A stretch of DNA of 64,000 nt from an uncultured Pseudomonadota bacterium (GTDB lineage Bacteria; Vulcanimicrobiota; Vulcanimicrobiia; Eremiobacterales; Eremiobacteraceae), in contig CAVTNB010000001.1 of assembly GCA_963736005.1 (NCBI GenBank), forward strand, positions 640,001 through 704,000. Reading direction: 5' to 3'. Numbering within the stretch: position 1 is the stretch's first letter; each line of letters opens with the position of its first letter. Positions 1 through 64,000 of this stretch are shown piece by piece. The translations under genes and the position numbers were made by a program. The notes beneath the pieces are model-generated. The model worked only from the letters and a program-made list of their open reading frames with translations. It was not told where the DNA came from and did no database searches.

Positions 1-141
1 GCCCCCGCCCGCTGCTGCGGCAACCATCGCCACCGGGGCAGCTGCGGAAACACCATATTTATCTTCAAGGGTTTTGACCAGCTCGGCAAGTTCGAGGACG
101 GTCAGCTTGTCGATCTGTTCGATGATTTCGGTGACAGCCAT
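1..141 (-). CDS. rplL: 50S ribosomal protein L7/L12 (5' part, runs off window)
   Basis: Manual translation [46 protein letters not shown]; follows rplJ. Confidence 0.97.
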
Positions 142-166
142 GATGTGTGTTTTTTCCTTTCTCAAA

Positions 167-190
167 CGCGCGAAGACATTCGCGCGACAC
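167..190 (-). repeat. REP-like palindrome, family 2 (degenerate tag)
   Basis: cgcgcgaa-gaca-ttcgcgcg, same stem as the copy at 882. Confidence 0.7.
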
Positions 191-200
191 TAAAAAGTAA

Positions 201-728
201 TTACGCAGCGGCTTCGGTGCGCTTCGTGTGAAGCGCGCCGAGCAACTGAACGAGTTTTCGTCGGTTACCATGCAGCACCAAAACGATGCCGTTCAGCGGC
301 GACTTTAAGCTACCCACCAGTTTGGCCAGCAGCTCGGGCCGGGACGGTACTTTCGAAAGTGCTTCGATCTTCTTGAGGTCGTAGAAGACTCCGTCGATCA
401 AACCCGCCTTGATCTGCAGTTTTTTCGATTCGTTGGCGAATTGTACGAGGGCTTTTGCTGCAGCGACGATGTCGTCACCGATAAAGGCAATGCCCGTTGG
501 ACCAGCGAGCAATGTTTTGAGCTGCGCGAGCCGTTCCTCGCCGAGTGCTTTCCCAAAGAGCGTGTTCTTGATGACCGCATATTGAGCCGCGCTCTTGCGG
601 AGCGACTGCCGCAACGTGCGCAGCTCGCCAACGGTGAGCCCTCGGTAGTCGGTTAAGAAAAAGTTCGGGCTCGCGTCGACGCGAGCGCGCAACTCCTTGA
701 TGGTTTCATTTTTTCGTTCTGTTGGCAT
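201..728 (-). CDS. rplJ: 50S ribosomal protein L10
   Basis: DYRGLTV..LR and KNTLF motifs; synteny. Confidence 0.98.
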   Translation of the reverse strand: MPTERKNETIKELRARVDASPNFFLTDYRGLTVGELRTLRQSLRKSAAQYAVIKNTLFGKALGEERLAQLKTLLAGPTGIAFIGDDIVAAAKALVQFANESKKLQIKAGLIDGVFYDLKKIEALSKVPSRPELLAKLVGSLKSPLNGIVLVLHGNRRKLVQLLGALHTKRTEAAA

Positions 729-875
729 AAAACAAAAACGCTTTCTCCGGTTTCCGATGGAGAAAGCGCTTCCAAGTTTCTCGTCGCGAATGAATTCGCG
801 ACCCTACATTGGTTGCTTCCTCGGCGGGTCCTCTCGGCTTCGCGCGACGTTTCGGTCGCGGCCCGCTGTCATCGG
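729..875 (-). promoter_or_regulatory. L10 leader with terminator/attenuator hairpin
   Basis: CCGATGACAGCGGG...CCCGCCGAGG (875-819) resembles the L10 leader core; 10-bp stem 739-768 followed by a U-rich tract 729-738 directly before the rplJ ATG. Confidence 0.8.
783..808 (-). repeat. GTAG-tagged REP, family 2
   Basis: Minus strand TGTAGG-GTCGCGAA-TTCA-TTCGCGAC. Confidence 0.8.
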
Positions 876-881
876 GTTGAA

Positions 882-907
882 CGCGCGAATAAATTCGCGC
901 GACTACA
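882..907 (-). repeat. GTAG-tagged REP, family 2
   Basis: Minus strand TGTAGT-CGCGCGAA-TTTA-TTCGCGCG. Confidence 0.8.
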
Positions 908-918
908 TTTTGATTTCT

Positions 919-1617
919 CTAGGCGGCGGCTTTCAACCTCGTCGGATCCACCCGCACTCCGGGGCCCATCGTTGTGGTGACGGTGATACTTTTGAGGTAG
1001 GTCCCCTTGGCGGACGCCGGCTTTGCCCGAACGATCGCGTCCATCAGCGTGGTGAAATTCTCAAGCAACGCCTCTTTGGTGAACGATGCTTTGCCGATGA
1101 TGCAGTGGATAACCGCAGCTTTGTCGGGCCGATACTCAATCTTGCCCGCTTTGATTTCAGCGACTGCTTGACGGATGTTTTGCGTGACCGTTCCCACCTT
1201 TGGGTTGGGCATGCGCTGCGCGAGGATCTTTCCAAGGTTTGAACCGACGGCGCCCATCATGTCCGGCGTCGCGACCGCGATATCGAAATCGTTCCAACCA
1301 CCCTTAATGCGATCGATGAGATCTTGATCGCCGACCACATCCGCCCCCGCCTCTGTTGCTTCCTTCGCCTTCTCACCCTTCGCAAAAACGATCACTCGCT
1401 TGCTCTTGCCCGTGCCGTGCGGAAGCACGACCGTGCCGCGCACGTTCTGTTCGCTCTTCTTCATGTCGATGCCGAGACGAATGTGTACTTCGACGGTCTC
1501 GTCAAACTTGGCTTTGGCCGTCGCTTTGATGAAGTCGATTGCCTTGGCCGCGTCCTTGAGCCGCTCTTCGCCCAGCGTCTTGACGCTCTCGTTATACTTC
1601 TTACCGTGCTTTCTCAT
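919..1617 (-). CDS. rplA: 50S ribosomal protein L1
   Basis: [19 protein letters not shown] and MPNPKVGTV motifs. Confidence 0.98.
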
Positions 1618-1619
1618 TG

Positions 1620-2041
1620 CTACCCAACCTCGATTCCCATCGAGCGCGCGGTGCCCGCGATAACCTTCATCGCTGCGTCAATATCATTGGCGTTGAGATC
1701 GGCCATCTTTGCCTGCGCGATCTCCCGGCATTTCTCGAGTGAGATCTTGCCGACTTTCTTGCGGTTTGGCTCGCCCGAGCCTTTTTCGACACCCGCCGCC
1801 TTCTTGAGGAGCTCTGACGCCGGCGGCGTCTTGAGCACGAATGTGAAGGAGCGATCCTCAAAGACCGTAATGACGGCCGGGATGATCTGCCCTGCCTGAC
1901 TCGCGGTTCGCTCGTTGTAGGCTTTGCAGAACTCCATGATGTTGATCCCATGCTGGCCAAGCGCTGGACCAACGGGCGGCGCGGGCGTCGCTTTGCCAGC
2001 TTGGCACTGAAGGTTATTTTCGCTAAGACTTTTTTTGCCAC
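1620..2041 (-). CDS. rplK: 50S ribosomal protein L11 (one apparent 1-bp deletion near 2012)
   Basis: [12 protein letters not shown] joins [30 protein letters not shown] if one base is restored. Confidence 0.95.
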
Positions 2042-2042
2042 G

Positions 2043-2663
2043 TTATACCTTTTCGACTTGATAGAATTCGAGTTCGACCGGCGTTTCCCGGCCAAAAATT
2101 GAGATCAGCGCGCGCAAGCGTTCCTTTTGCGGGTCGATCTCGTCCACCGTGCCGGTGAAATCGAAGAACGGCCCCGAGGTGACTTTGACGCGGTCGCCTT
2201 TCTTGAAGTCGATCTTGAGCTTCGGCGTCTCGATGCCCATCTGTTTAAGAATCGTCTTCACTTCTTTGTCGGCCAGCGGCAGCGGTTTTTCTCCGGAGCC
2301 CAGGCGAGCCCACGAAACCGGTGACGCCTTGCGTGTTGCGCACGACATACCAAGACTGGTCGGTCATCTTCATCTCGACGAGCACATAGCCCGGGTAGAC
2401 CTTCTTTTCGACCTCGTTACGCTTGCCTTCCTTAAACTCAACCTCTTTGTCCGTTGGCACGAGAACGCGATACACGAAGTCCTGCATGGTCATCGACTTG
2501 ATGCGCCGCTCGAGATTGGCCTTGACCTTGTTCTCGTAGCCCGAATAGGTATGAATGACGATACCACTTACGGTCCGGGATCGCTCGACGATGCGCCATT
2601 TCCTCGGCTGAGGGCGGCCGCAAGTCGCTGCTCGGGCTCCGCTGCTTCTACTTCTTCAGACAC
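2043..2663 (-). CDS. nusG: Transcription termination/antitermination factor NusG (several apparent frameshifts)
   Basis: Segments KWY.IHTYSGYENKVK, KKVYPGYVLVEM, VRNTQGVTGFVG and GDRVKVTSGPF..FGRETPVEL lie in different frames. Confidence 0.93.
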
Positions 2664-2667
2664 GGAT

Positions 2668-2964
2668 TTATTTCTGCGATTCCTGACGAACTTCGAGGAT
2701 GACGCTGATAAGCTGCGTCCACAGCGCAACGACAACCACCAGGCCAACGACAACGGCAGTGTCGCCGAGACCCACTCCTCGCGGCTTGGCCAGGTGACGC
2801 GCTTCATCTCCGAAACGATAGCGCGGAAGCCGTGAGGAATGCGCGCGCCAGCGCCGCTCGCGCTCTTCAGCGCGCGCCTCTTCTCTTTGTCCTTCTCTTT
2901 TGGTTCGGGCTTGCACTCGATCCGTTTGCCGACGCTGTCTGCCCGGCGCCGTGATGCGCTTCAC
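2668..2964 (-). CDS. secE: Preprotein translocase SecE (frameshifted, start uncertain)
   Basis: EMKRVTWPSREE motif followed by a TM segment in another frame; lies between tRNA-Trp and nusG. Confidence 0.88.
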   Translation of the reverse strand: MKRITAPGRQRRQTDRVQARTKREGQREEARAEERERRWRAHSSRLPRYRFGDEARHLAKPRGVGLGDTAVVVGLVVVVALWTQLISVILEVRQESQK

Positions 2965-3008
2965 TGGTCTTCCTTTTGTCGCGAATAAATTCGACGACAC
3001 AACATTTC

Positions 3009-3084
3009 TGGCAGGGCGGACAGGACTCGAACCTGCAACCAACGGTTTTGGAGACCGCTACTCTACCAATTGAGCTACCGCCCT
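3009..3084 (-). tRNA. tRNA-Trp(CCA)
   Basis: AGGGCGGTAGCTCAATTGGTAGAG..CT-CCA-AA..GGTTCGAGTCC..CCA. Confidence 0.97.
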
Positions 3085-3253
3085 ATCGTGTCTCGTTCTT
3101 GTGTGCCGTGTGGCAACTTGCACCAGCGACAATATTTCTTGCAGCTCAAGCCGCGCTGATCGTGTGCTGCCGATTCTTCATCGTCGTGTAGTTGCGTCGC
3201 TTGCAGTCGCCGCACGCAAGCGTCACGATCACTCGATTGTCCTTTTTTGCCAT
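3083..3253 (-). CDS. rpmG: 50S ribosomal protein L33, Zn-binding type (frameshifted)
   Basis: [28 protein letters not shown] then [10 protein letters not shown] in shifted frames; missing from the ORF track. Confidence 0.9.
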
Positions 3254-3258
3254 CTCTG

Positions 3259-4459
<1,201 letters not shown>

Positions 4460-4537
4460 TTCTTCCTTCGGAGATCGTTGCCCGGAGGGACAAGCTAACG
4501 CACACCCCGGGTTTCCGGAGTGTGAAAGTTAAAAGTT

Positions 4538-4611
4538 CGCGCCCGAGAGGACTTGAACCTCCAACCTACGGCTTAGGAGTCCATCGCTCTATCCAGTTGA
4601 GCTACGGGCGC
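4538..4611 (-). tRNA. tRNA-Arg(CCT)
   Basis: GCGCCCGTAGCTCAACTGGATAGAGC..CT-CCT-AA..GGTTCAAGTCC..GGGCGCG; one anticodon-stem mismatch. Confidence 0.9.
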
Positions 4612-4643
4612 ACCTTTCGAAAATCATTCGACGAAAGATTCCA

Positions 4644-4715
4644 AGCCCCCGGCGGGGATTGAACCCGCGGCCTCGTCCTTACCAAGGACGCGCTCTACCA
4701 CTGAGCTACAAGGGC
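4644..4715 (-). tRNA. tRNA-Thr(GGT)
   Basis: GCCCTTGTAGCTCAGTGGTAGAGC..TT-GGT-AA..GGTTCAATCCC. Confidence 0.96.
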
Positions 4716-4731
4716 ACACCTCAGCCTCCAC

Positions 4732-4760
4732 ATATTATCGGAAGCGGCTCGCGCTTTCAA
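4732..4760 (-). promoter_or_regulatory. Sigma70-type promoter for the tRNA-tuf operon
   Basis: TTGAAA-N17-TAATAT. Confidence 0.6.
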
Positions 4761-4815
4761 GTGCAAACACGTCCACTAGCGAACTCCGCGTTTCTCAGTG
4801 CGACACAAGTCTCCC

Positions 4816-5241
4816 TTAGCGCAACCCAACCTGCAGCGCGAGAAACCGCGGTTGCATCTGCCGGTAGAGCTCGGCGTATGCAGGGTCTTCCGACGCGTGT
4901 TGCTTGACGATTTCGAGCGCATTTATTCCCATCGTTGTGTAGCGTGAGGATTGCACGCGATCTCCCAATTTGAAGCCAACGTACGCCATGATGTACTCGC
5001 CTTCGATGGTCGAAGAAACCGCGACCTCGGTATCTCCGCAGGCATGGCCCATGGTCATGAGTTCGTGACCCACGAGATGAGCCTTGTAGAGATCCCCGCT
5101 CTTGAGCAACGCGTACCCTTGATTTGCGGCAGCGTTGAGGTGCGCGCCGTCGCAACTTGCGCTTGCGCTTTTTGAATCCGCGTTGTGCGAGCAAGCAACG
5201 CAACACAGCGCGAGAGCAACTACGGCAAGGAACAGTCTCAT
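4816..5241 (-). CDS. Hypothetical lipoprotein
   Basis: Hydrophobic signal with lipobox-like VAC; ATGA overlap with the upstream small ORF. Confidence 0.75.
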   Translation of the reverse strand: MRLFLAVVALALCCVACSHNADSKSASASCDGAHLNAAANQGYALLKSGDLYKAHLVGHELMTMGHACGDTEVAVSSTIEGEYIMAYVGFKLGDRVQSSRYTTMGINALEIVKQHASEDPAYAELYRQMQPRFLALQVGLR

Positions 5242-5360
5242 TTATTGCGTCGCATCCATTTTGGGAGCAAGCGGTCGGGAAGAAAGGGAATCCAAAAGGG
5301 GATGCTGAGGACGACCAAGATCGCAGCGAGCTCAGCGCCGAGACGCGCGTTCTCGGACAT
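5238..5360 (-). CDS. 40-aa single-TM small protein
   Basis: MSENARLGAELAAILVVLSIPFWIPFLPDRLLPKWMRRNK; starts 2 nt after the RND stop and overlaps the next ATG. Confidence 0.6.
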   Translation of the reverse strand: MSENARLGAELAAILVVLSIPFWIPFLPDRLLPKWMRRNK

Positions 5361-5362
5361 GC

Positions 5363-8300
5363 CTAGACTCCGGTCCCCACGACTGACTGAAGTTCCTTCG
5401 CTGTCGAGGGCGCGCGGCGGCGCGATACGAAGCGGCCGCCGGAGCGGCGCGCAATCCACAGATACAAAGTCGGAACGACGAGCAATGACAGGAAGGTCGA
5501 CGCTATCAATCCGCCGATGACGACCGTGGCCAACGGCGCTTGAGTCGAGCTTCCTGCTTCGATGCCGATCGCCAAGGGTAGCATGCCGCCGATCGTCGCG
5601 AACGTGGTCATGAGGATGGGACGCAAGCGGATAGGACCGGCGCGAAGGAGCGCGTCACGTGCTTCGACTCCCTCTTCGCGAAGTTGTTTGGTGAACTCGA
5701 CCACAAGAATAGAATTCTTGACCGCAATACCCACGAGCATAAGCGAACCGATAAACGCGGTGAGGCCAAAGGCGCGCTGCGTAATGATCAGCGATCCAAC
5801 AATACCGACTAGCGACAATGGGACTGCGGTCATGATGACCAGCGGATCGACGTATGACTCAAACTGCGCTGCAAGCAGCATATAAATGAGGACGACCGCG
5901 AGGGCGACGGCAAGCCAGAGAGCATTGAAGCTTGTTTCTCCACGCTGAATTTCTGGTCCGTACTCCCAACGATAGCCTGCCGGCAAAGGATAGTTCCGCA
6001 TGATCGCGCCCGCATCTGCCACGACAGGACCTTGTGGGCGTCCGCTGATTGGAGCTCCGATCTCCACGCGGCGCTGACGATCCTCGCGGCTGATGGCAGA
6101 GGGGCCGAGGCCGGTGGTGAGGTTCGCTACATTGGCGAGCGTCCCCAAGATAGGCCCCCCGGCCGCACCGCCCTGGGCAACGCCGGAAGGCGTGAACTCG
6201 ACGCCTTGTATTGACGAAAACGAGCGTCGCTGATTTGGGGGAAGTTCCACGATAATTGGATATTGGACGCCGTTAATCTGGTAGTAGGAGGCGATCGTGC
6301 CATTGGTCGCCGTGCTGATCAGGTTCGCGAGATCGCCTGTGCCCATACCAGACATCATGAGTCGGGTGCGGTTGATCGTGACGTCGATTTCAGGCTGAGA
6401 ATTGGTGACGTTCTTATCCGGATCACCAACGCCTGGAATCTTGGAAATCGCGGCCATGACGCCGTCGGCAATTGTCTGCAAGCGGTTCACGTCCGGACCG
6501 AAAATTTCAAGTTCGAGCGCGGTTTGGTGCTGCGAGATCTGTTGCTGCACGATATCAACGGTCTGCCCGCGGGCAATGGTGCCAATCATGGCACTTTGCA
6601 GCGCCGCGTTCTGGGCACCAGCCGTCGGACCTTTGGCATTGAGCCGAGCTCGCCACTCCTGGACGAAGCTGGCCGCGGCGGCGCCGCTCGTGCCAGGCTT
6701 CAACGCAATCTGAATGCTAGCGCGGTTGGTGAGCGACCGCGCGTTATTGCCGTTGCCTGTCTGACCGACGATTGCGCCGACCTCCTCAACGCGCGGATCC
6801 GCACGGAATGCGTTCTCAACCATTTGGGAGATGTGGTTCGTTACATCCAACGCGGTGCCGTTCGGCGCCTGAAGATCGAATTGAACGAAGCGCGAGTCAG
6901 ATGGCGGGAAAATTTCGGTGGGAACGACTCCCAGTGCCACGACGAGCACCGTAATCCCAAGCAATGCCGCAGATGAGCCAAAAACGATGCGAGGCCGATC
7001 CAAACAATACGCAAGCGCTCTGCGGTAGGCGTTCTCAAAGCGCGAGTAACCGGCTTCGAACGACTCGGCAAACGATCTCCTGGGGCTGGCTTGCGGCAGA
7101 CCCTCGCCTTTACGCCGAAGCAGTTCGGCGGAGAGCATGGGTACCGTGAGGACAGCAACGAGCAGAGAAAGAGCGACCGCGCTCATGATGACAAGGGCGA
7201 ACGGAGCAAAAATAAGTTTCTGCTGCCCGGGCACCATGAGCAGCGGGAAAAACACGGTGACCACGGTGACCGTCGATGCAACGACGGCTCCCAATATCTG
7301 GGTCGTTGCCCCTTCAGCTGCATCGGTCGGCGTCATCCCTGTTTTCAAGAAACGCGAGATGTTCTCGATCACGACGACCGCGTCATCAACGATCAAGCCC
7401 ACGGCCAAAGCCAATCCTCCTAGCGTCATCACGTTGATGGATTGATGGGCCGCATACATTACATACAGCGTTCCAAGAATTGACACCGGCAGCGAGATGG
7501 CAACGATAACCGTCGCGCGCCACGTGTGGAGAAACAGTAAAATGATCAAGACCGCGAGCACGGCGCCATACAACGCCGTGTGCTCGAGCGCGGCAAGAGC
7601 CATCAAAATGAATTCGCGCTGATCGAGCAAGGTCGCGAATTGAATCGTGGGATAGCGTTGACGGATGTCGTTGATTTTTGCCAGCAGTCCGACTGCCACC
7701 GAGACGATGTTGGCATCGGGTTGGGCGGTAATCGTCATCTGGACCGACGGCTTGCCGTTCACGCGTGAGAAAATGCGTTGTTCTTGAATGGAGTCGCTGA
7801 CTTTGGCAATGTCTTTGAGTTCGACGGGGGCGCCGCCCGCGATGGCGACGATTGTGTTGCCAATTTGATCAGGCGCTGTGTAGAGAGCGTTTGTCCGGAT
7901 GCCGTATTCGCTGGCGCCAATCTTCACCACGCCGGCGGGCAGATCGACGTTCTCATTCTTGATGCGCGAAACGAGTTGATCTAGCGTCAGACCCAACGCG
8001 GCAAGCCGATGCTCGTCGGGTTCAATCATGATCGCTCGCTGCGTCACCCCCGATACGCCCACACTTCCAACGCCATGAACTGAAGCAAGTTCATCAGACA
8101 GTGCGTTGACGATGAGATCCGAGAGATCGCGGGGTGCGCGGGTGGGGTCGGTTATCTGCAGTTGGAGCACGGGGGTCGCGTTCGGATCGGCCTTGATGAT
8201 TTGCGGCTCTTGGAGGAGCGGATCGTTCGGCAAGGATGCGCGGATGCGCGCGACTTGCTGCTGGACGTCAACCGCCGCAACGTTGATGTCGGTTCCGTAA

Positions 8301-8587
8301 TCGAACTGCACGCGCACCGTCGACTGCCCCTGAAATGAGTTGGATTCGAGGATATCGATGCCCGAGACTCGACTAACCGCATTCTCGATCGGTCTTGTTA
8401 TGGTGCTTTCGATTGTCTCAGGTAGTGCATTACCGTACGATGTGCTAACGGTGAGGACGGGCGGCGCAAACGAAGGAAGCAGGGCAACCGCTAGCCGAGG
8501 CGCGGCAAAAAAACCAAGCACGACGATCGCGGCGGTGAGCATCGCGACAGCCACCCGACGGGTGACAGCGAAACGCGCTATGGACAT
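5363..8587 (-). CDS. RND efflux permease (AcrB/AcrD/AcrF family)
   Basis: 1074 aa; GLIVDDAVVVIEN, VKNSILVVEF and RLRPILMTT motifs. Confidence 0.96.
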   Translation of the reverse strand: MSIARFAVTRRVAVAMLTAAIVVLGFFAAPRLAVALLPSFAPPVLTVSTSYGNALPETIESTITRPIENAVSRVSGIDILESNSFQGQSTVRVQFDYGTDINVAAVDVQQQVARIRASLPNDPLLQEPQIIKADPNATPVLQLQITDPTRAPRDLSDLIVNALSDELASVHGVGSVGVSGVTQRAIMIEPDEHRLAALGLTLDQLVSRIKNENVDLPAGVVKIGASEYGIRTNALYTAPDQIGNTIVAIAGGAPVELKDIAKVSDSIQEQRIFSRVNGKPSVQMTITAQPDANIVSVAVGLLAKINDIRQRYPTIQFATLLDQREFILMALAALEHTALYGAVLAVLIILLFLHTWRATVIVAISLPVSILGTLYVMYAAHQSINVMTLGGLALAVGLIVDDAVVVIENISRFLKTGMTPTDAAEGATTQILGAVVASTVTVVTVFFPLLMVPGQQKLIFAPFALVIMSAVALSLLVAVLTVPMLSAELLRRKGEGLPQASPRRSFAESFEAGYSRFENAYRRALAYCLDRPRIVFGSSAALLGITVLVVALGVVPTEIFPPSDSRFVQFDLQAPNGTALDVTNHISQMVENAFRADPRVEEVGAIVGQTGNGNNARSLTNRASIQIALKPGTSGAAAASFVQEWRARLNAKGPTAGAQNAALQSAMIGTIARGQTVDIVQQQISQHQTALELEIFGPDVNRLQTIADGVMAAISKIPGVGDPDKNVTNSQPEIDVTINRTRLMMSGMGTGDLANLISTATNGTIASYYQINGVQYPIIVELPPNQRRSFSSIQGVEFTPSGVAQGGAAGGPILGTLANVANLTTGLGPSAISREDRQRRVEIGAPISGRPQGPVVADAGAIMRNYPLPAGYRWEYGPEIQRGETSFNALWLAVALAVVLIYMLLAAQFESYVDPLVIMTAVPLSLVGIVGSLIITQRAFGLTAFIGSLMLVGIAVKNSILVVEFTKQLREEGVEARDALLRAGPIRLRPILMTTFATIGGMLPLAIGIEAGSSTQAPLATVVIGGLIASTFLSLLVVPTLYLWIARRSGGRFVSRRRAPSTAKELQSVVGTGV

Positions 8588-8650
8588 GTCTTTGACGCTT
8601 GCCCTCCTGCTTTTGCAAATTCAAATGTAATGGGAGTCGCTCCTATGACC

Positions 8651-8680
8651 AAAAGAGAAAGCCCACATGTGTGGGCTTTC
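8651..8680 (-). terminator. Intrinsic terminator
   Basis: GAAAGCCCAC-ACAT-GTGGGCTTTC-TCTTTT. Confidence 0.75.
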
Positions 8681-8706
8681 AGTGAAGTGAGCTTACGGTG
8701 CGAAAG

Positions 8707-9177
8707 TTACTTCATCGATCCGCTCATCATCTTCTTCAAGGCCGCCATGCCCCCGCAGTATTGCATATGCACGGCGTGCGGTACGTAGTAAGCGTGAAGG
8801 TCGTAATGCGGAAAAGGCATTCCGGGATGGCCGTGCGGAAGAAAATCGATATCGACGTGGTCGATGGCGTAACCAGGCAGCGGCTTGAGGACGTTATCCC
8901 AGTCCTTACCTGCCGCAAAGTCCTTCGGTAAGAGCATGATTTCGGTAAAAACCGGCTTGCCTTGATACGCTCCGTAAATGGTGGATCCCGCAAGTGGCGC
9001 CTTCGGATTTGCATAGTGCCATCCCATCGTGGGGATACACGGAGAGACTTGCACATAATTGGCGGGGATAGGTTTGGGCGCTGGCTGGGCGGTCGTCATC
9101 GTTGGACTGGCACTCGCTGCGCGCACAAGAGCAACCATTATTACGGCAATGACGAAAAGCGAAAAACGCAAACGCAT
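8707..9177 (-). CDS. Secreted His-motif protein (DUF5602-like)
   Basis: Signal peptide; CIPTMGWHY and HGHPGMPFPHYDLHAY motifs; GGAGG SD. Confidence 0.75.
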   Translation of the reverse strand: MRLRFSLFVIAVIMVALVRAASASPTMTTAQPAPKPIPANYVQVSPCIPTMGWHYANPKAPLAGSTIYGAYQGKPVFTEIMLLPKDFAAGKDWDNVLKPLPGYAIDHVDIDFLPHGHPGMPFPHYDLHAYYVPHAVHMQYCGGMAALKKMMSGSMK

Positions 9178-9319
9178 AACAACCTCCATTGAAGGCGGAA
9201 ACGAGAAGTCTTGCGCGACTAATTCTAGGGCGCGCTGCAAGAACCTGGCGCGAAGGCAAGCGGGCGCACTTTGCATAATCATCTGAGCGTTCCCTCAGTC
9301 TAGCTTCGAGGTTTCGCTC

Positions 9320-11299
9320 ATGTTGTTGCTTCGCCGATGCTTTATCGTCGCTTGCGCCTGCATCATTCTGTGCGTGCCGACTGCAGGCTACACGATCGGG
9401 CTACCCCCGCTACCTAACCCTCCGGCGCTGCCTAAACTCCCCAATCTTCCGATTCCGGATGTGACCGATTTGCTGAACGGTGAAGCGATAACGACAAGCC
9501 TATCGGACGCGGTCACCGGCATACCATTCTTGAACGACTACGTACCTGGACTTGGCAGAAATCTCACCTCGATACCGCACAATTCGAGGGGCGAGTTTGA
9601 TCTCGTATCAGGGTCCTACTGGTACAACGGACGCTCCTATTGTTTGCACGCTGGAAAGCGCGCACCAACATCGGGCAGTTCGTATCTCTATGCACCTCTC
9701 AAAGGTCCGAGGGCGCCGATTATCGAGGACATCTTGCGCAATTCGGCTTCGCATCTCGAGATCCCACAGCCAACGGTCCAGCAACTCATATGGGCGATCC
9801 TTGCCCGAGCCAAGATCAGTGACACGTCGCCCGAGTTGCAAGCGGCAGCGGTCAAGCTCCTCAGTCCCGCCGAGTTATTGGAGCTGAATACGAACGCGGT
9901 AGCATTCATCCCAGCAGATAAGTTTAACGCGTTGCTCTCCAAGATACCAGATCCGATGAGGCCCGTCATCGACGCAGAAAATTCCTTACGTGGCATGTTG
10001 ACCTCGAACGCTACCTACCAAGACATGGAGCGCGTGGCAGTCCTTCCGGGCTTGCCAGAGGCGGGTGGTCAAGCGGAGGCGCAAGCGCAAGTCCGCTGGT
10101 CATACGATCCGCATGGTTTCTTTATGTGGTTCACTCCGCACGGTTATCAGGAAACGACGACGTACCTCGATGTCCCAGGAGCAGTCACAGAACGCACGGA
10201 CCAGCTGGGGCGGATCACAACTCTGCAAGATAATAAGGGCGACAGTTTGGCCGTCACTTACGCCGGCCCGGGCTTAGGGGTAGACGGCGATCCACAGACG
10301 CAATTTTATCACATCGCCTCCCTACGATTTGTCTGGCAAGAGGGCAACGTCCACAACCCAACGCACCACGACGAAACGTGGTCAACAAACCAGCTCGTAA
10401 TGGTAGGCGTGCCAAGTGGCAGCGGCAAGATTGCGACAGCCGGAGCACAAGCCCAGTATGACACGGAAAGCGGATTGCGCAGTCAGTTCTCGGGTTTATT
10501 GCACCAGATTCACGGCCAAGACAGCGCGCTGCCGGAATTGATGGCCCTCGCCGAGTTTCGAACCGCGCTGAAGACGGTCGCAAGTGCTAAGGTCAGCCAT
10601 ACGGAAGCAGCGATTCAGGCTACGACCTTCCCTGTGGGCGCTTGGGAATCGGCTCTTGCTCGTTCTACGGGGGGCAGGGTGGCAGCCGATGTCCGCGCGG
10701 GAGTGGATCAAGCGTTTAACCCCGCGAACAACACCGGGGTTCCCCAGAATAGCAGCGCTCAGCGTTTAGCGCAATCACCGAACCCTAGCTCGTCTTCAGG
10801 TGGGGGCCCGCCGCCGCCCGGTGGGGGCCCGCCGCCCGGGAAGGGTAAGCCTAAGCCCAAGGGACCCGGCAAGCCGCAGGGTCCCGGCAAGCCGCAGGGT
10901 CCGGGCAACCCGCAGGGTCCCGGGAATCAGCCTGGCGGCCAAGGCCCACCCCCGGGTCCGGGTTCCGGAAGTCCCTGGCAGCAGCTAATTCAGCAAGGAC
11001 TTCAGGGAGCCGGCTGGCCGTCTCCCGACGCCAACAATATCCCTTATGATGTTGTGACTGCTGGAAATAACGCCGCCGACTTAAATTGGGAGGACAACGG
11101 CCCAGGCTACCAGATCGACGGCCACACATATCCAATATACGGGCCAAACGGCTTGGTAGAAGGTTGGGCGACGACCGTCGGCCTTTACGTAGGCCCGTTC
11201 AACACTATTGTCGGCGATGCCCACGGAGTCGGTGACTCCCCTGCTTCTTCAATAACCGATGCGGTGCAACAGCTGATCCATTGCTGTCCTGCGCCTTAA
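9320..11299 (+). CDS. Secreted multidomain protein with thioester-domain-like motifs and a Pro/Gly linker
   Basis: Signal peptide; SYCLHAGKRAP, VQQLIW, YD-like TDQLGRITTLQD, GPGKPQ repeats. Confidence 0.8.
   Translation: MLLLRRCFIVACACIILCVPTAGYTIGLPPLPNPPALPKLPNLPIPDVTDLLNGEAITTSLSDAVTGIPFLNDYVPGLGRNLTSIPHNSRGEFDLVSGSYWYNGRSYCLHAGKRAPTSGSSYLYAPLKGPRAPIIEDILRNSASHLEIPQPTVQQLIWAILARAKISDTSPELQAAAVKLLSPAELLELNTNAVAFIPADKFNALLSKIPDPMRPVIDAENSLRGMLTSNATYQDMERVAVLPGLPEAGGQAEAQAQVRWSYDPHGFFMWFTPHGYQETTTYLDVPGAVTERTDQLGRITTLQDNKGDSLAVTYAGPGLGVDGDPQTQFYHIASLRFVWQEGNVHNPTHHDETWSTNQLVMVGVPSGSGKIATAGAQAQYDTESGLRSQFSGLLHQIHGQDSALPELMALAEFRTALKTVASAKVSHTEAAIQATTFPVGAWESALARSTGGRVAADVRAGVDQAFNPANNTGVPQNSSAQRLAQSPNPSSSSGGGPPPPGGGPPPGKGKPKPKGPGKPQGPGKPQGPGNPQGPGNQPGGQGPPPGPGSGSPWQQLIQQGLQGAGWPSPDANNIPYDVVTAGNNAADLNWEDNGPGYQIDGHTYPIYGPNGLVEGWATTVGLYVGPFNTIVGDAHGVGDSPASSITDAVQQLIHCCPAP
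10799..10930 (+). repeat. Intragenic tandem repeats (about 21 bp x2 and 18 bp x about 4)
   Basis: GGTGGGGGCCCGCCGCC twice; GG(A/T)CC(C/G)GGCAA(G/C)CCGCAG at 10862, 10880, 10898, partial at 10916. Confidence 0.85.
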
Positions 11300-11378
11300 G
11301 TGGCAATTGAAATCATTGGAGCCGACGGGTCTACATTCTCATACAATGATAAATAGATCACGTGTAAGGAGAGACATC

Positions 11379-12419
11379 ATGCGTAAGTACTCATTTCAAT
11401 TATTCCTCTTGCTCGGACTGGCCGCGTGGTGTATTTCTTTGACGCGCTCAGTCGGGCTGGCCGAGGCCAACAACCGCGAAGGCTGCATGAATCAATGGCT
11501 GTTCAATGGGGTATGGCGCGTCAAAGTTACCGACGTCGAGCCCGTCATGAACGGTAGCCAGCAACAGGGCTGGCAAGTTACCGAGGTTTGGCGCAATGGG
11601 ACTTCCCGCGAACTGAGTCCAGCCGATTCAGTGCTCAAAGACCAAACTTTGGAACTCGGTAACGGCGCCATTACGGCCAGCCAAACGAGCGGCGGCACTC
11701 TGTCATTGCAAACCGTTACGAATAACAATATGGCCCCGTCCGGCCAGCTCACCTACAAGCAGATCTTCCTAGCAAGCAATCTCAATGCGGATCCATCCAA
11801 CAAACCCAAGGGCCTACAGATCACGTTCAATGGTACTCAACTTGCGCAAGAAACCTCGAAGCCCCAGTTCACTTCGTCGAAGTACAATTTCCACTTCAAT
11901 CTTGGTTGCATGGCGACTGGTGCGGCAGCAAACGCCGAGGGTGGCTCCAGCCAGGTTGCAGCGAATGAAGGTTGCTTGAATCAATGGATGACCAACAGTA
12001 TTTGGAGGATGCGTGTCACCGCATTTTCGCCATATCCGCCCGACGCGCAACCACAAGACCAGACTGGATGGAACATAACGCAGACTTGGGTTAACTCGAC
12101 AGCTCGCAAGGTACAGCCCCTCGGTATAGGAGCAATGCCATCAAACGTCACGGACGAGTTTATCGCGACACAGAGCGGAAACAACGTTTCATCCGCTAGC
12201 GTGGCGGGTGGACTAAGCATGAGTTTCCGATTCCACGTTTTCCAACCACACGAATCATACACGTTCACACAGCTCTTTTTGGGCAGCGGACTGAATGGTA
12301 ACGACAAGCCGGTTCGTGTGCTCGTTCTGTTCGACACGGCAACGCAAAACGCGATACCCGGCGTGCCGCACTATCACTTGCCCGCAAACTTCAGAATCAA
12401 TCTGACCTGCACAAAATAA
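11379..12419 (+). CDS. Secreted protein with an internally duplicated domain
   Basis: AAGGAG SD; halves begin EGCMNQWLFNGVWRVKVT / EGCLNQWMTNSIWRMRVT and end NFHFNLGC / NFRINLTC. Confidence 0.85.
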   Translation: MRKYSFQLFLLLGLAAWCISLTRSVGLAEANNREGCMNQWLFNGVWRVKVTDVEPVMNGSQQQGWQVTEVWRNGTSRELSPADSVLKDQTLELGNGAITASQTSGGTLSLQTVTNNNMAPSGQLTYKQIFLASNLNADPSNKPKGLQITFNGTQLAQETSKPQFTSSKYNFHFNLGCMATGAAANAEGGSSQVAANEGCLNQWMTNSIWRMRVTAFSPYPPDAQPQDQTGWNITQTWVNSTARKVQPLGIGAMPSNVTDEFIATQSGNNVSSASVAGGLSMSFRFHVFQPHESYTFTQLFLGSGLNGNDKPVRVLVLFDTATQNAIPGVPHYHLPANFRINLTCTK

Positions 12420-12467
12420 CAAAGGCGCCCAGCCGTTAGGTTGCGCAAAGGAGATAGGGGTTTGTGC

Positions 12468-12543
12468 TGGAGCGGGAGACGGGTCTCGAACCCGCAACAT
12501 CCAGCTTGGAAGGCTAGCGCTCTACCAATTGAGCTACTCCCGC
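12468..12543 (-). tRNA. tRNA-Gly(TCC)
   Basis: GCGGGAGTAGCTCAATTGGTAGAGC..CT-TCC-AA..GGTTCGAGACC..CCA. Confidence 0.97.
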
Positions 12544-12550
12544 CCGCATA

Positions 12551-14923
12551 TCATAGGTTAGGAATGAGGATGAGCGTGTCCTTGGTAGCTGCCTTGACGG
12601 CAGCATCTGAGAACGCCAACGGTACCCATCGGGCAGCGCTAAAATCTTCGACTTCGTCTTGATAATGCTTGTTGTTGAATTGCCCCGATTCCCCGAGCGT
12701 CAATACCATGGAAGAATTATCCCAGTTGGAGATGTCGTCGACGAGTCTGGATGCAGGACCGTGTTCTGGTTTTGCAGCGTAGACGGTAAGGCCATCTCCG
12801 GCTTGGGGAAACGTTCGGATGTTGAACAACACGTTCAGCGGCCATTGGCGGCCAAGGGGATGATCGAAAATCGCCGCATTCTTCGTTCCCCAAACAGCGG
12901 CAGAGGCAACTCCTTGACCCGCCGTCGCACCTACCGCGTCGGCTGCGCGCGCACACGCACGAGGGAGCGCTGCAAGAAGCGAGTCGTGGGTTATCCCGAT
13001 TGAGGCGAGCGACCGGTTACCCTTCATGACGCGTTCGAAGACGACGACCGGATTGTAGTCTTTTAGATAACGGTCGGTCAGCGTCGATCCCAGCTTTGGT
13101 TCGAGTAACTCGTCGGTCAGTGAACGCTCGAGCGCGACGAGAAACGTGGGAACCCGCGAATCGACCGTTACCCTACCATTCCATTGAGCAAGTTCTGCCG
13201 CAATACGGCTCAATCGCGCATCAGGGTTTCCTTTAAGCGCGTGTGCTGCCATCTGTGCGAGTGTGGATCGCGCTGTATCGATATTGTCCAGTTGAATCGC
13301 GCCTATCGCTTCGGGCGTCATGTGCCCGCCTACCTCAAGACGTTTGTAGATTCGATCGACACGATAGGGAGAATCATAAAACGTTGAGGATCCAACTGGC
13401 GTGCTTCCCGGAGCGAGTTGATTGTTCGCGGTGGCGATGAATCCTCGACTCGGATTGAACGCGTGCGGCAGTTGATTAAATGGTAGGTACCCATGCCAAT
13501 CGTAGCGGCTATCCTGGCCTTCGACCGGAAGCGAGCCATCGCCAGCGATCCGATTGGGAACCCTTCCGGCGAGATGGTATCCGATATTGCCGTCCACATC
13601 GGCGTAGACCCAGTTGAAGATAGGTCCTACGACGTGGGCCAAACCGTCTTCAAATTGATTCCAGTTTGCCGCCCGGTCGAGGTCGCGAAGCAGGTCAAGC
13701 TCGTCACCTCCTTGCAGAATCGTCCACTCCAAAGCGTACGCGGTGCCACCATCTCGCTTGACGAGCGGGCCGTGGCGGGTCACCAGTACATCCAAGACCT
13801 GCGGTAGGCTCCCTTTGACGGCGATACTTTCTCTGCGATGCGAGGCGTGCACCCAGCGCCCATTCACGAGATACTCGTCGGAGGTGGCCGAGCGGAACTT
13901 CTCGACGAAGACATCTTGAACGGCAACGTCACCGCTTGTCACACCGAACGCGATGCGCTGATTGTGGCCAAGCGCGACAAATGGGATGCCAGGAACAATG
14001 AATCCCTCGACGTCGATGCCTGCTCCGTCGAGCTGGACGAGCCAATAGGTGCTAGGCACGGAGTGCTCGAGGTGTGTATCATTCGAGAGCACGGGCTTTC
14101 CGGTTGTTACACGGCGGCCGGCCACGGTCCAGTTATTCGAACCGCTCTGAGGATCCGGAGGAAGCGGGTTCGATTCAAAGCCTTCAGTTGCGAGCGAACC
14201 AAGGTCCGGTGCAGCGACTGCCGGGGTTGTGCTGGACGGTCTATCATTACCCTCAATGAAGTGTTCGAGACTAGGGACCTGCGCATCGAGCAACGCCCTT
14301 GCCGCAACCACGCCGACTCTGCGCTGCAGCAACGCACGCAGCTCCACGCGATCCCACAGGTCGTCAACGCGTTGTGCCATCAGCTTGATGATGGCAATGC
14401 TATCCGTTGGTGTCCAGGGCTGAGGGCGATAGCCAAGCAACCGAAACTCAAGCGGTAGGTGATGGGTTTCGGCGAGGTTGACCCCCGCCGCGTATGCGGT
14501 GGCATCTTGTAAGGCTTGACCACCTAGCATGGTTGCGTCGTGCTGCGCAGCAGTTGCAAGTCCGATGGTTCGCATGTATCGGTCGATACCAAGTGCCGCC
14601 GGTCCCACAATTTCCGACAACTTGCCTTCGGCCGTTCGGCGTAGCAAATCCATTTGCCAGAGCCGATCTTGTCCACACGCAAAACCCTCGCCGAAAAACA
14701 AATCGGCTTCAGAGGATGCTTCGATGTGGGGAATGCCGCGACTGTCGCGTCGGATCGTGACCGGCGCTGCAATGCCAGACACCGAAAGGCTACCGTCGAT
14801 TTTCGGCAACGGAGAGCGAACGATCCAAGCTATGAAGGCGATGAGGAGAGCGAAGATGACGACGAGCCCTAGGACCACGGCTTTGAGTACCGCGGCACGT
14901 CCCTTGCGCAGGCTAAACGCCAT
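12551..14923 (-). CDS. Penicillin acylase family Ntn-hydrolase
   Basis: DSRGIPHIEA, QDRLWQMD, catalytic GSNNW, NDTHL; N-terminal TM. Confidence 0.95.
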   Translation of the reverse strand: MAFSLRKGRAAVLKAVVLGLVVIFALLIAFIAWIVRSPLPKIDGSLSVSGIAAPVTIRRDSRGIPHIEASSEADLFFGEGFACGQDRLWQMDLLRRTAEGKLSEIVGPAALGIDRYMRTIGLATAAQHDATMLGGQALQDATAYAAGVNLAETHHLPLEFRLLGYRPQPWTPTDSIAIIKLMAQRVDDLWDRVELRALLQRRVGVVAARALLDAQVPSLEHFIEGNDRPSSTTPAVAAPDLGSLATEGFESNPLPPDPQSGSNNWTVAGRRVTTGKPVLSNDTHLEHSVPSTYWLVQLDGAGIDVEGFIVPGIPFVALGHNQRIAFGVTSGDVAVQDVFVEKFRSATSDEYLVNGRWVHASHRRESIAVKGSLPQVLDVLVTRHGPLVKRDGGTAYALEWTILQGGDELDLLRDLDRAANWNQFEDGLAHVVGPIFNWVYADVDGNIGYHLAGRVPNRIAGDGSLPVEGQDSRYDWHGYLPFNQLPHAFNPSRGFIATANNQLAPGSTPVGSSTFYDSPYRVDRIYKRLEVGGHMTPEAIGAIQLDNIDTARSTLAQMAAHALKGNPDARLSRIAAELAQWNGRVTVDSRVPTFLVALERSLTDELLEPKLGSTLTDRYLKDYNPVVVFERVMKGNRSLASIGITHDSLLAALPRACARAADAVGATAGQGVASAAVWGTKNAAIFDHPLGRQWPLNVLFNIRTFPQAGDGLTVYAAKPEHGPASRLVDDISNWDNSSMVLTLGESGQFNNKHYQDEVEDFSAARWVPLAFSDAAVKAATKDTLILIPNL

Positions 14924-14960
14924 CCATCATCCTTTGAATACGCGCGTCAACAATTGACTA

Positions 14961-15044
14961 TGGGCAGGGTAGGATTCGAACCTACGTAGCGCGTCGCGCG
15001 GCAGATTTACAGTCTGCTGCCATTAACCACTCGGCCACCTGCCC
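14961..15044 (-). tRNA. tRNA-Tyr(GTA)
   Basis: GGGCAGGTGGCCGAGTGGTTAATGGC..CT-GTA-AA, long variable arm, GGTTCGAATCC. Confidence 0.97.
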
Positions 15045-15443
15045 GTGATCGTGGAAATCCTTTGTAGTACCTAACTTTGTTGTGATTTCAGGGTTGCGGT
15101 GCTTCGGCGGCTAGGCCGTTTTTTCGCTAATTTTGTTGCCACTGCATACTTGCATTATGGGAGCATCGCCTTTTTCGTCCCATTTGGCGGTTGCTCCTCG
15201 ACCGCAGCTTCGAGCCTTGCGCAACATCGCATCAACGACCTGGCGGTCGTTTCTTGCATTGAAGCTAGACGCAGCGTAGGTTCAGTGTTAGGGAGCCCTT
15301 GAATTTTGGCGAGTATTCGAGAAGGGTTAGAGATGGTATAATACCTCGAAGCGAACATCGGCCATGAATTGTTCGCGTCAACATGGCGACCCATTTTATC
15401 CTCGTCCTTCCGAAGCTTCTTCAACCTTGAAAGGTAGCTGTTT

Positions 15444-15725
15444 ATGTTCGTAACCGTCATCCATCGCATTAGCAATCCCGACCAGTTCGAGTCGTCGGCC
15501 AAGGGCGCTACAGAGGTGATCCCGTCACACCTCAAATTGCACCAATACCTACCGGGCACAGATCGCAAAACAGCAACGTGCTTGTGGGAAGCGCGTTCAG
15601 CTGAGGATGTGAAAGAATTCCTAGAACCCGTTGTCGGCCACGTCAGCCAGAACGAGTACATACCGTTGAACGCCGATGCTGGGTTTGGCTTGCCAGCCGT
15701 ATCGGCGGCCTCAGGACCTCGCTAG
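15444..15725 (+). CDS. Hypothetical small protein
   Basis: 93-aa ORF with AAGG SD and globular-looking sequence (ATCLWEA). Confidence 0.7.
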   Translation: MFVTVIHRISNPDQFESSAKGATEVIPSHLKLHQYLPGTDRKTATCLWEARSAEDVKEFLEPVVGHVSQNEYIPLNADAGFGLPAVSAASGPR

Positions 15726-15961
15726 AGACGCGATGCGGCGTTGGGTTGCGTCACAAAACGGCATAACCGCCAAGTACGGTTCGGGCGCGCCTAGTGTTCG
15801 GCTGAATTCAAGGATTGGTTCGGCTCAGTAATAACGGGTGGTTCCCCTTCGCACGAGGCGCGGCCATCAAGATGGTCAGTTGCGCATCAAGCTTGCGGGC
15901 GAACTTGTGGTATCATTCTCACTGCACCTGGGCCAGTAGGGATTGCATTTATCGTCCCTGT

Positions 15962-18733
15962 CTAGGGCTTGAGCGCTTCTTCGACCGCCTGATCTTCCGA
16001 CCACGCCGCACCTTCGGCCGCGAGCTTTTCTATTTCGGCTTCGCTTAGATGCTCGCGCAACGCAGCCACCAGCTTCTCATAGCCCCACTTCTCGGTGTAC
16101 TCACGCTCGTTCCCGAGGTCTTTATATTGCATGTTGACGTAGCCGATGATATGCGCTGCGCTGCGAACTTCTCCGCGCAGCGCCCCGAGCAAGGCAATAT
16201 GCTGCAACGCGACCGCGGCGTTAAATGCATCCTGTGCTTGCCGCGCCCAACGGAGTCCCTCGCGAGCACCTATCCCCGCTCCATTCAAGTCTCCTAACGC
16301 GATGCGATAGGCGGAGCTATTGTTGTAGACGACTGCCAAGCGATGTGCGTTCTTCCCACGCATCTCCATTTCCAAGGTCGCGCTCACTGAGCGAAGCGCC
16401 TCTTCGGCACTCCCTTCTTTGAACTCCAGCTCTGCGAGATTTAACAGCACTCGGCCCATCCCCAACTCGTCTCCGAGCGCTTTGTATGCCGCAAGCGCCT
16501 CCGCAAACAACGCATGCCCCGCAGCGAAATCGCCGCGATCCGACTGGATAAACGCCTGCACGTTTAGGCAGTTAGCCACTCCCCGTTTATCTCCTGACTC
16601 GCGCATCGCCACTAGCGCTCGTGTGTTTATCCCAAGTGCCTCCTCGAGACGGCCCATTTGGTCGAGACCGAACGCAAGACTTATGGACGCCCAGGCCACC
16701 CCACGACTGTCGCTCGCCAACTGGTACATCTCGACGGCGCGTTTGGCGCAGTCGTACTTGTGCCTGCCGGAGAAAGACCCACTAAGCGAAAGCCACATCC
16801 GAGCTGCCGCCTCCGGGTGCGTTGATTCGTCGAGGGCTGCTTGCGCAAGACCGATCCAATAGCGCCCCTCCAGCGCTAGTCCGCCGTCAAACCAAAGGTG
16901 CTGAAGCGCCCCAGCAGCGGCAGCACCCAATGCCACGTCGCGTCCATCTTTCAGCGTCCACTCCAGCAGGGCGCGGTAGTTGTCCAGTTCCATTTCTACG
17001 CTCGCCAGCCACGCCGAAGTTGAGCCTATACCGTAGCGTTTGTCGGCATCGTGTGCTTGGTCACGAAAGTATTCGGCGTGGCGGCGGGCCAGCCGTTCGC
17101 GGTCGCCTGTTGCCGTCAGCTTCTCCAGAGCGTAGGCCCTAGTGGATTCAAGCAAATGGTAGCGCTCCTGTGCGCCACCCGTATCAGCCACCACGAGCGA
17201 CTTGTCGGTCAAAGATGAAAGCAAGTCCAACACGTCGATCTCATCGAGGCCCTCGCCGGCGCACACCGCTGTGGCCGCATCCAAGCTAAAGCCTCCAGCG
17301 AAAATCGCTGTCCGCCTGAACAACATCTGCTCCTGTGGGGTGAGAAGGTCGTAGGACCAGTCGATGAGCGCACTCAGCGTCTTTTGGCGTGGCAGCGCAG
17401 TTCGGCTACCGCCAGTGAGGATCTTAAAGCGTTCATTGAGCCGCTGCGCGAGGTTCGGGATACTCAACACCTTCACCCGAGCAGCGGCGAGTTCGATGGC
17501 GAGCGGAATACCATCAAGACGGCGACATATCTCGGCAACGACCGGGGCCGTGTCGTCGGTCAGGGAGAAGGACCGATCGATTAACTGCGCCCTATCCACA
17601 AAGAGTGCCACCGCACCAAATTCCACGGCCGCCTCAGGCGTTAGGTCAGCGATCTTGTGCGGCACGTCGAGTGAAGAAAGCCGCATGACCTGTTCGCCGC
17701 TCACCCCAAGCGCCTGACGTGACGTGGATAGAATGCGCACCTGTGGACAGTTGCGGTGAATGGCGTCAGCCAAAATGGCAACGGGTCCCAACAAATGCTC
17801 GCAATTGTCCAGGATCAACAATAAGGTCTTCCTTTTGAGCCATGGCGGAATGGACTCATCGACTCTGCGGCCTTCCACTTGGCTCATGCCTACCACTTTG
17901 GCGATGACACTTGAGACAAGCTCGGGGTCGGTGATGGCCGCAAAGTCCACCAACCAGACACCGTCAGGGTAGTGATCCAACAAATCTGCACCAACCTGAA
18001 TCGCCAGCCGTGTCTTGCCGATACCGCCCGCCCCCACAAGCGTTAACAATCGGTGGGCGGCGAGCAGTTTGTCTACGCCTTCGAGATCGTGCTCGCGACC
18101 ACGAAAGCTCGTGACCTGCATCGGCAGATTGTTGGGCAGCGTGTCGAGCGATTTGAGCGGCGGGAAGTCTGCAAGCAGACCCTCGATGGTGAGTTGCCAA
18201 ACTTGCTCGGCCTCGGTGAGGTCCTTGAGCCGATGCGAGCCGAGGTCTAAGAGCGACACGCCTGCGGGAAGATCGCTATGGGCCAGTTCGCGAGTGGAAC
18301 CTGACAGCAGCACTTGACCGCCGTGGCCGATGGACATGAGTCGCGCCGTACGGTTAACGGCTGGGCCGAGGTAATCGGCGTTGCGCTCCTCTGCGTATCC
18401 CGTGTGTAGACCCATGCGCACGCGCAAACCGTCAACATTTGTAAAATCTTCTTTGGCCAATGCAAGCTGTGCATGAAGAGCTGCGTGAACCGCATCAGGT
18501 GCAGTGGGAAACGCAGCGCAGAACGCATCGCCCATAATCTTGAAGACGTAACCGCCATGCTGCTTGATCGCAACGGTCATAAGCTGCTCGTGACGCGCCA
18601 AAGCAGCCTTCATCGCCTCGCGGTGCTGCTCCCAACGTTGCGTTGAGCCTTCGATGTCGGAAAATAGAAATGTCACCGTACCCGTAGGTAAAGTGTCGAG
18701 GCCTTTGGTCTCGGCCCCACTTTCGGGTGGCAT
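15962..18733 (-). CDS. Class III adenylate/guanylate cyclase fused to a STAND (NB-ARC-like) ATPase and TPRs
   Basis: TFLFSDIEGST, GDAF, GPAVNRTAR; Walker A GAGGIGKT; LLILDNCEHL; GIPLAIELAA; helical repeats. Confidence 0.93.
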   Translation of the reverse strand: MPPESGAETKGLDTLPTGTVTFLFSDIEGSTQRWEQHREAMKAALARHEQLMTVAIKQHGGYVFKIMGDAFCAAFPTAPDAVHAALHAQLALAKEDFTNVDGLRVRMGLHTGYAEERNADYLGPAVNRTARLMSIGHGGQVLLSGSTRELAHSDLPAGVSLLDLGSHRLKDLTEAEQVWQLTIEGLLADFPPLKSLDTLPNNLPMQVTSFRGREHDLEGVDKLLAAHRLLTLVGAGGIGKTRLAIQVGADLLDHYPDGVWLVDFAAITDPELVSSVIAKVVGMSQVEGRRVDESIPPWLKRKTLLLILDNCEHLLGPVAILADAIHRNCPQVRILSTSRQALGVSGEQVMRLSSLDVPHKIADLTPEAAVEFGAVALFVDRAQLIDRSFSLTDDTAPVVAEICRRLDGIPLAIELAAARVKVLSIPNLAQRLNERFKILTGGSRTALPRQKTLSALIDWSYDLLTPQEQMLFRRTAIFAGGFSLDAATAVCAGEGLDEIDVLDLLSSLTDKSLVVADTGGAQERYHLLESTRAYALEKLTATGDRERLARRHAEYFRDQAHDADKRYGIGSTSAWLASVEMELDNYRALLEWTLKDGRDVALGAAAAGALQHLWFDGGLALEGRYWIGLAQAALDESTHPEAAARMWLSLSGSFSGRHKYDCAKRAVEMYQLASDSRGVAWASISLAFGLDQMGRLEEALGINTRALVAMRESGDKRGVANCLNVQAFIQSDRGDFAAGHALFAEALAAYKALGDELGMGRVLLNLAELEFKEGSAEEALRSVSATLEMEMRGKNAHRLAVVYNNSSAYRIALGDLNGAGIGAREGLRWARQAQDAFNAAVALQHIALLGALRGEVRSAAHIIGYVNMQYKDLGNEREYTEKWGYEKLVAALREHLSEAEIEKLAAEGAAWSEDQAVEEALKP

Positions 18734-18810
18734 TGGCTAAAGGAGTTCGGCTGCGCGCTCGAAGGAACCTAGGTTGTGACGCAACGGTGAGCTAACGTTC
18801 GGTAGCGCCT

Positions 18811-19398
18811 TCAGATCTGCGAGGACTGATCCTCGGTCAACCACTTGTCAACCACCTTGGCGCGCGGCGTGTGGCCAGGATACGTGCCGTGCGGGTGTTT
18901 GCGCAACCATTCCCGTGCGCGCATCGCCATGTACTCGAAGTTTGCGAACTGCCAATCGCCGCGCCGCCGTCGCAAGATGGCGATGACCGGTTCGAGGCGG
19001 TCCCAATACGCCACGGTCAGGCGAGCGAACAAATCCATCCAAGCGCTTTCTTCCACAAGATTGTTCTTGAGTAGCGTGCCGACCGCATTGAACCAGTTGC
19101 AGGCGATAATCTCAAGATGCACACGAGAGTCGAGCAAGCCGAGCGCATCGAGCTCTTTGCGAAATTCCTCGTTGCGCAACTTGTAAGGTAGCTCCGCCTG
19201 CACAAAGCGCAACGCTTCCTGCATGTCGCTGCCGCGCAGATCACGTTCCATTGAGATCACGGCACTGATCTGATTAAACGAGGCGGCATGGTGGAGCGAA
19301 ATGGCGGCCGCAATGACGCTGGCCAGCAGCAATAAGAAGGTTCCCACCGTGGCCCAGGTGTTCAACGCTGTATAGTCGATCGCGAATTCAAGCGTCAT
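18811..19398 (-). CDS. DUF4760-like membrane-anchored protein (paralog 1)
   Basis: N-terminal TM; NWFNAVGTLLK; FANFEYMA; paralogous to 25787 and 32936. Confidence 0.8.
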   Translation of the reverse strand: MTLEFAIDYTALNTWATVGTFLLLLASVIAAAISLHHAASFNQISAVISMERDLRGSDMQEALRFVQAELPYKLRNEEFRKELDALGLLDSRVHLEIIACNWFNAVGTLLKNNLVEESAWMDLFARLTVAYWDRLEPVIAILRRRRGDWQFANFEYMAMRAREWLRKHPHGTYPGHTPRAKVVDKWLTEDQSSQI

Positions 19399-19449
19399 GA
19401 GTTAGTTCTCGTACCCTCCTAGACGTATCTAACCTCACCTGCGGGCAAA

Positions 19450-21231
19450 CTATGCAGGTTGTATCTGTGCTTCCGCCAGTTGACGTTGTAGCAGTTCAAC
19501 TCGACGTCGTAGCGATTCTGCTTCCAGATGATCGTAAGCCGCGGCGGCACCAGGCGCGAGATTGCCAATCGCCTTGATCTCATCCGGGTCGAGGCTTTCT
19601 CCGTGGATATGAGAGCCGTAGAATACAATCGCCGCGAGTTCGCGGCGGACGATGATCGGCAATGTCAGGACCGGGTGAGCTGGTCCCGAAGGCACGCCTT
19701 CTGTACGCCAGGGGTGATCGTAAAGGGAGAGAGGTCCATTCTCCGCCTGGGCCAGCATCAACAGGGGATCATCCGTATGATCCAATCTTGATATGTTGGT
19801 TGCATCCCATCCCGCCGACTCTTCACGGACGTACATGCCATCTGGTCCACGACGGAAAAGGGCTGCGGAGGCTAACGACATCGCGCGTGCAGGCTCATCG
19901 ACCAGGAAGTGCGCGACAGCGTTTGTGGTGGGGGCCAGGGGCAATGCGGCCGCATCTCTTGCGAGCTGGCGTTCGGCCCGGTGGCGCTGACGGAAGAACG
20001 TCGCTTCGATTAATGAATCTACCCGCTTATGTAGCCCATTGAACCAAAAGCCACCAGCAACGGCGACACCCATCTCGGCTATAGTACCTAGTCTTGCGAG
20101 TTTGAGCTTGTCGATGAAGAGCCAATCAACGAGGGCAAAAGCACCGACGAGCAAGCTCGTTAGTATCCCGTAAACGAGCGTGCGGCTGACGACAAAGCTC
20201 ACGTCAATGACGCGATGTCTGATGACCGCGTAGGCTACGGTCAGTGGCACGATGACGGTGGATAGCTGAAACACATGTGCCAGCCATATTGGCTCGCTGG
20301 GCACGTACACGTCGAGGAAGAGACTCACAGACTGTATGGCCAAGTTGAGGCCAAACCCAACAACGACCCACCGAATGCGCTGTCTGTCTCCGCCGCGAGC
20401 GCGCATATACGTGTCCACGAACAAATACATCACCATGAGCGACCAGAGCGCAGGTATGCCGACGTAGATGCGGGTTAACAGCTCACCTGGCGGGCCGCCT
20501 ACCCAGCCCCACCAGTACGTGAAAAAAAAGCCGTAAATGAGCAGAGCTGCGAAAAGCAATGGCATCGTTCGGAGCGCCGAAAGCCGCAATCCCTTTAGCG
20601 GCTCGTTGAGGAAGCACAGCGCAAAGGCGAGCAATCCGACGATCCCGGCGGAGATGAGGAGCCAGCTGGCTGAGTACACCACATAGGGCCATGGAAACGG
20701 GAACAAGAGCGTTATGGCGTAATACGTAAAAGGAGTATTGGCTAAACAGTAGAGGAAGAATCCCCAGGTCATCAGGCTGGGTCGAAGCAACACGAGCGCG
20801 GCGCCGAGGACAATATAGAGCACAGCAACGCCAAGAATTGCAATTCGATAGGCTGCGTAAAAGTGCTCTCCTTCTGTTACCTGGGGTCTCGCGGTGAGCG
20901 TAACCAGTCGTAGAACGCCTCTGTGTGTCAACCCAAAAGTGACCTTCTGGCCGGCCTGGAGGGTGCCCGACTGCGCGGCGTACCACCTGAACCGCGCCGG
21001 GGTCGATTGTAGACTAATGGTATCGCCAATTTCCATTCCCGCCTTGGCAGCCGGTGAGCCATCAGCAACGTAGATCAACACGTCATTGCCATTGAGCGCG
21101 TAACCAAAATCGCCGATAGGGACCCATATTCGCCGCAAGTCCAATCCGCCCGCCACAAGCACAAGCAGCGACAACGCGACGACGATCAACGTGCGCAGGG
21201 TGGCTTTGTTAACTGTACTTCGTGTAACCAC
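19450..21231 (-). CDS. PDZ - multi-TM - GAF membrane protein (paralog 1)
   Basis: SPAAKAGMEIGD (PDZ); many TMs; RHRVIDVSFVVSR; LPIIVRRELAAIVFYG (GAF); coiled-coil end. Confidence 0.85.
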   Translation of the reverse strand: MVTRSTVNKATLRTLIVVALSLLVLVAGGLDLRRIWVPIGDFGYALNGNDVLIYVADGSPAAKAGMEIGDTISLQSTPARFRWYAAQSGTLQAGQKVTFGLTHRGVLRLVTLTARPQVTEGEHFYAAYRIAILGVAVLYIVLGAALVLLRPSLMTWGFFLYCLANTPFTYYAITLLFPFPWPYVVYSASWLLISAGIVGLLAFALCFLNEPLKGLRLSALRTMPLLFAALLIYGFFFTYWWGWVGGPPGELLTRIYVGIPALWSLMVMYLFVDTYMRARGGDRQRIRWVVVGFGLNLAIQSVSLFLDVYVPSEPIWLAHVFQLSTVIVPLTVAYAVIRHRVIDVSFVVSRTLVYGILTSLLVGAFALVDWLFIDKLKLARLGTIAEMGVAVAGGFWFNGLHKRVDSLIEATFFRQRHRAERQLARDAAALPLAPTTNAVAHFLVDEPARAMSLASAALFRRGPDGMYVREESAGWDATNISRLDHTDDPLLMLAQAENGPLSLYDHPWRTEGVPSGPAHPVLTLPIIVRRELAAIVFYGSHIHGESLDPDEIKAIGNLAPGAAAAYDHLEAESLRRRVELLQRQLAEAQIQPA

Positions 21232-21285
21232 GTGCGATCCTACAATAATTCGCCCCGCCGCTTTCTGTAACGGGGAGAAAGTGGC

Positions 21286-22470
21286 TTACGGATCGACTTC
21301 GTAGAATGCGCTCATGCCACCCATCATGTGGTCGCTGACATGGCAATGGAACAGCCAGACACCAGGGTCATCCGGGACCATGTCGGCGGTTACCATTTGG
21401 GCAGGTGAAAGCGCAATAACGTCGGTGCGTTGCCCGTTGACCAGCACCGTGTTGCCATGCCAATGCGCGGTGTGGAAATTGAACCCGAAGCCGATGGCAA
21501 GCAGATACCAACGCACGTGATCACCCTGCTTCATGACCATTTTTGGCCCATTGCCATAGCTATAGCCGTTGATCGTGAACCTAAAGTTGCTGTTGACAAA
21601 ACCACTTCCGTTCAACGAGAAATCGTTCTCTGCATCGACAGGAACCGCCCCAAATCGAACGGCCTCCTTCATCGTGCCTTTTGGGTCGTGAGTGTAAGCC
21701 TGGATGTTGTGATTCAAATACCAGCTCTGATTCTCGTCGAAAATGTTGAAGAGCGCGACGAATTCACGATCCACATCTTTTGGTGTGCCGTCTGGCCGCG
21801 CCATACCGTGTCGCGTAACGACGATAGCGCCAACCAGCCCGGAGTCGATGTCACGTAGTTCGTTCACGTGGGAGTGATACAGCCAGACAATGGAGCTTGG
21901 ATCGTTCGGGCCCGGTCCTGCGCGTTCTGGAACTTCCCACGTATAGGTGTAGGTATGACCAGGCGGCACCGCGCCACCCTCCTTGTCGCTGAGGGGACTT
22001 CCGTCGTTATAGGCCTGGCCTTCCGAGTCTTTTTTGTAGAAGACGCCGTGCGGGTGCATGCTGTACGGGCGCGAGGCGTTATTCTTGAAGACAACCTTAA
22101 TCGTGTCTCCTACCTCGGCGTGAATGATCGGCCCTAAGAGTCCCAAGTATTGCTCGCTGGACGGCCGAACCTTAAGTTTCGTGAACGTTGCATCCGTATA
22201 CTCGCGATACATTGCCTTACGGTAAACTTTACCGATGGAATGCGAGCCGCGAGTCATATACACTTTTTGATCTGCATCGAATGGCTTGCCGCTGACTTCG
22301 TCGATGTTGCTCGGAGCGTAATCCCATTCGACCTCATCGGCGGCGATATAATAGGTACGAACAGTTCCCGCGTTCGCACCGCTCGTGTCAGCCGCCTGAC
22401 TCGGCAGGCAAAAAAGCGACGCCATGAAAACCAGCAAGCTAAAGAGCACGCTACGACGGACTGTCGACAT
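21286..22470 (-). CDS. Two-domain multicopper oxidase, probable Tat substrate
   Basis: HPHG, YHSH, HTAHWHG, HCHVSDHMMGGM; VRRSVL signal. Confidence 0.92.
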   Translation of the reverse strand: MSTVRRSVLFSLLVFMASLFCLPSQAADTSGANAGTVRTYYIAADEVEWDYAPSNIDEVSGKPFDADQKVYMTRGSHSIGKVYRKAMYREYTDATFTKLKVRPSSEQYLGLLGPIIHAEVGDTIKVVFKNNASRPYSMHPHGVFYKKDSEGQAYNDGSPLSDKEGGAVPPGHTYTYTWEVPERAGPGPNDPSSIVWLYHSHVNELRDIDSGLVGAIVVTRHGMARPDGTPKDVDREFVALFNIFDENQSWYLNHNIQAYTHDPKGTMKEAVRFGAVPVDAENDFSLNGSGFVNSNFRFTINGYSYGNGPKMVMKQGDHVRWYLLAIGFGFNFHTAHWHGNTVLVNGQRTDVIALSPAQMVTADMVPDDPGVWLFHCHVSDHMMGGMSAFYEVDP

Positions 22471-22656
22471 GTCTTCTACTTCCTCCTCGAGACTGCGCAA
22501 AAAAATATACTAAAGGCGCGACCGAAGAAATGATTATCAGCCGCTCCTCGCTTGGCACGTTATTCAGCGGCCATTAGGAGGCTCCTTGCTTAGCGATACT
22601 CGACGTCACCTGCTCATCGAGGTGACGCACTCTGGCCGCACAAACTACAGGGCGGC

Positions 22657-23262
22657 ATGAAGCTCATTGTTCGCCCGCTCACGCTTGATCTTTGGCCAGC
22701 GTTCAAGGACCTCTTCGGCAAGAACGGCGCCTCCAATGGCTGCTGGTGCATGTATTGGCGGATTGGCAGCGCGTATCGGAAGCGGCTGCGCGAGAGAAAC
22801 AGGTCGGCATTTCGAGAGGTCGTGAAGCGCGGTCCGCCACCGGGCCTACTCGCCTTCGACGGCGACCTTGCGGTGGGCTGGTGCCAACTTACCCCGCGTG
22901 ATGCCCTGCCGTGGCTCGAGCAGGTGCGGCGACGGCAGCGCATGGACGACGCACCGGTCTGGTCGCTCTCCTGCTTCTATGTGCGCAGAGGCTATCGCAA
23001 GCGGGGAGTTCAGTTTGCACTGATTGGAGCGGCCTTGAAGTTCGCAAAACGCGCAAAGGCTCTCGCGCTCGAAGCTTATCCCATCGATACGAAGCAACCA
23101 AAGAGCACCTCGAATCTTTTTACTGGTACCGCCTCGACATTCACGCGCGCAGGATTCAAGACCGTTGCCCGCCTCGTGCCATACCGCGTGCTGATGCGCT
23201 ACGATCTGAAAACGAGCCGCGATGATGCTCGAACGCCAAAGAAAAAGGGAGGGCACCTCTAG
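22657..23262 (+). CDS. GNAT family acetyltransferase
   Basis: GCWCMYWR, CFYVRRGYRKRGV and LEAYPID motifs. Confidence 0.9.
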   Translation: MKLIVRPLTLDLWPAFKDLFGKNGASNGCWCMYWRIGSAYRKRLRERNRSAFREVVKRGPPPGLLAFDGDLAVGWCQLTPRDALPWLEQVRRRQRMDDAPVWSLSCFYVRRGYRKRGVQFALIGAALKFAKRAKALALEAYPIDTKQPKSTSNLFTGTASTFTRAGFKTVARLVPYRVLMRYDLKTSRDDARTPKKKGGHL

Positions 23263-23314
23263 GCCGGTGCGCTCCCTGATGCACCCGACGCTTCGGGCGC
23301 TTTAGGGTTTCGTG

Positions 23315-23422
23315 TTACGCGTTTCCGCACCACGTGCCGACGACGCTACATTCTTGTCCGAGGGCTTCGGCTAAGACTGTCTTCGCATCGAGCGAGGCGA
23401 GGATTCTCGGTGTGGAGTACAT
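23315..23422 (-). CDS. 35-aa peptide, RiPP-precursor-like
   Basis: AAAAGGAG SD; MYSTPRILASLDAKTVLAEALGQECSVVGTWCGNA; hairpin 23281-23298 downstream. Confidence 0.7.
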   Translation of the reverse strand: MYSTPRILASLDAKTVLAEALGQECSVVGTWCGNA

Positions 23423-23831
23423 GAGGAAGATTCTCCTTTTGAACCATCGGAGAGAGCGCCTCATCGCGCCCGATCGCTCCGTGTAGGCGGGCGACAAGAT
23501 TAATTGTACTCCCCCCGGCGTGCTATACCGCGGTGCAAAAGCCCCACGCGCCCAGAGACGCAAGCCCACTACGGCCCATATGAGGCGTACACGAGACGTA
23601 GTCCGGTGGAGTAATCGCTCGCTTACTAAGTGAGCGTGCATCATTTCTTGACGATCACGCCTCCGGATGAGTACTGTACGGACCATGTCTTGCTGTGGTG
23701 TAAATCACATCCGCAAAAATCCGCGTTTACTGTTACCAAATTCGCGGGAGACTCGGAGAGGTTGAGTAACCTTTTCTTTTCTCTTACGTCGTCGTGTTGT
23801 CATTATTTGTGACCGTCTGGATTGGGGTGCC

Positions 23832-24446
23832 GTGCGGATCAAAGAGTTTGCAGCAGCAATCAAAGCGCGAGCAACTTCAATGCTTGGAGCGGACCCGCAC
23901 GTTACGCGGCGCGACTTCTTACTCAATCTTATGCCCGAGGGATCCATATGTGCCGAAATAGGAGTTTTTAAGGGAGAGTTTTCATCCCGCATATTCCAGC
24001 TCGTCAAACCGCAGAGGCTCCATTTAATTGATCCCTGGAAATACGAGCAATCGACAACCTATGAGCACACGTGGTACGGCGGCCGGCTTGGTATAAGTCA
24101 AGCCAATATGGACCATATGTTTTACGCGGTCGCGGCCCGATTTAAGCACCAACGTAATGCCGGTACTGTCAGCATCCATAGGATGGAGTCAGCGACCGCT
24201 GCGGGGCTCTTCTCTAATGATTACTTCGACTGGGTGTACATCGATGGCAATCACAGCTACGACTACGTCAGGGCAGATCTTCTGAACTTCTATCCAAAAG
24301 TAAAAACCGGAGGCTTTATCACGGGCGATGACTACGGCTCTCAGGGTTGGTGGGGTGATGGCGTCACGAGAGCCGTGGACGAATTTCGTCGTGACTGTAC
24401 CACCGTCTTGATTCAGTCATCCCAATTCATTTTGCAGAAAACTTGA
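23832..24446 (+). CDS. Class I SAM-dependent methyltransferase (Methyltransf_24-like)
   Basis: AEIGVFKGEFS, IDPW, DWVYIDGNHSY and GDDY motifs. Confidence 0.9.
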   Translation: MRIKEFAAAIKARATSMLGADPHVTRRDFLLNLMPEGSICAEIGVFKGEFSSRIFQLVKPQRLHLIDPWKYEQSTTYEHTWYGGRLGISQANMDHMFYAVAARFKHQRNAGTVSIHRMESATAAGLFSNDYFDWVYIDGNHSYDYVRADLLNFYPKVKTGGFITGDDYGSQGWWGDGVTRAVDEFRRDCTTVLIQSSQFILQKT

Positions 24447-24449
24447 CCC

Positions 24450-25058
24450 ATGACAAAAAATATACTCGAGGTTCTCTCGCGACGACCATCGCGGCGAAGT
24501 GAAATTCAGCGGGTGTCGCTGGTCGATCCGTTGCGGCGATTCAATGGTTCAGATTTCGCACAGTTCAAATTGTTCAACACCCTTGCCAAAGCAATTGCGA
24601 CGCAGACCTCCATCATGGTCGAGTCGCTCCTCGGCGATGAAGCGATCCTCGATTGGAAGAAAGTCGGCGATTATGCAACCACACACCAAATTGCGGATCT
24701 CAGCATCCTCTGTAGTGACTGTCTCGTTCAATTTACCATCAAGGATCTGAAACTTGACGGCGCCTTGCCTCCGCTCAACGCGGGCCTGATCGTTGATATT
24801 CTGAGTCTTGTTCGTCTGATGTATGGCGACTTTGCCACAGGAGACACCTTCGGACTGCTCACCTTTGAAGAATCTCTGGAATCGCGAGACGTGAATGATC
24901 CCCAGGACATCCGCTACTTAACACGATTGCTCGATCAACTGATGAACATACCTCAATCGCCGAAGAACCCGCAGCGTGAGGCAAAGATTCACAAACTACG
25001 TACCTTGTTTAGTGAACACCGGCGCGCATTTTCATACACATTACACAGCGTTCTTTAG
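24450..25058 (+). CDS. Hypothetical protein
   Basis: 202-aa ORF starting 3 nt after the methyltransferase; no motif recognised. Confidence 0.55.
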   Translation: MTKNILEVLSRRPSRRSEIQRVSLVDPLRRFNGSDFAQFKLFNTLAKAIATQTSIMVESLLGDEAILDWKKVGDYATTHQIADLSILCSDCLVQFTIKDLKLDGALPPLNAGLIVDILSLVRLMYGDFATGDTFGLLTFEESLESRDVNDPQDIRYLTRLLDQLMNIPQSPKNPQREAKIHKLRTLFSEHRRAFSYTLHSVL

Positions 25059-25651
25059 AGTTTGTTCCAGTCACTTTCGGATGCGCCGCGCCACTCCATG
25101 GCCGTGCTGATTTCATCCGCGAGCGAACGTCCCCACAAGTCGGCAACCAGAGCGAGCGACATGTCGATGCCTGCGGAGATACCCGCCGAGGTCCACACTC
25201 GCTCATGGATTGTCATGCGAGGGCCTTCGCGAACGACCACACCGGGGTGGGCTCGCAGCATATCGTAAGCGGTGTGATGCGTGGTTGCTTCTTTACCTTC
25301 GAGCAAACCCGCAGCCGCGAGCACCAACGCGCCCGTGCAAACCGATGCAACGATGCCTTGTTGCCGGCGGATGAAGTCGAGAATGGGCTTGCTCTTGACG
25401 GCGTGCGTGCGCGCGCCCAAACCGCCTGGGACGATCAACAGATCGAAGTCTGCGCAGTCCGAAATGAGCTCGTGCGCGACAACCTGCAATCCATATCGAC
25501 AGCGTACCTTGCGCGAGTCGTGCCCAACAATGCTAACCGCACCCTTCTCTCGCAAGCGCACCGCCATCCCAAACACTTCAAGCGGGCCTACGAAATCAAG
25601 TTCTTCAACGTCATCAAAGACGAGGATTCCGATGCGATCAACTTCACGCAT
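25055..25651 (-). CDS. DJ-1/PfpI family protein
   Basis: EELDFVGPLEVF, VPGG, SVCTGA and TSAGISAGID motifs. Confidence 0.93.
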   Translation of the reverse strand: MREVDRIGILVFDDVEELDFVGPLEVFGMAVRLREKGAVSIVGHDSRKVRCRYGLQVVAHELISDCADFDLLIVPGGLGARTHAVKSKPILDFIRRQQGIVASVCTGALVLAAAGLLEGKEATTHHTAYDMLRAHPGVVVREGPRMTIHERVWTSAGISAGIDMSLALVADLWGRSLADEISTAMEWRGASESDWNKL

Positions 25652-25748
25652 AGCCGCTCATGACTCCACACTAGCGAGTCGCGTTCCCTGCCGCCGGCGC
25701 TAGCATGACAGTCTTGCGCTAACTGAGAACGTACGCCAACGCGTGCTC

Positions 25749-25774
25749 GGGCGATGTTCCAATCGCCCGCTACA
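25749..25774 (-). repeat. GTAG-tagged REP, family 1
   Basis: gggcgatgttccaatcgcccgctaca. Confidence 0.85.
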
Positions 25775-25786
25775 GAGGTAGCCGAC

Positions 25787-26392
25787 ATGGCGTCGTTCGA
25801 TCACATAGCGCCCATCGCATCGCTCGTTATCTCTTTTGCAACGGTGCTCTTTAGCACGCTGCTGCTTTCCCGGCAAGTGCGACAAATGGAGCACGAACGC
25901 AACGCCCTTGCCATTCTTCGCGCGATCGAGCGTCTGACGTCCCCAACGATCGTGCACGTCTTTATTCAGCTTCGGGACGTCGCGGCGCGCTACCCAAACG
26001 ACGAAGCTCTGCGTGACCGATTCCTCGGCTCGGCTGACGAGGAAGCCCTCGAGATAGTTGGACAATATGTGGAGACGATCGCTACTTTGGCCCGCCGTGA
26101 GGTGCTCGACGCCTCGCTCCTCGTTGATGCGGTAGGGCTAATGCTGCGGACTCGTTGGACCGCCATTCGAGACTTTGTCTACCACCTGCGACGCTTTCAG
26201 GGCAATCCGTATATGTTCGAAAATTTCGAGTGGCTCGCCCGTTACAGTGCGTGGTGGAAGGAAGTGCCGCGCCCCGCTGGTACGGAAAACTATCAAGACT
26301 CGCAGTTTGTTCCGAGCATCGACGATGAATTCGAGCACTTGCAGAAGCGGGCGATTTCCGAGTCGCCTACCGCGGAGCAAACGGTGCCATGA
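25787..26392 (+). CDS. DUF4760-like membrane-anchored protein (paralog 2)
   Basis: N-terminal TM; QYVETIATLAR; FENFEWLA. Confidence 0.8.
   Translation: MASFDHIAPIASLVISFATVLFSTLLLSRQVRQMEHERNALAILRAIERLTSPTIVHVFIQLRDVAARYPNDEALRDRFLGSADEEALEIVGQYVETIATLARREVLDASLLVDAVGLMLRTRWTAIRDFVYHLRRFQGNPYMFENFEWLARYSAWWKEVPRPAGTENYQDSQFVPSIDDEFEHLQKRAISESPTAEQTVP
26349..26370 (-). repeat. Degenerate family 1 REP inside a CDS tail
   Basis: gggcgatttccgagtcgcctac, read as RAISESPT. Confidence 0.6.
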
Positions 26393-26823
26393 AATGGGTC
26401 ACACGCAAGAATGCCAACGTCGACCGCATCGCGTGTCCGTGGCTGATTCAACGCTTCGTCGATCCTAAAGCCGAGTTCTTGTATGTTGGAAGCGATGACG
26501 TGATGCGCGTGGCACAAGCCGAGGGCGCGACACCGTATGACGTGCCGAACGTCGAACTAGGGCATGTTGACGGGCGCTGTAGTTTTGAGTCGATCCTCGT
26601 CAAATATGATTTGCAAGATCCCGCGCTTCGATTGCTTGGGAGGATCGTTCATGGGGCTGATGTGGCGGACGATATTTCGATTGAGCCGGAGGCAGCGGGC
26701 TTGCGTGCGATGGCCCAGGGATTCGCGACCGTTTATGGCGACGCCGACCACGAGAAACTCTCACTCGAGTGGCCAATGTACGATGCCCTGTACGCGTGGT
26801 GCCAAAATAAGCTGAAGTCTTGA
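26389..26823 (+). CDS. Chromate resistance ChrB-domain protein
   Basis: MKWVTR..VDRIACPWLI.RFVD, CSFE and YDALYAWC motifs. Confidence 0.9.
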   Translation: MKWVTRKNANVDRIACPWLIQRFVDPKAEFLYVGSDDVMRVAQAEGATPYDVPNVELGHVDGRCSFESILVKYDLQDPALRLLGRIVHGADVADDISIEPEAAGLRAMAQGFATVYGDADHEKLSLEWPMYDALYAWCQNKLKS

Positions 26824-26833
26824 ATCAAACCCC

Positions 26834-27982
26834 GTGACAACGTTCAATATTATTGTCGCCGCGCGAGTGACGCGCGCGTTCGGGTTCGGCGTGATGTCCG
26901 TAGCTCTGGCTCTGTACCTCAGCGAGCGCGGGCTGTCTCCATTTGCGGTCGGCGCGATGTTGACTTTGGCACTCTTGGCCGGCGCAGCGTTCCTCTCGAT
27001 GGCGGCGCCGCTCAGCGGAAAGCTCGGTAGGCGCGACGCACTCCTCATCGCCGCGGGAGCGATGTGTGCTGCGGGTCTCGCCCTGGGCATCCCTGGCGGA
27101 TGGTTGACCCTTGTGCTGGCATGTTTGCTGGGCACGCTGAGCGCGGGAGGTCAGGAAGTCGGCCCGTTCGCCGCGATAGAACAGCACGCCGTCGCAGAAT
27201 CGGTGCCCGCCTCCGCTTCGGCGCATGCTTTTGCAATCTACAACCTCGGAGGCGCGTTCGCGCTCGCTTTGGGTGCCCTCGCCGCCGCTGCGATTCCAAC
27301 AGCTTCCATTCCATGGGCGTACGCCGGCTGCGGCCTCTTGCTTTTTGCCGTGTATGCCACGCTCCCTAAAGAGAGCGCGGCGCCACTTTCCAGACCCGCT
27401 GCAGCCAACCGCAAGCCGTTCGGCCCGGCCGAGCGCCTCGCGGTGTTGTTTGGGGTGGACGCACTCGCCGGTGGTTTCGTCGTGCAAAGTTTTCTCGCGT
27501 ATTGGTTGCACGTGCGCTTCGGTGCGGACCAGCAGCAGCTCGGGCTTGTTCTCTTTGGAGCTAACACCTTAGCCGCGCTGTCGTACCCGCTAGCAGCATG
27601 GCTCTCGCTACGAATCGGGTTGCTGCGCACGATGGTGTTCACGCATCTGCCGTCAAACGTGCTGCTCTGCATCGTGCCATTGATGCCGACATTCCACGGC
27701 GCTGTCGCCGTGTTACTTGCCCGCTTTGCTCTGTCGCAGATGGACGTGCCGACGCGCCAAGCATTCACGCTCGCCTCGGTGGAACCAGAAAACCGCGCGC
27801 ACGCGGCCGCACTGACCAACGCTGTAAGACCCGCCGCAGCGGCGATCGCGCCCATCTTCGCGGGGATTGCTATGCAGACGGCGGCAGTCGGGTTGCCATT
27901 CTTTCTTGCAGGCGGGTTAAAGATCGTCTACGATCTTGCAATCTTTGCGTCGTTCCGAAGGGTTGACCAAACCGGGCCCTAA
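26834..27982 (+). CDS. MFS transporter
   Basis: About 12 TMs; KLGRR; FTHLPSN; SQMDVPTRQ. Confidence 0.9.
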   Translation: MTTFNIIVAARVTRAFGFGVMSVALALYLSERGLSPFAVGAMLTLALLAGAAFLSMAAPLSGKLGRRDALLIAAGAMCAAGLALGIPGGWLTLVLACLLGTLSAGGQEVGPFAAIEQHAVAESVPASASAHAFAIYNLGGAFALALGALAAAAIPTASIPWAYAGCGLLLFAVYATLPKESAAPLSRPAAANRKPFGPAERLAVLFGVDALAGGFVVQSFLAYWLHVRFGADQQQLGLVLFGANTLAALSYPLAAWLSLRIGLLRTMVFTHLPSNVLLCIVPLMPTFHGAVAVLLARFALSQMDVPTRQAFTLASVEPENRAHAAALTNAVRPAAAAIAPIFAGIAMQTAAVGLPFFLAGGLKIVYDLAIFASFRRVDQTGP

Positions 27983-27983
27983 C

Positions 27984-28009
27984 AGGCGATTTTTCAGTTG
28001 CCCGCTACA
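27984..28009 (-). repeat. GTAG-tagged REP, family 1 (degenerate)
   Basis: aggcgatttttcagttgcccgctaca filling the gap between convergent genes. Confidence 0.65.
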
Positions 28010-28010
28010 A

Positions 28011-29405
28011 TTACGACGCTTTGGCGATGGCGGCTGCGATCATTTCGTCTTGACTCTTACGATCTTTCCAGCGAGCCTGCGCCTGTGGAGAGAGCTGGTC
28101 AATGGGATCGAAATACAAGAACCACTCTCCGGGCTTGACGCTGGGCGCACTATAGACAGCGATCCCGCTCTCGCGGTCGTAGTAGTCGTAACTGTGCAAG
28201 TCGCGCTTGCCGCCGCCGCCGGGCGCGTCGCACACGAAGGTGGGCGTATTGAACCCAGCCGTGGAGCCGCGTACGAACTTCTCGATATCGATGGCCGTTT
28301 GGACGGTGGTGCGAAGATCTTCCACGCCCTTGACCATGTCGTGCATATACACGTAGTAGGGGTGGACGTTGATGTAGCCAAGCCGGCGAACGAGCAGCTG
28401 CATCGTGCGCTTGTTGTCATTCACGCCGCGAATCAACACGCTCTGGTTGCGGACCATCACACCGCGCTCAAACAGCAACTGTAAAGCCCTTTGCGTGATC
28501 CACGTGATCTCGTTTGGATGATTAAAGTGCGTGTGCAGCATGACATCTTTGCCCATGGTCCGCCCACGTTCCACGAGGGATATCAAGGCATCGGTCCAGG
28601 CCGTGTCGGTGAGAATCTTGCTGGGCATGATGGCTGGGCCTTTGGAGGCAATGCGGATTCTGCGTACGTTGGGGAGATCCAGCAAAGCATCCCCGATCTT
28701 CTTGAGACTCTTGGCCGGCAACTGGTAGGCGTCACCACCCGAGACAACGATGTCTTGGAGTTCCGGGCGCGAGGCAATGTACTCGAACGCCTGCTGCCAG
28801 CGCTGCTGATTGGTAGCCAGCTCGGCCTTCTCAACGACTTCCGTGTCGCCACCGATAGCATACGAGCGCGTGCAGTAGCGGCAATAGACCGGACACACGT
28901 TGGTGGGCAAGAACAGAGCTTTGTCCACGTAGCGGTGCGTCAGCCCCGGGATGGGAGAGTCATCCAATTCGTGGAGCGAGTCCAGCGACAACTTTGGGTG
29001 ATCCGGTAAGAGGCGAGAGGCGAGCGGAATGAACTGCGTGCGAATCGGATCGGTATAGGGATTCTTCCAATCGATGAGCGCGATTGCATACGGCGAGACG
29101 CGCACATTCATGGGAGCCCGATGGAACCCAGCACGGACGTCATCAATGAAGTGATCAGGTGCCAGCTCTTGGATGGTGGCAAGCAGTTCCTCTGGGGTCT
29201 TCACCGAGCGCTGGTATTGCCAGAGGTGATTGAGAAAAGTTTCCTCATCCACGTCGCGGTACGCCGGCACGTTGCGCCAGAACTCGCCTTGCAGCAGGTT
29301 CATGTGCTCCAAAGCTTCAGGGCCGGCCGGCGGCCGTACCGAGTGAACGAGCGGTTGCGCGACGTGGTTCGTGCCTTTGGTTGAAACTGTTGCAGCGTCT
29401 GACAT
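28011..29405 (-). CDS. KamA family radical SAM aminomutase
   Basis: CPVYCRYC, SGGD, THFNHPNEI, NQSVLIRGVND, PLP-lysine motif APGGGGK. Confidence 0.92.
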   Translation of the reverse strand: MSDAATVSTKGTNHVAQPLVHSVRPPAGPEALEHMNLLQGEFWRNVPAYRDVDEETFLNHLWQYQRSVKTPEELLATIQELAPDHFIDDVRAGFHRAPMNVRVSPYAIALIDWKNPYTDPIRTQFIPLASRLLPDHPKLSLDSLHELDDSPIPGLTHRYVDKALFLPTNVCPVYCRYCTRSYAIGGDTEVVEKAELATNQQRWQQAFEYIASRPELQDIVVSGGDAYQLPAKSLKKIGDALLDLPNVRRIRIASKGPAIMPSKILTDTAWTDALISLVERGRTMGKDVMLHTHFNHPNEITWITQRALQLLFERGVMVRNQSVLIRGVNDNKRTMQLLVRRLGYINVHPYYVYMHDMVKGVEDLRTTVQTAIDIEKFVRGSTAGFNTPTFVCDAPGGGGKRDLHSYDYYDRESGIAVYSAPSVKPGEWFLYFDPIDQLSPQAQARWKDRKSQDEMIAAAIAKAS

Positions 29406-29918
29406 TTAACGCACGCTCCGTAAACGCCGTGCTGCTGGCACGCCGTCTTCCTTTAGAGTGATGCCTCCGCGCTCGAACGGCGTGGAAAGCACGATCATCG
29501 TCTTGGTTCGTTCAATTCCTGAAATTTTTTTGAGGCGCGAGAGAAAATTGTCCAACTCGGCGGTCGACTTCGTCATAACTTTGAGAATGAAACTCTCTTC
29601 GCCGGTCACGCTGTGCACCTCGCACACTTCGGGCAAAGCCGAAACTGCTGCCGTAAAGCTATCATAATCCGTCTGGGCTGAGGTGAAGCAACTGACAAAG
29701 GCCGTCAGACCCAAGCCTAAGAGCCTCCCATCGAGTCGTGCGGCATAGCCCCGCACAAACCCACGCGCCTCAAGGCGCTTGACGCGGTCGTGCACGGACG
29801 CCGCTTTGAGGCCCACGAGTTCGCCGAGTTCGGCAAAGGTCGACCGGCCGTTGCGCTGCAGAGCGTCCAGCAGCTGAAGATCGAGTTGGTCAAGGACCGA
29901 ACTGGAACCGTTGAACAA
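29406..29918 (-). CDS. Lrp/AsnC family regulator
   Basis: LDQLDLQLLDALQRNGR HTH; EVHSVTGEES. Confidence 0.93.
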   Translation of the reverse strand: MFNGSSSVLDQLDLQLLDALQRNGRSTFAELGELVGLKAASVHDRVKRLEARGFVRGYAARLDGRLLGLGLTAFVSCFTSAQTDYDSFTAAVSALPEVCEVHSVTGEESFILKVMTKSTAELDNFLSRLKKISGIERTKTMIVLSTPFERGGITLKEDGVPAARRLRSVR

Positions 29919-29950
29919 GGCTGGCTCCCCTTAGTTTATTAGGCGAATAT

Positions 29951-29979
29951 ATCATACTATGAATGTTTTGTTCGCGCAA
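29951..29979 (-). promoter_or_regulatory. Sigma70-type promoter for lrp-kamA
   Basis: TTGCGC-N17-TATGAT. Confidence 0.6.
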
Positions 29980-30118
29980 GTACCGGCCAGGCCTAATAAT
30001 CAATCATCCAATGCTTTTGATGCAACCTCTTTGCCGACGCAGTGAACCGTACACCCCTGGGCTGCATACATTGGGGGTGAGGCACAAATACGGCTTCATA
30101 ACCGGTCGGAGGACCCAC

Positions 30119-30463
30119 ATGCGATCAGTTCTTCTCTTCCTAGCAGCGGCGGCCATCATGACTAGCGTGCCCTCTTTGGCAGACACTATGGCATCGTCCA
30201 CCCCAACCGCAACGCAAATACAAATAGATAACTACACGTTCAAGCCGGCGTCGATAACCATCCCGGTTGGAGCGACCGTAACGTGGAAGAACCTGGACGA
30301 CGATCCGCATACCGCAACCGCGGATGACGGCTCTTTCAATAGCAAAGGTCTGGCCCAAGGAGATACCTACTCACACACGTTCACGAAGCCGGGCACGTAC
30401 CATTACCATTGCACGGTTCATCCTTTTATGCAGGCGACGATTGTTGTCAAGGAGGCAAACTAA
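30119..30463 (+). CDS. Cupredoxin (amicyanin/plastocyanin-like)
   Basis: Signal peptide; PHT and YHCTVHPFM copper ligands; GGAGG SD. Confidence 0.93.
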   Translation: MRSVLLFLAAAAIMTSVPSLADTMASSTPTATQIQIDNYTFKPASITIPVGATVTWKNLDDDPHTATADDGSFNSKGLAQGDTYSHTFTKPGTYHYHCTVHPFMQATIVVKEAN

Positions 30464-31359
30464 TGGATCGTAGCAAGTTCTTGGAATGCATGGCCTGGTG
30501 CGGTACGGGTGTCGTCTACACGCTCGCGGGACCGGGTATTGTGGGGCGCGCATTAGCTTCCCCGATGCCCGCCGTCGTTGGCGCACGCAGCTTTGTGCAA
30601 ATCAGTGATTCGCACATCGGATTTCACGGTGAGGCGAACACGGACGTGCTCTCAACCTTTCAAGCCGCCATCGATAAGATCAACGCGTTACCGGTGCAGC
30701 CGGAATTCGTTATGCACACGGGTGACCTCACCCATCTCTCCAAGCCGGAACAGTTCGACACGGTGCAACAGATGCTGGGCACGATCAAGACCGGTGCCGT
30801 GTACGCGGTCCCAGGCGAGCACGACATCATCGACGATAACGGCGCACTCTACTTCAAGATGTTCGGGAAGAACATCAAACCATGGTACAGTTTTGATGCC
30901 GCGGGCGTGCATAGCCTTGCCCTCACGAACGTCCTCAATATCACGGCGGGAGGCATGCTCGGCAGAGATCAATTGGACTGGGCGCGCGCTGACCTCGCGA
31001 AGCAATCCAGCAATACTCCGATCGCCGTGTTTGCCCATATCCCGCTGTACGCCGCTTACCCAGAATGGGGATGGACGACCGACGACTACTTGGAACTGAT
31101 CTCCATGTTGCGGCGGTTTGATTCTGTCACGGTGCTAAATGGGCACATCCATCAGGTGCTCTCCAAAGTTGATGGCAAGATCACGTTCTTCACCGCTGAT
31201 TCGACCGCGTTTCCGCAACCCAAACCCGGCGCTGCCCCCAAACCAGGACCGCTCAAAGTACCCGCTGGCCAGCTAGGCGAATATCTTGGCATTCGGACGG
31301 TAACGCTGCAGCCGGTCTCAGGCGAAATTGCTGTCGCCGTCGAGACGCTCGCTCATTGA
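30463..31359 (+). CDS. Metallophosphoesterase (CpdA-like)
   Basis: SDSH, TGD, GEHD and GHIH motifs. Confidence 0.92.
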   Translation: MDRSKFLECMAWCGTGVVYTLAGPGIVGRALASPMPAVVGARSFVQISDSHIGFHGEANTDVLSTFQAAIDKINALPVQPEFVMHTGDLTHLSKPEQFDTVQQMLGTIKTGAVYAVPGEHDIIDDNGALYFKMFGKNIKPWYSFDAAGVHSLALTNVLNITAGGMLGRDQLDWARADLAKQSSNTPIAVFAHIPLYAAYPEWGWTTDDYLELISMLRRFDSVTVLNGHIHQVLSKVDGKITFFTADSTAFPQPKPGAAPKPGPLKVPAGQLGEYLGIRTVTLQPVSGEIAVAVETLAH

Positions 31360-31924
31360 GGTGACGGAGACGGAGTCGGGAGAAATCCCCGAGCTGATTC
31401 AGCAGCTCGCCGCAGATGAACCCACGGCATTAGAGCGCGCTTACCAGTTGTATGGGGCGCGCTGTAATGCGATTGCGTATCGTATTTTGCAGGACGACGA
31501 CTTGGCGCGCGATGCCGTCCAGGAAGCGTTTCTTTCTCTGTGGCGCCACCGTCACGGTTTGGTCATTCGCACCGGCGGACTAGCGCCGTGGCTAACCGTT
31601 GTCACAAGAAACGCCGCACTCGGGATTCTGCGCAGTGCAACGTCACGAGCCCAGCGGGAATCCCGAGCGCAGGAGCTCTCCCCAAGCCAAACCGCGGGGG
31701 ACCCGGCCGAGCTCGTCACAGCGCGCAACGTGGCCGGGATGCTGCAGAGTGCGCTCCGCAAGTTGCCCGCAGAACAGCAAAGCGTTGTGGAGCTAGCCTA
31801 CTTTAAGTATCTCACGATGGTGCAGATTGCCGAACGAACCGCAACTCCGCTTGGAACGGTCAAGCGCCGCGCGCAGCTTGCGTTGCGCCAGCTCGGGAAA
31901 CTTATGAACGAGAGTACATCATGA
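31328..31924 (+). CDS. ECF sigma factor (SigK-like); start may be about 31356-31362
   Basis: DAVQEAFLSLW; TPLGTVKRR. Confidence 0.92.
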   Translation: MLSPSRRSLIEVTETESGEIPELIQQLAADEPTALERAYQLYGARCNAIAYRILQDDDLARDAVQEAFLSLWRHRHGLVIRTGGLAPWLTVVTRNAALGILRSATSRAQRESRAQELSPSQTAGDPAELVTARNVAGMLQSALRKLPAEQQSVVELAYFKYLTMVQIAERTATPLGTVKRRAQLALRQLGKLMNESTS

Positions 31925-32526
31925 CGACGCATCCGTACGACGATATCGAAGCGTTTGCACTTGGTGGGCTCGACGCCGATGCCGGCGCCCGTCTTTTGGA
32001 GCATGCCGATCAGTGCCCGAGCTGCGCCGTCCTGCTCGCCGAGGCTATGAGGACCGCCGCAGCCTTAGAGCCACCGGGTGAACGAACTCTGGTGACGCGC
32101 ATTTCTTCACGACAACCTCGCCGCATCGCCCCGTGGATTGGGTCCTTCGTGGCCGCAGCAGCCTTAATAGCGCTTGCGATCTGGAATATCGACCTTCGCT
32201 CGAAGATTTTTCCTGTTCCGATTGCGTCCCTCGTGCATAGTCACTTCCAGCATCACGAGCTGCACGGAATCGTAGGCTCGGCCAAAGTCATTCAGGCGCT
32301 GGATGGTAGTTGGCTCTATCTGGTTGGAGATGAGCTCGCTCCGCGCTCGACTTATTATCTCTGGGAAGTCGTTGGAGGCAAAGAGCGTGAGGTGGGATCG
32401 TTTGAAACGAACTCTAGCGGACAAGCTGCAGCATACTGGGGGTCATCCCCCGCGAAGATTCAAGCGCTGGTCGTGAGCAGCGCGCCGGGTGAACCGAGCA
32501 ACGGGGGCGACCTGCGCTGGCCCTAA
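31921..32526 (+). CDS. Zinc-binding anti-sigma factor (RskA-like)
   Basis: HADQCPSC (HxxxCxxC), TM, YYLW; ATGA overlap with the sigma gene. Confidence 0.88.
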   Translation: MTTHPYDDIEAFALGGLDADAGARLLEHADQCPSCAVLLAEAMRTAAALEPPGERTLVTRISSRQPRRIAPWIGSFVAAAALIALAIWNIDLRSKIFPVPIASLVHSHFQHHELHGIVGSAKVIQALDGSWLYLVGDELAPRSTYYLWEVVGGKEREVGSFETNSSGQAAAYWGSSPAKIQALVVSSAPGEPSNGGDLRWP

Positions 32527-32894
32527 AGGTTCGTTGCCTTGTTGGCGTCTGCGTTGCTCGCTTGCGAGCTTAAGGCGCGGAGGGCGTTCGCAGTGCGGAT
32601 TGTTGCTCTGAGCCTGAAGACAACCATGACGATGACCCCGACAAAAACTATCGCTACCCCGGGAGTTGCATTGCTCAAGTTGGCCGAGAGGTCGCCAAAC
32701 TTCAATCCGAGATCCATGCTCCCAGTGAAGCCCTTGAAGATGATGATGACTCCGACAACCGCCAAGAAACCGCCCACCAGCGTACCGATGAGGCTATTCC
32801 AAATCTCGGCGCTAATTAACTTTCCGGCGGTGACTGGATCCAGACCACCAGGAACTTGAACGTCGAAGGATCGTACTGGCGGCGGCCCTTGCAT
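32523..32894 (-). CDS. Hypothetical 2-TM protein
   Basis: Two hydrophobic helices, NATPG; AGAGG SD. Confidence 0.7.
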   Translation of the reverse strand: MQGPPPVRSFDVQVPGGLDPVTAGKLISAEIWNSLIGTLVGGFLAVVGVIIIFKGFTGSMDLGLKFGDLSANLSNATPGVAIVFVGVIVMVVFRLRATIRTANALRALSSQASNADANKATNL

Positions 32895-32935
32895 TTCGCA
32901 TCCTCTTTCGCCTGAAGTGCATATTGTCCGGTTTA

Positions 32936-33538
32936 TTACAAAATCGCGGGCTCTGGTGCGATGGGCCACGGATTACGCACCGCCATCCGGCGCATTCGCG
33001 CCGGGTAGGTCCCGTTTGGACGGGCGCGCATCCAATCTTCTGAAAGCACCGCCAGGTACTCGAAATTCTCCCAAAGCGCGACATTGCCAGTAGCCTCGCG
33101 AGCCAACCCGAGGAGTTTTTCCAACCTCGTCCAGTTGCCCGCAATAACCCACGAATAGCGATCAAGAAAGATGCTCTGGTCGACAACGCCATTCTTGACA
33201 AGGATGCCAAGCTCTTCGTACGAGTTACCAACGAGGTTTACCGCTTTGTGCAGTTCCTCGTATTCTGGTTTGACGTCTGGAGTCGCGTGACGGCGATCCA
33301 GCGCGACATTATACTCGCGAAAAAGCGGATCATTGAGCGCCGCCTCGAGCTGCTCCCTCACCAACGTTTGGGCATCCGAAAATCGCTTCGCGCTAAATTC
33401 TTCACCGATGCTCAGCATGGCGTTGATTTGATTTCCGGCACGCAAGTGCCGTAATTGCACGAGCGCTGCGACAGCAGCTGCAGCCACAATGAGTACCGTT
33501 ATGACGGTGCCCAGAGTATTAATGAGTTCGAGCGACAT
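32936..33538 (-). CDS. DUF4760-like membrane-anchored protein (paralog 3)
   Basis: N-terminal TM; NSYEELGILVK; WENFEYLA; PNGTYP matches PHGTYP in paralog 1. Confidence 0.82.
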   Translation of the reverse strand: MSLELINTLGTVITVLIVAAAAVAALVQLRHLRAGNQINAMLSIGEEFSAKRFSDAQTLVREQLEAALNDPLFREYNVALDRRHATPDVKPEYEELHKAVNLVGNSYEELGILVKNGVVDQSIFLDRYSWVIAGNWTRLEKLLGLAREATGNVALWENFEYLAVLSEDWMRARPNGTYPARMRRMAVRNPWPIAPEPAIL

Positions 33539-33782
33539 GGCGACCTCCAATGATAATGAGAGAGTAGCCCCCCTCTAATCGGGCCCGGCGCGAACACCAG
33601 TGGCGCAGGAATTTGGGTAGCTGGGCTGTGCCACCTACGATACACTTGCCTACCCTCCCAAGAGGCGTTTACAAGCGCGACGCAGATTGGCGAGACTCCA
33701 TAAGAAAGCTACGCAAAGGGCAAGAGCAGCTAGGCGCTAGGTCCTGCAGCGAGGTTGCAGAAAGCACAGCCCGGAGGTGCGC

Positions 33783-34913
33783 ATGCTCAACCTCAAGCGC
33801 GCTGGCATTGTCTGTTTGGCGCTCACCTTGTTTCTTACGCAACATTCGACTGCTGCAATGGTGCAACCCACGCAGCCGTCGACATCGACCGCTCAGCCCG
33901 TACCGAGCGGACTCGTTGTCGTCATAAGAAACACGCCGCAAAGTGGATCATTGGATGCACAAGCATTGAATAACCCCTACATTAGCGGCGTGGCGTTGCA
34001 GATCCATTGGAGCGACATCGAACCGGTTGAAGGAAAACCAGATTGGTCGAAGCTCGATGCACTGTTCGCCGCTGCGGAATCATCAAAGAAATGGGTGCAG
34101 CTCTGCATCTATCCTGGCTTTTTTACGCCTGCGTGGGCCCTGAAGGGCGTGCAGACCGACCTCTTCCCAATTCCATATGGACCATACATAGGTAAGGTCG
34201 AGAGCCTTCCGATGCCCTGGGATACGATGTACCTTAACCGTTGGTTTGCATTCCTGAAACTACTGAGCGACAGGTACGGAATGTCGTCCGCTTTTCGAGT
34301 GGTCGCAGCTGACGGGCCAACATCGGTTTCGCCAGAGTTCACATTGCCAAACTCGCCACAGGACCTTAAGCAGTGGCAAAATGATGGTTATACGCCATCT
34401 AAATATCTCGGAGCATGGCAACTGGTCTTCCGAGCATATGCCGCCGATTTTCCTCGTCAGTACTTTTCTTTGTCCACGGGGACTGGTCTTAGTATTAATG
34501 ACCAAGGTAAAATTGATCCTCGTGAGCATTTGCAAACGAGACAGGCACTGGTTAACGAAGCGAATGCTCTCTTGGGACGCCGATTTGCGCTTGAGATGGA
34601 CGATGTCCATGCAGGCTTGGGTGCTCACACCCCCAATTCACAGATGGAAGATCAATTTATTATCGGTTATAACGGACGTAGTATCACCGGTTTTCAAATG
34701 CGCACCTCTGCCGAACTCGACAGCCGAGGGATGGGAGCTGCGGGCGATCCTCCGCTGGCTTTGCGAAGGTCAATCGATTTCGCGATGGAGCCGAACAGTG
34801 TCGGGCAGCATGTAAACTATCTGGAAATCTACGAACCCGACGTCCGCGCCGATGACTTGCAATCAACGCTGCGCTATGGAGCATCGCTGTTCGCGCCTCG
34901 GGCCACGCCCTAA
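33783..34913 (+). CDS. Secreted glycoside-hydrolase-like TIM-barrel protein
   Basis: Signal peptide; IHWSDIEPVEGKPDWSKLD resembles a clan GH-A N-terminus; GGAGG SD. Confidence 0.75.
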   Translation: MLNLKRAGIVCLALTLFLTQHSTAAMVQPTQPSTSTAQPVPSGLVVVIRNTPQSGSLDAQALNNPYISGVALQIHWSDIEPVEGKPDWSKLDALFAAAESSKKWVQLCIYPGFFTPAWALKGVQTDLFPIPYGPYIGKVESLPMPWDTMYLNRWFAFLKLLSDRYGMSSAFRVVAADGPTSVSPEFTLPNSPQDLKQWQNDGYTPSKYLGAWQLVFRAYAADFPRQYFSLSTGTGLSINDQGKIDPREHLQTRQALVNEANALLGRRFALEMDDVHAGLGAHTPNSQMEDQFIIGYNGRSITGFQMRTSAELDSRGMGAAGDPPLALRRSIDFAMEPNSVGQHVNYLEIYEPDVRADDLQSTLRYGASLFAPRATP

Positions 34914-34955
34914 TTCTGAGCTGGCCCGTGCAATTGCTCAGGATTGCCACAAAAA

Positions 34956-35120
34956 ATGCGGCCAATCATGTTCCACACATTGCGACACAAGTTTGCCAGG
35001 GCACTTGCTCGACAAAACGTCCACCCTCGGATCGCTCAAAACTTACTTGGCCTTTCAGACCCTCGGCTGACAATGGCAATCTATAGCTCACGCCGATTTC
35101 TCTCGATCTTGTCCCGATAG
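34956..35120 (+). pseudogene. Tyrosine recombinase/integrase C-terminal remnant
   Basis: MRPIMFHTLRHKFARALARQNVHPRIAQNLLGLSDPRLTMAIY: HxLRH, LG(H>L)S and catalytic Tyr. Confidence 0.85.
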
Positions 35121-36103
35121 AGATCGAAAGCATCGCTCTGCTTGCAGTGGCGTTTTGAGCCTTTCGCACCAGCGTGAGCGACGTCCGCCCTGCTAAAATA
35201 GCCACAATCGCTTGGTGTTTACGAAGCGGTTCGGGCGCGATGAGGCGCTCTCTCCAGAAAACCAAAGGAGAACTTCCTCATGTATTCGACACCGAAAATC
35301 ATCGCCTCACTCGACGTGCGACTGCTCTTAGCCGACGCGGTTGGTACCGGCAGTTGTACAGATCCCGCCGGTTGCGGTTAATGGCGAAAGCCTAGACAGC
35401 TCGAAGCATTGGGCTGATCGGAGAGGGCACCGCGCTAGCGGTGCACTCTCCATTTTCTTAGCTCCCGCCACTGAAGGAAGCGCTCAAGGTCTAGTCGCCG
35501 ATTCGCGCGATCTTCGCCCGATATGGATGGGCCCATCAACGTGCCTGGCCGTGCTCGTAAACTCGCGGCATGCACGGTTCCTGGCATAACGGGCCGATAG
35601 TCGGTGCAACGCCGACAATACGCCTTTGCCCGGTCGCGTACGACGCACTGTACGGTGGCTGCATAGGCGACCTCGTTCGTCTGAATGAGCAGAATCGAAA
35701 ACCAGACGTCGCAAAGCATTTGGTTTACTAGGAAACGAAAATTAAATTCATTCGCAGTTACTCTGCTCAATGTTCGAGGAACGGCTAGCAATCGAACGTT
35801 TACGAAAATGGCTTAACTATGAATTTGGCAGCTCCGATGAGCGCGGCAAAGCACGCAAAGATACGTACGAGCGGCAACTTTCCGAGGCGCGCCTTGTTCA
35901 TGGACGCCTGAGGAATCTGAAGTAGAAAGCTGCGAACACCAAGACAATGCCAATATTCACCGTCAGCCGTTCCCAGAATCGGTTTCTGAAGAACGCGAAA
36001 TCTACAGCGACTATGACGGCTACCATCGCCACCAGGTACAGCACGACAACTAGACGCAAGATCTGGCCCCATTCGCGCTCAAATTTTCGCCAGCGGTCAA
36101 CAT

Positions 36104-36319
36104 GTGCTAGGTAGCGTGCGGCAACGAAAATCGACTGTCCTTTTCCGCTGGTATCTACGCAACGCCGTGAGTTCTGACGTTACGGTCGCAGCCGTCAACC
36201 CAGCCTCAGCGCCGGCGGTCAAAGATCCAAACGATTCTCGAAAGTCGGTGACGTTCACCGTAACTCCGGTCGCGCCGGGCACGTGAACGATTACGGTTAC
36301 GGACAAGCAGGGCACTAAT
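36104..36319 (+). pseudogene. Remnant of an Ig-like secreted protein gene
   Basis: SSDVTVAAV..VTFTVTPVAPGT-(TGA)-TITVTDKQG with an in-frame stop and no intact N-terminus. Confidence 0.55.
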
Positions 36320-36576
36320 TAGGGGCGAAGCCAAGAGTATACGTTTCAACCGCAAGGGTGAGCCCGTTCTTGTAACAGTCTCGCCTCTCGTGCAGTTACA
36401 AGCAATCCGGGACGATTTTAGGATGACGTTAGGCATTTAACCAAGCGCCTCACAAACCCGCATTTCCTGTCTTTTCCAAGAAAAGGTTAGACAGAGGTTA
36501 GATTCGCGCTGTCAAGTGCGCCTGTCAAGAGCCGCGAAGTCTTAGCAAACCGTTATGTGATAAGCGAAAGATTGGA

Positions 36577-36648
36577 AGCCGACGGAGGGATTTGAACCCC
36601 CGACCCGCGGTTTACAAAACCGCTGCTCTACCCCTGAGCTACGTCGGC
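36577..36648 (-). tRNA. tRNA-Thr(TGT)
   Basis: GCCGACGTAGCTCAGGGGTAGAGC..TT-TGT-AA..GGTTCAAATCC. Confidence 0.96.
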
Positions 36649-36702
36649 ACGCTGCCCACGAGTGTTTCGGTTCTCGTGCGATGGAACCTAGCTCGGATGC
36701 TC

Positions 36703-38487
36703 CTACGCAGGCTGAGTCTGCGTGTCTGCGAGCCGAGTTCGCAATGACTCGATTTCTCTCGTTGCCGAGTCGAGGATTTTTCTCATCGCTTCGGCATCCA
36801 GATGATCGTACGCCGCCGCCGCGCCGGGTGCGAGACCGGCAATCGCCTTGGTCTCATCCGGGTCGAGCGCTTCACCACGAATGTGAGCGCCATAAACTAC
36901 GATCGCTGCAAGGTTGCGACGAACAATGATAGGAAGCGCCAAGACGGGATGCGCCGGACCCGAAGGCACACCTTGAGTGCGCCACGGATGATCGTCCAGT
37001 GACAGCGGCCCGTTCTCGGTCTGCAACAGCATCAAAAAGTGCGCGTCATCGTCGTCCAATCTCGAAACATCGCTTAGCGCCCATCCCTCAGACGCCTCGC
37101 GGACGTATATGCCATCGTTACCGCGTCGGAAAAGGGCCGCAGATGCAAGGGACAGCGTTCGCACTGGTTCGCTCACCAATGCCTGTGCGACAGCTCCCGT
37201 CGTCGTGGCTGAAGGGAGCGCCGCAGCATTGCGAGCAAGCTGCACTTCTGCCCGATGACGCTGGCGGAAAAACGTCGCGTCAATGAGCGTTTCGACGCGC
37301 CGGTGCAGGCTATTGAACCAAAAGCCGACGCCGATCGCCACGCCTACCTCTGCGATCGTACCTAACCGTGCCAGCTTGAGCTTGTCGAGGAAGAACCAGT
37401 CAATGACTGAGAAGACGCCGACGAGCAACGTCGTGAGCAGGGCATACACAAGAGTACGGCTCACGACAAAGCTTACGTCGATGACACGATGCTTTATGAC
37501 CGCGTAGGCAACGGTGAGGGGCACAACGACGCTGACGAGGCTGAGGCTTGCATAGAACCAATACGGCAGGTTGAACTTGGTAAAAAGAAGCACCATGCGA
37601 GCCACAAAAACGATCCCAAAACCAAGGACGACCCAGCGTATGCGCTGCCTGTCATTTCCATCAGAGTGTAGGTAGGTGCCAATGAGCGCAAACAATGCGA
37701 GCAAAAACACAGCCCCGGCTAAGACGAAGATGAGGTTGAGGGTAGCCTCAGCCGGCCAACCAAACCACTCGCTGCCCAATAGCCTGTAGGTGCCAAGTCC
37801 CCAAAGAACGAGCACGAGAAATGGGGACCAGCGACAAATTAGCCGTCGCCAGCCGCCGAATTCTTTCCGTAAGAAGACCGCGCAAAAGACGGCCAGGCCC
37901 ACAGCGCCCGCGGCGAGCAGATACACCGAAACAATATCGGAGATAACGCCCCAAGGCGGACCCAGCACATACGACTTCAAGCTGGCAGGCGCCCCGTTCA
38001 ATCCGAGACAAAAGGCATAAAAAGCCCACGTCGTGATTGATGGACGCAGGAGCACCAACGCGGCTCCGATACCGACAAAAAGCAACACAGCGAATTCTCG
38101 TACCACAATGAGAGTCTGCTTGGCAATCCCCATCGTTTCTGGTTCGCTCACCATCGCCACGTAGCGGCCGCTCGAACCGCTTCTAATTGCCACTACAGCA
38201 CGCTGTCCGGGCAAGGATGTTCCCCCACTCGCGACCACCTCCCGATATTCGGGCTTCGTCGCTGCGATGTCGATCCGATCGCCGACGTTCAGCCCTGCGC
38301 GAGAAGCCGGAGAGTCTGGGTACGAAGCTGTGATGACGTTGTCATCATCACGCACGTAGCCGAAATCTCCCTCAGGTTGCCAAACCCTCCGGATGTCGGG
38401 CAATGAAAACACCAGAACCAGTGCGGCCAAGAAGAGCACCGCGAACGTTCGTAAAGCGGCTTTGCTCGATATTGTGTCTATAGCCAT
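36703..38487 (-). CDS. PDZ - multi-TM - GAF membrane protein (paralog 2)
   Basis: SPASRAGLNVGDRI; C-terminal half highly similar to 19450-21231. Confidence 0.85.
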   Translation of the reverse strand: MAIDTISSKAALRTFAVLFLAALVLVFSLPDIRRVWQPEGDFGYVRDDDNVITASYPDSPASRAGLNVGDRIDIAATKPEYREVVASGGTSLPGQRAVVAIRSGSSGRYVAMVSEPETMGIAKQTLIVVREFAVLLFVGIGAALVLLRPSITTWAFYAFCLGLNGAPASLKSYVLGPPWGVISDIVSVYLLAAGAVGLAVFCAVFLRKEFGGWRRLICRWSPFLVLVLWGLGTYRLLGSEWFGWPAEATLNLIFVLAGAVFLLALFALIGTYLHSDGNDRQRIRWVVLGFGIVFVARMVLLFTKFNLPYWFYASLSLVSVVVPLTVAYAVIKHRVIDVSFVVSRTLVYALLTTLLVGVFSVIDWFFLDKLKLARLGTIAEVGVAIGVGFWFNSLHRRVETLIDATFFRQRHRAEVQLARNAAALPSATTTGAVAQALVSEPVRTLSLASAALFRRGNDGIYVREASEGWALSDVSRLDDDDAHFLMLLQTENGPLSLDDHPWRTQGVPSGPAHPVLALPIIVRRNLAAIVVYGAHIRGEALDPDETKAIAGLAPGAAAAYDHLDAEAMRKILDSATREIESLRTRLADTQTQPA

Positions 38488-38502
38488 ACGCTCCTACGCG
38501 AG

Positions 38503-39138
38503 CTACATACCGCCGTAGAGGCCCAAGGTTATGTACACAGCATGGCCGTCGCGAAAGACGACGACGCCGAAGTGGGCGCAGCGCTGGGGCTTCGGGCAAT
38601 TCTTCAAGACCGATAATGCTGAAGTGTGAGCGTCCAAGCGTTTGGCGGCGGAGGCCGAAACGCCGAAGTCGCTGGCCGCTTGACTCGGTGACATGCCTAA
38701 TTTCAGACCGCGGACGGATACCACTCCGGAAAGGTTGCGCCCGGGAATTTTGGACGGAGGCGCAGCCGCGTAGGCGATCAGGTCATCCCATCCACCATCA
38801 TCATTGTAGGCCGTACCGGCAGCGATACGGTGGACGCTGTCATACACCCAACTCGACCCTGCCCCAGCGGTCGGAAGATCGACTCCAGGGTATCCCAGAC
38901 CGTTTTGACCGCGCTTGCTCCATGCTTCGTATGGAATCGATCCAAAATGATCGGCCACCATTGTCGACGCCGTCGTGAGCGAGCCCGCTTGCCACGCCAT
39001 GGGCGTTGTTTTCTCGGCCCAGGAGACCAGTGCGTCAGTTGTGTCTGCAGCGGCGATGCTCGTACAAAGTATAGCAGCGAAAAACGCAATGAGACTGCGC
39101 ACGCGTGAGCGCGAAGCTTTCAGGCCTCCATGAAACAT
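38503..39138 (-). CDS. Hypothetical secreted protein
   Basis: Signal-like N-terminus; co-oriented with neighbours. Confidence 0.7.
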   Translation of the reverse strand: MFHGGLKASRSRVRSLIAFFAAILCTSIAAADTTDALVSWAEKTTPMAWQAGSLTTASTMVADHFGSIPYEAWSKRGQNGLGYPGVDLPTAGAGSSWVYDSVHRIAAGTAYNDDGGWDDLIAYAAAPPSKIPGRNLSGVVSVRGLKLGMSPSQAASDFGVSASAAKRLDAHTSALSVLKNCPKPQRCAHFGVVVFRDGHAVYITLGLYGGM

Positions 39139-39282
39139 GAAACTTGGCCCTCCGTCATGACCGCGGAGAATTATGAGGATACGGTCGAGCGCTTAGGTTC
39201 GAGCGATGGTCCCCTAGAGCCTCGTAGTTCGACGTGACGATTGAGCGAGGCGTCAGCTTGCAAATGGACGGTCGAAAATCGA

Positions 39283-40104
39283 CTATTGCGCCAACTCGTG
39301 GGCCGTAAACTTCTCCGGATACGGACTGCCCCACTGGCCTGTCATTGTTATGTTGCCGCCGCTTCCATGAAGGCCGCAATAATAGTGGCCAGACTCATAG
39401 CTGCCTACTTGGAACTCGAAATACTTCACCCCGCCTTGTGTAAAACCGCCTGTGAAGGGACTAGTTCCGGTGACGACTCCATCTTTGTTAAATACCGCAA
39501 GAGTGCCTGAAAACTCACCCTTGTCGCTCTCGCTTGTAATACGGATTTGTTCCTGGAAGACGCCGTCGTCGCTCGTAAGCTGCCACGTCCCGATGAGGTT
39601 GGGATACGATCCGGAGGAGGCCGTCGTGCTCTCAAGACGATCAACCGCGCGGGCGAGCATGCCGCGAGAATCCTCGATATTGGAAAGCTTCACAGTGATT
39701 TCGCGGCTCTGATCTTGCAGCGCCTTGAGAAATAGCTTTTGCGTAGCGACGATGTGCGCGCCGGCCTGCGCTGCTTGCTTGGATGTAATTTGACCCGTGA
39801 ACACCATCATCGCGATCTCGTCCACGAGACGTTGGCGGTCGAATTCGAGCGGTCCGATTTCGAGCGGTCCAGCGATTTCAAATCCGAAGAGGACGCCTTT
39901 CCCGCTCTTCACATCCGTTATGCGAGTTTCGACGAACTGCTGCTCTTCTTGAAGAACCTTCTCTTCCTCGTTTAGCCTAGCGATTTGCGCTTGATAGTTC
40001 TTCAGTTGCTGGCTGTTGTCTGCGCCTGCTGCTATGGAGCCCGACCCCAATACAAACAAGGCCATAGCGGTAACGAGGCCAAACAGAACGCGACTCGATA
40101 GCAT
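39283..40104 (-). CDS. Hypothetical secreted protein (coiled coil plus beta-rich C-domain)
   Basis: Signal peptide; LIGTWQLTS. Confidence 0.75.
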   Translation of the reverse strand: MLSSRVLFGLVTAMALFVLGSGSIAAGADNSQQLKNYQAQIARLNEEEKVLQEEQQFVETRITDVKSGKGVLFGFEIAGPLEIGPLEFDRQRLVDEIAMMVFTGQITSKQAAQAGAHIVATQKLFLKALQDQSREITVKLSNIEDSRGMLARAVDRLESTTASSGSYPNLIGTWQLTSDDGVFQEQIRITSESDKGEFSGTLAVFNKDGVVTGTSPFTGGFTQGGVKYFEFQVGSYESGHYYCGLHGSGGNITMTGQWGSPYPEKFTAHELAQ

Positions 40105-40121
40105 CAGGGGCTTCAGCGTCT

Positions 40122-40511
40122 CTAGTTAGGAATCGCCCAGAAGTCGTTATCTTTGTCGGTGAAATCGCTGCCCGGTGAGTAGCTGCAAAAGTCGATGGCA
40201 TACCATGTGCGGGATGTTCCATCGGACCAATGCACGTTCACGTTGTACGTCGTGTCAGCAGCGCAGACATCTTGATCTATCGTCACCGCTTGGTAGTCCG
40301 ACGTGAATGCGGGGATGGTTGGGTCAGATCCATCGTTGAGAAGATTCGTGCTCCAAGCAGACGGTGTGTGGTTTGCATCGAGCGTTTGGAGGTAAAACCC
40401 ATTCAGAATGGCGCTGTAATGGTTGTCAACGCCTATCGTGCTGTTGGCGAGCGCAATTGATGGGGCAAGAAGCATTACTGCTGCGCACACCACGATGAAT
40501 GACCTCTTCAT
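40122..40511 (-). CDS. Hypothetical secreted protein
   Basis: MKRSFIVVCAAVMLLAPSIALA signal; WSTNLL; one Cys pair. Confidence 0.75.
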   Translation of the reverse strand: MKRSFIVVCAAVMLLAPSIALANSTIGVDNHYSAILNGFYLQTLDANHTPSAWSTNLLNDGSDPTIPAFTSDYQAVTIDQDVCAADTTYNVNVHWSDGTSRTWYAIDFCSYSPGSDFTDKDNDFWAIPN

Positions 40512-40609
40512 GATGTATTTATCGGGTTCGCCGCAGACTCTTTCGAGCGTGCCTCCTATCACATTCTTGGCAGCGAATCCACGTGGCAAGGCCGAACTAA
40601 CCGCCAGCG

Positions 40610-42493
40610 ATGGTAGCTAGCCCACAGCTTGTTTCTCGCTCGGTCGTGAGGACGTTTGTCGTTGCGGCCCTTGCTTTATTGGTCGTCATCACGACGCTGC
40701 CTGGCCTGAGCTTTGTGTGGGACTCAACCGATGCCGCGTGGGGCTCCGATGGGGAACTCGGCTTTCAGTCCGACTACGATGGCAACGTCAAAGTCGTTGC
40801 CCCAGACTCCGCCGCAAGTCGAGCCGGCATTGTCGCTGGAGATCGCATAGATCTCTTTCGAACTCCCTTTGACTCGCGTGCCTACGTGGCCGGTTCGCCA
40901 GCGAGAGTTCCGGCGGGCACGCACGTGATGGTGTGGGTAAACCATCGGGGCGTTGATCGCCTCGACGAGCTCGTGCCGACACACGAGACCTACCCGCCGA
41001 TCGCAAAGCTCAACTTGGTCAGCAGAACCATCGCCGCGCTGATCTTTGTGGTGGTGGGTGGGTTGCTTGTCCTCTTGCGCCCAAGCCCAATGACCTGGGG
41101 GTTCTATCTCTATTGCCTAGGCTTTAGCCCGGGCATCGCCTTTGCTGGTTTCTCTCGTTTTCCATCGCCAACGATGCACGCCATAAACATCATTGGTGGG
41201 GACTTGCTCACGGCAGCCGGCACCGTCGGCATTCTTTTCTTTGCAATGGGTTTTCTGTGCGAAAATCCGGCGCCGTGGCGGCAACGTGTTGAGCGCGCTA
41301 TTCCCATTCTCTTCGTCCTTTTTGCTCTGCTTGTGACCTATCCTGATGTCGCAAACTTATTGCTCGGCTGGCCGGCGGAGTTGGCGCAGCGCATCATGCT
41401 GACGCTTCAGGGTGCGGTCTTCGCGCTGAGCATCATCGCCGTGTTCCAGACCTACATCCACGGGCAGCCACAAAACCGCCCGCGGATCCAGTGGGTCGTC
41501 GTTGGACTCCTTGTCGGTATTCTCGGAACGTATGTTGGGAGTCTGCTCGCGTTTAGCTCTGCACTGCCATTCACCACACCACGCTGGTTCCAAAGCTCGT
41601 TGCTCGTGCTCAATGTGACTTTGCCGTTAACGGTCGCTTATGCCGTGGTGCGGCATAGGGTTTTCGAAGTGAGTTTTGTGGTCAGCCGGGCGATCGTCTA
41701 TGCGATCTTGACCTTCATGATCGTCAGCACGTTTGCGCTGATCGAATGGTTCGTCGGTCAGGAACTTGCGGCAGCGCGCCTCGCGGTGTTTATCGAAATC
41801 GCCGTGGCCGTCGCCATCAGCTTTTGGGTGAACTCGCTCGAAAAGCAGGTCGGAAAGCTCGTCGATGGTATCTTTTTCCGCCGGCGTCGGGAGGCGTTGC
41901 AGCGAATCGAACGAGACGCAAACGCCGTTCATCGCGCGCGCGAGCAAAGCACCGTTGATGGATATGTCGTGAATGAAGCAACGACAGCGCTCGCTCTTTC
42001 TTCTGCTGCGCTTTTCCGCCGAAATGATGACGCCGTGTATGGACGGGTCCTCGCGTGCGGCTGGCCCGAAAATTCAGTGTCGTCCATCGATCACGAGGAC
42101 AAACTCGTGTTGACGCTTGAGTCTGAGTGGGAACCGCTGCGCATCGCAGAAATCGGTTGGCAGCACACGGGAGTGCCAACCGGGAACGTGGCACCCGTGC
42201 TCGCGGTGCCGCTGATCGCGCGACAAGCCCTTTGCGCTTTCGTTCTCTACGGGCCGCATTCCAATGGCGCCGATGTCGATCCCGAGGAAGTGCAGCGGCT
42301 CTTTCGCCTCTGCCGCGCAGCCCAGGCGACCTACGACGAGTTGCAGGTCGAGACGATGATGAAGCTCATTGAAGAGCTTCGCAATGAGGTCACGCGACTG
42401 CAAAATGGTGCGACAAGCATGGCGCCCGCAAGAGGCGCGATATCCCAATCGCCCCCTACAGCATCGTCGCAGGTCGCGCCCGGATCTGCGTGA
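40610..42493 (+). CDS. PDZ - multi-TM - GAF membrane protein (paralog 3)
   Basis: SAASRAGIVAGDRI; RHRVFEVSFVVSR; VPLIARQALCAFVLYG. Confidence 0.85.
   Translation: MVASPQLVSRSVVRTFVVAALALLVVITTLPGLSFVWDSTDAAWGSDGELGFQSDYDGNVKVVAPDSAASRAGIVAGDRIDLFRTPFDSRAYVAGSPARVPAGTHVMVWVNHRGVDRLDELVPTHETYPPIAKLNLVSRTIAALIFVVVGGLLVLLRPSPMTWGFYLYCLGFSPGIAFAGFSRFPSPTMHAINIIGGDLLTAAGTVGILFFAMGFLCENPAPWRQRVERAIPILFVLFALLVTYPDVANLLLGWPAELAQRIMLTLQGAVFALSIIAVFQTYIHGQPQNRPRIQWVVVGLLVGILGTYVGSLLAFSSALPFTTPRWFQSSLLVLNVTLPLTVAYAVVRHRVFEVSFVVSRAIVYAILTFMIVSTFALIEWFVGQELAAARLAVFIEIAVAVAISFWVNSLEKQVGKLVDGIFFRRRREALQRIERDANAVHRAREQSTVDGYVVNEATTALALSSAALFRRNDDAVYGRVLACGWPENSVSSIDHEDKLVLTLESEWEPLRIAEIGWQHTGVPTGNVAPVLAVPLIARQALCAFVLYGPHSNGADVDPEEVQRLFRLCRAAQATYDELQVETMMKLIEELRNEVTRLQNGATSMAPARGAISQSPPTASSQVAPGSA
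42434..42460 (-). repeat. Family 1 REP inside a CDS tail
   Basis: ggcgcgatatcccaatcgccccctaca, read as GAISQSPPT. Confidence 0.75.
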
Positions 42494-44745
42494 GAGCGAT
42501 GCGTCACTGGATCGTCGCGGTGTTGGGTATGCTTATGATCGCGTCTTTGCCGATCATCGCTTGGGCTTTTAACGATCAGACCGATAAGGTCACGGCGGTC
42601 GAGGCAAGCCAGCCTCTTCCTCTAGAGGGCAAATTGACAAACCCTGTCTGGCAAACCGGTGCAGTCGCCAAAGATTTTGTCAATTTCACAACGCGCCGGC
42701 CGGCGGCCCCCGAGGTGGCGACCACAGTCTACATCCTCTACGATGCCACGTATTTGTATGTAGGCTTCGTGTGCAATCAAGCCTCAGCCACCATCACCGC
42801 AAATCAGATCACAAATGGCGTGGGCGAAGAACTCGATGACCAGGTAGAAATCAACATTGATACGAGTGGGAACGGAACACGCGTGTACACATTCAAAACG
42901 ACTCCGAGAGCAGCTCGCTATCAAGATTCAAGCGAGTCCAACCGTTTTGATCCTCCGTGGCAGGCAGCGGCAAGCATACAACGAGCGAGCTGGTCTGCTG
43001 AGATGATCATCCCGCTCAAGGACTTGCGCGCCGCGGGCGGAACGCAAATCTGGCGCATCAACTTTCAGCGCCGGATCGCCGCTTTGGACGAATCCTTCTC
43101 GTGGGCATACAGTCCCCAGATGTCGAGCCCCGACCAAAGCCAATACTGGCCCGCGCTCACCGGCATTCGTATCGCCGGCAACTCGACTCGCCCCCTTCCG
43201 CACGCGGACATCTACGGTTTGGCAAGCATGGGTTCCGACCGCAATCAGTTTCAGCAAACCGACGGCTCGTTTGCCTTTCAGAAAGTTCGTGACTTCGGCG
43301 CGGATATGACCTACCCGATGACCAACACGCTGGCCCTCGTAGGCACTGCAAACCCCGATTTCTCGAACGTCGAGGTCGACCAGCAAACAATCGCACCGCA
43401 ACAGTTCCAACGCGTGTTTCTCGAATACCGGCCATTTTTTGCCGAGGGCTCCGACTATCTCATCCCCGGAGCTCACTTCAACTCGAGCGGAACAAAAGAC
43501 GAGATATTTTACTCACCGAGCATCGGAACGTTCAACTGGGGCGCTAAGATCGAGGGCACCATCGGATCGAATTCCCTTGGCGTGCTCGATACTGCTGGGC
43601 CCGGTTTCAATGACCAGGCGTTTGGCATCGACCACACCTCGTCATCGCAAGATTTCCGGCTCTTCGCCGACGGCGTCATGGCCCATCACACCCAGGATGG
43701 ATCGAGTGTCACGCCATGTCCGGGTATCTTGCTCACCTGTCATGACAACACGTATGAATTCGGGCTTCACAAGCAACTGCTCGCCACCGGTTGGTTGGCG
43801 AATCTTGCCTACGGGGGAGAGTCAGGCGATTTTGTTACAAATCCAAGTCTGGGCCACAGCTTCGTCGGGCTCTTTGGTCGCGAGCGACAGTACTCCGACG
43901 TTTACTTCATCTATCATGACATCGGACCGCACTACGCCCCGGTAGACGGATTTACGCTCTTGAGTGACGTTCGCGGCCCCGGCCTGTTTTCCGACTTTAA
44001 CGGTGTTGGAAAGCCGGGTGAAGCCATCAAGAACTATTTCGGTTTCTTTGGCGGGGAGCGTTCGGTCGACCGCTCTGGACAGGTTGCCTATGCATCGGCC
44101 TACGCTGACCTCACGCTCAATTTCAAGGATCTGATGACCCTCGACGTTGGACCTTCGATAAGCGAGCAGAGAACGAGCAATGGGTATCCGTCTTATACCG
44201 ATTCGCAAACGCTACCCTACAATCAGACGCACGTCGCACTAGGCTACGCCGAACAGTCGGCCTCCCCGGTCTCAGTGTCGTATTCGTGGGGACCCTTTGC
44301 GACGCTGTGCTCGGTGCCGGCAAGCGCCACAACGCCAAATCCGCTGTTTTGCGGGCCATTTTCGAACCTGTACGCGAACTTCTACCTTCAGCAATTCACG
44401 TCGGCATGGGCGCGGCAGTTCGACACGCGATTCAACATTTCAGCCGAATTTGACGGCACGGATGAGCGAGCGTTCGTTGGGCCAAGCGACGGCCAGTGGC
44501 TCCGTCGAATCTCACTTGGCGAGAACCTGGGACCGAATGCGAGTTTCTCAATTGGACTGCGATCGATCAGCGGCACTGGCGGATTCGCGGAACCAGGTTT
44601 GAATTTTGCTGCGTCACTCCACGACAAATTTCCAACCGGCAACGAATTGTTTGTCGCTTTTGGGTCGCCAGCGTCCTCGATCACCTTAAACCGGGTCATC
44701 GTCAAATACATCCTGCATATCGGGCAGGGCGGTACCGGCACCTAA
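42490..44745 (+). CDS. CBM9-like sugar-binding domain plus DUF5916-like outer-membrane beta-barrel
   Basis: YILYDATYLYVGF, WSAEMIIP, WRINFQR, NPDFSNVEVD and EYRPFFAEG motifs. Confidence 0.82.
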   Translation: MRAMRHWIVAVLGMLMIASLPIIAWAFNDQTDKVTAVEASQPLPLEGKLTNPVWQTGAVAKDFVNFTTRRPAAPEVATTVYILYDATYLYVGFVCNQASATITANQITNGVGEELDDQVEINIDTSGNGTRVYTFKTTPRAARYQDSSESNRFDPPWQAAASIQRASWSAEMIIPLKDLRAAGGTQIWRINFQRRIAALDESFSWAYSPQMSSPDQSQYWPALTGIRIAGNSTRPLPHADIYGLASMGSDRNQFQQTDGSFAFQKVRDFGADMTYPMTNTLALVGTANPDFSNVEVDQQTIAPQQFQRVFLEYRPFFAEGSDYLIPGAHFNSSGTKDEIFYSPSIGTFNWGAKIEGTIGSNSLGVLDTAGPGFNDQAFGIDHTSSSQDFRLFADGVMAHHTQDGSSVTPCPGILLTCHDNTYEFGLHKQLLATGWLANLAYGGESGDFVTNPSLGHSFVGLFGRERQYSDVYFIYHDIGPHYAPVDGFTLLSDVRGPGLFSDFNGVGKPGEAIKNYFGFFGGERSVDRSGQVAYASAYADLTLNFKDLMTLDVGPSISEQRTSNGYPSYTDSQTLPYNQTHVALGYAEQSASPVSVSYSWGPFATLCSVPASATTPNPLFCGPFSNLYANFYLQQFTSAWARQFDTRFNISAEFDGTDERAFVGPSDGQWLRRISLGENLGPNASFSIGLRSISGTGGFAEPGLNFAASLHDKFPTGNELFVAFGSPASSITLNRVIVKYILHIGQGGTGT

Positions 44746-45032
44746 GGCGAGAGCAGGTTCGAGCGAATCGTGATTGGTCGGTAATCGGCATCTCCGACCG
44801 AGGCTGATTTTATGACGTGCAGATCGCGAGGCGCGTAAAGGTCGTTCTCATGGCCGGCGGGGCACATGATCGAAAAAGCGCTGCGCAGGTCACGCTCCTC
44901 GACCGGTAACTTCACAATCATGCCGTCAGGGTAGACAACGTCGGACGTCCGTCCTTCTACCACGATCAGCTCACCGCAATCGGGCTCGGCGCATTTCACG
45001 TCGTGTCGGTAACGCACTCGTAAGTAATGCAT
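44742..45032 (-). CDS. Hypothetical protein, possible Zn ribbon
   Basis: CAEPDC ... CPAGH. Confidence 0.6.
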   Translation of the reverse strand: MHYLRVRYRHDVKCAEPDCGELIVVEGRTSDVVYPDGMIVKLPVEERDLRSAFSIMCPAGHENDLYAPRDLHVIKSASVGDADYRPITIRSNLLSP

Positions 45033-45176
45033 CTATATTAGTAATCGACCAGCTCGCCGCTCGATATAGCCCCGACTTTACCGGCCTGCGTGGTTGGGTT
45101 AACGATCGCTCTCTCCTCAGCGCCCGTACCCATAATGTGCGGGACGCTTGCTGCTGCACAGACGATCCGATACCCG

Positions 45177-45213
45177 CAAAATAATGAAGCGGACGACGTC
45201 ACCGTCGCCCGCT
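45177..45213 (-). terminator. Terminator after sigH
   Basis: AGCGGGCGACG-GTGA-CGTCGTCCGCT-TCATTATTTT. Confidence 0.7.
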
Positions 45214-45228
45214 CCGTGCGTTTTGAGT

Positions 45229-45876
45229 TTAGTAGAGCTCGACTTCGCTAAGATTCTTCTCGATCTTACGCTTGACGCGCTGGAGCGCGTTGTCGATCGA
45301 CTTGACATGGCGGTTAAGATCCCGCGCCATCTCTTGATACGACTTGCCTTCCAGATAGCTCAGCAGCACCTGCGACTCGAGATCGCTGAGGTTCTCCTGA
45401 ATGCGCTCCTTGATATCTTCCGAAACTTCCTGGTTGATCACCAGTTCCTCGGGATCCGACATCTTGGCGCTTGCCATCACGTCGAGCAGGGTCCGCTCAC
45501 TATCTTCATCATAGATGGGCTTATTGAGCGAGATGTACTGATTCAGCGGGATGTGTTTCTGCCGCGTCGCTGTCTTGATCGCGGTAATGATTTGGCGCGT
45601 GATGCAGAGCTCCGCGAAGGCCCGGAACGACGAGAGCTTATCCGCGCGAAAGTCGCGAACAGCCTTGTAGAGTCCGATCATTCCCTCTTGAATGATGTCT
45701 TCTCGGTCTGCACCGATGAGAAAGTAGCTCTTAGCCTTGATGCGGACGAAGTTCTTATATTTGTTGAGCAGGAACTCCATGGCGAGGTTGTCGCCACATT
45801 TGGCTGCATTTACGAGTTCTTCGTCGGCGCGCTCACTGTAGTCGTAGGTCTCTTCTACCGGGTGAAGTGCCCCCAA
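45229..45876 (-). CDS. sigH: RNA polymerase sigma-H family factor
   Basis: GADREDIIQEGMIGLYKA, RQKHIPLN and KSIDNALQRVKRK motifs. Confidence 0.96.
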   Translation of the reverse strand: MGALHPVEETYDYSERADEELVNAAKCGDNLAMEFLLNKYKNFVRIKAKSYFLIGADREDIIQEGMIGLYKAVRDFRADKLSSFRAFAELCITRQIITAIKTATRQKHIPLNQYISLNKPIYDEDSERTLLDVMASAKMSDPEELVINQEVSEDIKERIQENLSDLESQVLLSYLEGKSYQEMARDLNRHVKSIDNALQRVKRKIEKNLSEVELY

Positions 45877-45932
45877 AATTGTTTTCTACCCCCTAAATTT
45901 GGCTGCCCCAGCCGCCCTGGCAGTCCTACCCG

Positions 45933-45961
45933 ATTATATGTTCGGGCCTCGATTTCGTCAA
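45933..45961 (-). promoter_or_regulatory. Sigma70-type promoter of sigH
   Basis: TTGACG-N17-TATAAT. Confidence 0.8.
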
Positions 45962-46022
45962 GTTTTGGGCCGTGTTTTCGGCTTGTTTGCCTGCGTCACA
46001 ATGTCCGAGACACCCTTGACAA

Positions 46023-46077
46023 GGGCGACTTGACAGTCGCCCGCTACGTTTGGGCGACTTGCCAATCGCCCCCTACA
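46023..46077 (-). repeat. Tandem pair of family 1 REPs
   Basis: gggcgacttgacagtcgcccgctac and gggcgacttgccaatcgccccctaca; the second contains the rlmB TAG. Confidence 0.85.
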
Positions 46078-46813
46078 GTTTCTTCGCCGCTTCAAAGAGG
46101 ACGATGGCTGCTGCGCTTGCTGCATTGAGCGATCCGACGCGACCTCGCAATGGAATCCGCACCAAAGCATCGCATCGCTCGCTCACTAAGCGTGACAAAC
46201 CCTTGCCCTCTGCACCGACAACCAAGACGCATTTTCCCGTGTAATCTGCTGTATCGTACTCCTGCGCGGTCGCGGCTGGCGAGAGGCCTGTGACCCAACA
46301 TCCATCCTCTTTGAGTGCCATCAGTGCAGCGACGATATTCGGGACACGAGCAATCTTCAGGTGAGATGTGGCTCCGGCGGCGGCCCGGCGCGTGACCGCG
46401 GTAACAGCGGCGTTGCGGCGATCTGGCATCACCACGGCATTCGCTCCCGCGCCCTCGGCATTGCGCAACACGGCCCCAAGATTCTGCGGATCCTCGAGAT
46501 GATCGATGGCAACGATCAAGGCCTTGCTCGCCTTGCGCACCATCGCTCTGACGTCTGCTATGGGAGTATATGCAAAGGCAGGCAAATCTGCCGCGACGTC
46601 TTGATGGCCTTCTCCCCGACCGAAACGACGATCGCCAGTCGGCACCTCGAAATCAACGGGGATTCCTTGCGAGCGCGCCGTCGCGATTAACGCGGCAAGC
46701 TTTGGATCTTTTTCTCTGTGCTTGGGGACGCGGATGCGCCGGAGCGCCTCGCCTCCCTTAAGCGCTTCGTCAACCGCGTGAAAGCCGTAAATACGTTCCT
46801 CATCGGTTCCCAT
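46073..46813 (-). CDS. rlmB: 23S rRNA (Gm2251) methyltransferase, TrmH family
   Basis: IYGFHAV, DPQNLGAVLR, GAEGKGL, SLNAASA; start trimmed to MGTDEE. Confidence 0.93.
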   Translation of the reverse strand: MGTDEERIYGFHAVDEALKGGEALRRIRVPKHREKDPKLAALIATARSQGIPVDFEVPTGDRRFGRGEGHQDVAADLPAFAYTPIADVRAMVRKASKALIVAIDHLEDPQNLGAVLRNAEGAGANAVVMPDRRNAAVTAVTRRAAAGATSHLKIARVPNIVAALMALKEDGCWVTGLSPAATAQEYDTADYTGKCVLVVGAEGKGLSRLVSERCDALVRIPLRGRVGSLNAASAAAIVLFEAAKKL

Positions 46814-48251
46814 CAAGAGCCCATTCACTGCCGGATTTGAGATCCCGCACATTGACGCCAGCCGATGCAAGCGCGTCGCGCAACCTGTCCGAGGTAGCAA
46901 AGTTCTTCTTGGCCCGAGCCTCTTCACGCAACTCGAGAATGCGATTGACAAGCGCCGCGCCATCCAATTCGCCGTCGCCCGCGAGCGCCCGCAGTAGATC
47001 GCGTTGCGCCGGCGCCAACTCAACCCGACGCGCAACGGGCCAGCCGGCTTGCTCCGCTGTGGCGGGTAATCCCAAAACACCCAGGCAGCGCTCCACGATC
47101 GCAATCGTGTTGCCGGCGGACCGGGGGTTGGCGATCGCGCTCGTGCGCCCTTCGCGCACTTTCGTCTGAAGCCAGCCGAGGGCCCCAGCGGTATTGAGAT
47201 CGTCATCAAGAAAGGCATCGAATGCCGTCGCATCGATCGGGCCCGTTCCACCGATAGCGGCGTGGGACCGCAGCGCGTTGAGCTCCTCGTACAAACCCCG
47301 AAGACCCTTGGCTGCTGCTTCGAGCGCCGCTATCGTAAAGTTCGACGGCTTGCGGTATCCGGTTTGAAGAAAGAGATAGCGGACCGCTGCGGCACGATGC
47401 TGTTGCAAGAGCTCGCGCATGGGTATGAAATTTCCAAGCGACTTGCTCATTTTTTGCCCGTCGACGTTCAGCAACCCGGCGTGAACCCAGAAACGCGCCA
47501 TTGGGTGTTTCCCGGTTGCTGTTTCCGTTTGAGCGATTTCATTCTCGTGATGCGGGAAGACGAGATCCGCCGCTCCGCCGTGGAGGTCGAACTGATCTCC
47601 GAGATAGCGCTTGCACATCGCGGAGCACTCGATATGCCAACCCGGTCGCCCGGGGCCCCAGGGGCTCTCCCACGTCGGCTCGCCCGGCTTCGCCTTTTTC
47701 CAGAGGGCAAAGTCAAGTGGATCGCGCTTTTCCTCACGCACCGCGATGCGTTCGCCGGCGCGCAGTTCGTCCAAATTGCGGCGGCTTAGCTCGCCGTAGT
47801 GCGAGTCCCGCGCGACTGCAAAATAGACGCCGTCACTTGTCTCGTACGCCGCTTCGGATGCGACGAGGCATGCGATCAGACTTGTGATTTCGGGCATCTC
47901 CTGCGTTGCTCGGGGAGAGCAGCTGGGTTCCAGCAAACCAAGCGCTTCAGCGCACTCCTCAAATTCCCCATAGTAACGAGCCACCACGTCATTCCAAGGC
48001 ACCTTGTCCTTTGCTGCGCGATCGATGATGCGGTCATCAATGTCGGTGACGTTTCGGATATAGTTGACCTCGATGCCCTTGGCCCGCAAATGGCGGACCA
48101 AAATGTCAAACGTTAGAAACGTGCGCGCATGACCGAGGTGCGGGTGAAAGCTTGGGGTCATCCCGCAAACATACATCGACACGCGGCCAGGTTGCATTGG
48201 CTCGAACGTTTCGACTTTGCGGGTCAGCGTGTTAAAGAGTTGGAGAGCCAT
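46800..48251 (-). CDS. cysS: Cysteine--tRNA ligase
   Basis: [28 protein letters not shown] and KMSKS motifs. Confidence 0.97.
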
Positions 48252-48903
48252 GACTCGATTCCGCGCTGCGTCGCATTTCAAGCGCATCGATGCGCGCGTT
48301 GAGCGCGGCGAGCGCTTCGCTGGTTGGATCCGGCATGTCGACTTGCGGAATGATCGGTTCTTCGACTTTCTTACCGTCGACAAACACCAGCCTACCAGGC
48401 ACCCCTACCACCGTGCTATTGGGAGGCACCGACTTCACCACAGCGGCACCGGCGGCGACTTTCGAATTGCTCCCGATGACGATGGCGCCAAGGATCGCTG
48501 CTCCCGCACCGACGACGACGTTGTCTTCGAGGGTTGGGTGTCGTTTGCCGTGCTGGAGGCTCGTGCCGCCAAGGGTCACGCCTTGGTAAAGGGTGCAATT
48601 TCTGCCGATCTCGGTTGTCTCTCCAATGACCACACCCATGCCGTGATCGATGAACAATCCGGCGCCGATCTCCGCCCCCGGATGGATCTCAATGCCGGTA
48701 ACAAAGCGCATGATGTGCGAGAGCAGGCGCGGCAGAACTGGAATATGCCAGCGGTAGAGCGGATGAATGAATCGATGGGCGACAACGGCATGGAGGCCGG
48801 GATATGCTAGGAGCACCTCAAGCCAGTTGACGGCGGCGGGATCGCGCTCGAAGCATGCTCGCCAGTCAGCCTGCACTTGTCTGAAGATGGAATCGCGTTT
48901 CAT
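48232..48903 (-). CDS. cysE: Serine O-acetyltransferase
   Basis: [27 protein letters not shown] and KRHPTL motifs. Confidence 0.97.
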
Positions 48904-49011
48904 GGTAGTCCTGCCTCGCCCGTTGTGACGTTGGTTCGCGAGTTCATTCGCGACCGTAGAAAGGATGAAGGGCGCTTAAGCGCCCTGTCAACAGCAACAG
49001 CGGCAGGACTG
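48904..49011 (-). promoter_or_regulatory. RBS-sequestering attenuator structure upstream of cysE
   Basis: mRNA AGUCCUGCC-GCU-GUUG (49010-48995) pairs with CAAC-GGGC-GA-GGCAGGACU (48925-48907); inner hairpin 48969-48986. Confidence 0.75.
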
Positions 49012-49059
49012 TATCAGACTTTTGGAAGTGGGCGGCAACGGCCGTGCGGCTCTGTGCAT
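48988..49059 (-). CDS. Cys-rich leader peptide (23 aa)
   Basis: GAAGGTGG SD, 7-nt spacer, then MHRAARPLPPTSKSLIQSCRCCC-TGA. Confidence 0.8.
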   Translation of the reverse strand: MHRAARPLPPTSKSLIQSCRCCC

Positions 49060-49074
49060 CTGGATGCCACCTTC

Positions 49075-50571
49075 TCAGACGGGGCGGGACTGCTCCTGCC
49101 CGATCTGTTGGAACCGGTCAAGCGACGTCTTCATGCGGAGCGCGATGCGCTTGGGACCGAGGAGCCGAAGCAGCAGGGGCAGCTCGATGCCGTGTTCGGA
49201 ACCCGTGGTCGCGAGGCGAATCGGCCGAAAGAGCGATCGTCCTTTCAAGCCGTACTTGTCGCCGAGTGCTTTGAGCCCTTCCTTTGAAGTGGCACGCGCA
49301 AACTGTTCGGCGGTTTTTGCGCTCTCGGCGATGTGACGCAGTTCCTCGAGCATCTGCCGAACCGGTGCTTGCGCAAACGCTACATCGGCGCTCGGATCCC
49401 AAGGAAGCGTGTCGCTCAGCAGTGACTCAAGTTCGCGTGGGATGTCTGAGAGCACCTCAATGTGATCGCTTGCTGCTTCTGCAAAACTTTCTAACCATGC
49501 CGGATCGTTCACCTCCGGTAAGTCCGCCAAGCGTCCGTCGCGTCGCACTGTCTGCCCAAAGAGCGAAGCACGATCGGCGATCGTCCGGCGACGGATATAC
49601 TGTGCATTGAACCAGCGCAGTTTGCCCGAGTCGAAGATCGCAGGACTCTTGCTCGCTCGCTCGAGCGAGAACGCAGTCGCGAGCTCGTCGAGGCTGAAGA
49701 ACTCGCGGTCGTCTCCCGGCGACCACCCCAAGAGGGCAAGATAGTTCACGAGCGCTTCAGGCAAAAACCCTGCATCGCGGTATTCTCCCACCGCCGTGGC
49801 ACCGTGGCGCTTTGACAATTTGTGATGATCGGGCGCGAGAATCATGGAGACGTGGGCGAAGAGGGGCAGTGCCAACTCGAGCGCTTCGAAGAGCGCGACT
49901 TGGCGTGGCGTGTTCGGTAGATGTTCGTCGGCGCGGATCACGTGCGTGATGCCCATATCGCTATCGTCAACGACCACCGCGAAGTTGTACGTTGGTGTTT
50001 TGTTCGGGCGTAAAATGACGAAGTCACCGAGCGTGCCTGCCGGGAAATGAATGGAGCCACGGATGAGGTCTTCGACATACATGTCGCGCTGGGGCATAGC
50101 AAACCGCAGTGCGGGCGTACGACCCGCCGTTTCCAAGACAACTCGCTGCTGGGCAGTTAGGTTGCGACACTTGCCTGAATATTTTGGAGCTTCGCCGCGT
50201 TTTTCTTGAGCGGCGCGCTCCGCCTCGAGTTCTTCGGGCGTGCAGTAGCACGCATACACGGCTTCAGTTTCGATGAGGCGAGCCGTGGCAAGCGCATAGC
50301 GATCCAGACGCTCGGTCTGACGGTACGGCGCAAACGGGCCGCCCACATCTGGGCCCTCATCCCAATTCAGGCCAAGCCATCGCAGGTCGGCCGCAATGGC
50401 CGCTTCGTGCTCCCGGCTCGAGCGCTCGGCATCCGTGTCTTCAGAGCGAAGCACCAGCGTCCCATTGTTGTGCCGCGCAAAGAGATAATTGAAGAGCGCC
50501 GTTCGCGCGCCGCCGACGTGGAGCGCACCTGTCGGCGAGGGAGCGAAGCGAACGCGTACAAGGGGCGTCAT
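49075..50571 (-). CDS. gltX: Glutamate--tRNA ligase
   Basis: RFAPSPTGALHVGG; KLSKRHGA; start trimmed to MTPLVR. Confidence 0.97.
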   Translation of the reverse strand: MTPLVRVRFAPSPTGALHVGGARTALFNYLFARHNNGTLVLRSEDTDAERSSREHEAAIAADLRWLGLNWDEGPDVGGPFAPYRQTERLDRYALATARLIETEAVYACYCTPEELEAERAAQEKRGEAPKYSGKCRNLTAQQRVVLETAGRTPALRFAMPQRDMYVEDLIRGSIHFPAGTLGDFVILRPNKTPTYNFAVVVDDSDMGITHVIRADEHLPNTPRQVALFEALELALPLFAHVSMILAPDHHKLSKRHGATAVGEYRDAGFLPEALVNYLALLGWSPGDDREFFSLDELATAFSLERASKSPAIFDSGKLRWFNAQYIRRRTIADRASLFGQTVRRDGRLADLPEVNDPAWLESFAEAASDHIEVLSDIPRELESLLSDTLPWDPSADVAFAQAPVRQMLEELRHIAESAKTAEQFARATSKEGLKALGDKYGLKGRSLFRPIRLATTGSEHGIELPLLLRLLGPKRIALRMKTSLDRFQQIGQEQSRPV

Positions 50572-50585
50572 CGCCTGACGTCTTC

Positions 50586-50612
50586 GGGGCGATTTTCCCA
50601 ATCGCCCCCTAG
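50586..50612 (-). repeat. Family 1 REP (CTAG variant)
   Basis: ggggcgattttcccaatcgccccctag; contains the stop codon of the upstream gene. Confidence 0.85.
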
Positions 50613-51160
50613 ATGAAGGGGAGTCGCTCGTGACGCGCAGAGAATTCGATGAGCTTGGCCAAACGTTTTTCTCTCGTCTGCGCTTGCTTTGCGCTTGCGA
50701 CCCAGCCGATGGCCATGCGGCGATAGCCAGGCGGAAAGCTTTGGAAGACATTCCAAGCGGCGCTACTGCGCTTGAAACGCCGCTCGAGCTCTTGGGGCAA
50801 TCGAGTCGGCAGCGGTGGCGTGCGCCGCTTCTGGTGTCCTGCAAATGCTGCCCTTCCCGCTGCAGTCATCCGGCGTTGGGCGATGAGGCGCTTGACGCGC
50901 GTAATGTTCGAAGGTGACCACGAGCTTCGAGGCTGGCGGGGTACGAAGCGCATCATGAAGCGAGCCACGTCGAGAGATTTGATTTTTGTGTCGATCCAGC
51001 CGAAGCATAACGCCTCGTCGAGGGCGTCGCTAAACTCGATTGTCGGCTTGCCGCTGTCTTTCTTGAAGTAAACGAGCCATACTTCAGTCGCCGTCGTGGA
51101 GTGTTTCTTCAACCAGGCGCGCCACTGCGCGGAGTTTTTTGCGTAGGTCAATTTGTCCAT
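50609..51160 (-). CDS. YdeI/OmpD-associated family protein
   Basis: WRAWL, EALCFGWID, SSWSPSN and AKQAQTREKRL motifs. Confidence 0.9.
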   Translation of the reverse strand: MDKLTYAKNSAQWRAWLKKHSTTATEVWLVYFKKDSGKPTIEFSDALDEALCFGWIDTKIKSLDVARFMMRFVPRQPRSSWSPSNITRVKRLIAQRRMTAAGRAAFAGHQKRRTPPLPTRLPQELERRFKRSSAAWNVFQSFPPGYRRMAIGWVASAKQAQTREKRLAKLIEFSARHERLPFI

Positions 51161-51187
51161 GGGGCGATTTTCCAATCGCCCCCTACA
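51161..51187 (-). repeat. Family 1 REP (consensus copy)
   Basis: ggggcgattttccaatcgccccctaca; contains the ispF TAG and abuts the next ATG. Confidence 0.9.
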
Positions 51188-51656
51188 ACTCCATGAGGGT
51201 GGCGGTGGCGAAGGCTGCCATGCCCACGCCTTCCCCTGTGAAACCCATGCCCTCCGTATGCTTTGCCTTCACGCTACACGATTCGAGCCCGATGCCGCAC
51301 GCCTCAGCAAGCACGCTGCGCATCTTCTCAAGGTAGGGAGCAAGCGCGGGCCGCTCTGCAACGATGGTGCAGTCCACGTTGCCGACTCGAAACCCGCTCT
51401 CGACAATGCTTTTTACGGCGCGGTGAAGCAAGAGCACGCTGTCGGCGCCTGCGAATTCCGGATTCCCGGCCGGAAACATCGTGCCGCAGTCGCCTAAAGC
51501 CGCTGCGCCAAGCAATGCGTCGATCAGCGCATGCGCAACAACGTCAGCGTCGGAATAGCCTTCGAGCCCGCGATCGAAGGGAATCCGGCAACCGCCAAGG
51601 ACGAGCGGTCGACCTGCTACCAGTCGGTGGGCATCGAATCCAAATCCGAGTCTCAT
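51183..51656 (-). CDS. ispF: 2-C-methyl-D-erythritol 2,4-cyclodiphosphate synthase
   Basis: GFDAH, SDADVVAHA and KHTEGMGFTG motifs. Confidence 0.96.
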   Translation of the reverse strand: MRLGFGFDAHRLVAGRPLVLGGCRIPFDRGLEGYSDADVVAHALIDALLGAAALGDCGTMFPAGNPEFAGADSVLLLHRAVKSIVESGFRVGNVDCTIVAERPALAPYLEKMRSVLAEACGIGLESCSVKAKHTEGMGFTGEGVGMAAFATATLMEL

Positions 51657-51670
51657 TGTAGATCGCCCCC

Positions 51671-52402
51671 CTATGAGGTGCGGTTAGCGGCGATGCGCTC
51701 TGCGACGACGAGGTCTTCCTGCGTCGTTATTTTCAAGTTTTGGTACGAACTTTCGACGATGGCAACACTCACGCTGCCTAACCGCTCGACGAGTTCAGCG
51801 TCATCCGTGGCAAGAAAACCCGCCTCTTCGGCATCCTCGTGCGCTCTGAAAAGAACATCAAAGGCAAACGCTTGAGGTGTCTGGGCAGCCCACACGCGAT
51901 CGCGGGGGATCGTTTTGAGGATGGCCCCCGATTCGCCCGCCTGCTTGATTGTGTCTTTGACCGGGACGGCCGCAATCGCGCCGCCAAACTCTCGTGCCTT
52001 TTCAATCACGCTGCGCAATAGATCGCCTGTGAGAAACGGTCTGGCTCCGTCGTGGACAACCACGAGTTCAACCGGATGGGTTATCGCGCGCAGTGCTGCA
52101 AAAACGGAATCTTGCCGACGGACACCGCCGGGCACGATCGCGCGTACTTTGTTTGGGGTGATTCGTTGCGAGAGCACTTCGAATTGGTCGCGCTCGTCGG
52201 GCTCGCACGCGATGACCACCTGCGTCACGATAGGCGATCTCGCGAACACTTCAAGCGACCAAGCGGCAACGGGTTTGCCGCCGAGTTGCAGGAGCTGCTT
52301 GCGCTGACCAAGGCGTATGCCGCGACCGGCCGCGGCGAGGATTGCGCAGACCGAGGGGACGACGTGCCAATCGCCTCCTGCCCTAGCGTTTGAGTTTTGC
52401 AA
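51671..52402 (-). CDS. ispD: 2-C-methyl-D-erythritol 4-phosphate cytidylyltransferase (start uncertain)
   Basis: AAGRGIR, RQDSV, HDGARP, QTPQAF and NLKITT motifs. Confidence 0.95.
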
Positions 52403-53432
52403 AGATCATTCGGCCGGCGGCCGTCTGCAGCACGGACGTCACGAGCACCTCAACATCTTCGCCCATGACGCGTTTGCCATTCTCAACAACGATCATCGTC
52501 CCATCATCGAGGTAGGCCACGCCTTGGTTTGGCTCTTTTCCATCCTTGACAACCTTGGCCAGCATTTCTTCTCCAGGCATCACCACCGGCTTCAATGCAT
52601 TCGCGAGCTCGTTGATGTTGAGCACGGCAACTCCTTGAACTTTGGCAACCCGATTGAGATTGTAATCATTCGTAAGAATTTGGGCGCCAAGGGTGCGGCC
52701 GAGTGAAATAAGCTTTCCGTCGACATCTCGTTCGGGGGCGTCGTGTTCTGATACCTCAAGCCCTGGCGACGCCTCGCGAAGCTTGTTGAGCACCTCGAGG
52801 CCGCGCCGGCCCCGGCTGCGCTTGACCGGATCGGCGGAATCGGCGATCAACTGCAATTCGCGCAGGACGAACTTTGGCACCATGAGCCGTCCATCCAAGA
52901 AGCCTGCTTGCACGATTTCGAGGATGCGGCCGTCGACGATGACGGACGTATCGAGCAGCTTCGGTGCGACTTCGCTGTGATATGCCGCGCCGCGAGACCA
53001 CCACGTGAGGCGCTGTCGCAAGCCGAGCCGCACTCCAAAGTAACCAAAGAACAGCGTGATGACTGCGTAAATGACGAACGAGATGAGCGGACCGAAGCGC
53101 GGCAGCTGCGCGAAGGGCGCGAAGATGTCGCGCACGAGAAAGGCGACGACAAGACCGACAATGAGCCCAATGGCCCCGGACAGCGCCTCCGCCGGTGCCC
53201 GTCGCGCAATCGCCTCTTCGATCCCGCTGACGAGCCGCTCGAACCCACGAGCGGCGAGCGGTGAGATCGCGATGCCGACCAGCGTACCGAGCAGCGGCAA
53301 ACCGACGAAGCGGAGGTCGTACTGAAAGCGCGTGTCGATCGGCAAGTTGATCGACCGCGCAATCTCGTGGCCGATCAAAAGACCAATCAGCCCAAACAGC
53401 GACGCGAACACGACGCGGAAAATTAAATTCAC
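52383..53432 (-). CDS. PIN/TRAM domain membrane protein (YacL-like)
   Basis: [18 protein letters not shown] and [14 protein letters not shown] motifs; position before ispD. Confidence 0.93.
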
Positions 53433-53436
53433 GGCG

Positions 53437-54648
53437 TCACCTAACGGCTGCGAGCTCGGGTTCGAGAAACTCGGCGCACACCGGGTTGGCAAGCAAGCGC
53501 CCCGATTGCGTCAGCCGCATCCCCCGTTCGTCTTCTTCGAGAAGCCCTAATGCCTTGCATTTTTCTCGAGCGCGCGCGAAGGCTGCTTTCGCATCCACGC
53601 CAAAGCGCCGGAGAAAATCCTCATGTTCGATGCCGGCCGAGCTGCGCAACGCGAGCATTGCCGCTTCCCCCACGCGCGCCGTTTCGGAAAGTCGTTCTTC
53701 TTCTTCAATAGGAGAATCGCCGCGCTCGAGTCTGTCGCAGTAATGAGCCATCGATCGCGTATTTCTGTAGCGCAGGCCATCACGATAACCGGCGGCCGAC
53801 ATCCCAAAGGCCAGACAATTTCGTTGGCGCCAGTAGCCGAGATTATGCGCGCTTTCAAAACCGGGCCGGGCGAAATTTGAAATCTCGTAGTGTGTCATGC
53901 CCGCGCGCGTCAGAACTGTGTGAGCGCGGTCGAGCAAGTTGGCAACAACATCATCGTCCGGAAATGCTGCCGGATCGCGGCGGTGCCAGCGCGCATACGG
54001 GGTCGCGCCTTCGATGGTAAGCCCGTAAGCGGAAACGTGCTCGGGCTCAAGGTGCAGTGCTCGTTCGAGCGAGCGCTCGAACGAGGCTTCCGATTGCCCT
54101 GGCACGCCGACCATGAGATCCAGGCTTACATTTGCGAATCCTGCAGCTCTTGCCGCGCGGTAAAATGAGATGGCTTGTGCCGCATCGTGCTCTCTGCCAA
54201 GCCGGCGCAACTCATGGTCGTCGAAGGATTGCACGCCAATGGAAAGACGGTTGACCCCAAATGCCAACCAGTCATCGAGGCTAGCTGTCGCGCGCGATGG
54301 GTTTGCCTCCAAGGTGAACTCGATGCTGCCTGGCCAGGTCGCAAAGCGATCAAAAATTGTTCGGGTAACTTTTTGGAACCAAGGGCGCGGTAGTGTTGAG
54401 GGAGTTCCCCCGCCGAAATAGAGCGTCTGGATGGGACCAACGAGCGGACCTAAAGGTCCGCTGCTACATATTTCTGTGATGAGCGCTGACATGTAGCGCG
54501 ACGTATGCTCTTCTTTGTACCGGACAACCGCGAAGTCGCAGTAGGGACAAATCCGATCGCAAAATGGAATGTGCACGTAACAGCCCGTGCCGGCATCGCT
54601 CGTGTGCGCGAACCACTTGGGTCCAGCTACCACTGCAACAGCCTTCAT
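53437..54648 (-). CDS. hemW: Radical SAM heme chaperone HemW
   Basis: [39 protein letters not shown] overlap with degV. Confidence 0.92.
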
Positions 54649-55487
54649 TGCAAGAACGCGACCCCAACCGCACCGGGACCCGCATGCGTTCCCACGGTTG
54701 GGCCGACACAGCTCTGAATCAGCAGAGCGGGCGCCACCGCCTGCTCGATGCGCCTCGCCACGGAATCCGCGAGATCCGGCGCGACGGAATGCAGGATCGC
54801 GACGCGCGCCGTCCCTCTTGCGTGAATACGGGTGGTCACAACCTCCACCATCCGATCGACGGCGCGAGCGAACGTTCGCACCTTGGAATATTCGGCAACT
54901 TCGCCGTCGCGCAACGTGATGATCGGCACGATCTTCAGCACATTTCCGAGCACGCTTTGCAATTGGCCAATGCGGCCGCCCCGAGCCAGGTATGTCAACG
55001 TGGGAATGGTGGCAAACAATTCCACTTTCTTTGCGCTCGCCTGCGCCCGATCGACGATCGCTTCGAGGTCGAGCCCAGTTCGCGCATCCTCTGCGGCTTG
55101 GAGTGCGAGCAAGCCGAGGGCGAGCGTTGCGGTGCCTGAATCGATCACCCTGATCCGCTCCCCATCCACTTCTTGCGCCGCCGAGAGTGCTGAGTTGTAC
55201 GTGCCTGAGAGTTTGGAGGACAGGTGCAGCGAGACGATGCCCGACGCACCGGCTCCGAGCAGTTGGGTATAGACTGCGACAAACGCTGAGGGCGAGGGCT
55301 GAGCAGTGGTAGGAGGTTGTTGGCTCGTTTCGAGTTTGTGGTAAAAGTCCTCGCGCGAGAGATCGACGCCGTCGCGATACACTTGGTTCCCGAATGACAC
55401 GCTGAGTGGAACGACTACGATGTTGTGAGAAGCAGCGAGTTCTCCGAGATCCGCGGTCGAATCGGTGACGACCGCAACCGCACTCAC
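54645..55487 (-). CDS. DegV family fatty-acid-binding protein (FakB-like)
   Basis: VVTDSTAD, SSKLSGTY, LARGGRIG and HAGPG motifs. Confidence 0.94.
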   Translation of the reverse strand: MSAVAVVTDSTADLGELAASHNIVVVPLSVSFGNQVYRDGVDLSREDFYHKLETSQQPPTTAQPSPSAFVAVYTQLLGAGASGIVSLHLSSKLSGTYNSALSAAQEVDGERIRVIDSGTATLALGLLALQAAEDARTGLDLEAIVDRAQASAKKVELFATIPTLTYLARGGRIGQLQSVLGNVLKIVPIITLRDGEVAEYSKVRTFARAVDRMVEVVTTRIHARGTARVAILHSVAPDLADSVARRIEQAVAPALLIQSCVGPTVGTHAGPGAVGVAFLQ

Positions 55488-56524
55488 GACGAAGAAGCTT
55501 CGGCCGCCGGTGGCGACGTGGAGGCAGCCGCGACCATCCCTCCGATGCTGCCAACGAGATCCTGGCGCACCGCGCGCAACGCAGTTCGACAAGCACTGAT
55601 GATGGCGCGGGCGTCGGCGCGCCCGTGCCCAACCAGACATATGCCGCGCACGCCGAGCAGCGGCGCGCCGCCATATTCACGATGGTCGAAACGCTTGCGC
55701 AACGCCCGCAGTGCAGGCTTGAGGATTTGCAAACCAATCATGCCTCGGACGTTTGCCTTGGCGTGTTCGAGCAAGACGCCAAAGAAGTATTCGCCCGCGG
55801 CTTCGGCCAGCTTGAGCGCGACGTTGCCCACAAAACCGTCGCACACGACGACATCCGCGTCGCCGAGCAGGAGATCGCGGCCTTCGACGTTACCCACGAA
55901 ATTAATTGGTGCAGCTTCCAGCAGAGGAAAGGATGCCTCGGTGAGCCCGTTACCCTTATCCTCTTCCTCTCCCACGGAAAGCAAGCCCACTTTCGGGTTC
56001 TCAACACCCAAGACAAAATGCGAATACGCGCTGCCCATGATGCCAAATTGCATGAGCCACTCGGGCCTGCAGTCAACGTTCGCGCCGGCATCGAGCAAGA
56101 GCATAGGCCCCTTGCGGGCCGGCCACGCCGTCGCGATCGCGGGCCGCGCAATGCCGGGCAGCGTGCGCAGACGGACTGTGGCAATGGCGAGAAAGGCGCC
56201 GCTGTTGCCGGCGCTAAACGCAGCATGCGCCGTGCCCTCGTGAACGAGATCGACCATCTTCCCCATCGAGGTGCTCGGCCCGCGCCGCACTGCGGCGGCC
56301 GGTGCTTCATCCATCGCAACGGCCCCCTCGGCATGAACGACGGCGATGGTCGGGGGCAGTCCGCCGGCCTGCTTAGCGATTTCTTCGATGCGTGCTCGAT
56401 CGCCAACCAGCGCGATGCGACAGTCTAAAACGCGAGCCGCCTGGCAGGCGCCGGTGACGATTTCTTCCGGCGCGTGATCGCCGCCCATCGCGTCGATCGC
56501 GATACAAATATCTCTGTCGTTCAC
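55484..56524 (-). CDS. plsX: Phosphate acyltransferase PlsX
   Basis: IDAMGGDHAP, SAGNSGA and CDGFVGNVALK motifs. Confidence 0.96.
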   Translation of the reverse strand: MNDRDICIAIDAMGGDHAPEEIVTGACQAARVLDCRIALVGDRARIEEIAKQAGGLPPTIAVVHAEGAVAMDEAPAAAVRRGPSTSMGKMVDLVHEGTAHAAFSAGNSGAFLAIATVRLRTLPGIARPAIATAWPARKGPMLLLDAGANVDCRPEWLMQFGIMGSAYSHFVLGVENPKVGLLSVGEEEDKGNGLTEASFPLLEAAPINFVGNVEGRDLLLGDADVVVCDGFVGNVALKLAEAAGEYFFGVLLEHAKANVRGMIGLQILKPALRALRKRFDHREYGGAPLLGVRGICLVGHGRADARAIISACRTALRAVRQDLVGSIGGMVAAASTSPPAAEASSS

Positions 56525-56525
56525 C

Positions 56526-58190
56526 TTAACGTTCGATCGATATGACGTAGTCAGAAGCAGCCTGACCGCCATAGTACGCCTCAACAACGGTGTTTGGGTA
56601 GGCCGCCCGCAATGCCTTTGCCAGCAGCTCGGCGTCCTTGCGCTTGCGCATGCCTCCGTAATACAAAGTGATCAAGGAAGCATTCGTCGCTTCCGCTTCG
56701 CGTACCATCGACGCGGCGATCGTCGCCGCATCCGGTCCCTTTACAACGGCTTCCGGCTTTCCGTTGCGCGAGTCGAGCGCACCCATGAGCTCCCCATGCC
56801 GAACGCTCTTGCCGCCATATGTGGTGTCACGCCCAGCTCGAAAGATTGATCCGCTCGCACAGAGGGTGGATTCGGCGATGAGGTGTTCCGGATCGCTGAT
56901 CTTGTCAGTCGGCTCGTTGAGCAACCCAAAAAGCGTCGCGATCCCTTCGGGGATGGTCCGGGTTGGTACGACGACGACCTGTCTGTCGGTCAGCGGCTGT
57001 ACTTCGCGGGCCGCAGCAATGACGTTCTTGTCATTGGGAAAGAGGTAGACGACTGGCGCGAGCACCTTGTTCACCGCCACCAGGAGGTCTTTGACCGACG
57101 GATTCATGGAGGGCCCACCGTTCACGGTGACATCGGCGCCCAGCTCCTTGCAAATCTTTGCGAAACCATCGCCGGGAACCACACAGACGATGCCGCGCGG
57201 TTTGGACTCGCGATCCACCACGAGCACGTTGTGCTGCTCTTCCATATTGTCGACCTTCGTGCGCGAGACTTCGCCGAACTCTTGAGCGAGAGCCATGACT
57301 TTGTTGGGATAGTCAGTGTGGATGTGCACGCGGAGCGCTCCGTCGCCACCCGCCACGATCAGAGAATCACCATGACTTGCGAGCAAGTTGCGCAAGGCAA
57401 GCGAGCTCATCGTTTCAGTCGCGAGCACGAACTCCGTGCAGAAGCGGTGCTCTTCCACTTTTTGGCGGGCGGTAAAAGTTGTGCGCCGAACCGGACGCCG
57501 GGGGAAGGCGGTGGTGTACGGCGCTCTGCCTGGCAGCATTCGAATGGGGCCTTCCATGAAGTAAACGAATCCTTGACCACCGGCGTCGACTACCTTGGCT
57601 TCTTTCAGCACGGCGAGTTGCTCGGGTGTTTTTTCGAGCGCCTCGTTGGCTGCATTCACGATTGCGTGCAAGACGGCGAAGAAGTCGGGCTCGCTCACCG
57701 CAGTTCTGAACGCGGCGTTCGCTGCAGCCGCCGCAACCGAGAGAATCGTACCTTCGACCGGTTTCAGCAATGCTTGCCGTGCTGCGTGCACGGCGTCTTG
57801 CATGGCGGACGCAAGATCGCGCGTTTCAATTGATTGCCGGTGTCGAACAGCCTGCGCGAATGCGCGGAACATCTGCGATAGAATAACACCTGAGTTTCCC
57901 CGTGCCCCCATGAGCGAACCTGATGCTGCGGCGGCGGCGGCGACTGAGAGGTCGTCAGTTTTGGATCGGCTCGCTTCGACCATGGCCGACCGCACGGTCA
58001 TGTACATATTCGTTCCAGTGTCGCCGTCTGGAACCGGGAAGACATTGAGATCGTTGACGACGGAGCGATACTTGCGAAGAAAATAAGTGCCAGCGACCAA
58101 AAAACGAAAAAATGCTCTTCCGCCGCACCGTGTAACGGGTGGCGGATGCAGTTTGGATGCGACGGAAGTTGGTGCTTCTCGATCGTGCAT
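56526..58190 (-). CDS. DAK2-domain fatty acid kinase subunit (FakA/YloV-like)
   Basis: NVFPVPDGDTGTNM, GARGNSGVILSQ, VHIHTD and YYGGQ motifs. Confidence 0.94.
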   Translation of the reverse strand: MHDREAPTSVASKLHPPPVTRCGGRAFFRFLVAGTYFLRKYRSVVNDLNVFPVPDGDTGTNMYMTVRSAMVEASRSKTDDLSVAAAAAASGSLMGARGNSGVILSQMFRAFAQAVRHRQSIETRDLASAMQDAVHAARQALLKPVEGTILSVAAAAANAAFRTAVSEPDFFAVLHAIVNAANEALEKTPEQLAVLKEAKVVDAGGQGFVYFMEGPIRMLPGRAPYTTAFPRRPVRRTTFTARQKVEEHRFCTEFVLATETMSSLALRNLLASHGDSLIVAGGDGALRVHIHTDYPNKVMALAQEFGEVSRTKVDNMEEQHNVLVVDRESKPRGIVCVVPGDGFAKICKELGADVTVNGGPSMNPSVKDLLVAVNKVLAPVVYLFPNDKNVIAAAREVQPLTDRQVVVVPTRTIPEGIATLFGLLNEPTDKISDPEHLIAESTLCASGSIFRAGRDTTYGGKSVRHGELMGALDSRNGKPEAVVKGPDAATIAASMVREAEATNASLITLYYGGMRKRKDAELLAKALRAAYPNTVVEAYYGGQAASDYVISIER

Positions 58191-58203
58191 GGTTGTTCGG
58201 GCC

Positions 58204-58232
58204 TTGAAGGCCTACCGACCGTGTGATATTAT
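58204..58232 (+). promoter_or_regulatory. Sigma70-type promoter of rpmB
   Basis: TTGAAG-N17-TATTAT. Confidence 0.65.
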
Positions 58233-58281
58233 GTCTCGGTGTAGCAGCGGACCTTTAGGACCGCCTTCTTGAGGAAATTTC

Positions 58282-58473
58282 GTGGCAAAGAGATGCGATG
58301 TCTGCGGCAAGGGCCCGGCATCAGGGAACAACGTCAGTCATTCGATGCGCAAGACGAGGCGCCGGTGGCTACCCAATCTACAGTCAGTTCGGGTTCGCGA
58401 AGCAGGGACCGTGAAGACGGCTCGCGTCTGCTCGTCATGTTTGCGTTCACGCAAGGTCGTCCGCGCGGTTTAA
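58282..58473 (+). CDS. rpmB: 50S ribosomal protein L28
   Basis: [21 protein letters not shown]. Confidence 0.97.
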
Positions 58474-59472
58474 ATGATCGTATCCCCGCGGGGCATGCTC
58501 GCGACGATTCCCGTCTTCGAGTGTCCACACTTTCCCATCACCTTGTTCGAAATGTCCGGCAACCCATAACTCGCGTCCGAACCGCGCTTTGAAGCGGCGT
58601 GCGATGTGCTGGTAGGCACGAGGATCGACTGCCGCTAGTAATTCGTAGTCATCACCGCCGTAAAGCATGAGCTCCAAAGAGTTGTCGAAAGAGGCTAGTG
58701 CTTTCGGGCAGTGCCGGCGCAATGCGTCGACGTCGAGACAAACATCGAGTTTGGAGGCGCTTGCCATCCGCCAGGCGTCTAACGACAGCCCGTCGGAGAT
58801 ATCCATCATCGCGTGCGTGGAGCGCGATGCGCCAAGAAACTTCCCTTCGGGAACCCGTGGAGTCGGGGTGTCGTAGGCGGCGCGCAGCAGCGCCGCGTCA
58901 ACGGGATCGATTCGAGATGAGCGGACCTGAAGGACCGCTGCTACACCCGCTTTGAGAGCCGCTGCGGAAAGACCCAGCGCGCCCGTCACACACGCAAAAT
59001 CGCCAGCCTTTGCCGCGCAGCGCAACCGAAGATTGCTCTTGCGCACTTCTCCGATCACGGTCACCGCAATGAAGAGTGCGGGTGCGCGCACGATGTCGCC
59101 GCCTGCGATCGCGCACCCGTAGCGCTTCGCGAGTGTGCCCATGCCATGATAGAACGTGCGAACCCACGTTTCGTCCACGCGATCGGTGACGCCAAGAGCG
59201 ACGACCGCGAGCGTGGGGCTGCCCCCCATCGCTGCGATATCTGAAAAATTAACTGCAAGCGCCTTATGCCCGAGCGCACCCGGACTCGTTGCTCCCAAGC
59301 GAAAGTGAACCTCATCGACGAGAGCGTCGGTGCTAACAAGCGACAGATGCGATCGGCGCGTCTTCCAAACAGCGGCATCGTCTCCGATGCCCACACGCAG
59401 GAGACGCGGCTGCTGGCCCAATACTTCGGCAATGCCGGCAACGAGCCGGTCCTCGGTGAGCTCCGTCGTCAG
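58447..59472 (-). CDS. thiL: Thiamine-monophosphate kinase (start probably CTG at 59472)
   Basis: [22 protein letters not shown] and GGDDYEL motifs. Confidence 0.93.
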
Positions 59473-60152
59473 ACCTCACATAACTTTCGGGCGCGAGCGA
59501 TCGTCTCCGCAGGATCTGCGGTCGCAAAGATACCGGAACCCATGACGACGTTATCGGCGCCTGCGCGAACCACGTCAGCTAGGTTATTGAGACTGACGCC
59601 GCCATCCACTTCAAGTTCCACGCGGCTTCGGTGCCGGTCGAGCAGCTCGCGTGCGGCTGCAATCTTGCGAGTCGACGTGGGAATGTAGCTCTGGCCAGAA
59701 AAGCCAGGATTGACGCTCATGATAAGTAGCAGATCGAGGTAAGGCAAAATTTCATCGAGCACGTTGAGGGGCGTCGCTGGGTTGAGGGAGAGCCCTGCGC
59801 GCACTCCCAATTTCTTAATTTGCGAAATGAGAAGGTGCGCGTGCGGCGCGACTTCCCAATGTACGGTGATGGTGTTTGAACCAGCAGCGGCAAATTCGGC
59901 AATGTAGCGCTCCGGCTCGACGATCATGAGGTGAGTGTCAAATGGCAGACTCGTCAGCTTTCGTAAGTCCGTTATGATCTTTGGACCCCAGGTTATGTTG
60001 GGAACGAACCTGCCGTCCATGACGTCGAGATGCAAAAAGTCGACGCCGGCTTGCTCGACCAGTGCGATCTCTTGTTTGATGTTGGCGAAATCGGCAGCCA
60101 AAAGCGAAGGGCCAATCTTGACTTTGCGCCTCGAACCATTACCGTGCGGCAT
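59469..60152 (-). CDS. rpe: Ribulose-phosphate 3-epimerase
   Basis: HLDVMDG, MSVNPGF and EVDGG motifs. Confidence 0.97.
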   Translation of the reverse strand: MPHGNGSRRKVKIGPSLLAADFANIKQEIALVEQAGVDFLHLDVMDGRFVPNITWGPKIITDLRKLTSLPFDTHLMIVEPERYIAEFAAAGSNTITVHWEVAPHAHLLISQIKKLGVRAGLSLNPATPLNVLDEILPYLDLLLIMSVNPGFSGQSYIPTSTRKIAAARELLDRHRSRVELEVDGGVSLNNLADVVRAGADNVVMGSGIFATADPAETIARARKLCEV

Positions 60153-60199
60153 TAGCGCATCGTTTCAACAAGCGGAGCGAAAGGTCTTTGGGGCGACGA

Positions 60200-60226
60200 G
60201 GGGCGATTTTCCAATCGCCCCCTACA
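60200..60226 (-). repeat. Family 1 REP (consensus copy)
   Basis: Identical to 51161-51187; contains the PASTA-gene TAG. Confidence 0.9.
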
Positions 60227-61328
60227 ACGGGGTCGAGCTCACCAGCTTGTCGTTCACGTAGGTTTCAATCGTCCCTTGGCCGACCACAGTCACGTCGAAC
60301 GAAAGCGTGACGCCCCCATTGGTCGTTTGATCGAAAATGATCCGTGAGCCAGTTGCGTCTTCCAGCACAACGCGGACGGGTTGGGCGACGTCCGACTGCG
60401 GCAGCGCCACTGAAATGCGCATGGTGCGTGAGGCGCCGGGTGACGCAAGGAGCGCGCTTGGGGCGGGCGAGGGGGAAGGAGCTGGTGAGCCAGCGAGCGG
60501 CAACGACGTTGCGATGGGGCTTGGCGTTGGCGTGGCGGGAGCACCACCCGAAATTTGCAGTGAAATCTTTTGGCCTGGCGTGAGTTGCTGTCCGGCAACC
60601 GGATCTTGCGCCACCACTGTCCCCTTGGGCTTTGCGCCAGGGGTGATGGGCATGTCCGTGATGCTTCCTAGAGCGATGTTCGCATCGCCGGCCGCTTTTT
60701 TGGCAAAATCGATCGACATCCCGATGAAACTCGGCGCGTACATCTGCGGACGTCCTTGTGCCACGGTCACATCGACCGTGCTACCTGCGGAGAGCGAGGT
60801 AAACGGATCTGGACGTTGCCCCAAGACGACGCCCGCGACCACTCCAAGATTCGTCGTCTCTTTCACTGTTCCCAAGCTGAGATGCGCATTACCAAGGGCA
60901 ACTTTTGCGTCGCGGAGAGAAAGGTTGCTCAGGTTTGGCGCTTTCACCATAGGAACGCCGTCGGAGAGAATCACGTCGATGACGCGGCCTTCGCGAACTT
61001 TCTCTCCCGCGCTCGGCAACTGTCCGATGATCACGTCCTTTGGCGCGTGAAAGTCGGCGCGGTGTGCCACAACGCGCAGTCCGACGTGCGCTGACGCCGA
61101 CAGCGAGCGCGCCTCGTCAAACGGCATGCCAATAAATGGTGGAACGGTGATCGGTCGACCCGCAGGCGTGAGCCAGCTAAACGCCGCAATTGCAACGACT
61201 GCGATGGCGACCACCAAAGCGATGAGCGAGATGAGCGGCAGGTAGTCGACCCAGCTTCGGCTGCGCCGAGCGCTCGCGTGGGTCGGTCGCGGGCGTCGGC
61301 GGCGCGAGCGGCCAGCGTCGTCACTCAT
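60222..61328 (-). CDS. PASTA-domain membrane protein without a kinase domain
   Basis: TM followed by three VP..IG / G.V..Q.P repeats, a Pro/Ser/Thr linker and a C-terminal beta domain. Confidence 0.88.
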   Translation of the reverse strand: MSDDAGRSRRRRPRPTHASARRSRSWVDYLPLISLIALVVAIAVVAIAAFSWLTPAGRPITVPPFIGMPFDEARSLSASAHVGLRVVAHRADFHAPKDVIIGQLPSAGEKVREGRVIDVILSDGVPMVKAPNLSNLSLRDAKVALGNAHLSLGTVKETTNLGVVAGVVLGQRPDPFTSLSAGSTVDVTVAQGRPQMYAPSFIGMSIDFAKKAAGDANIALGSITDMPITPGAKPKGTVVAQDPVAGQQLTPGQKISLQISGGAPATPTPSPIATSLPLAGSPAPSPSPAPSALLASPGASRTMRISVALPQSDVAQPVRVVLEDATGSRIIFDQTTNGGVTLSFDVTVVGQGTIETYVNDKLVSSTPL

Positions 61329-62086
61329 GCCAAGGCCTCGAGCACGGCGTCAGGTATGTCGGCGTTGGAATAAACGCTTGTGACGTCGTCGTGTTCTCCG
61401 AGAGCGTCAAGCAGCCGTAAGACATCAGGGGCAGCAGCAGCGGAAACCTCAATCGGCGTTTTGGGCCGCAAATCCACGACGGCCTCGCTGATCTTCAGAT
61501 GCTTGGGCTGCAAAAGGGTTTGCTCGATGTGGTCCCTCACTGCTGATAGCGCGCCCGGCTCGGTGATGACTTCGGCGCAGTCACCCTGAATTTGCACGTC
61601 GATCACGCCATCGACCACGGCCGCGTCGAGGAGTTCTTCTTCAGTGACCCCTGTCATCGGCACGGTCACCACGCCGCGCTCGTCAAACATCCAGCCGACG
61701 CTGCCGGTTTCGCCCAGATTGCCGCCGTTGCGCGAAAAGAGATAGCGCATTTCCGAGGCGGTACGATTGCGATTGTCGGTCACCGCAGCAACGATCACAG
61801 CCACACCGTGAGGCCCGTAGCCCTCATAGCGAATCTCTTCGAAAGCGTCGCCCTTCCCCTCTCCCGTGGCACGAGCGATGGCCCGCTTGATGGTATCCAT
61901 GGGCATGTTCGCATCGCGCGCTCGCGTGACGGCAATTTTTAAGCGAAAGTTTGCCTCCGGGTCGGGGAGACCGGACCTCGCGGCCACAATGATTTCCTTG
62001 CTGAGTTTTGTAAAGCGCTGCCCGCGCTGCGCATCGGCTTTGCCTTTGCGCAGCTTGATGTTATGCCACTTTGAGTGCCCAGACAT
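61325..62086 (-). CDS. yebC: YebC/PmpR family protein
   Basis: MSGHSKWHNIK, YEGYGPHG and TDNRNRT motifs. Confidence 0.96.
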   Translation of the reverse strand: MSGHSKWHNIKLRKGKADAQRGQRFTKLSKEIIVAARSGLPDPEANFRLKIAVTRARDANMPMDTIKRAIARATGEGKGDAFEEIRYEGYGPHGVAVIVAAVTDNRNRTASEMRYLFSRNGGNLGETGSVGWMFDERGVVTVPMTGVTEEELLDAAVVDGVIDVQIQGDCAEVITEPGALSAVRDHIEQTLLQPKHLKISEAVVDLRPKTPIEVSAAAAPDVLRLLDALGEHDDVTSVYSNADIPDAVLEALA

Positions 62087-62137
62087 GTCAATCTGATTCA
62101 GTAACCCTGTAGCAGCGCACCTCTAGGCCGAAGCAGC

Positions 62138-62164
62138 GGGGCGATTTTCCAATCGCCCCCTACA
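62138..62164 (-). repeat. Family 1 REP (consensus copy)
   Basis: Identical to 51161-51187; 9 bp after the GT2 stop. Confidence 0.9.
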
Positions 62165-62173
62165 GAATTGCGT

Positions 62174-62884
62174 TTAGTTGAGCGGTTTGCCCAAACGCAA
62201 TCGCACGACGTCTCTGATCGTCTTCAGAATCACTTTTGGCGTGGCACCCTTGGAAACGCCGGTCGTGCGCGGATAGTGGTGCACGCCTCGCTCGACCATC
62301 GGCACGTTGCGCCTGCGGAGTTTGATAAGCAATTCCGAGCTCACGAATGCTCCATTGGATTCAAGCGGTAAAACCTGCGCGAGGCTATCTTTGCGAAAGA
62401 GTTTGTAGGCGCAATCAATATCGCGCACGCGCAGGCCAAACACTGTCCGGATGACCAAATTGTAGACCTTCGCGATGAAGAGGCGATGCGCCGGGTCGCT
62501 CCGCCGAATCCGGTAACCCAAAACGACGGGTGCTCGGTCGAGCATCCCAAGCAATCCGGGCAGCTCCTGCAAGTCGAACTGGCCATCGGCATCGGAGAAA
62601 AAGACTAACTCTTTGGCCGCGTTCGCAAAGCCCGTGCGTAATGCGGCTCCATAACCGCGGTTCACCTCGTGCCGGATGAGGCGAACGTGGGGATCGTGTT
62701 TGGTGATTTCCTCCACCATGGCGGCCGTCGCATCGGAGCTGCCATCGTCCACAACGATGATCTCGTAGTCGTCAGCGAAGCGCGCAACCGCGCTCGAGGC
62801 GGATTCAACCGTCTTGGCAATGATGTCTTGTTCGTTATACGCGGGAAAAAAGACCGACAGCGATGCGGCGCGCTCTTGGGCCAA
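62174..62884 (-). CDS. GT2 glycosyltransferase (polyprenol-phosphate mannose synthase-like)
   Basis: PAYNE, VDDGSSD, DADGQ and DIDCAYKLF motifs. Confidence 0.92.
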   Translation of the reverse strand: MAQERAASLSVFFPAYNEQDIIAKTVESASSAVARFADDYEIIVVDDGSSDATAAMVEEITKHDPHVRLIRHEVNRGYGAALRTGFANAAKELVFFSDADGQFDLQELPGLLGMLDRAPVVLGYRIRRSDPAHRLFIAKVYNLVIRTVFGLRVRDIDCAYKLFRKDSLAQVLPLESNGAFVSSELLIKLRRRNVPMVERGVHHYPRTTGVSKGATPKVILKTIRDVVRLRLGKPLN

Positions 62885-62887
62885 TGC

Positions 62888-64000
62888 TCAGATCCATCCA
62901 TAGGGGTGCGGCACACCATCTTTGTACCAGATGCGTGCATCCCACTGCTTCCACGTCATGTGAGCGCCGTCCAGGATCGGCATAAAAAAGATAAACGAGA
63001 GCACGCACGCGGCAAGGTAGCCGAGCACAATGGCCCTGACCGTCTTTGGCGACGCAGCGTTGTTCGCCCATTGCCACAGCTTCATCAAAACGTATGCTCC
63101 GCACAGACAAATGATGGCATTGTCGGGATAGAAATTGTACTGGAAGTCGATGCGCGGCGACATGACCCATGGGAGCCATTGGAAGAAATATGCCGCCACG
63201 CACCACATCATGCCTTTGTGCCGCGTGTGCCACGCCAGAATGCCGGCCACCGGCACCGTCACGAGTTGCGCAAGCCACATGATCGGATTCGGCAACGCGA
63301 GCACTTCCCCGACGACTTGATTGGGGGGCTGGGTACCAGAGAAAACGTGGTAGTAGTAGGAAACCGGACGCAGTTCGAGCGGCCACGTCCACCACGTCGA
63401 CGCGTACGGGTGCGTCGCTTTGAGATTGTGGTGGTACCCGTACATGGTTTTTTGCAGTTCCCACCAATCGTGCAAGTTGCCGTGAAAGTCACCTGCGTTG
63501 GTGTTGCCAATTTGGAAGAACGGAATGTACGTGAGCAGATAAACGACCGAGGTCACGATGAGCGATGACGCAATAAAGATCGGGAAGCGGAAACCATAGG
63601 CGTTGCCCCACACAAAGCGTCGGGGTGTTGCCTTGCTCTTTGGCTTTTCCGGTACCCAAGGCAAGCGGCGCTGCAGGCTGACGGCAAAGGCAAGCCCCCA
63701 AATCCCGGCCAAGTCGAAAAACCCATTCCATTTGCTTGAGATGACGCAGGCGACGGCGAGGCTGGTCATGCCCATCCAGAAGGCCCACTTTTGGGTGTCA
63801 AGCACCGGAAGGCCATTAACCGTGCCCGCGATTGTCCCGTCGCGGCGCCAGTCTATGGTATTGCCATCTTCTTCTATCCGAGCGCCGTCTGCGCTCCACG
63901 TCGTCTTCTGGTCGTCGTCCGCCAGCTTTGCTCCTCGCAACGGCACCCGCTCGCCATCCTCAAACACAACTTCATTTTGTTCGATCGAACTTCCATCGGG
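62888..64000 (-). CDS. Protein O-mannosyltransferase (PMT/GT-C)-like, 3' part
   Basis: SKWNG, YHHNLKATHPYASTWWTWP, LPNP, FQYNFYP; runs off window. Confidence 0.85.
   Translation of the reverse strand, partial: PDGSSIEQNEVVFEDGERVPLRGAKLADDDQKTTWSADGARIEEDGNTIDWRRDGTIAGTVNGLPVLDTQKWAFWMGMTSLAVACVISSKWNGFFDLAGIWGLAFAVSLQRRLPWVPEKPKSKATPRRFVWGNAYGFRFPIFIASSLIVTSVVYLLTYIPFFQIGNTNAGDFHGNLHDWWELQKTMYGYHHNLKATHPYASTWWTWPLELRPVSYYYHVFSGTQPPNQVVGEVLALPNPIMWLAQLVTVPVAGILAWHTRHKGMMWCVAAYFFQWLPWVMSPRIDFQYNFYPDNAIICLCGAYVLMKLWQWANNAASPKTVRAIVLGYLAACVLSFIFFMPILDGAHMTWKQWDARIWYKDGVPHPYGWI

Follow-up and report, generated by a model that had tools for sequence, protein, structure and literature searches.

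A conserved cysteine-codon leader ORF between gltX and cysE in a family of Eremiobacterota, predicted to act as a ribosome-sensed attenuator of cysE-cysS

The gltX-cysE junction and its start signals

The window (the whole 64-kb stretch of DNA analyzed) carries a gltX-cysE-cysS-rlmB operon on its minus strand, followed by sigH. All five genes were named by matches above NCBIfam cut-offs. The last 20 nt of cysE are shared with the start of cysS, the start of rlmB likewise overlaps the end of cysS, and Rho is encoded in the genome. The features of the locus, in window positions, are as follows.

45229..45876, minus strand: sigH, Spo0H-type sigma factor (TIGR02859, 341 bits, cut-off 294.8; found in 59 of 61 class genomes)
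46073..46813, minus strand: rlmB (TIGR00186, 189 bits, cut-off 160; ATG 46813)
46800..48251, minus strand: cysS, cysteine-tRNA ligase (TIGR00435, 435 bits, cut-off 340; ATG 48251)
48232..48903, minus strand: cysE, serine O-acetyltransferase (TIGR01172, 234 bits, cut-off 210.65; ATG 48903)
48907..48915, minus strand: cysE Shine-Dalgarno (SD) region, GGCAGGACU (GCAG unchanged in all 27 aligned loci)
48932..48954, minus strand: extra hairpin, GGUCGCGAAUGAACUCGCGAACC (this genome and its closest relative only)
48966..48990, minus strand: hairpin beginning at the leader stop codon, UGA-C-AGGGCGC-UUAA-GCGCCCU-UCA (7-bp stem, AGGGCGC-TTAA-GCGCCCT at 48986-48969)
48988..49059, minus strand: leader ORF of 23 codons plus UGA, Cys codons 19, 21, 22, and 23
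49002..49010, minus strand: anti-SD, AGUCCUGCC, in Gln-Ser-Cys-Arg codons (paired with 48915-48907 in the minimum free energy and centroid folds)
49067..49074, minus strand: possible leader SD, GAAGGTGG, on gltX read-through RNA (-8.0 kcal/mol with the 16S tail; not conserved)
49072..49097, minus strand: predicted SigH-type promoter motif (AGGA at 49097-49094, 19 nt, GAA at 49074-49072)
49075..50571, minus strand: gltX, glutamate-tRNA ligase (TIGR00464, 507 bits, cut-off 290; ATG placed at 50571)

The gltX stop codon TGA (49077-49075) is followed by the leader ATG at 49059, 23 codons (MHRAARPLPPTSKSLIQSCRCCC), and TGA at 48990-48988, just where the first-pass annotation of this DNA had placed a Cys-ending 23-codon ORF. 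The peptide ends in S-C-R-C-C-C directly before UGA, and the element as a whole is compact (~160 nt). The 2.84-Mb genome has 41,718 short ORFs, and only 2 of them have at least four Cys codons among their last five. The second of these is antisense to a called gene and was rejected as a Cys leader. No further convincing Cys leader was found in the genome: an ORF upstream of a gene that we take, from the sequence read by eye, to be pilC-like overlaps the end of the preceding gene, and the two best matches to cysK-like genes have coding sequence directly upstream, a judgment made on that adjacent sequence.

Translation of the leader had been attributed to the SD GAAGGTGG. Only 6 of 30 loci reach -5 kcal/mol or better when the leader SD region is paired with the 16S tail, so that this region does not stand as a conserved start signal. 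The GAA of GAAGGTGG belongs, as the -10 part, to a conserved AGGA-N17..19-GAA element that is overlapped by the last gltX codons. In relatives, AGGA (or a near variant) is followed after 17 to 19 nt by GAA and then, about 9 to 14 nt farther on, by the start codon; the motif is also kept where an insertion parts cysE from gltX (L014, L015, L027, and L028). Genome wide, a called-gene ATG lies 9 to 13 nt behind 15 of 261 AGGA-N17..19-GAA sites (0.74 expected), versus 5 of 1,162 sites with other spacings (3.3 expected), with simple gene calls and with a spacing and window chosen after the leaders had been seen. When a matrix trained on the 15 sites is applied to the leader loci, the first start codon behind the best site opens a frame that ends at the leader stop in 23 of 30 cases. 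SigH promoters of Clostridium difficile have the same shape, and the sequences listed for them mostly end 9 to 12 nt behind GAA, which are taken here as mapped starts, as far as the available text of the source goes (PMC7438776).

The genome thus combines AGGA, a 17- to 19-nt spacer, and GAA with an encoded SigH. The sigH gene lies 3 kb downstream of the leader, and this genome and its closest relative each have two sigH copies. The sigH product is a candidate reader of the predicted promoter, an ECF sigma factor of similar specificity being the alternative. Because the conserved promoter motif lies close to the AUG, about 12 nt ahead of it, and the SD is not conserved, translation of the leader probably begins on a near-leaderless RNA; at this locus the promoter spacing fits such a start, but an SD is present too, and gltX read-through RNA with the local SD may add to leader translation. 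Self-regulation of SigH via the leader is weakened by a separate TTGACG-N17-TATAAT before sigH, at about 45961-45933. More broadly, the 15 of 261 promoter sites and the presence of sigH in 59 of 61 class genomes suggest a SigH regulon with leaderless RNAs outside Bacillota.

Other features were seen near the operon. A gene with a YdeI/OmpD-associated domain (PF13376; 50609-51175, minus strand) lies between ispF and gltX and has a palindromic repeat on each side. This short repeat starts with TAG, which is often the stop codon of a gene, and presumably resembles a GTAG-type REP element. Six copies occur in the window (42445, 46062, 50598, 51172, 60211, and 62149, minus strand; 0.04 expected) and about 110 in the genome (222 counts over both strands).

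Conservation of the leader among relatives

The cysE gene was found in 61 of 61 relatives searched. Family f1, to which the window belongs and which is probably Eremiobacteraceae, comprises 32 genomes, of which 30 were retained after L005 and L024, with contigs ending 28 and 79 nt upstream, were dropped. An in-frame leader with at least two terminal Cys codons is found in 26 of the 30 and in 8 of 10 genera, related genomes not being independent trials. These counts include the unpublished genomes G008 (L012), G011 (L030), and G013 (L006); the leader of genus g6 is represented by G008 only, and the one-Cys ORF described below by G011. Leaders are 9 to 26 codons long and have 2 (L015) to 11 (L017) Cys codons, and neither the sequence nor the length of the peptide front is conserved. 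A Cys-ending leader is also present in L062, a Candidatus Eremiobacteraceae record and the best named cysE match (identity of 71%), ahead of other Eremiobacterota/Vulcanimicrobiota records. L035, the only genome from a third family, carries a 17-codon ORF including four Cys codons behind the same promoter motif. In addition, a 29-letter leader-only pattern gave seven metagenome matches; all seven are flanked by gltX and cysE and have an AUG in frame, and three are repeats of known leaders of the set.

Four family genomes depart from this pattern. L058 has all motifs with the expected AUG out of frame, in an assembly in which gltX and cysE are also frameshifted. L020, representing one genus, is without a leader and has a gap of 18 nt. 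In genus g9 (L029 and L030), the promoter motif and a 14-codon ORF are kept 100 to 55 nt upstream of cysE, with 0 and 1 Cys codons; L029 has Pro-Pro-Pro at the place of the anti-SD, and its fold still covers the SD. In a FastTree phylogeny of cysE and partial cysS (48 rows), the family is supported at 0.90, and the positions of the leader-less genera are too weakly supported (0.18 to 0.49) to settle the direction of loss.

Within the peptide, the Cys run is the part that is kept. Terminal codons are Cys in 103 of 168 cases in the leader frame versus 1 and 0 in the other frames, a difference partly built in by the picking of leaders. Both synonyms are used (68 UGC and 55 UGU of 123; UGU makes up 22% in genes), UGU is the final sense codon at 26 of 30 loci, and UGA is the stop at 29 of 30, while genes use the three stops evenly. 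The leader is real and family-wide, with a probable cis-regulatory role, and the peptide itself is probably without function. The UGA and the hairpin behind it, a tRNA-Sec in the genome, and the lack of a conserved leader SD would also suit an untranslated ORF in which the conserved sequence acts as an RNA or DNA element (protein operator, riboswitch, degenerate T-box, or SECIS) and the Cys frame is a by-product. This reading is very improbable, as the promoter matrix derived from other genes recovers the leader-frame start in 23 of 30 loci despite length change and Rfam gives no match at E values up to 10 (48700-49300). The hairpin loop lies about 9 nt from UGA and is unconserved. Bacterial SECIS elements differ in both respects. 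SECIS and UGA read-through were rejected on the loop position and because the stop-to-cysE spacing (54 to 100 nt) keeps no frame.

Outside the family, no such leader was found in 28 loci of the sister family f2, nor in 24 of 25 more with upstream sequence (three weak f2 matches fall inside the upstream gene), and none among 15 loci of other classes of the phylum was convincing. Searching the family for three Cys codons followed by TGA was uninformative, giving 3 to 17 matches per genome and controls of similar size. In 79 further named loci (L063 to L141), two ORFs have three Cys codons among the last seven, one of them a plausible leader: in L137 (Acidobacteriia), an 18-codon ORF (2300-2356) with three tandem Cys codons lies about 200 nt before cysE, with a TTGACA/TAGCAT-like promoter ahead and a hairpin after it, and is possibly an independent Cys leader. 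L182, from another class of the phylum, has a 9-codon ORF in which two Cys codons directly follow the start; it lies 88 nt upstream of a cysE-like match and could be chance.

The f2 loci (L031 to L061 and L149 to L171) have a different sequence upstream of cysE, (C)AACC-N6/7-TTGAC-N8-GGTTA(A/C)ACT, with the cysE ATG 7 to 8 nt behind it; the strict pattern is found in 10 of 28 loci and in more by eye. It may be a palindromic operator or overlapping promoters, and cysE is probably leaderless there. In many f2 loci (for example, L037, L038, L042, and L046 to L049), the gene before cysE has no gltX tblastn match, or cysE directly follows a gene that, read by eye, we assume to be ispF-like; gltX seems to have diverged, split, or moved in those genomes.

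Pairing with the cysE Shine-Dalgarno region and predicted control

The RNA of the Cys tract is predicted to pair with the SD of the next gene. AGTCCTGCC (49010-49002) exactly complements GGCAGGACT (48915-48907), whose end is 3 nt before the cysE ATG (48903); the 9 perfect bp between Ser-Cys codons and the cysE ribosome binding site that had been proposed are therefore present, and relatives keep a pairing of 7 to 9 bp. Seven more pairs proposed alongside them form in a duplex calculation, but the whole-region fold favors local hairpins and these pairs are not conserved, the CAAC-GGGC stretch occurring only here and in the closest relative, which reads CAAA. The 221-nt region beats 197 of 200 shuffles in folding (z = -2.45). 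In each of 24 loci, the cysE SD is covered by a longest helix of 7 to 12 bp that lies within Ser-Cys or Cys-run codons, the registers being the longest available, which favors pairing; the position table of helices leaves out L014, L017, L021, L029, L030, and L035, in which the best helix is elsewhere. One helix position is C-G in 13 and U-A in 7 loci; in L016, a different sequence forms a helix of 12 bp.

Of 178 SD-like sites in the genome, only 5 have GC ahead of AGGA, and this rarity, together with the invariant GCAG, fits selection for pairing with UGC. Covariation is weak: own leader-ribosome binding site pairs average -18.2 kcal/mol versus -16.7 kcal/mol for cross-genus pairs, with a genus-level permutation P value of 0.023 (median) and 0.24 (worst). 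Weak covariation is expected, since coding constrains one strand and pairing with the 16S tail constrains the other. Alignment of relatives, which had been suggested as a check, thus bears out conservation of the Cys codons and of the pairing and gives weak compensatory stem change. An upstream GGCAGGA was rejected as an alternative partner of the anti-SD, since with 120 nt of gltX RNA the SD is still closed (11.3 kcal/mol) and this site does not covary with the anti-SD.

The effect of a ribosome was computed with a 28-nt block on the RNA as its stand-in and the cost of opening the SD core as the readout. Comparison of the free RNA with RNA blocked at the Cys codons, also a suggested check, gave an opening cost of 10.1 kcal/mol in the free RNA and of 2.7 to 3.0 kcal/mol with the block at any Cys codon in the A site. 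With the block over codons 4 to 13, the cost is 9.2 to 12.7 kcal/mol. By this computation, the SD would become accessible once a ribosome sits on the Cys codons. Among relatives, the cost drops by at least 2 kcal/mol in only 20 of 27 loci (median drop, 3.9 kcal/mol). The original proposal that a ribosome at the Cys run masks the anti-SD and frees cysE is accordingly supported, at the level of a model, by conservation and blocked-footprint folding.

A block at the leader stop codon opens the SD too (2.9 kcal/mol), so control must rest on dwell time. That the SD opens for a ribosome anywhere in the final third of the ORF would equally suit a translated ORF serving as a constitutive opener or coupling device, or a Cys-rich peptide that binds metal or senses redox, with a signal other than cysteine supply; genus g9, which keeps promoter, ORF, and sequestering fold with 0 to 1 Cys codons, points the same way. 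However, Cys codons persist through synonymous substitution and number 9 to 11 per leader in some genera while the peptide front is unconserved, and the downstream genes make cysteine and Cys-tRNA, which leaves such a role quite unlikely.

The stop-codon hairpin is the second conserved structure. In folded Cys-leader loci it starts within about 9 nt of the stop, and UGA often pairs with UCA. In a 20-row alignment (without g5 rows), 85% of its cells are paired versus 39 to 63% in slid controls, with one two-sided pair change; L011 and g4 keep the hairpin with changed sequence in another register. The 7-bp GC hairpin after the leader stop is thus present as first described, whereas the termination ascribed to it is not supported: an intrinsic terminator scan gave 0 sites, and the supposed weak U tract begins with bases (UCA) that pair with the UGA stop. 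A sigma-70 promoter scan also gave 0 sites. The locus therefore differs from a classical trp/his-type attenuator, in which a U-tract terminator competes with an antiterminator, there being 0 terminator-like sites here and no U tract in two genera.

Cys-tRNA sensing with a mainly transcriptional output would nevertheless give the hairpin a role, either as a terminator or pause site for polymerase or in combination with a pyrimidine-rich linker that loads Rho; a ribosome stalled at the last Cys codons would cover the 5' arm of the hairpin. The hairpin is conserved, the linker is U-rich in several genera and 68 to 83% pyrimidine in 12 loci, and Rho is present; the accessible parts of earlier work also propose Rho control for actinobacterial cys leaders (PMC1262725) and a terminator for the Rhodobacterales cysS uORF (PMC8632094). 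This output is improbable here, given that the terminator scan made no call, two genera have G+C-rich linkers without a U tract, the first U's pair with the stop codon, and the SD pairing would be left unexplained.

Considered together, a ribosome-sensed translational attenuator of cysE-cysS-rlmB, working like mycobacterial Ms5788A, is the probable function of the element, as modeled from sequence. In this scheme, SigH-RNA polymerase would make a near-leaderless transcript, and gltX read-through may also feed the leader. In the free RNA, the cysE SD would be buried. With ample Cys-tRNA, the ribosome would pass and leave, the helix would close, and cysE initiation would be blocked; given the cysE-cysS and cysS-rlmB overlaps and the presence of Rho, this block could extend to cysS and rlmB through overlap coupling and Rho polarity. 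With scarce Cys-tRNA, the ribosome would wait on UGC/UGU and cover the anti-SD, and cysE-cysS would be translated. The stop-codon hairpin probably makes the loop that separates anti-SD from SD shorter, and it may prolong the pause.

T-boxes and known cysteine leaders

The first-pass annotation was right that the Bacillus-type gltX-cysE gap holds a T-box: one was found in 4 of 4 scanned Bacillota gltX-cysE-cysS loci. The T-box search that it suggested found none at this locus, and 16 other loci, 9 of them in Eremiobacterota, also lack one. Rfam gave no T-box or other family for the gap at gathering level in the window, the T-box model (RF00230; stem I and UGGN antiterminator) matched the Bacillota loci and not this one, and none was found elsewhere in this genome, which is 84% complete. 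Of 121 genomes of the phylum, 0 had a T-box above the Rfam cut-off. The sister family has neither T-box nor leader. The claim that attenuation replaced a T-box is consequently not supported: no T-box was found at cysE in the Eremiobacterota loci scanned, so that the two devices share a position, which falls short of a substitution, and actual displacement of a T-box at this site is unlikely. In another family of the phylum, three loci (L142, L143, and L144) have T-box-like leaders scoring 81 to 86 bits, just under the Rfam cut-off, and possibly acquired from Bacillota. The gene behind them is, we presume, TrpB-like and not cysE.

A wider picture can be drawn more tentatively, and we rate it as somewhat less than an even prospect: in Eremiobacterota, outside Bacillota, a Spo0H-type SigH would make leaderless transcripts, expression of cysE-cysS would need both this sigma factor and a stalled ribosome, the gap before cysE would have received three unrelated solutions, and the g9 leader would have lost its Cys codons. 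If so, the solutions would be a T-box (Bacillota), a leader peptide (f1), and a DNA motif with probably leaderless cysE (f2), and the g9 leader would perhaps sense something else, as Pro-Pro-Pro in L029 may hint. The SigH-type promoter class with close start codons would also be of interest in a poorly known soil phylum.

No description of such a leader in Eremiobacterota was found in the openly accessible articles searched, and no passage on cysteine was found in PMC4833913. The mechanism itself is already published for mycobacteria and is not new; what is probably new is the phylum, the operon, and the likely SigH-type near-leaderless start. As far as the accessible text of that study goes, reporters show that the leaderless polycysteine ORF Ms5788A frees the SD of the next gene, a logic demonstrated by mutagenesis, and a polycysteine ORF, Rv2334A, precedes cysK1-cysE (Canestrari et al., 10.1101/834739). 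Like these, the Eremiobacterota leader is a short ORF that closes with a run of Cys codons, its Cys tract is predicted to pair with the next SD, a stalled ribosome would free that SD, and cysteine genes lie downstream; these are the features of the Ms5788A type that sequence can show. Judged by promoter spacing, it probably also lies at the 5' end of its transcript. Unlike the mycobacterial leaders, it belongs to a gltX-cysE-cysS-rlmB operon of Eremiobacterota, so that a tRNA synthetase is covered too, and it has a SigH-type promoter motif, a 7- to 9-bp helix, and a separate stop-codon hairpin; one leader and no regulon was found in the genome, and its evidence comes from sequence. Ribosomal cysteine sensing, so far tested in mycobacteria, would thereby extend to another phylum and to a cysE-cysS operon, and the naturally varying leaders (with 2 to 11 Cys codons, rebuilt helices, or lost Cys codons) form a series for relating codon number to sensitivity.

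The remaining comparisons likewise follow the accessible portions of the sources. Cys leader peptides were predicted for cys/cbs operons of Mycobacterium, Propionibacterium, and Bifidobacterium (Seliverstov et al. 2005, PMC1262725); they share Cys codon runs near the stop and the lack of a clear terminator with the leader described here, but have no conserved hairpin and were proposed to use Rho, whereas here the anti-SD and hairpin are conserved. The uORFC-8-2 motif before cysS in Rhodobacterales (PMC8632094) is likewise a predicted Cys-codon uORF controlling cysteinyl-tRNA synthetase, but has two Cys codons, an intrinsic terminator, and a transcriptional output and belongs to alphaproteobacteria. 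The T-box of the gltX-(T-box)-cysE-cysS order listed in PMC4342826 has its position, gene order, and signal (tRNA-Cys charging) in common with the present leader. It differs in that its RNA binds tRNA directly and controls termination without an ORF, and it has no sequence or structure match here. T-box in Bacillota and leader in Eremiobacterota would thus be two RNA-based sensors of one tRNA, placed at a shared gene junction.
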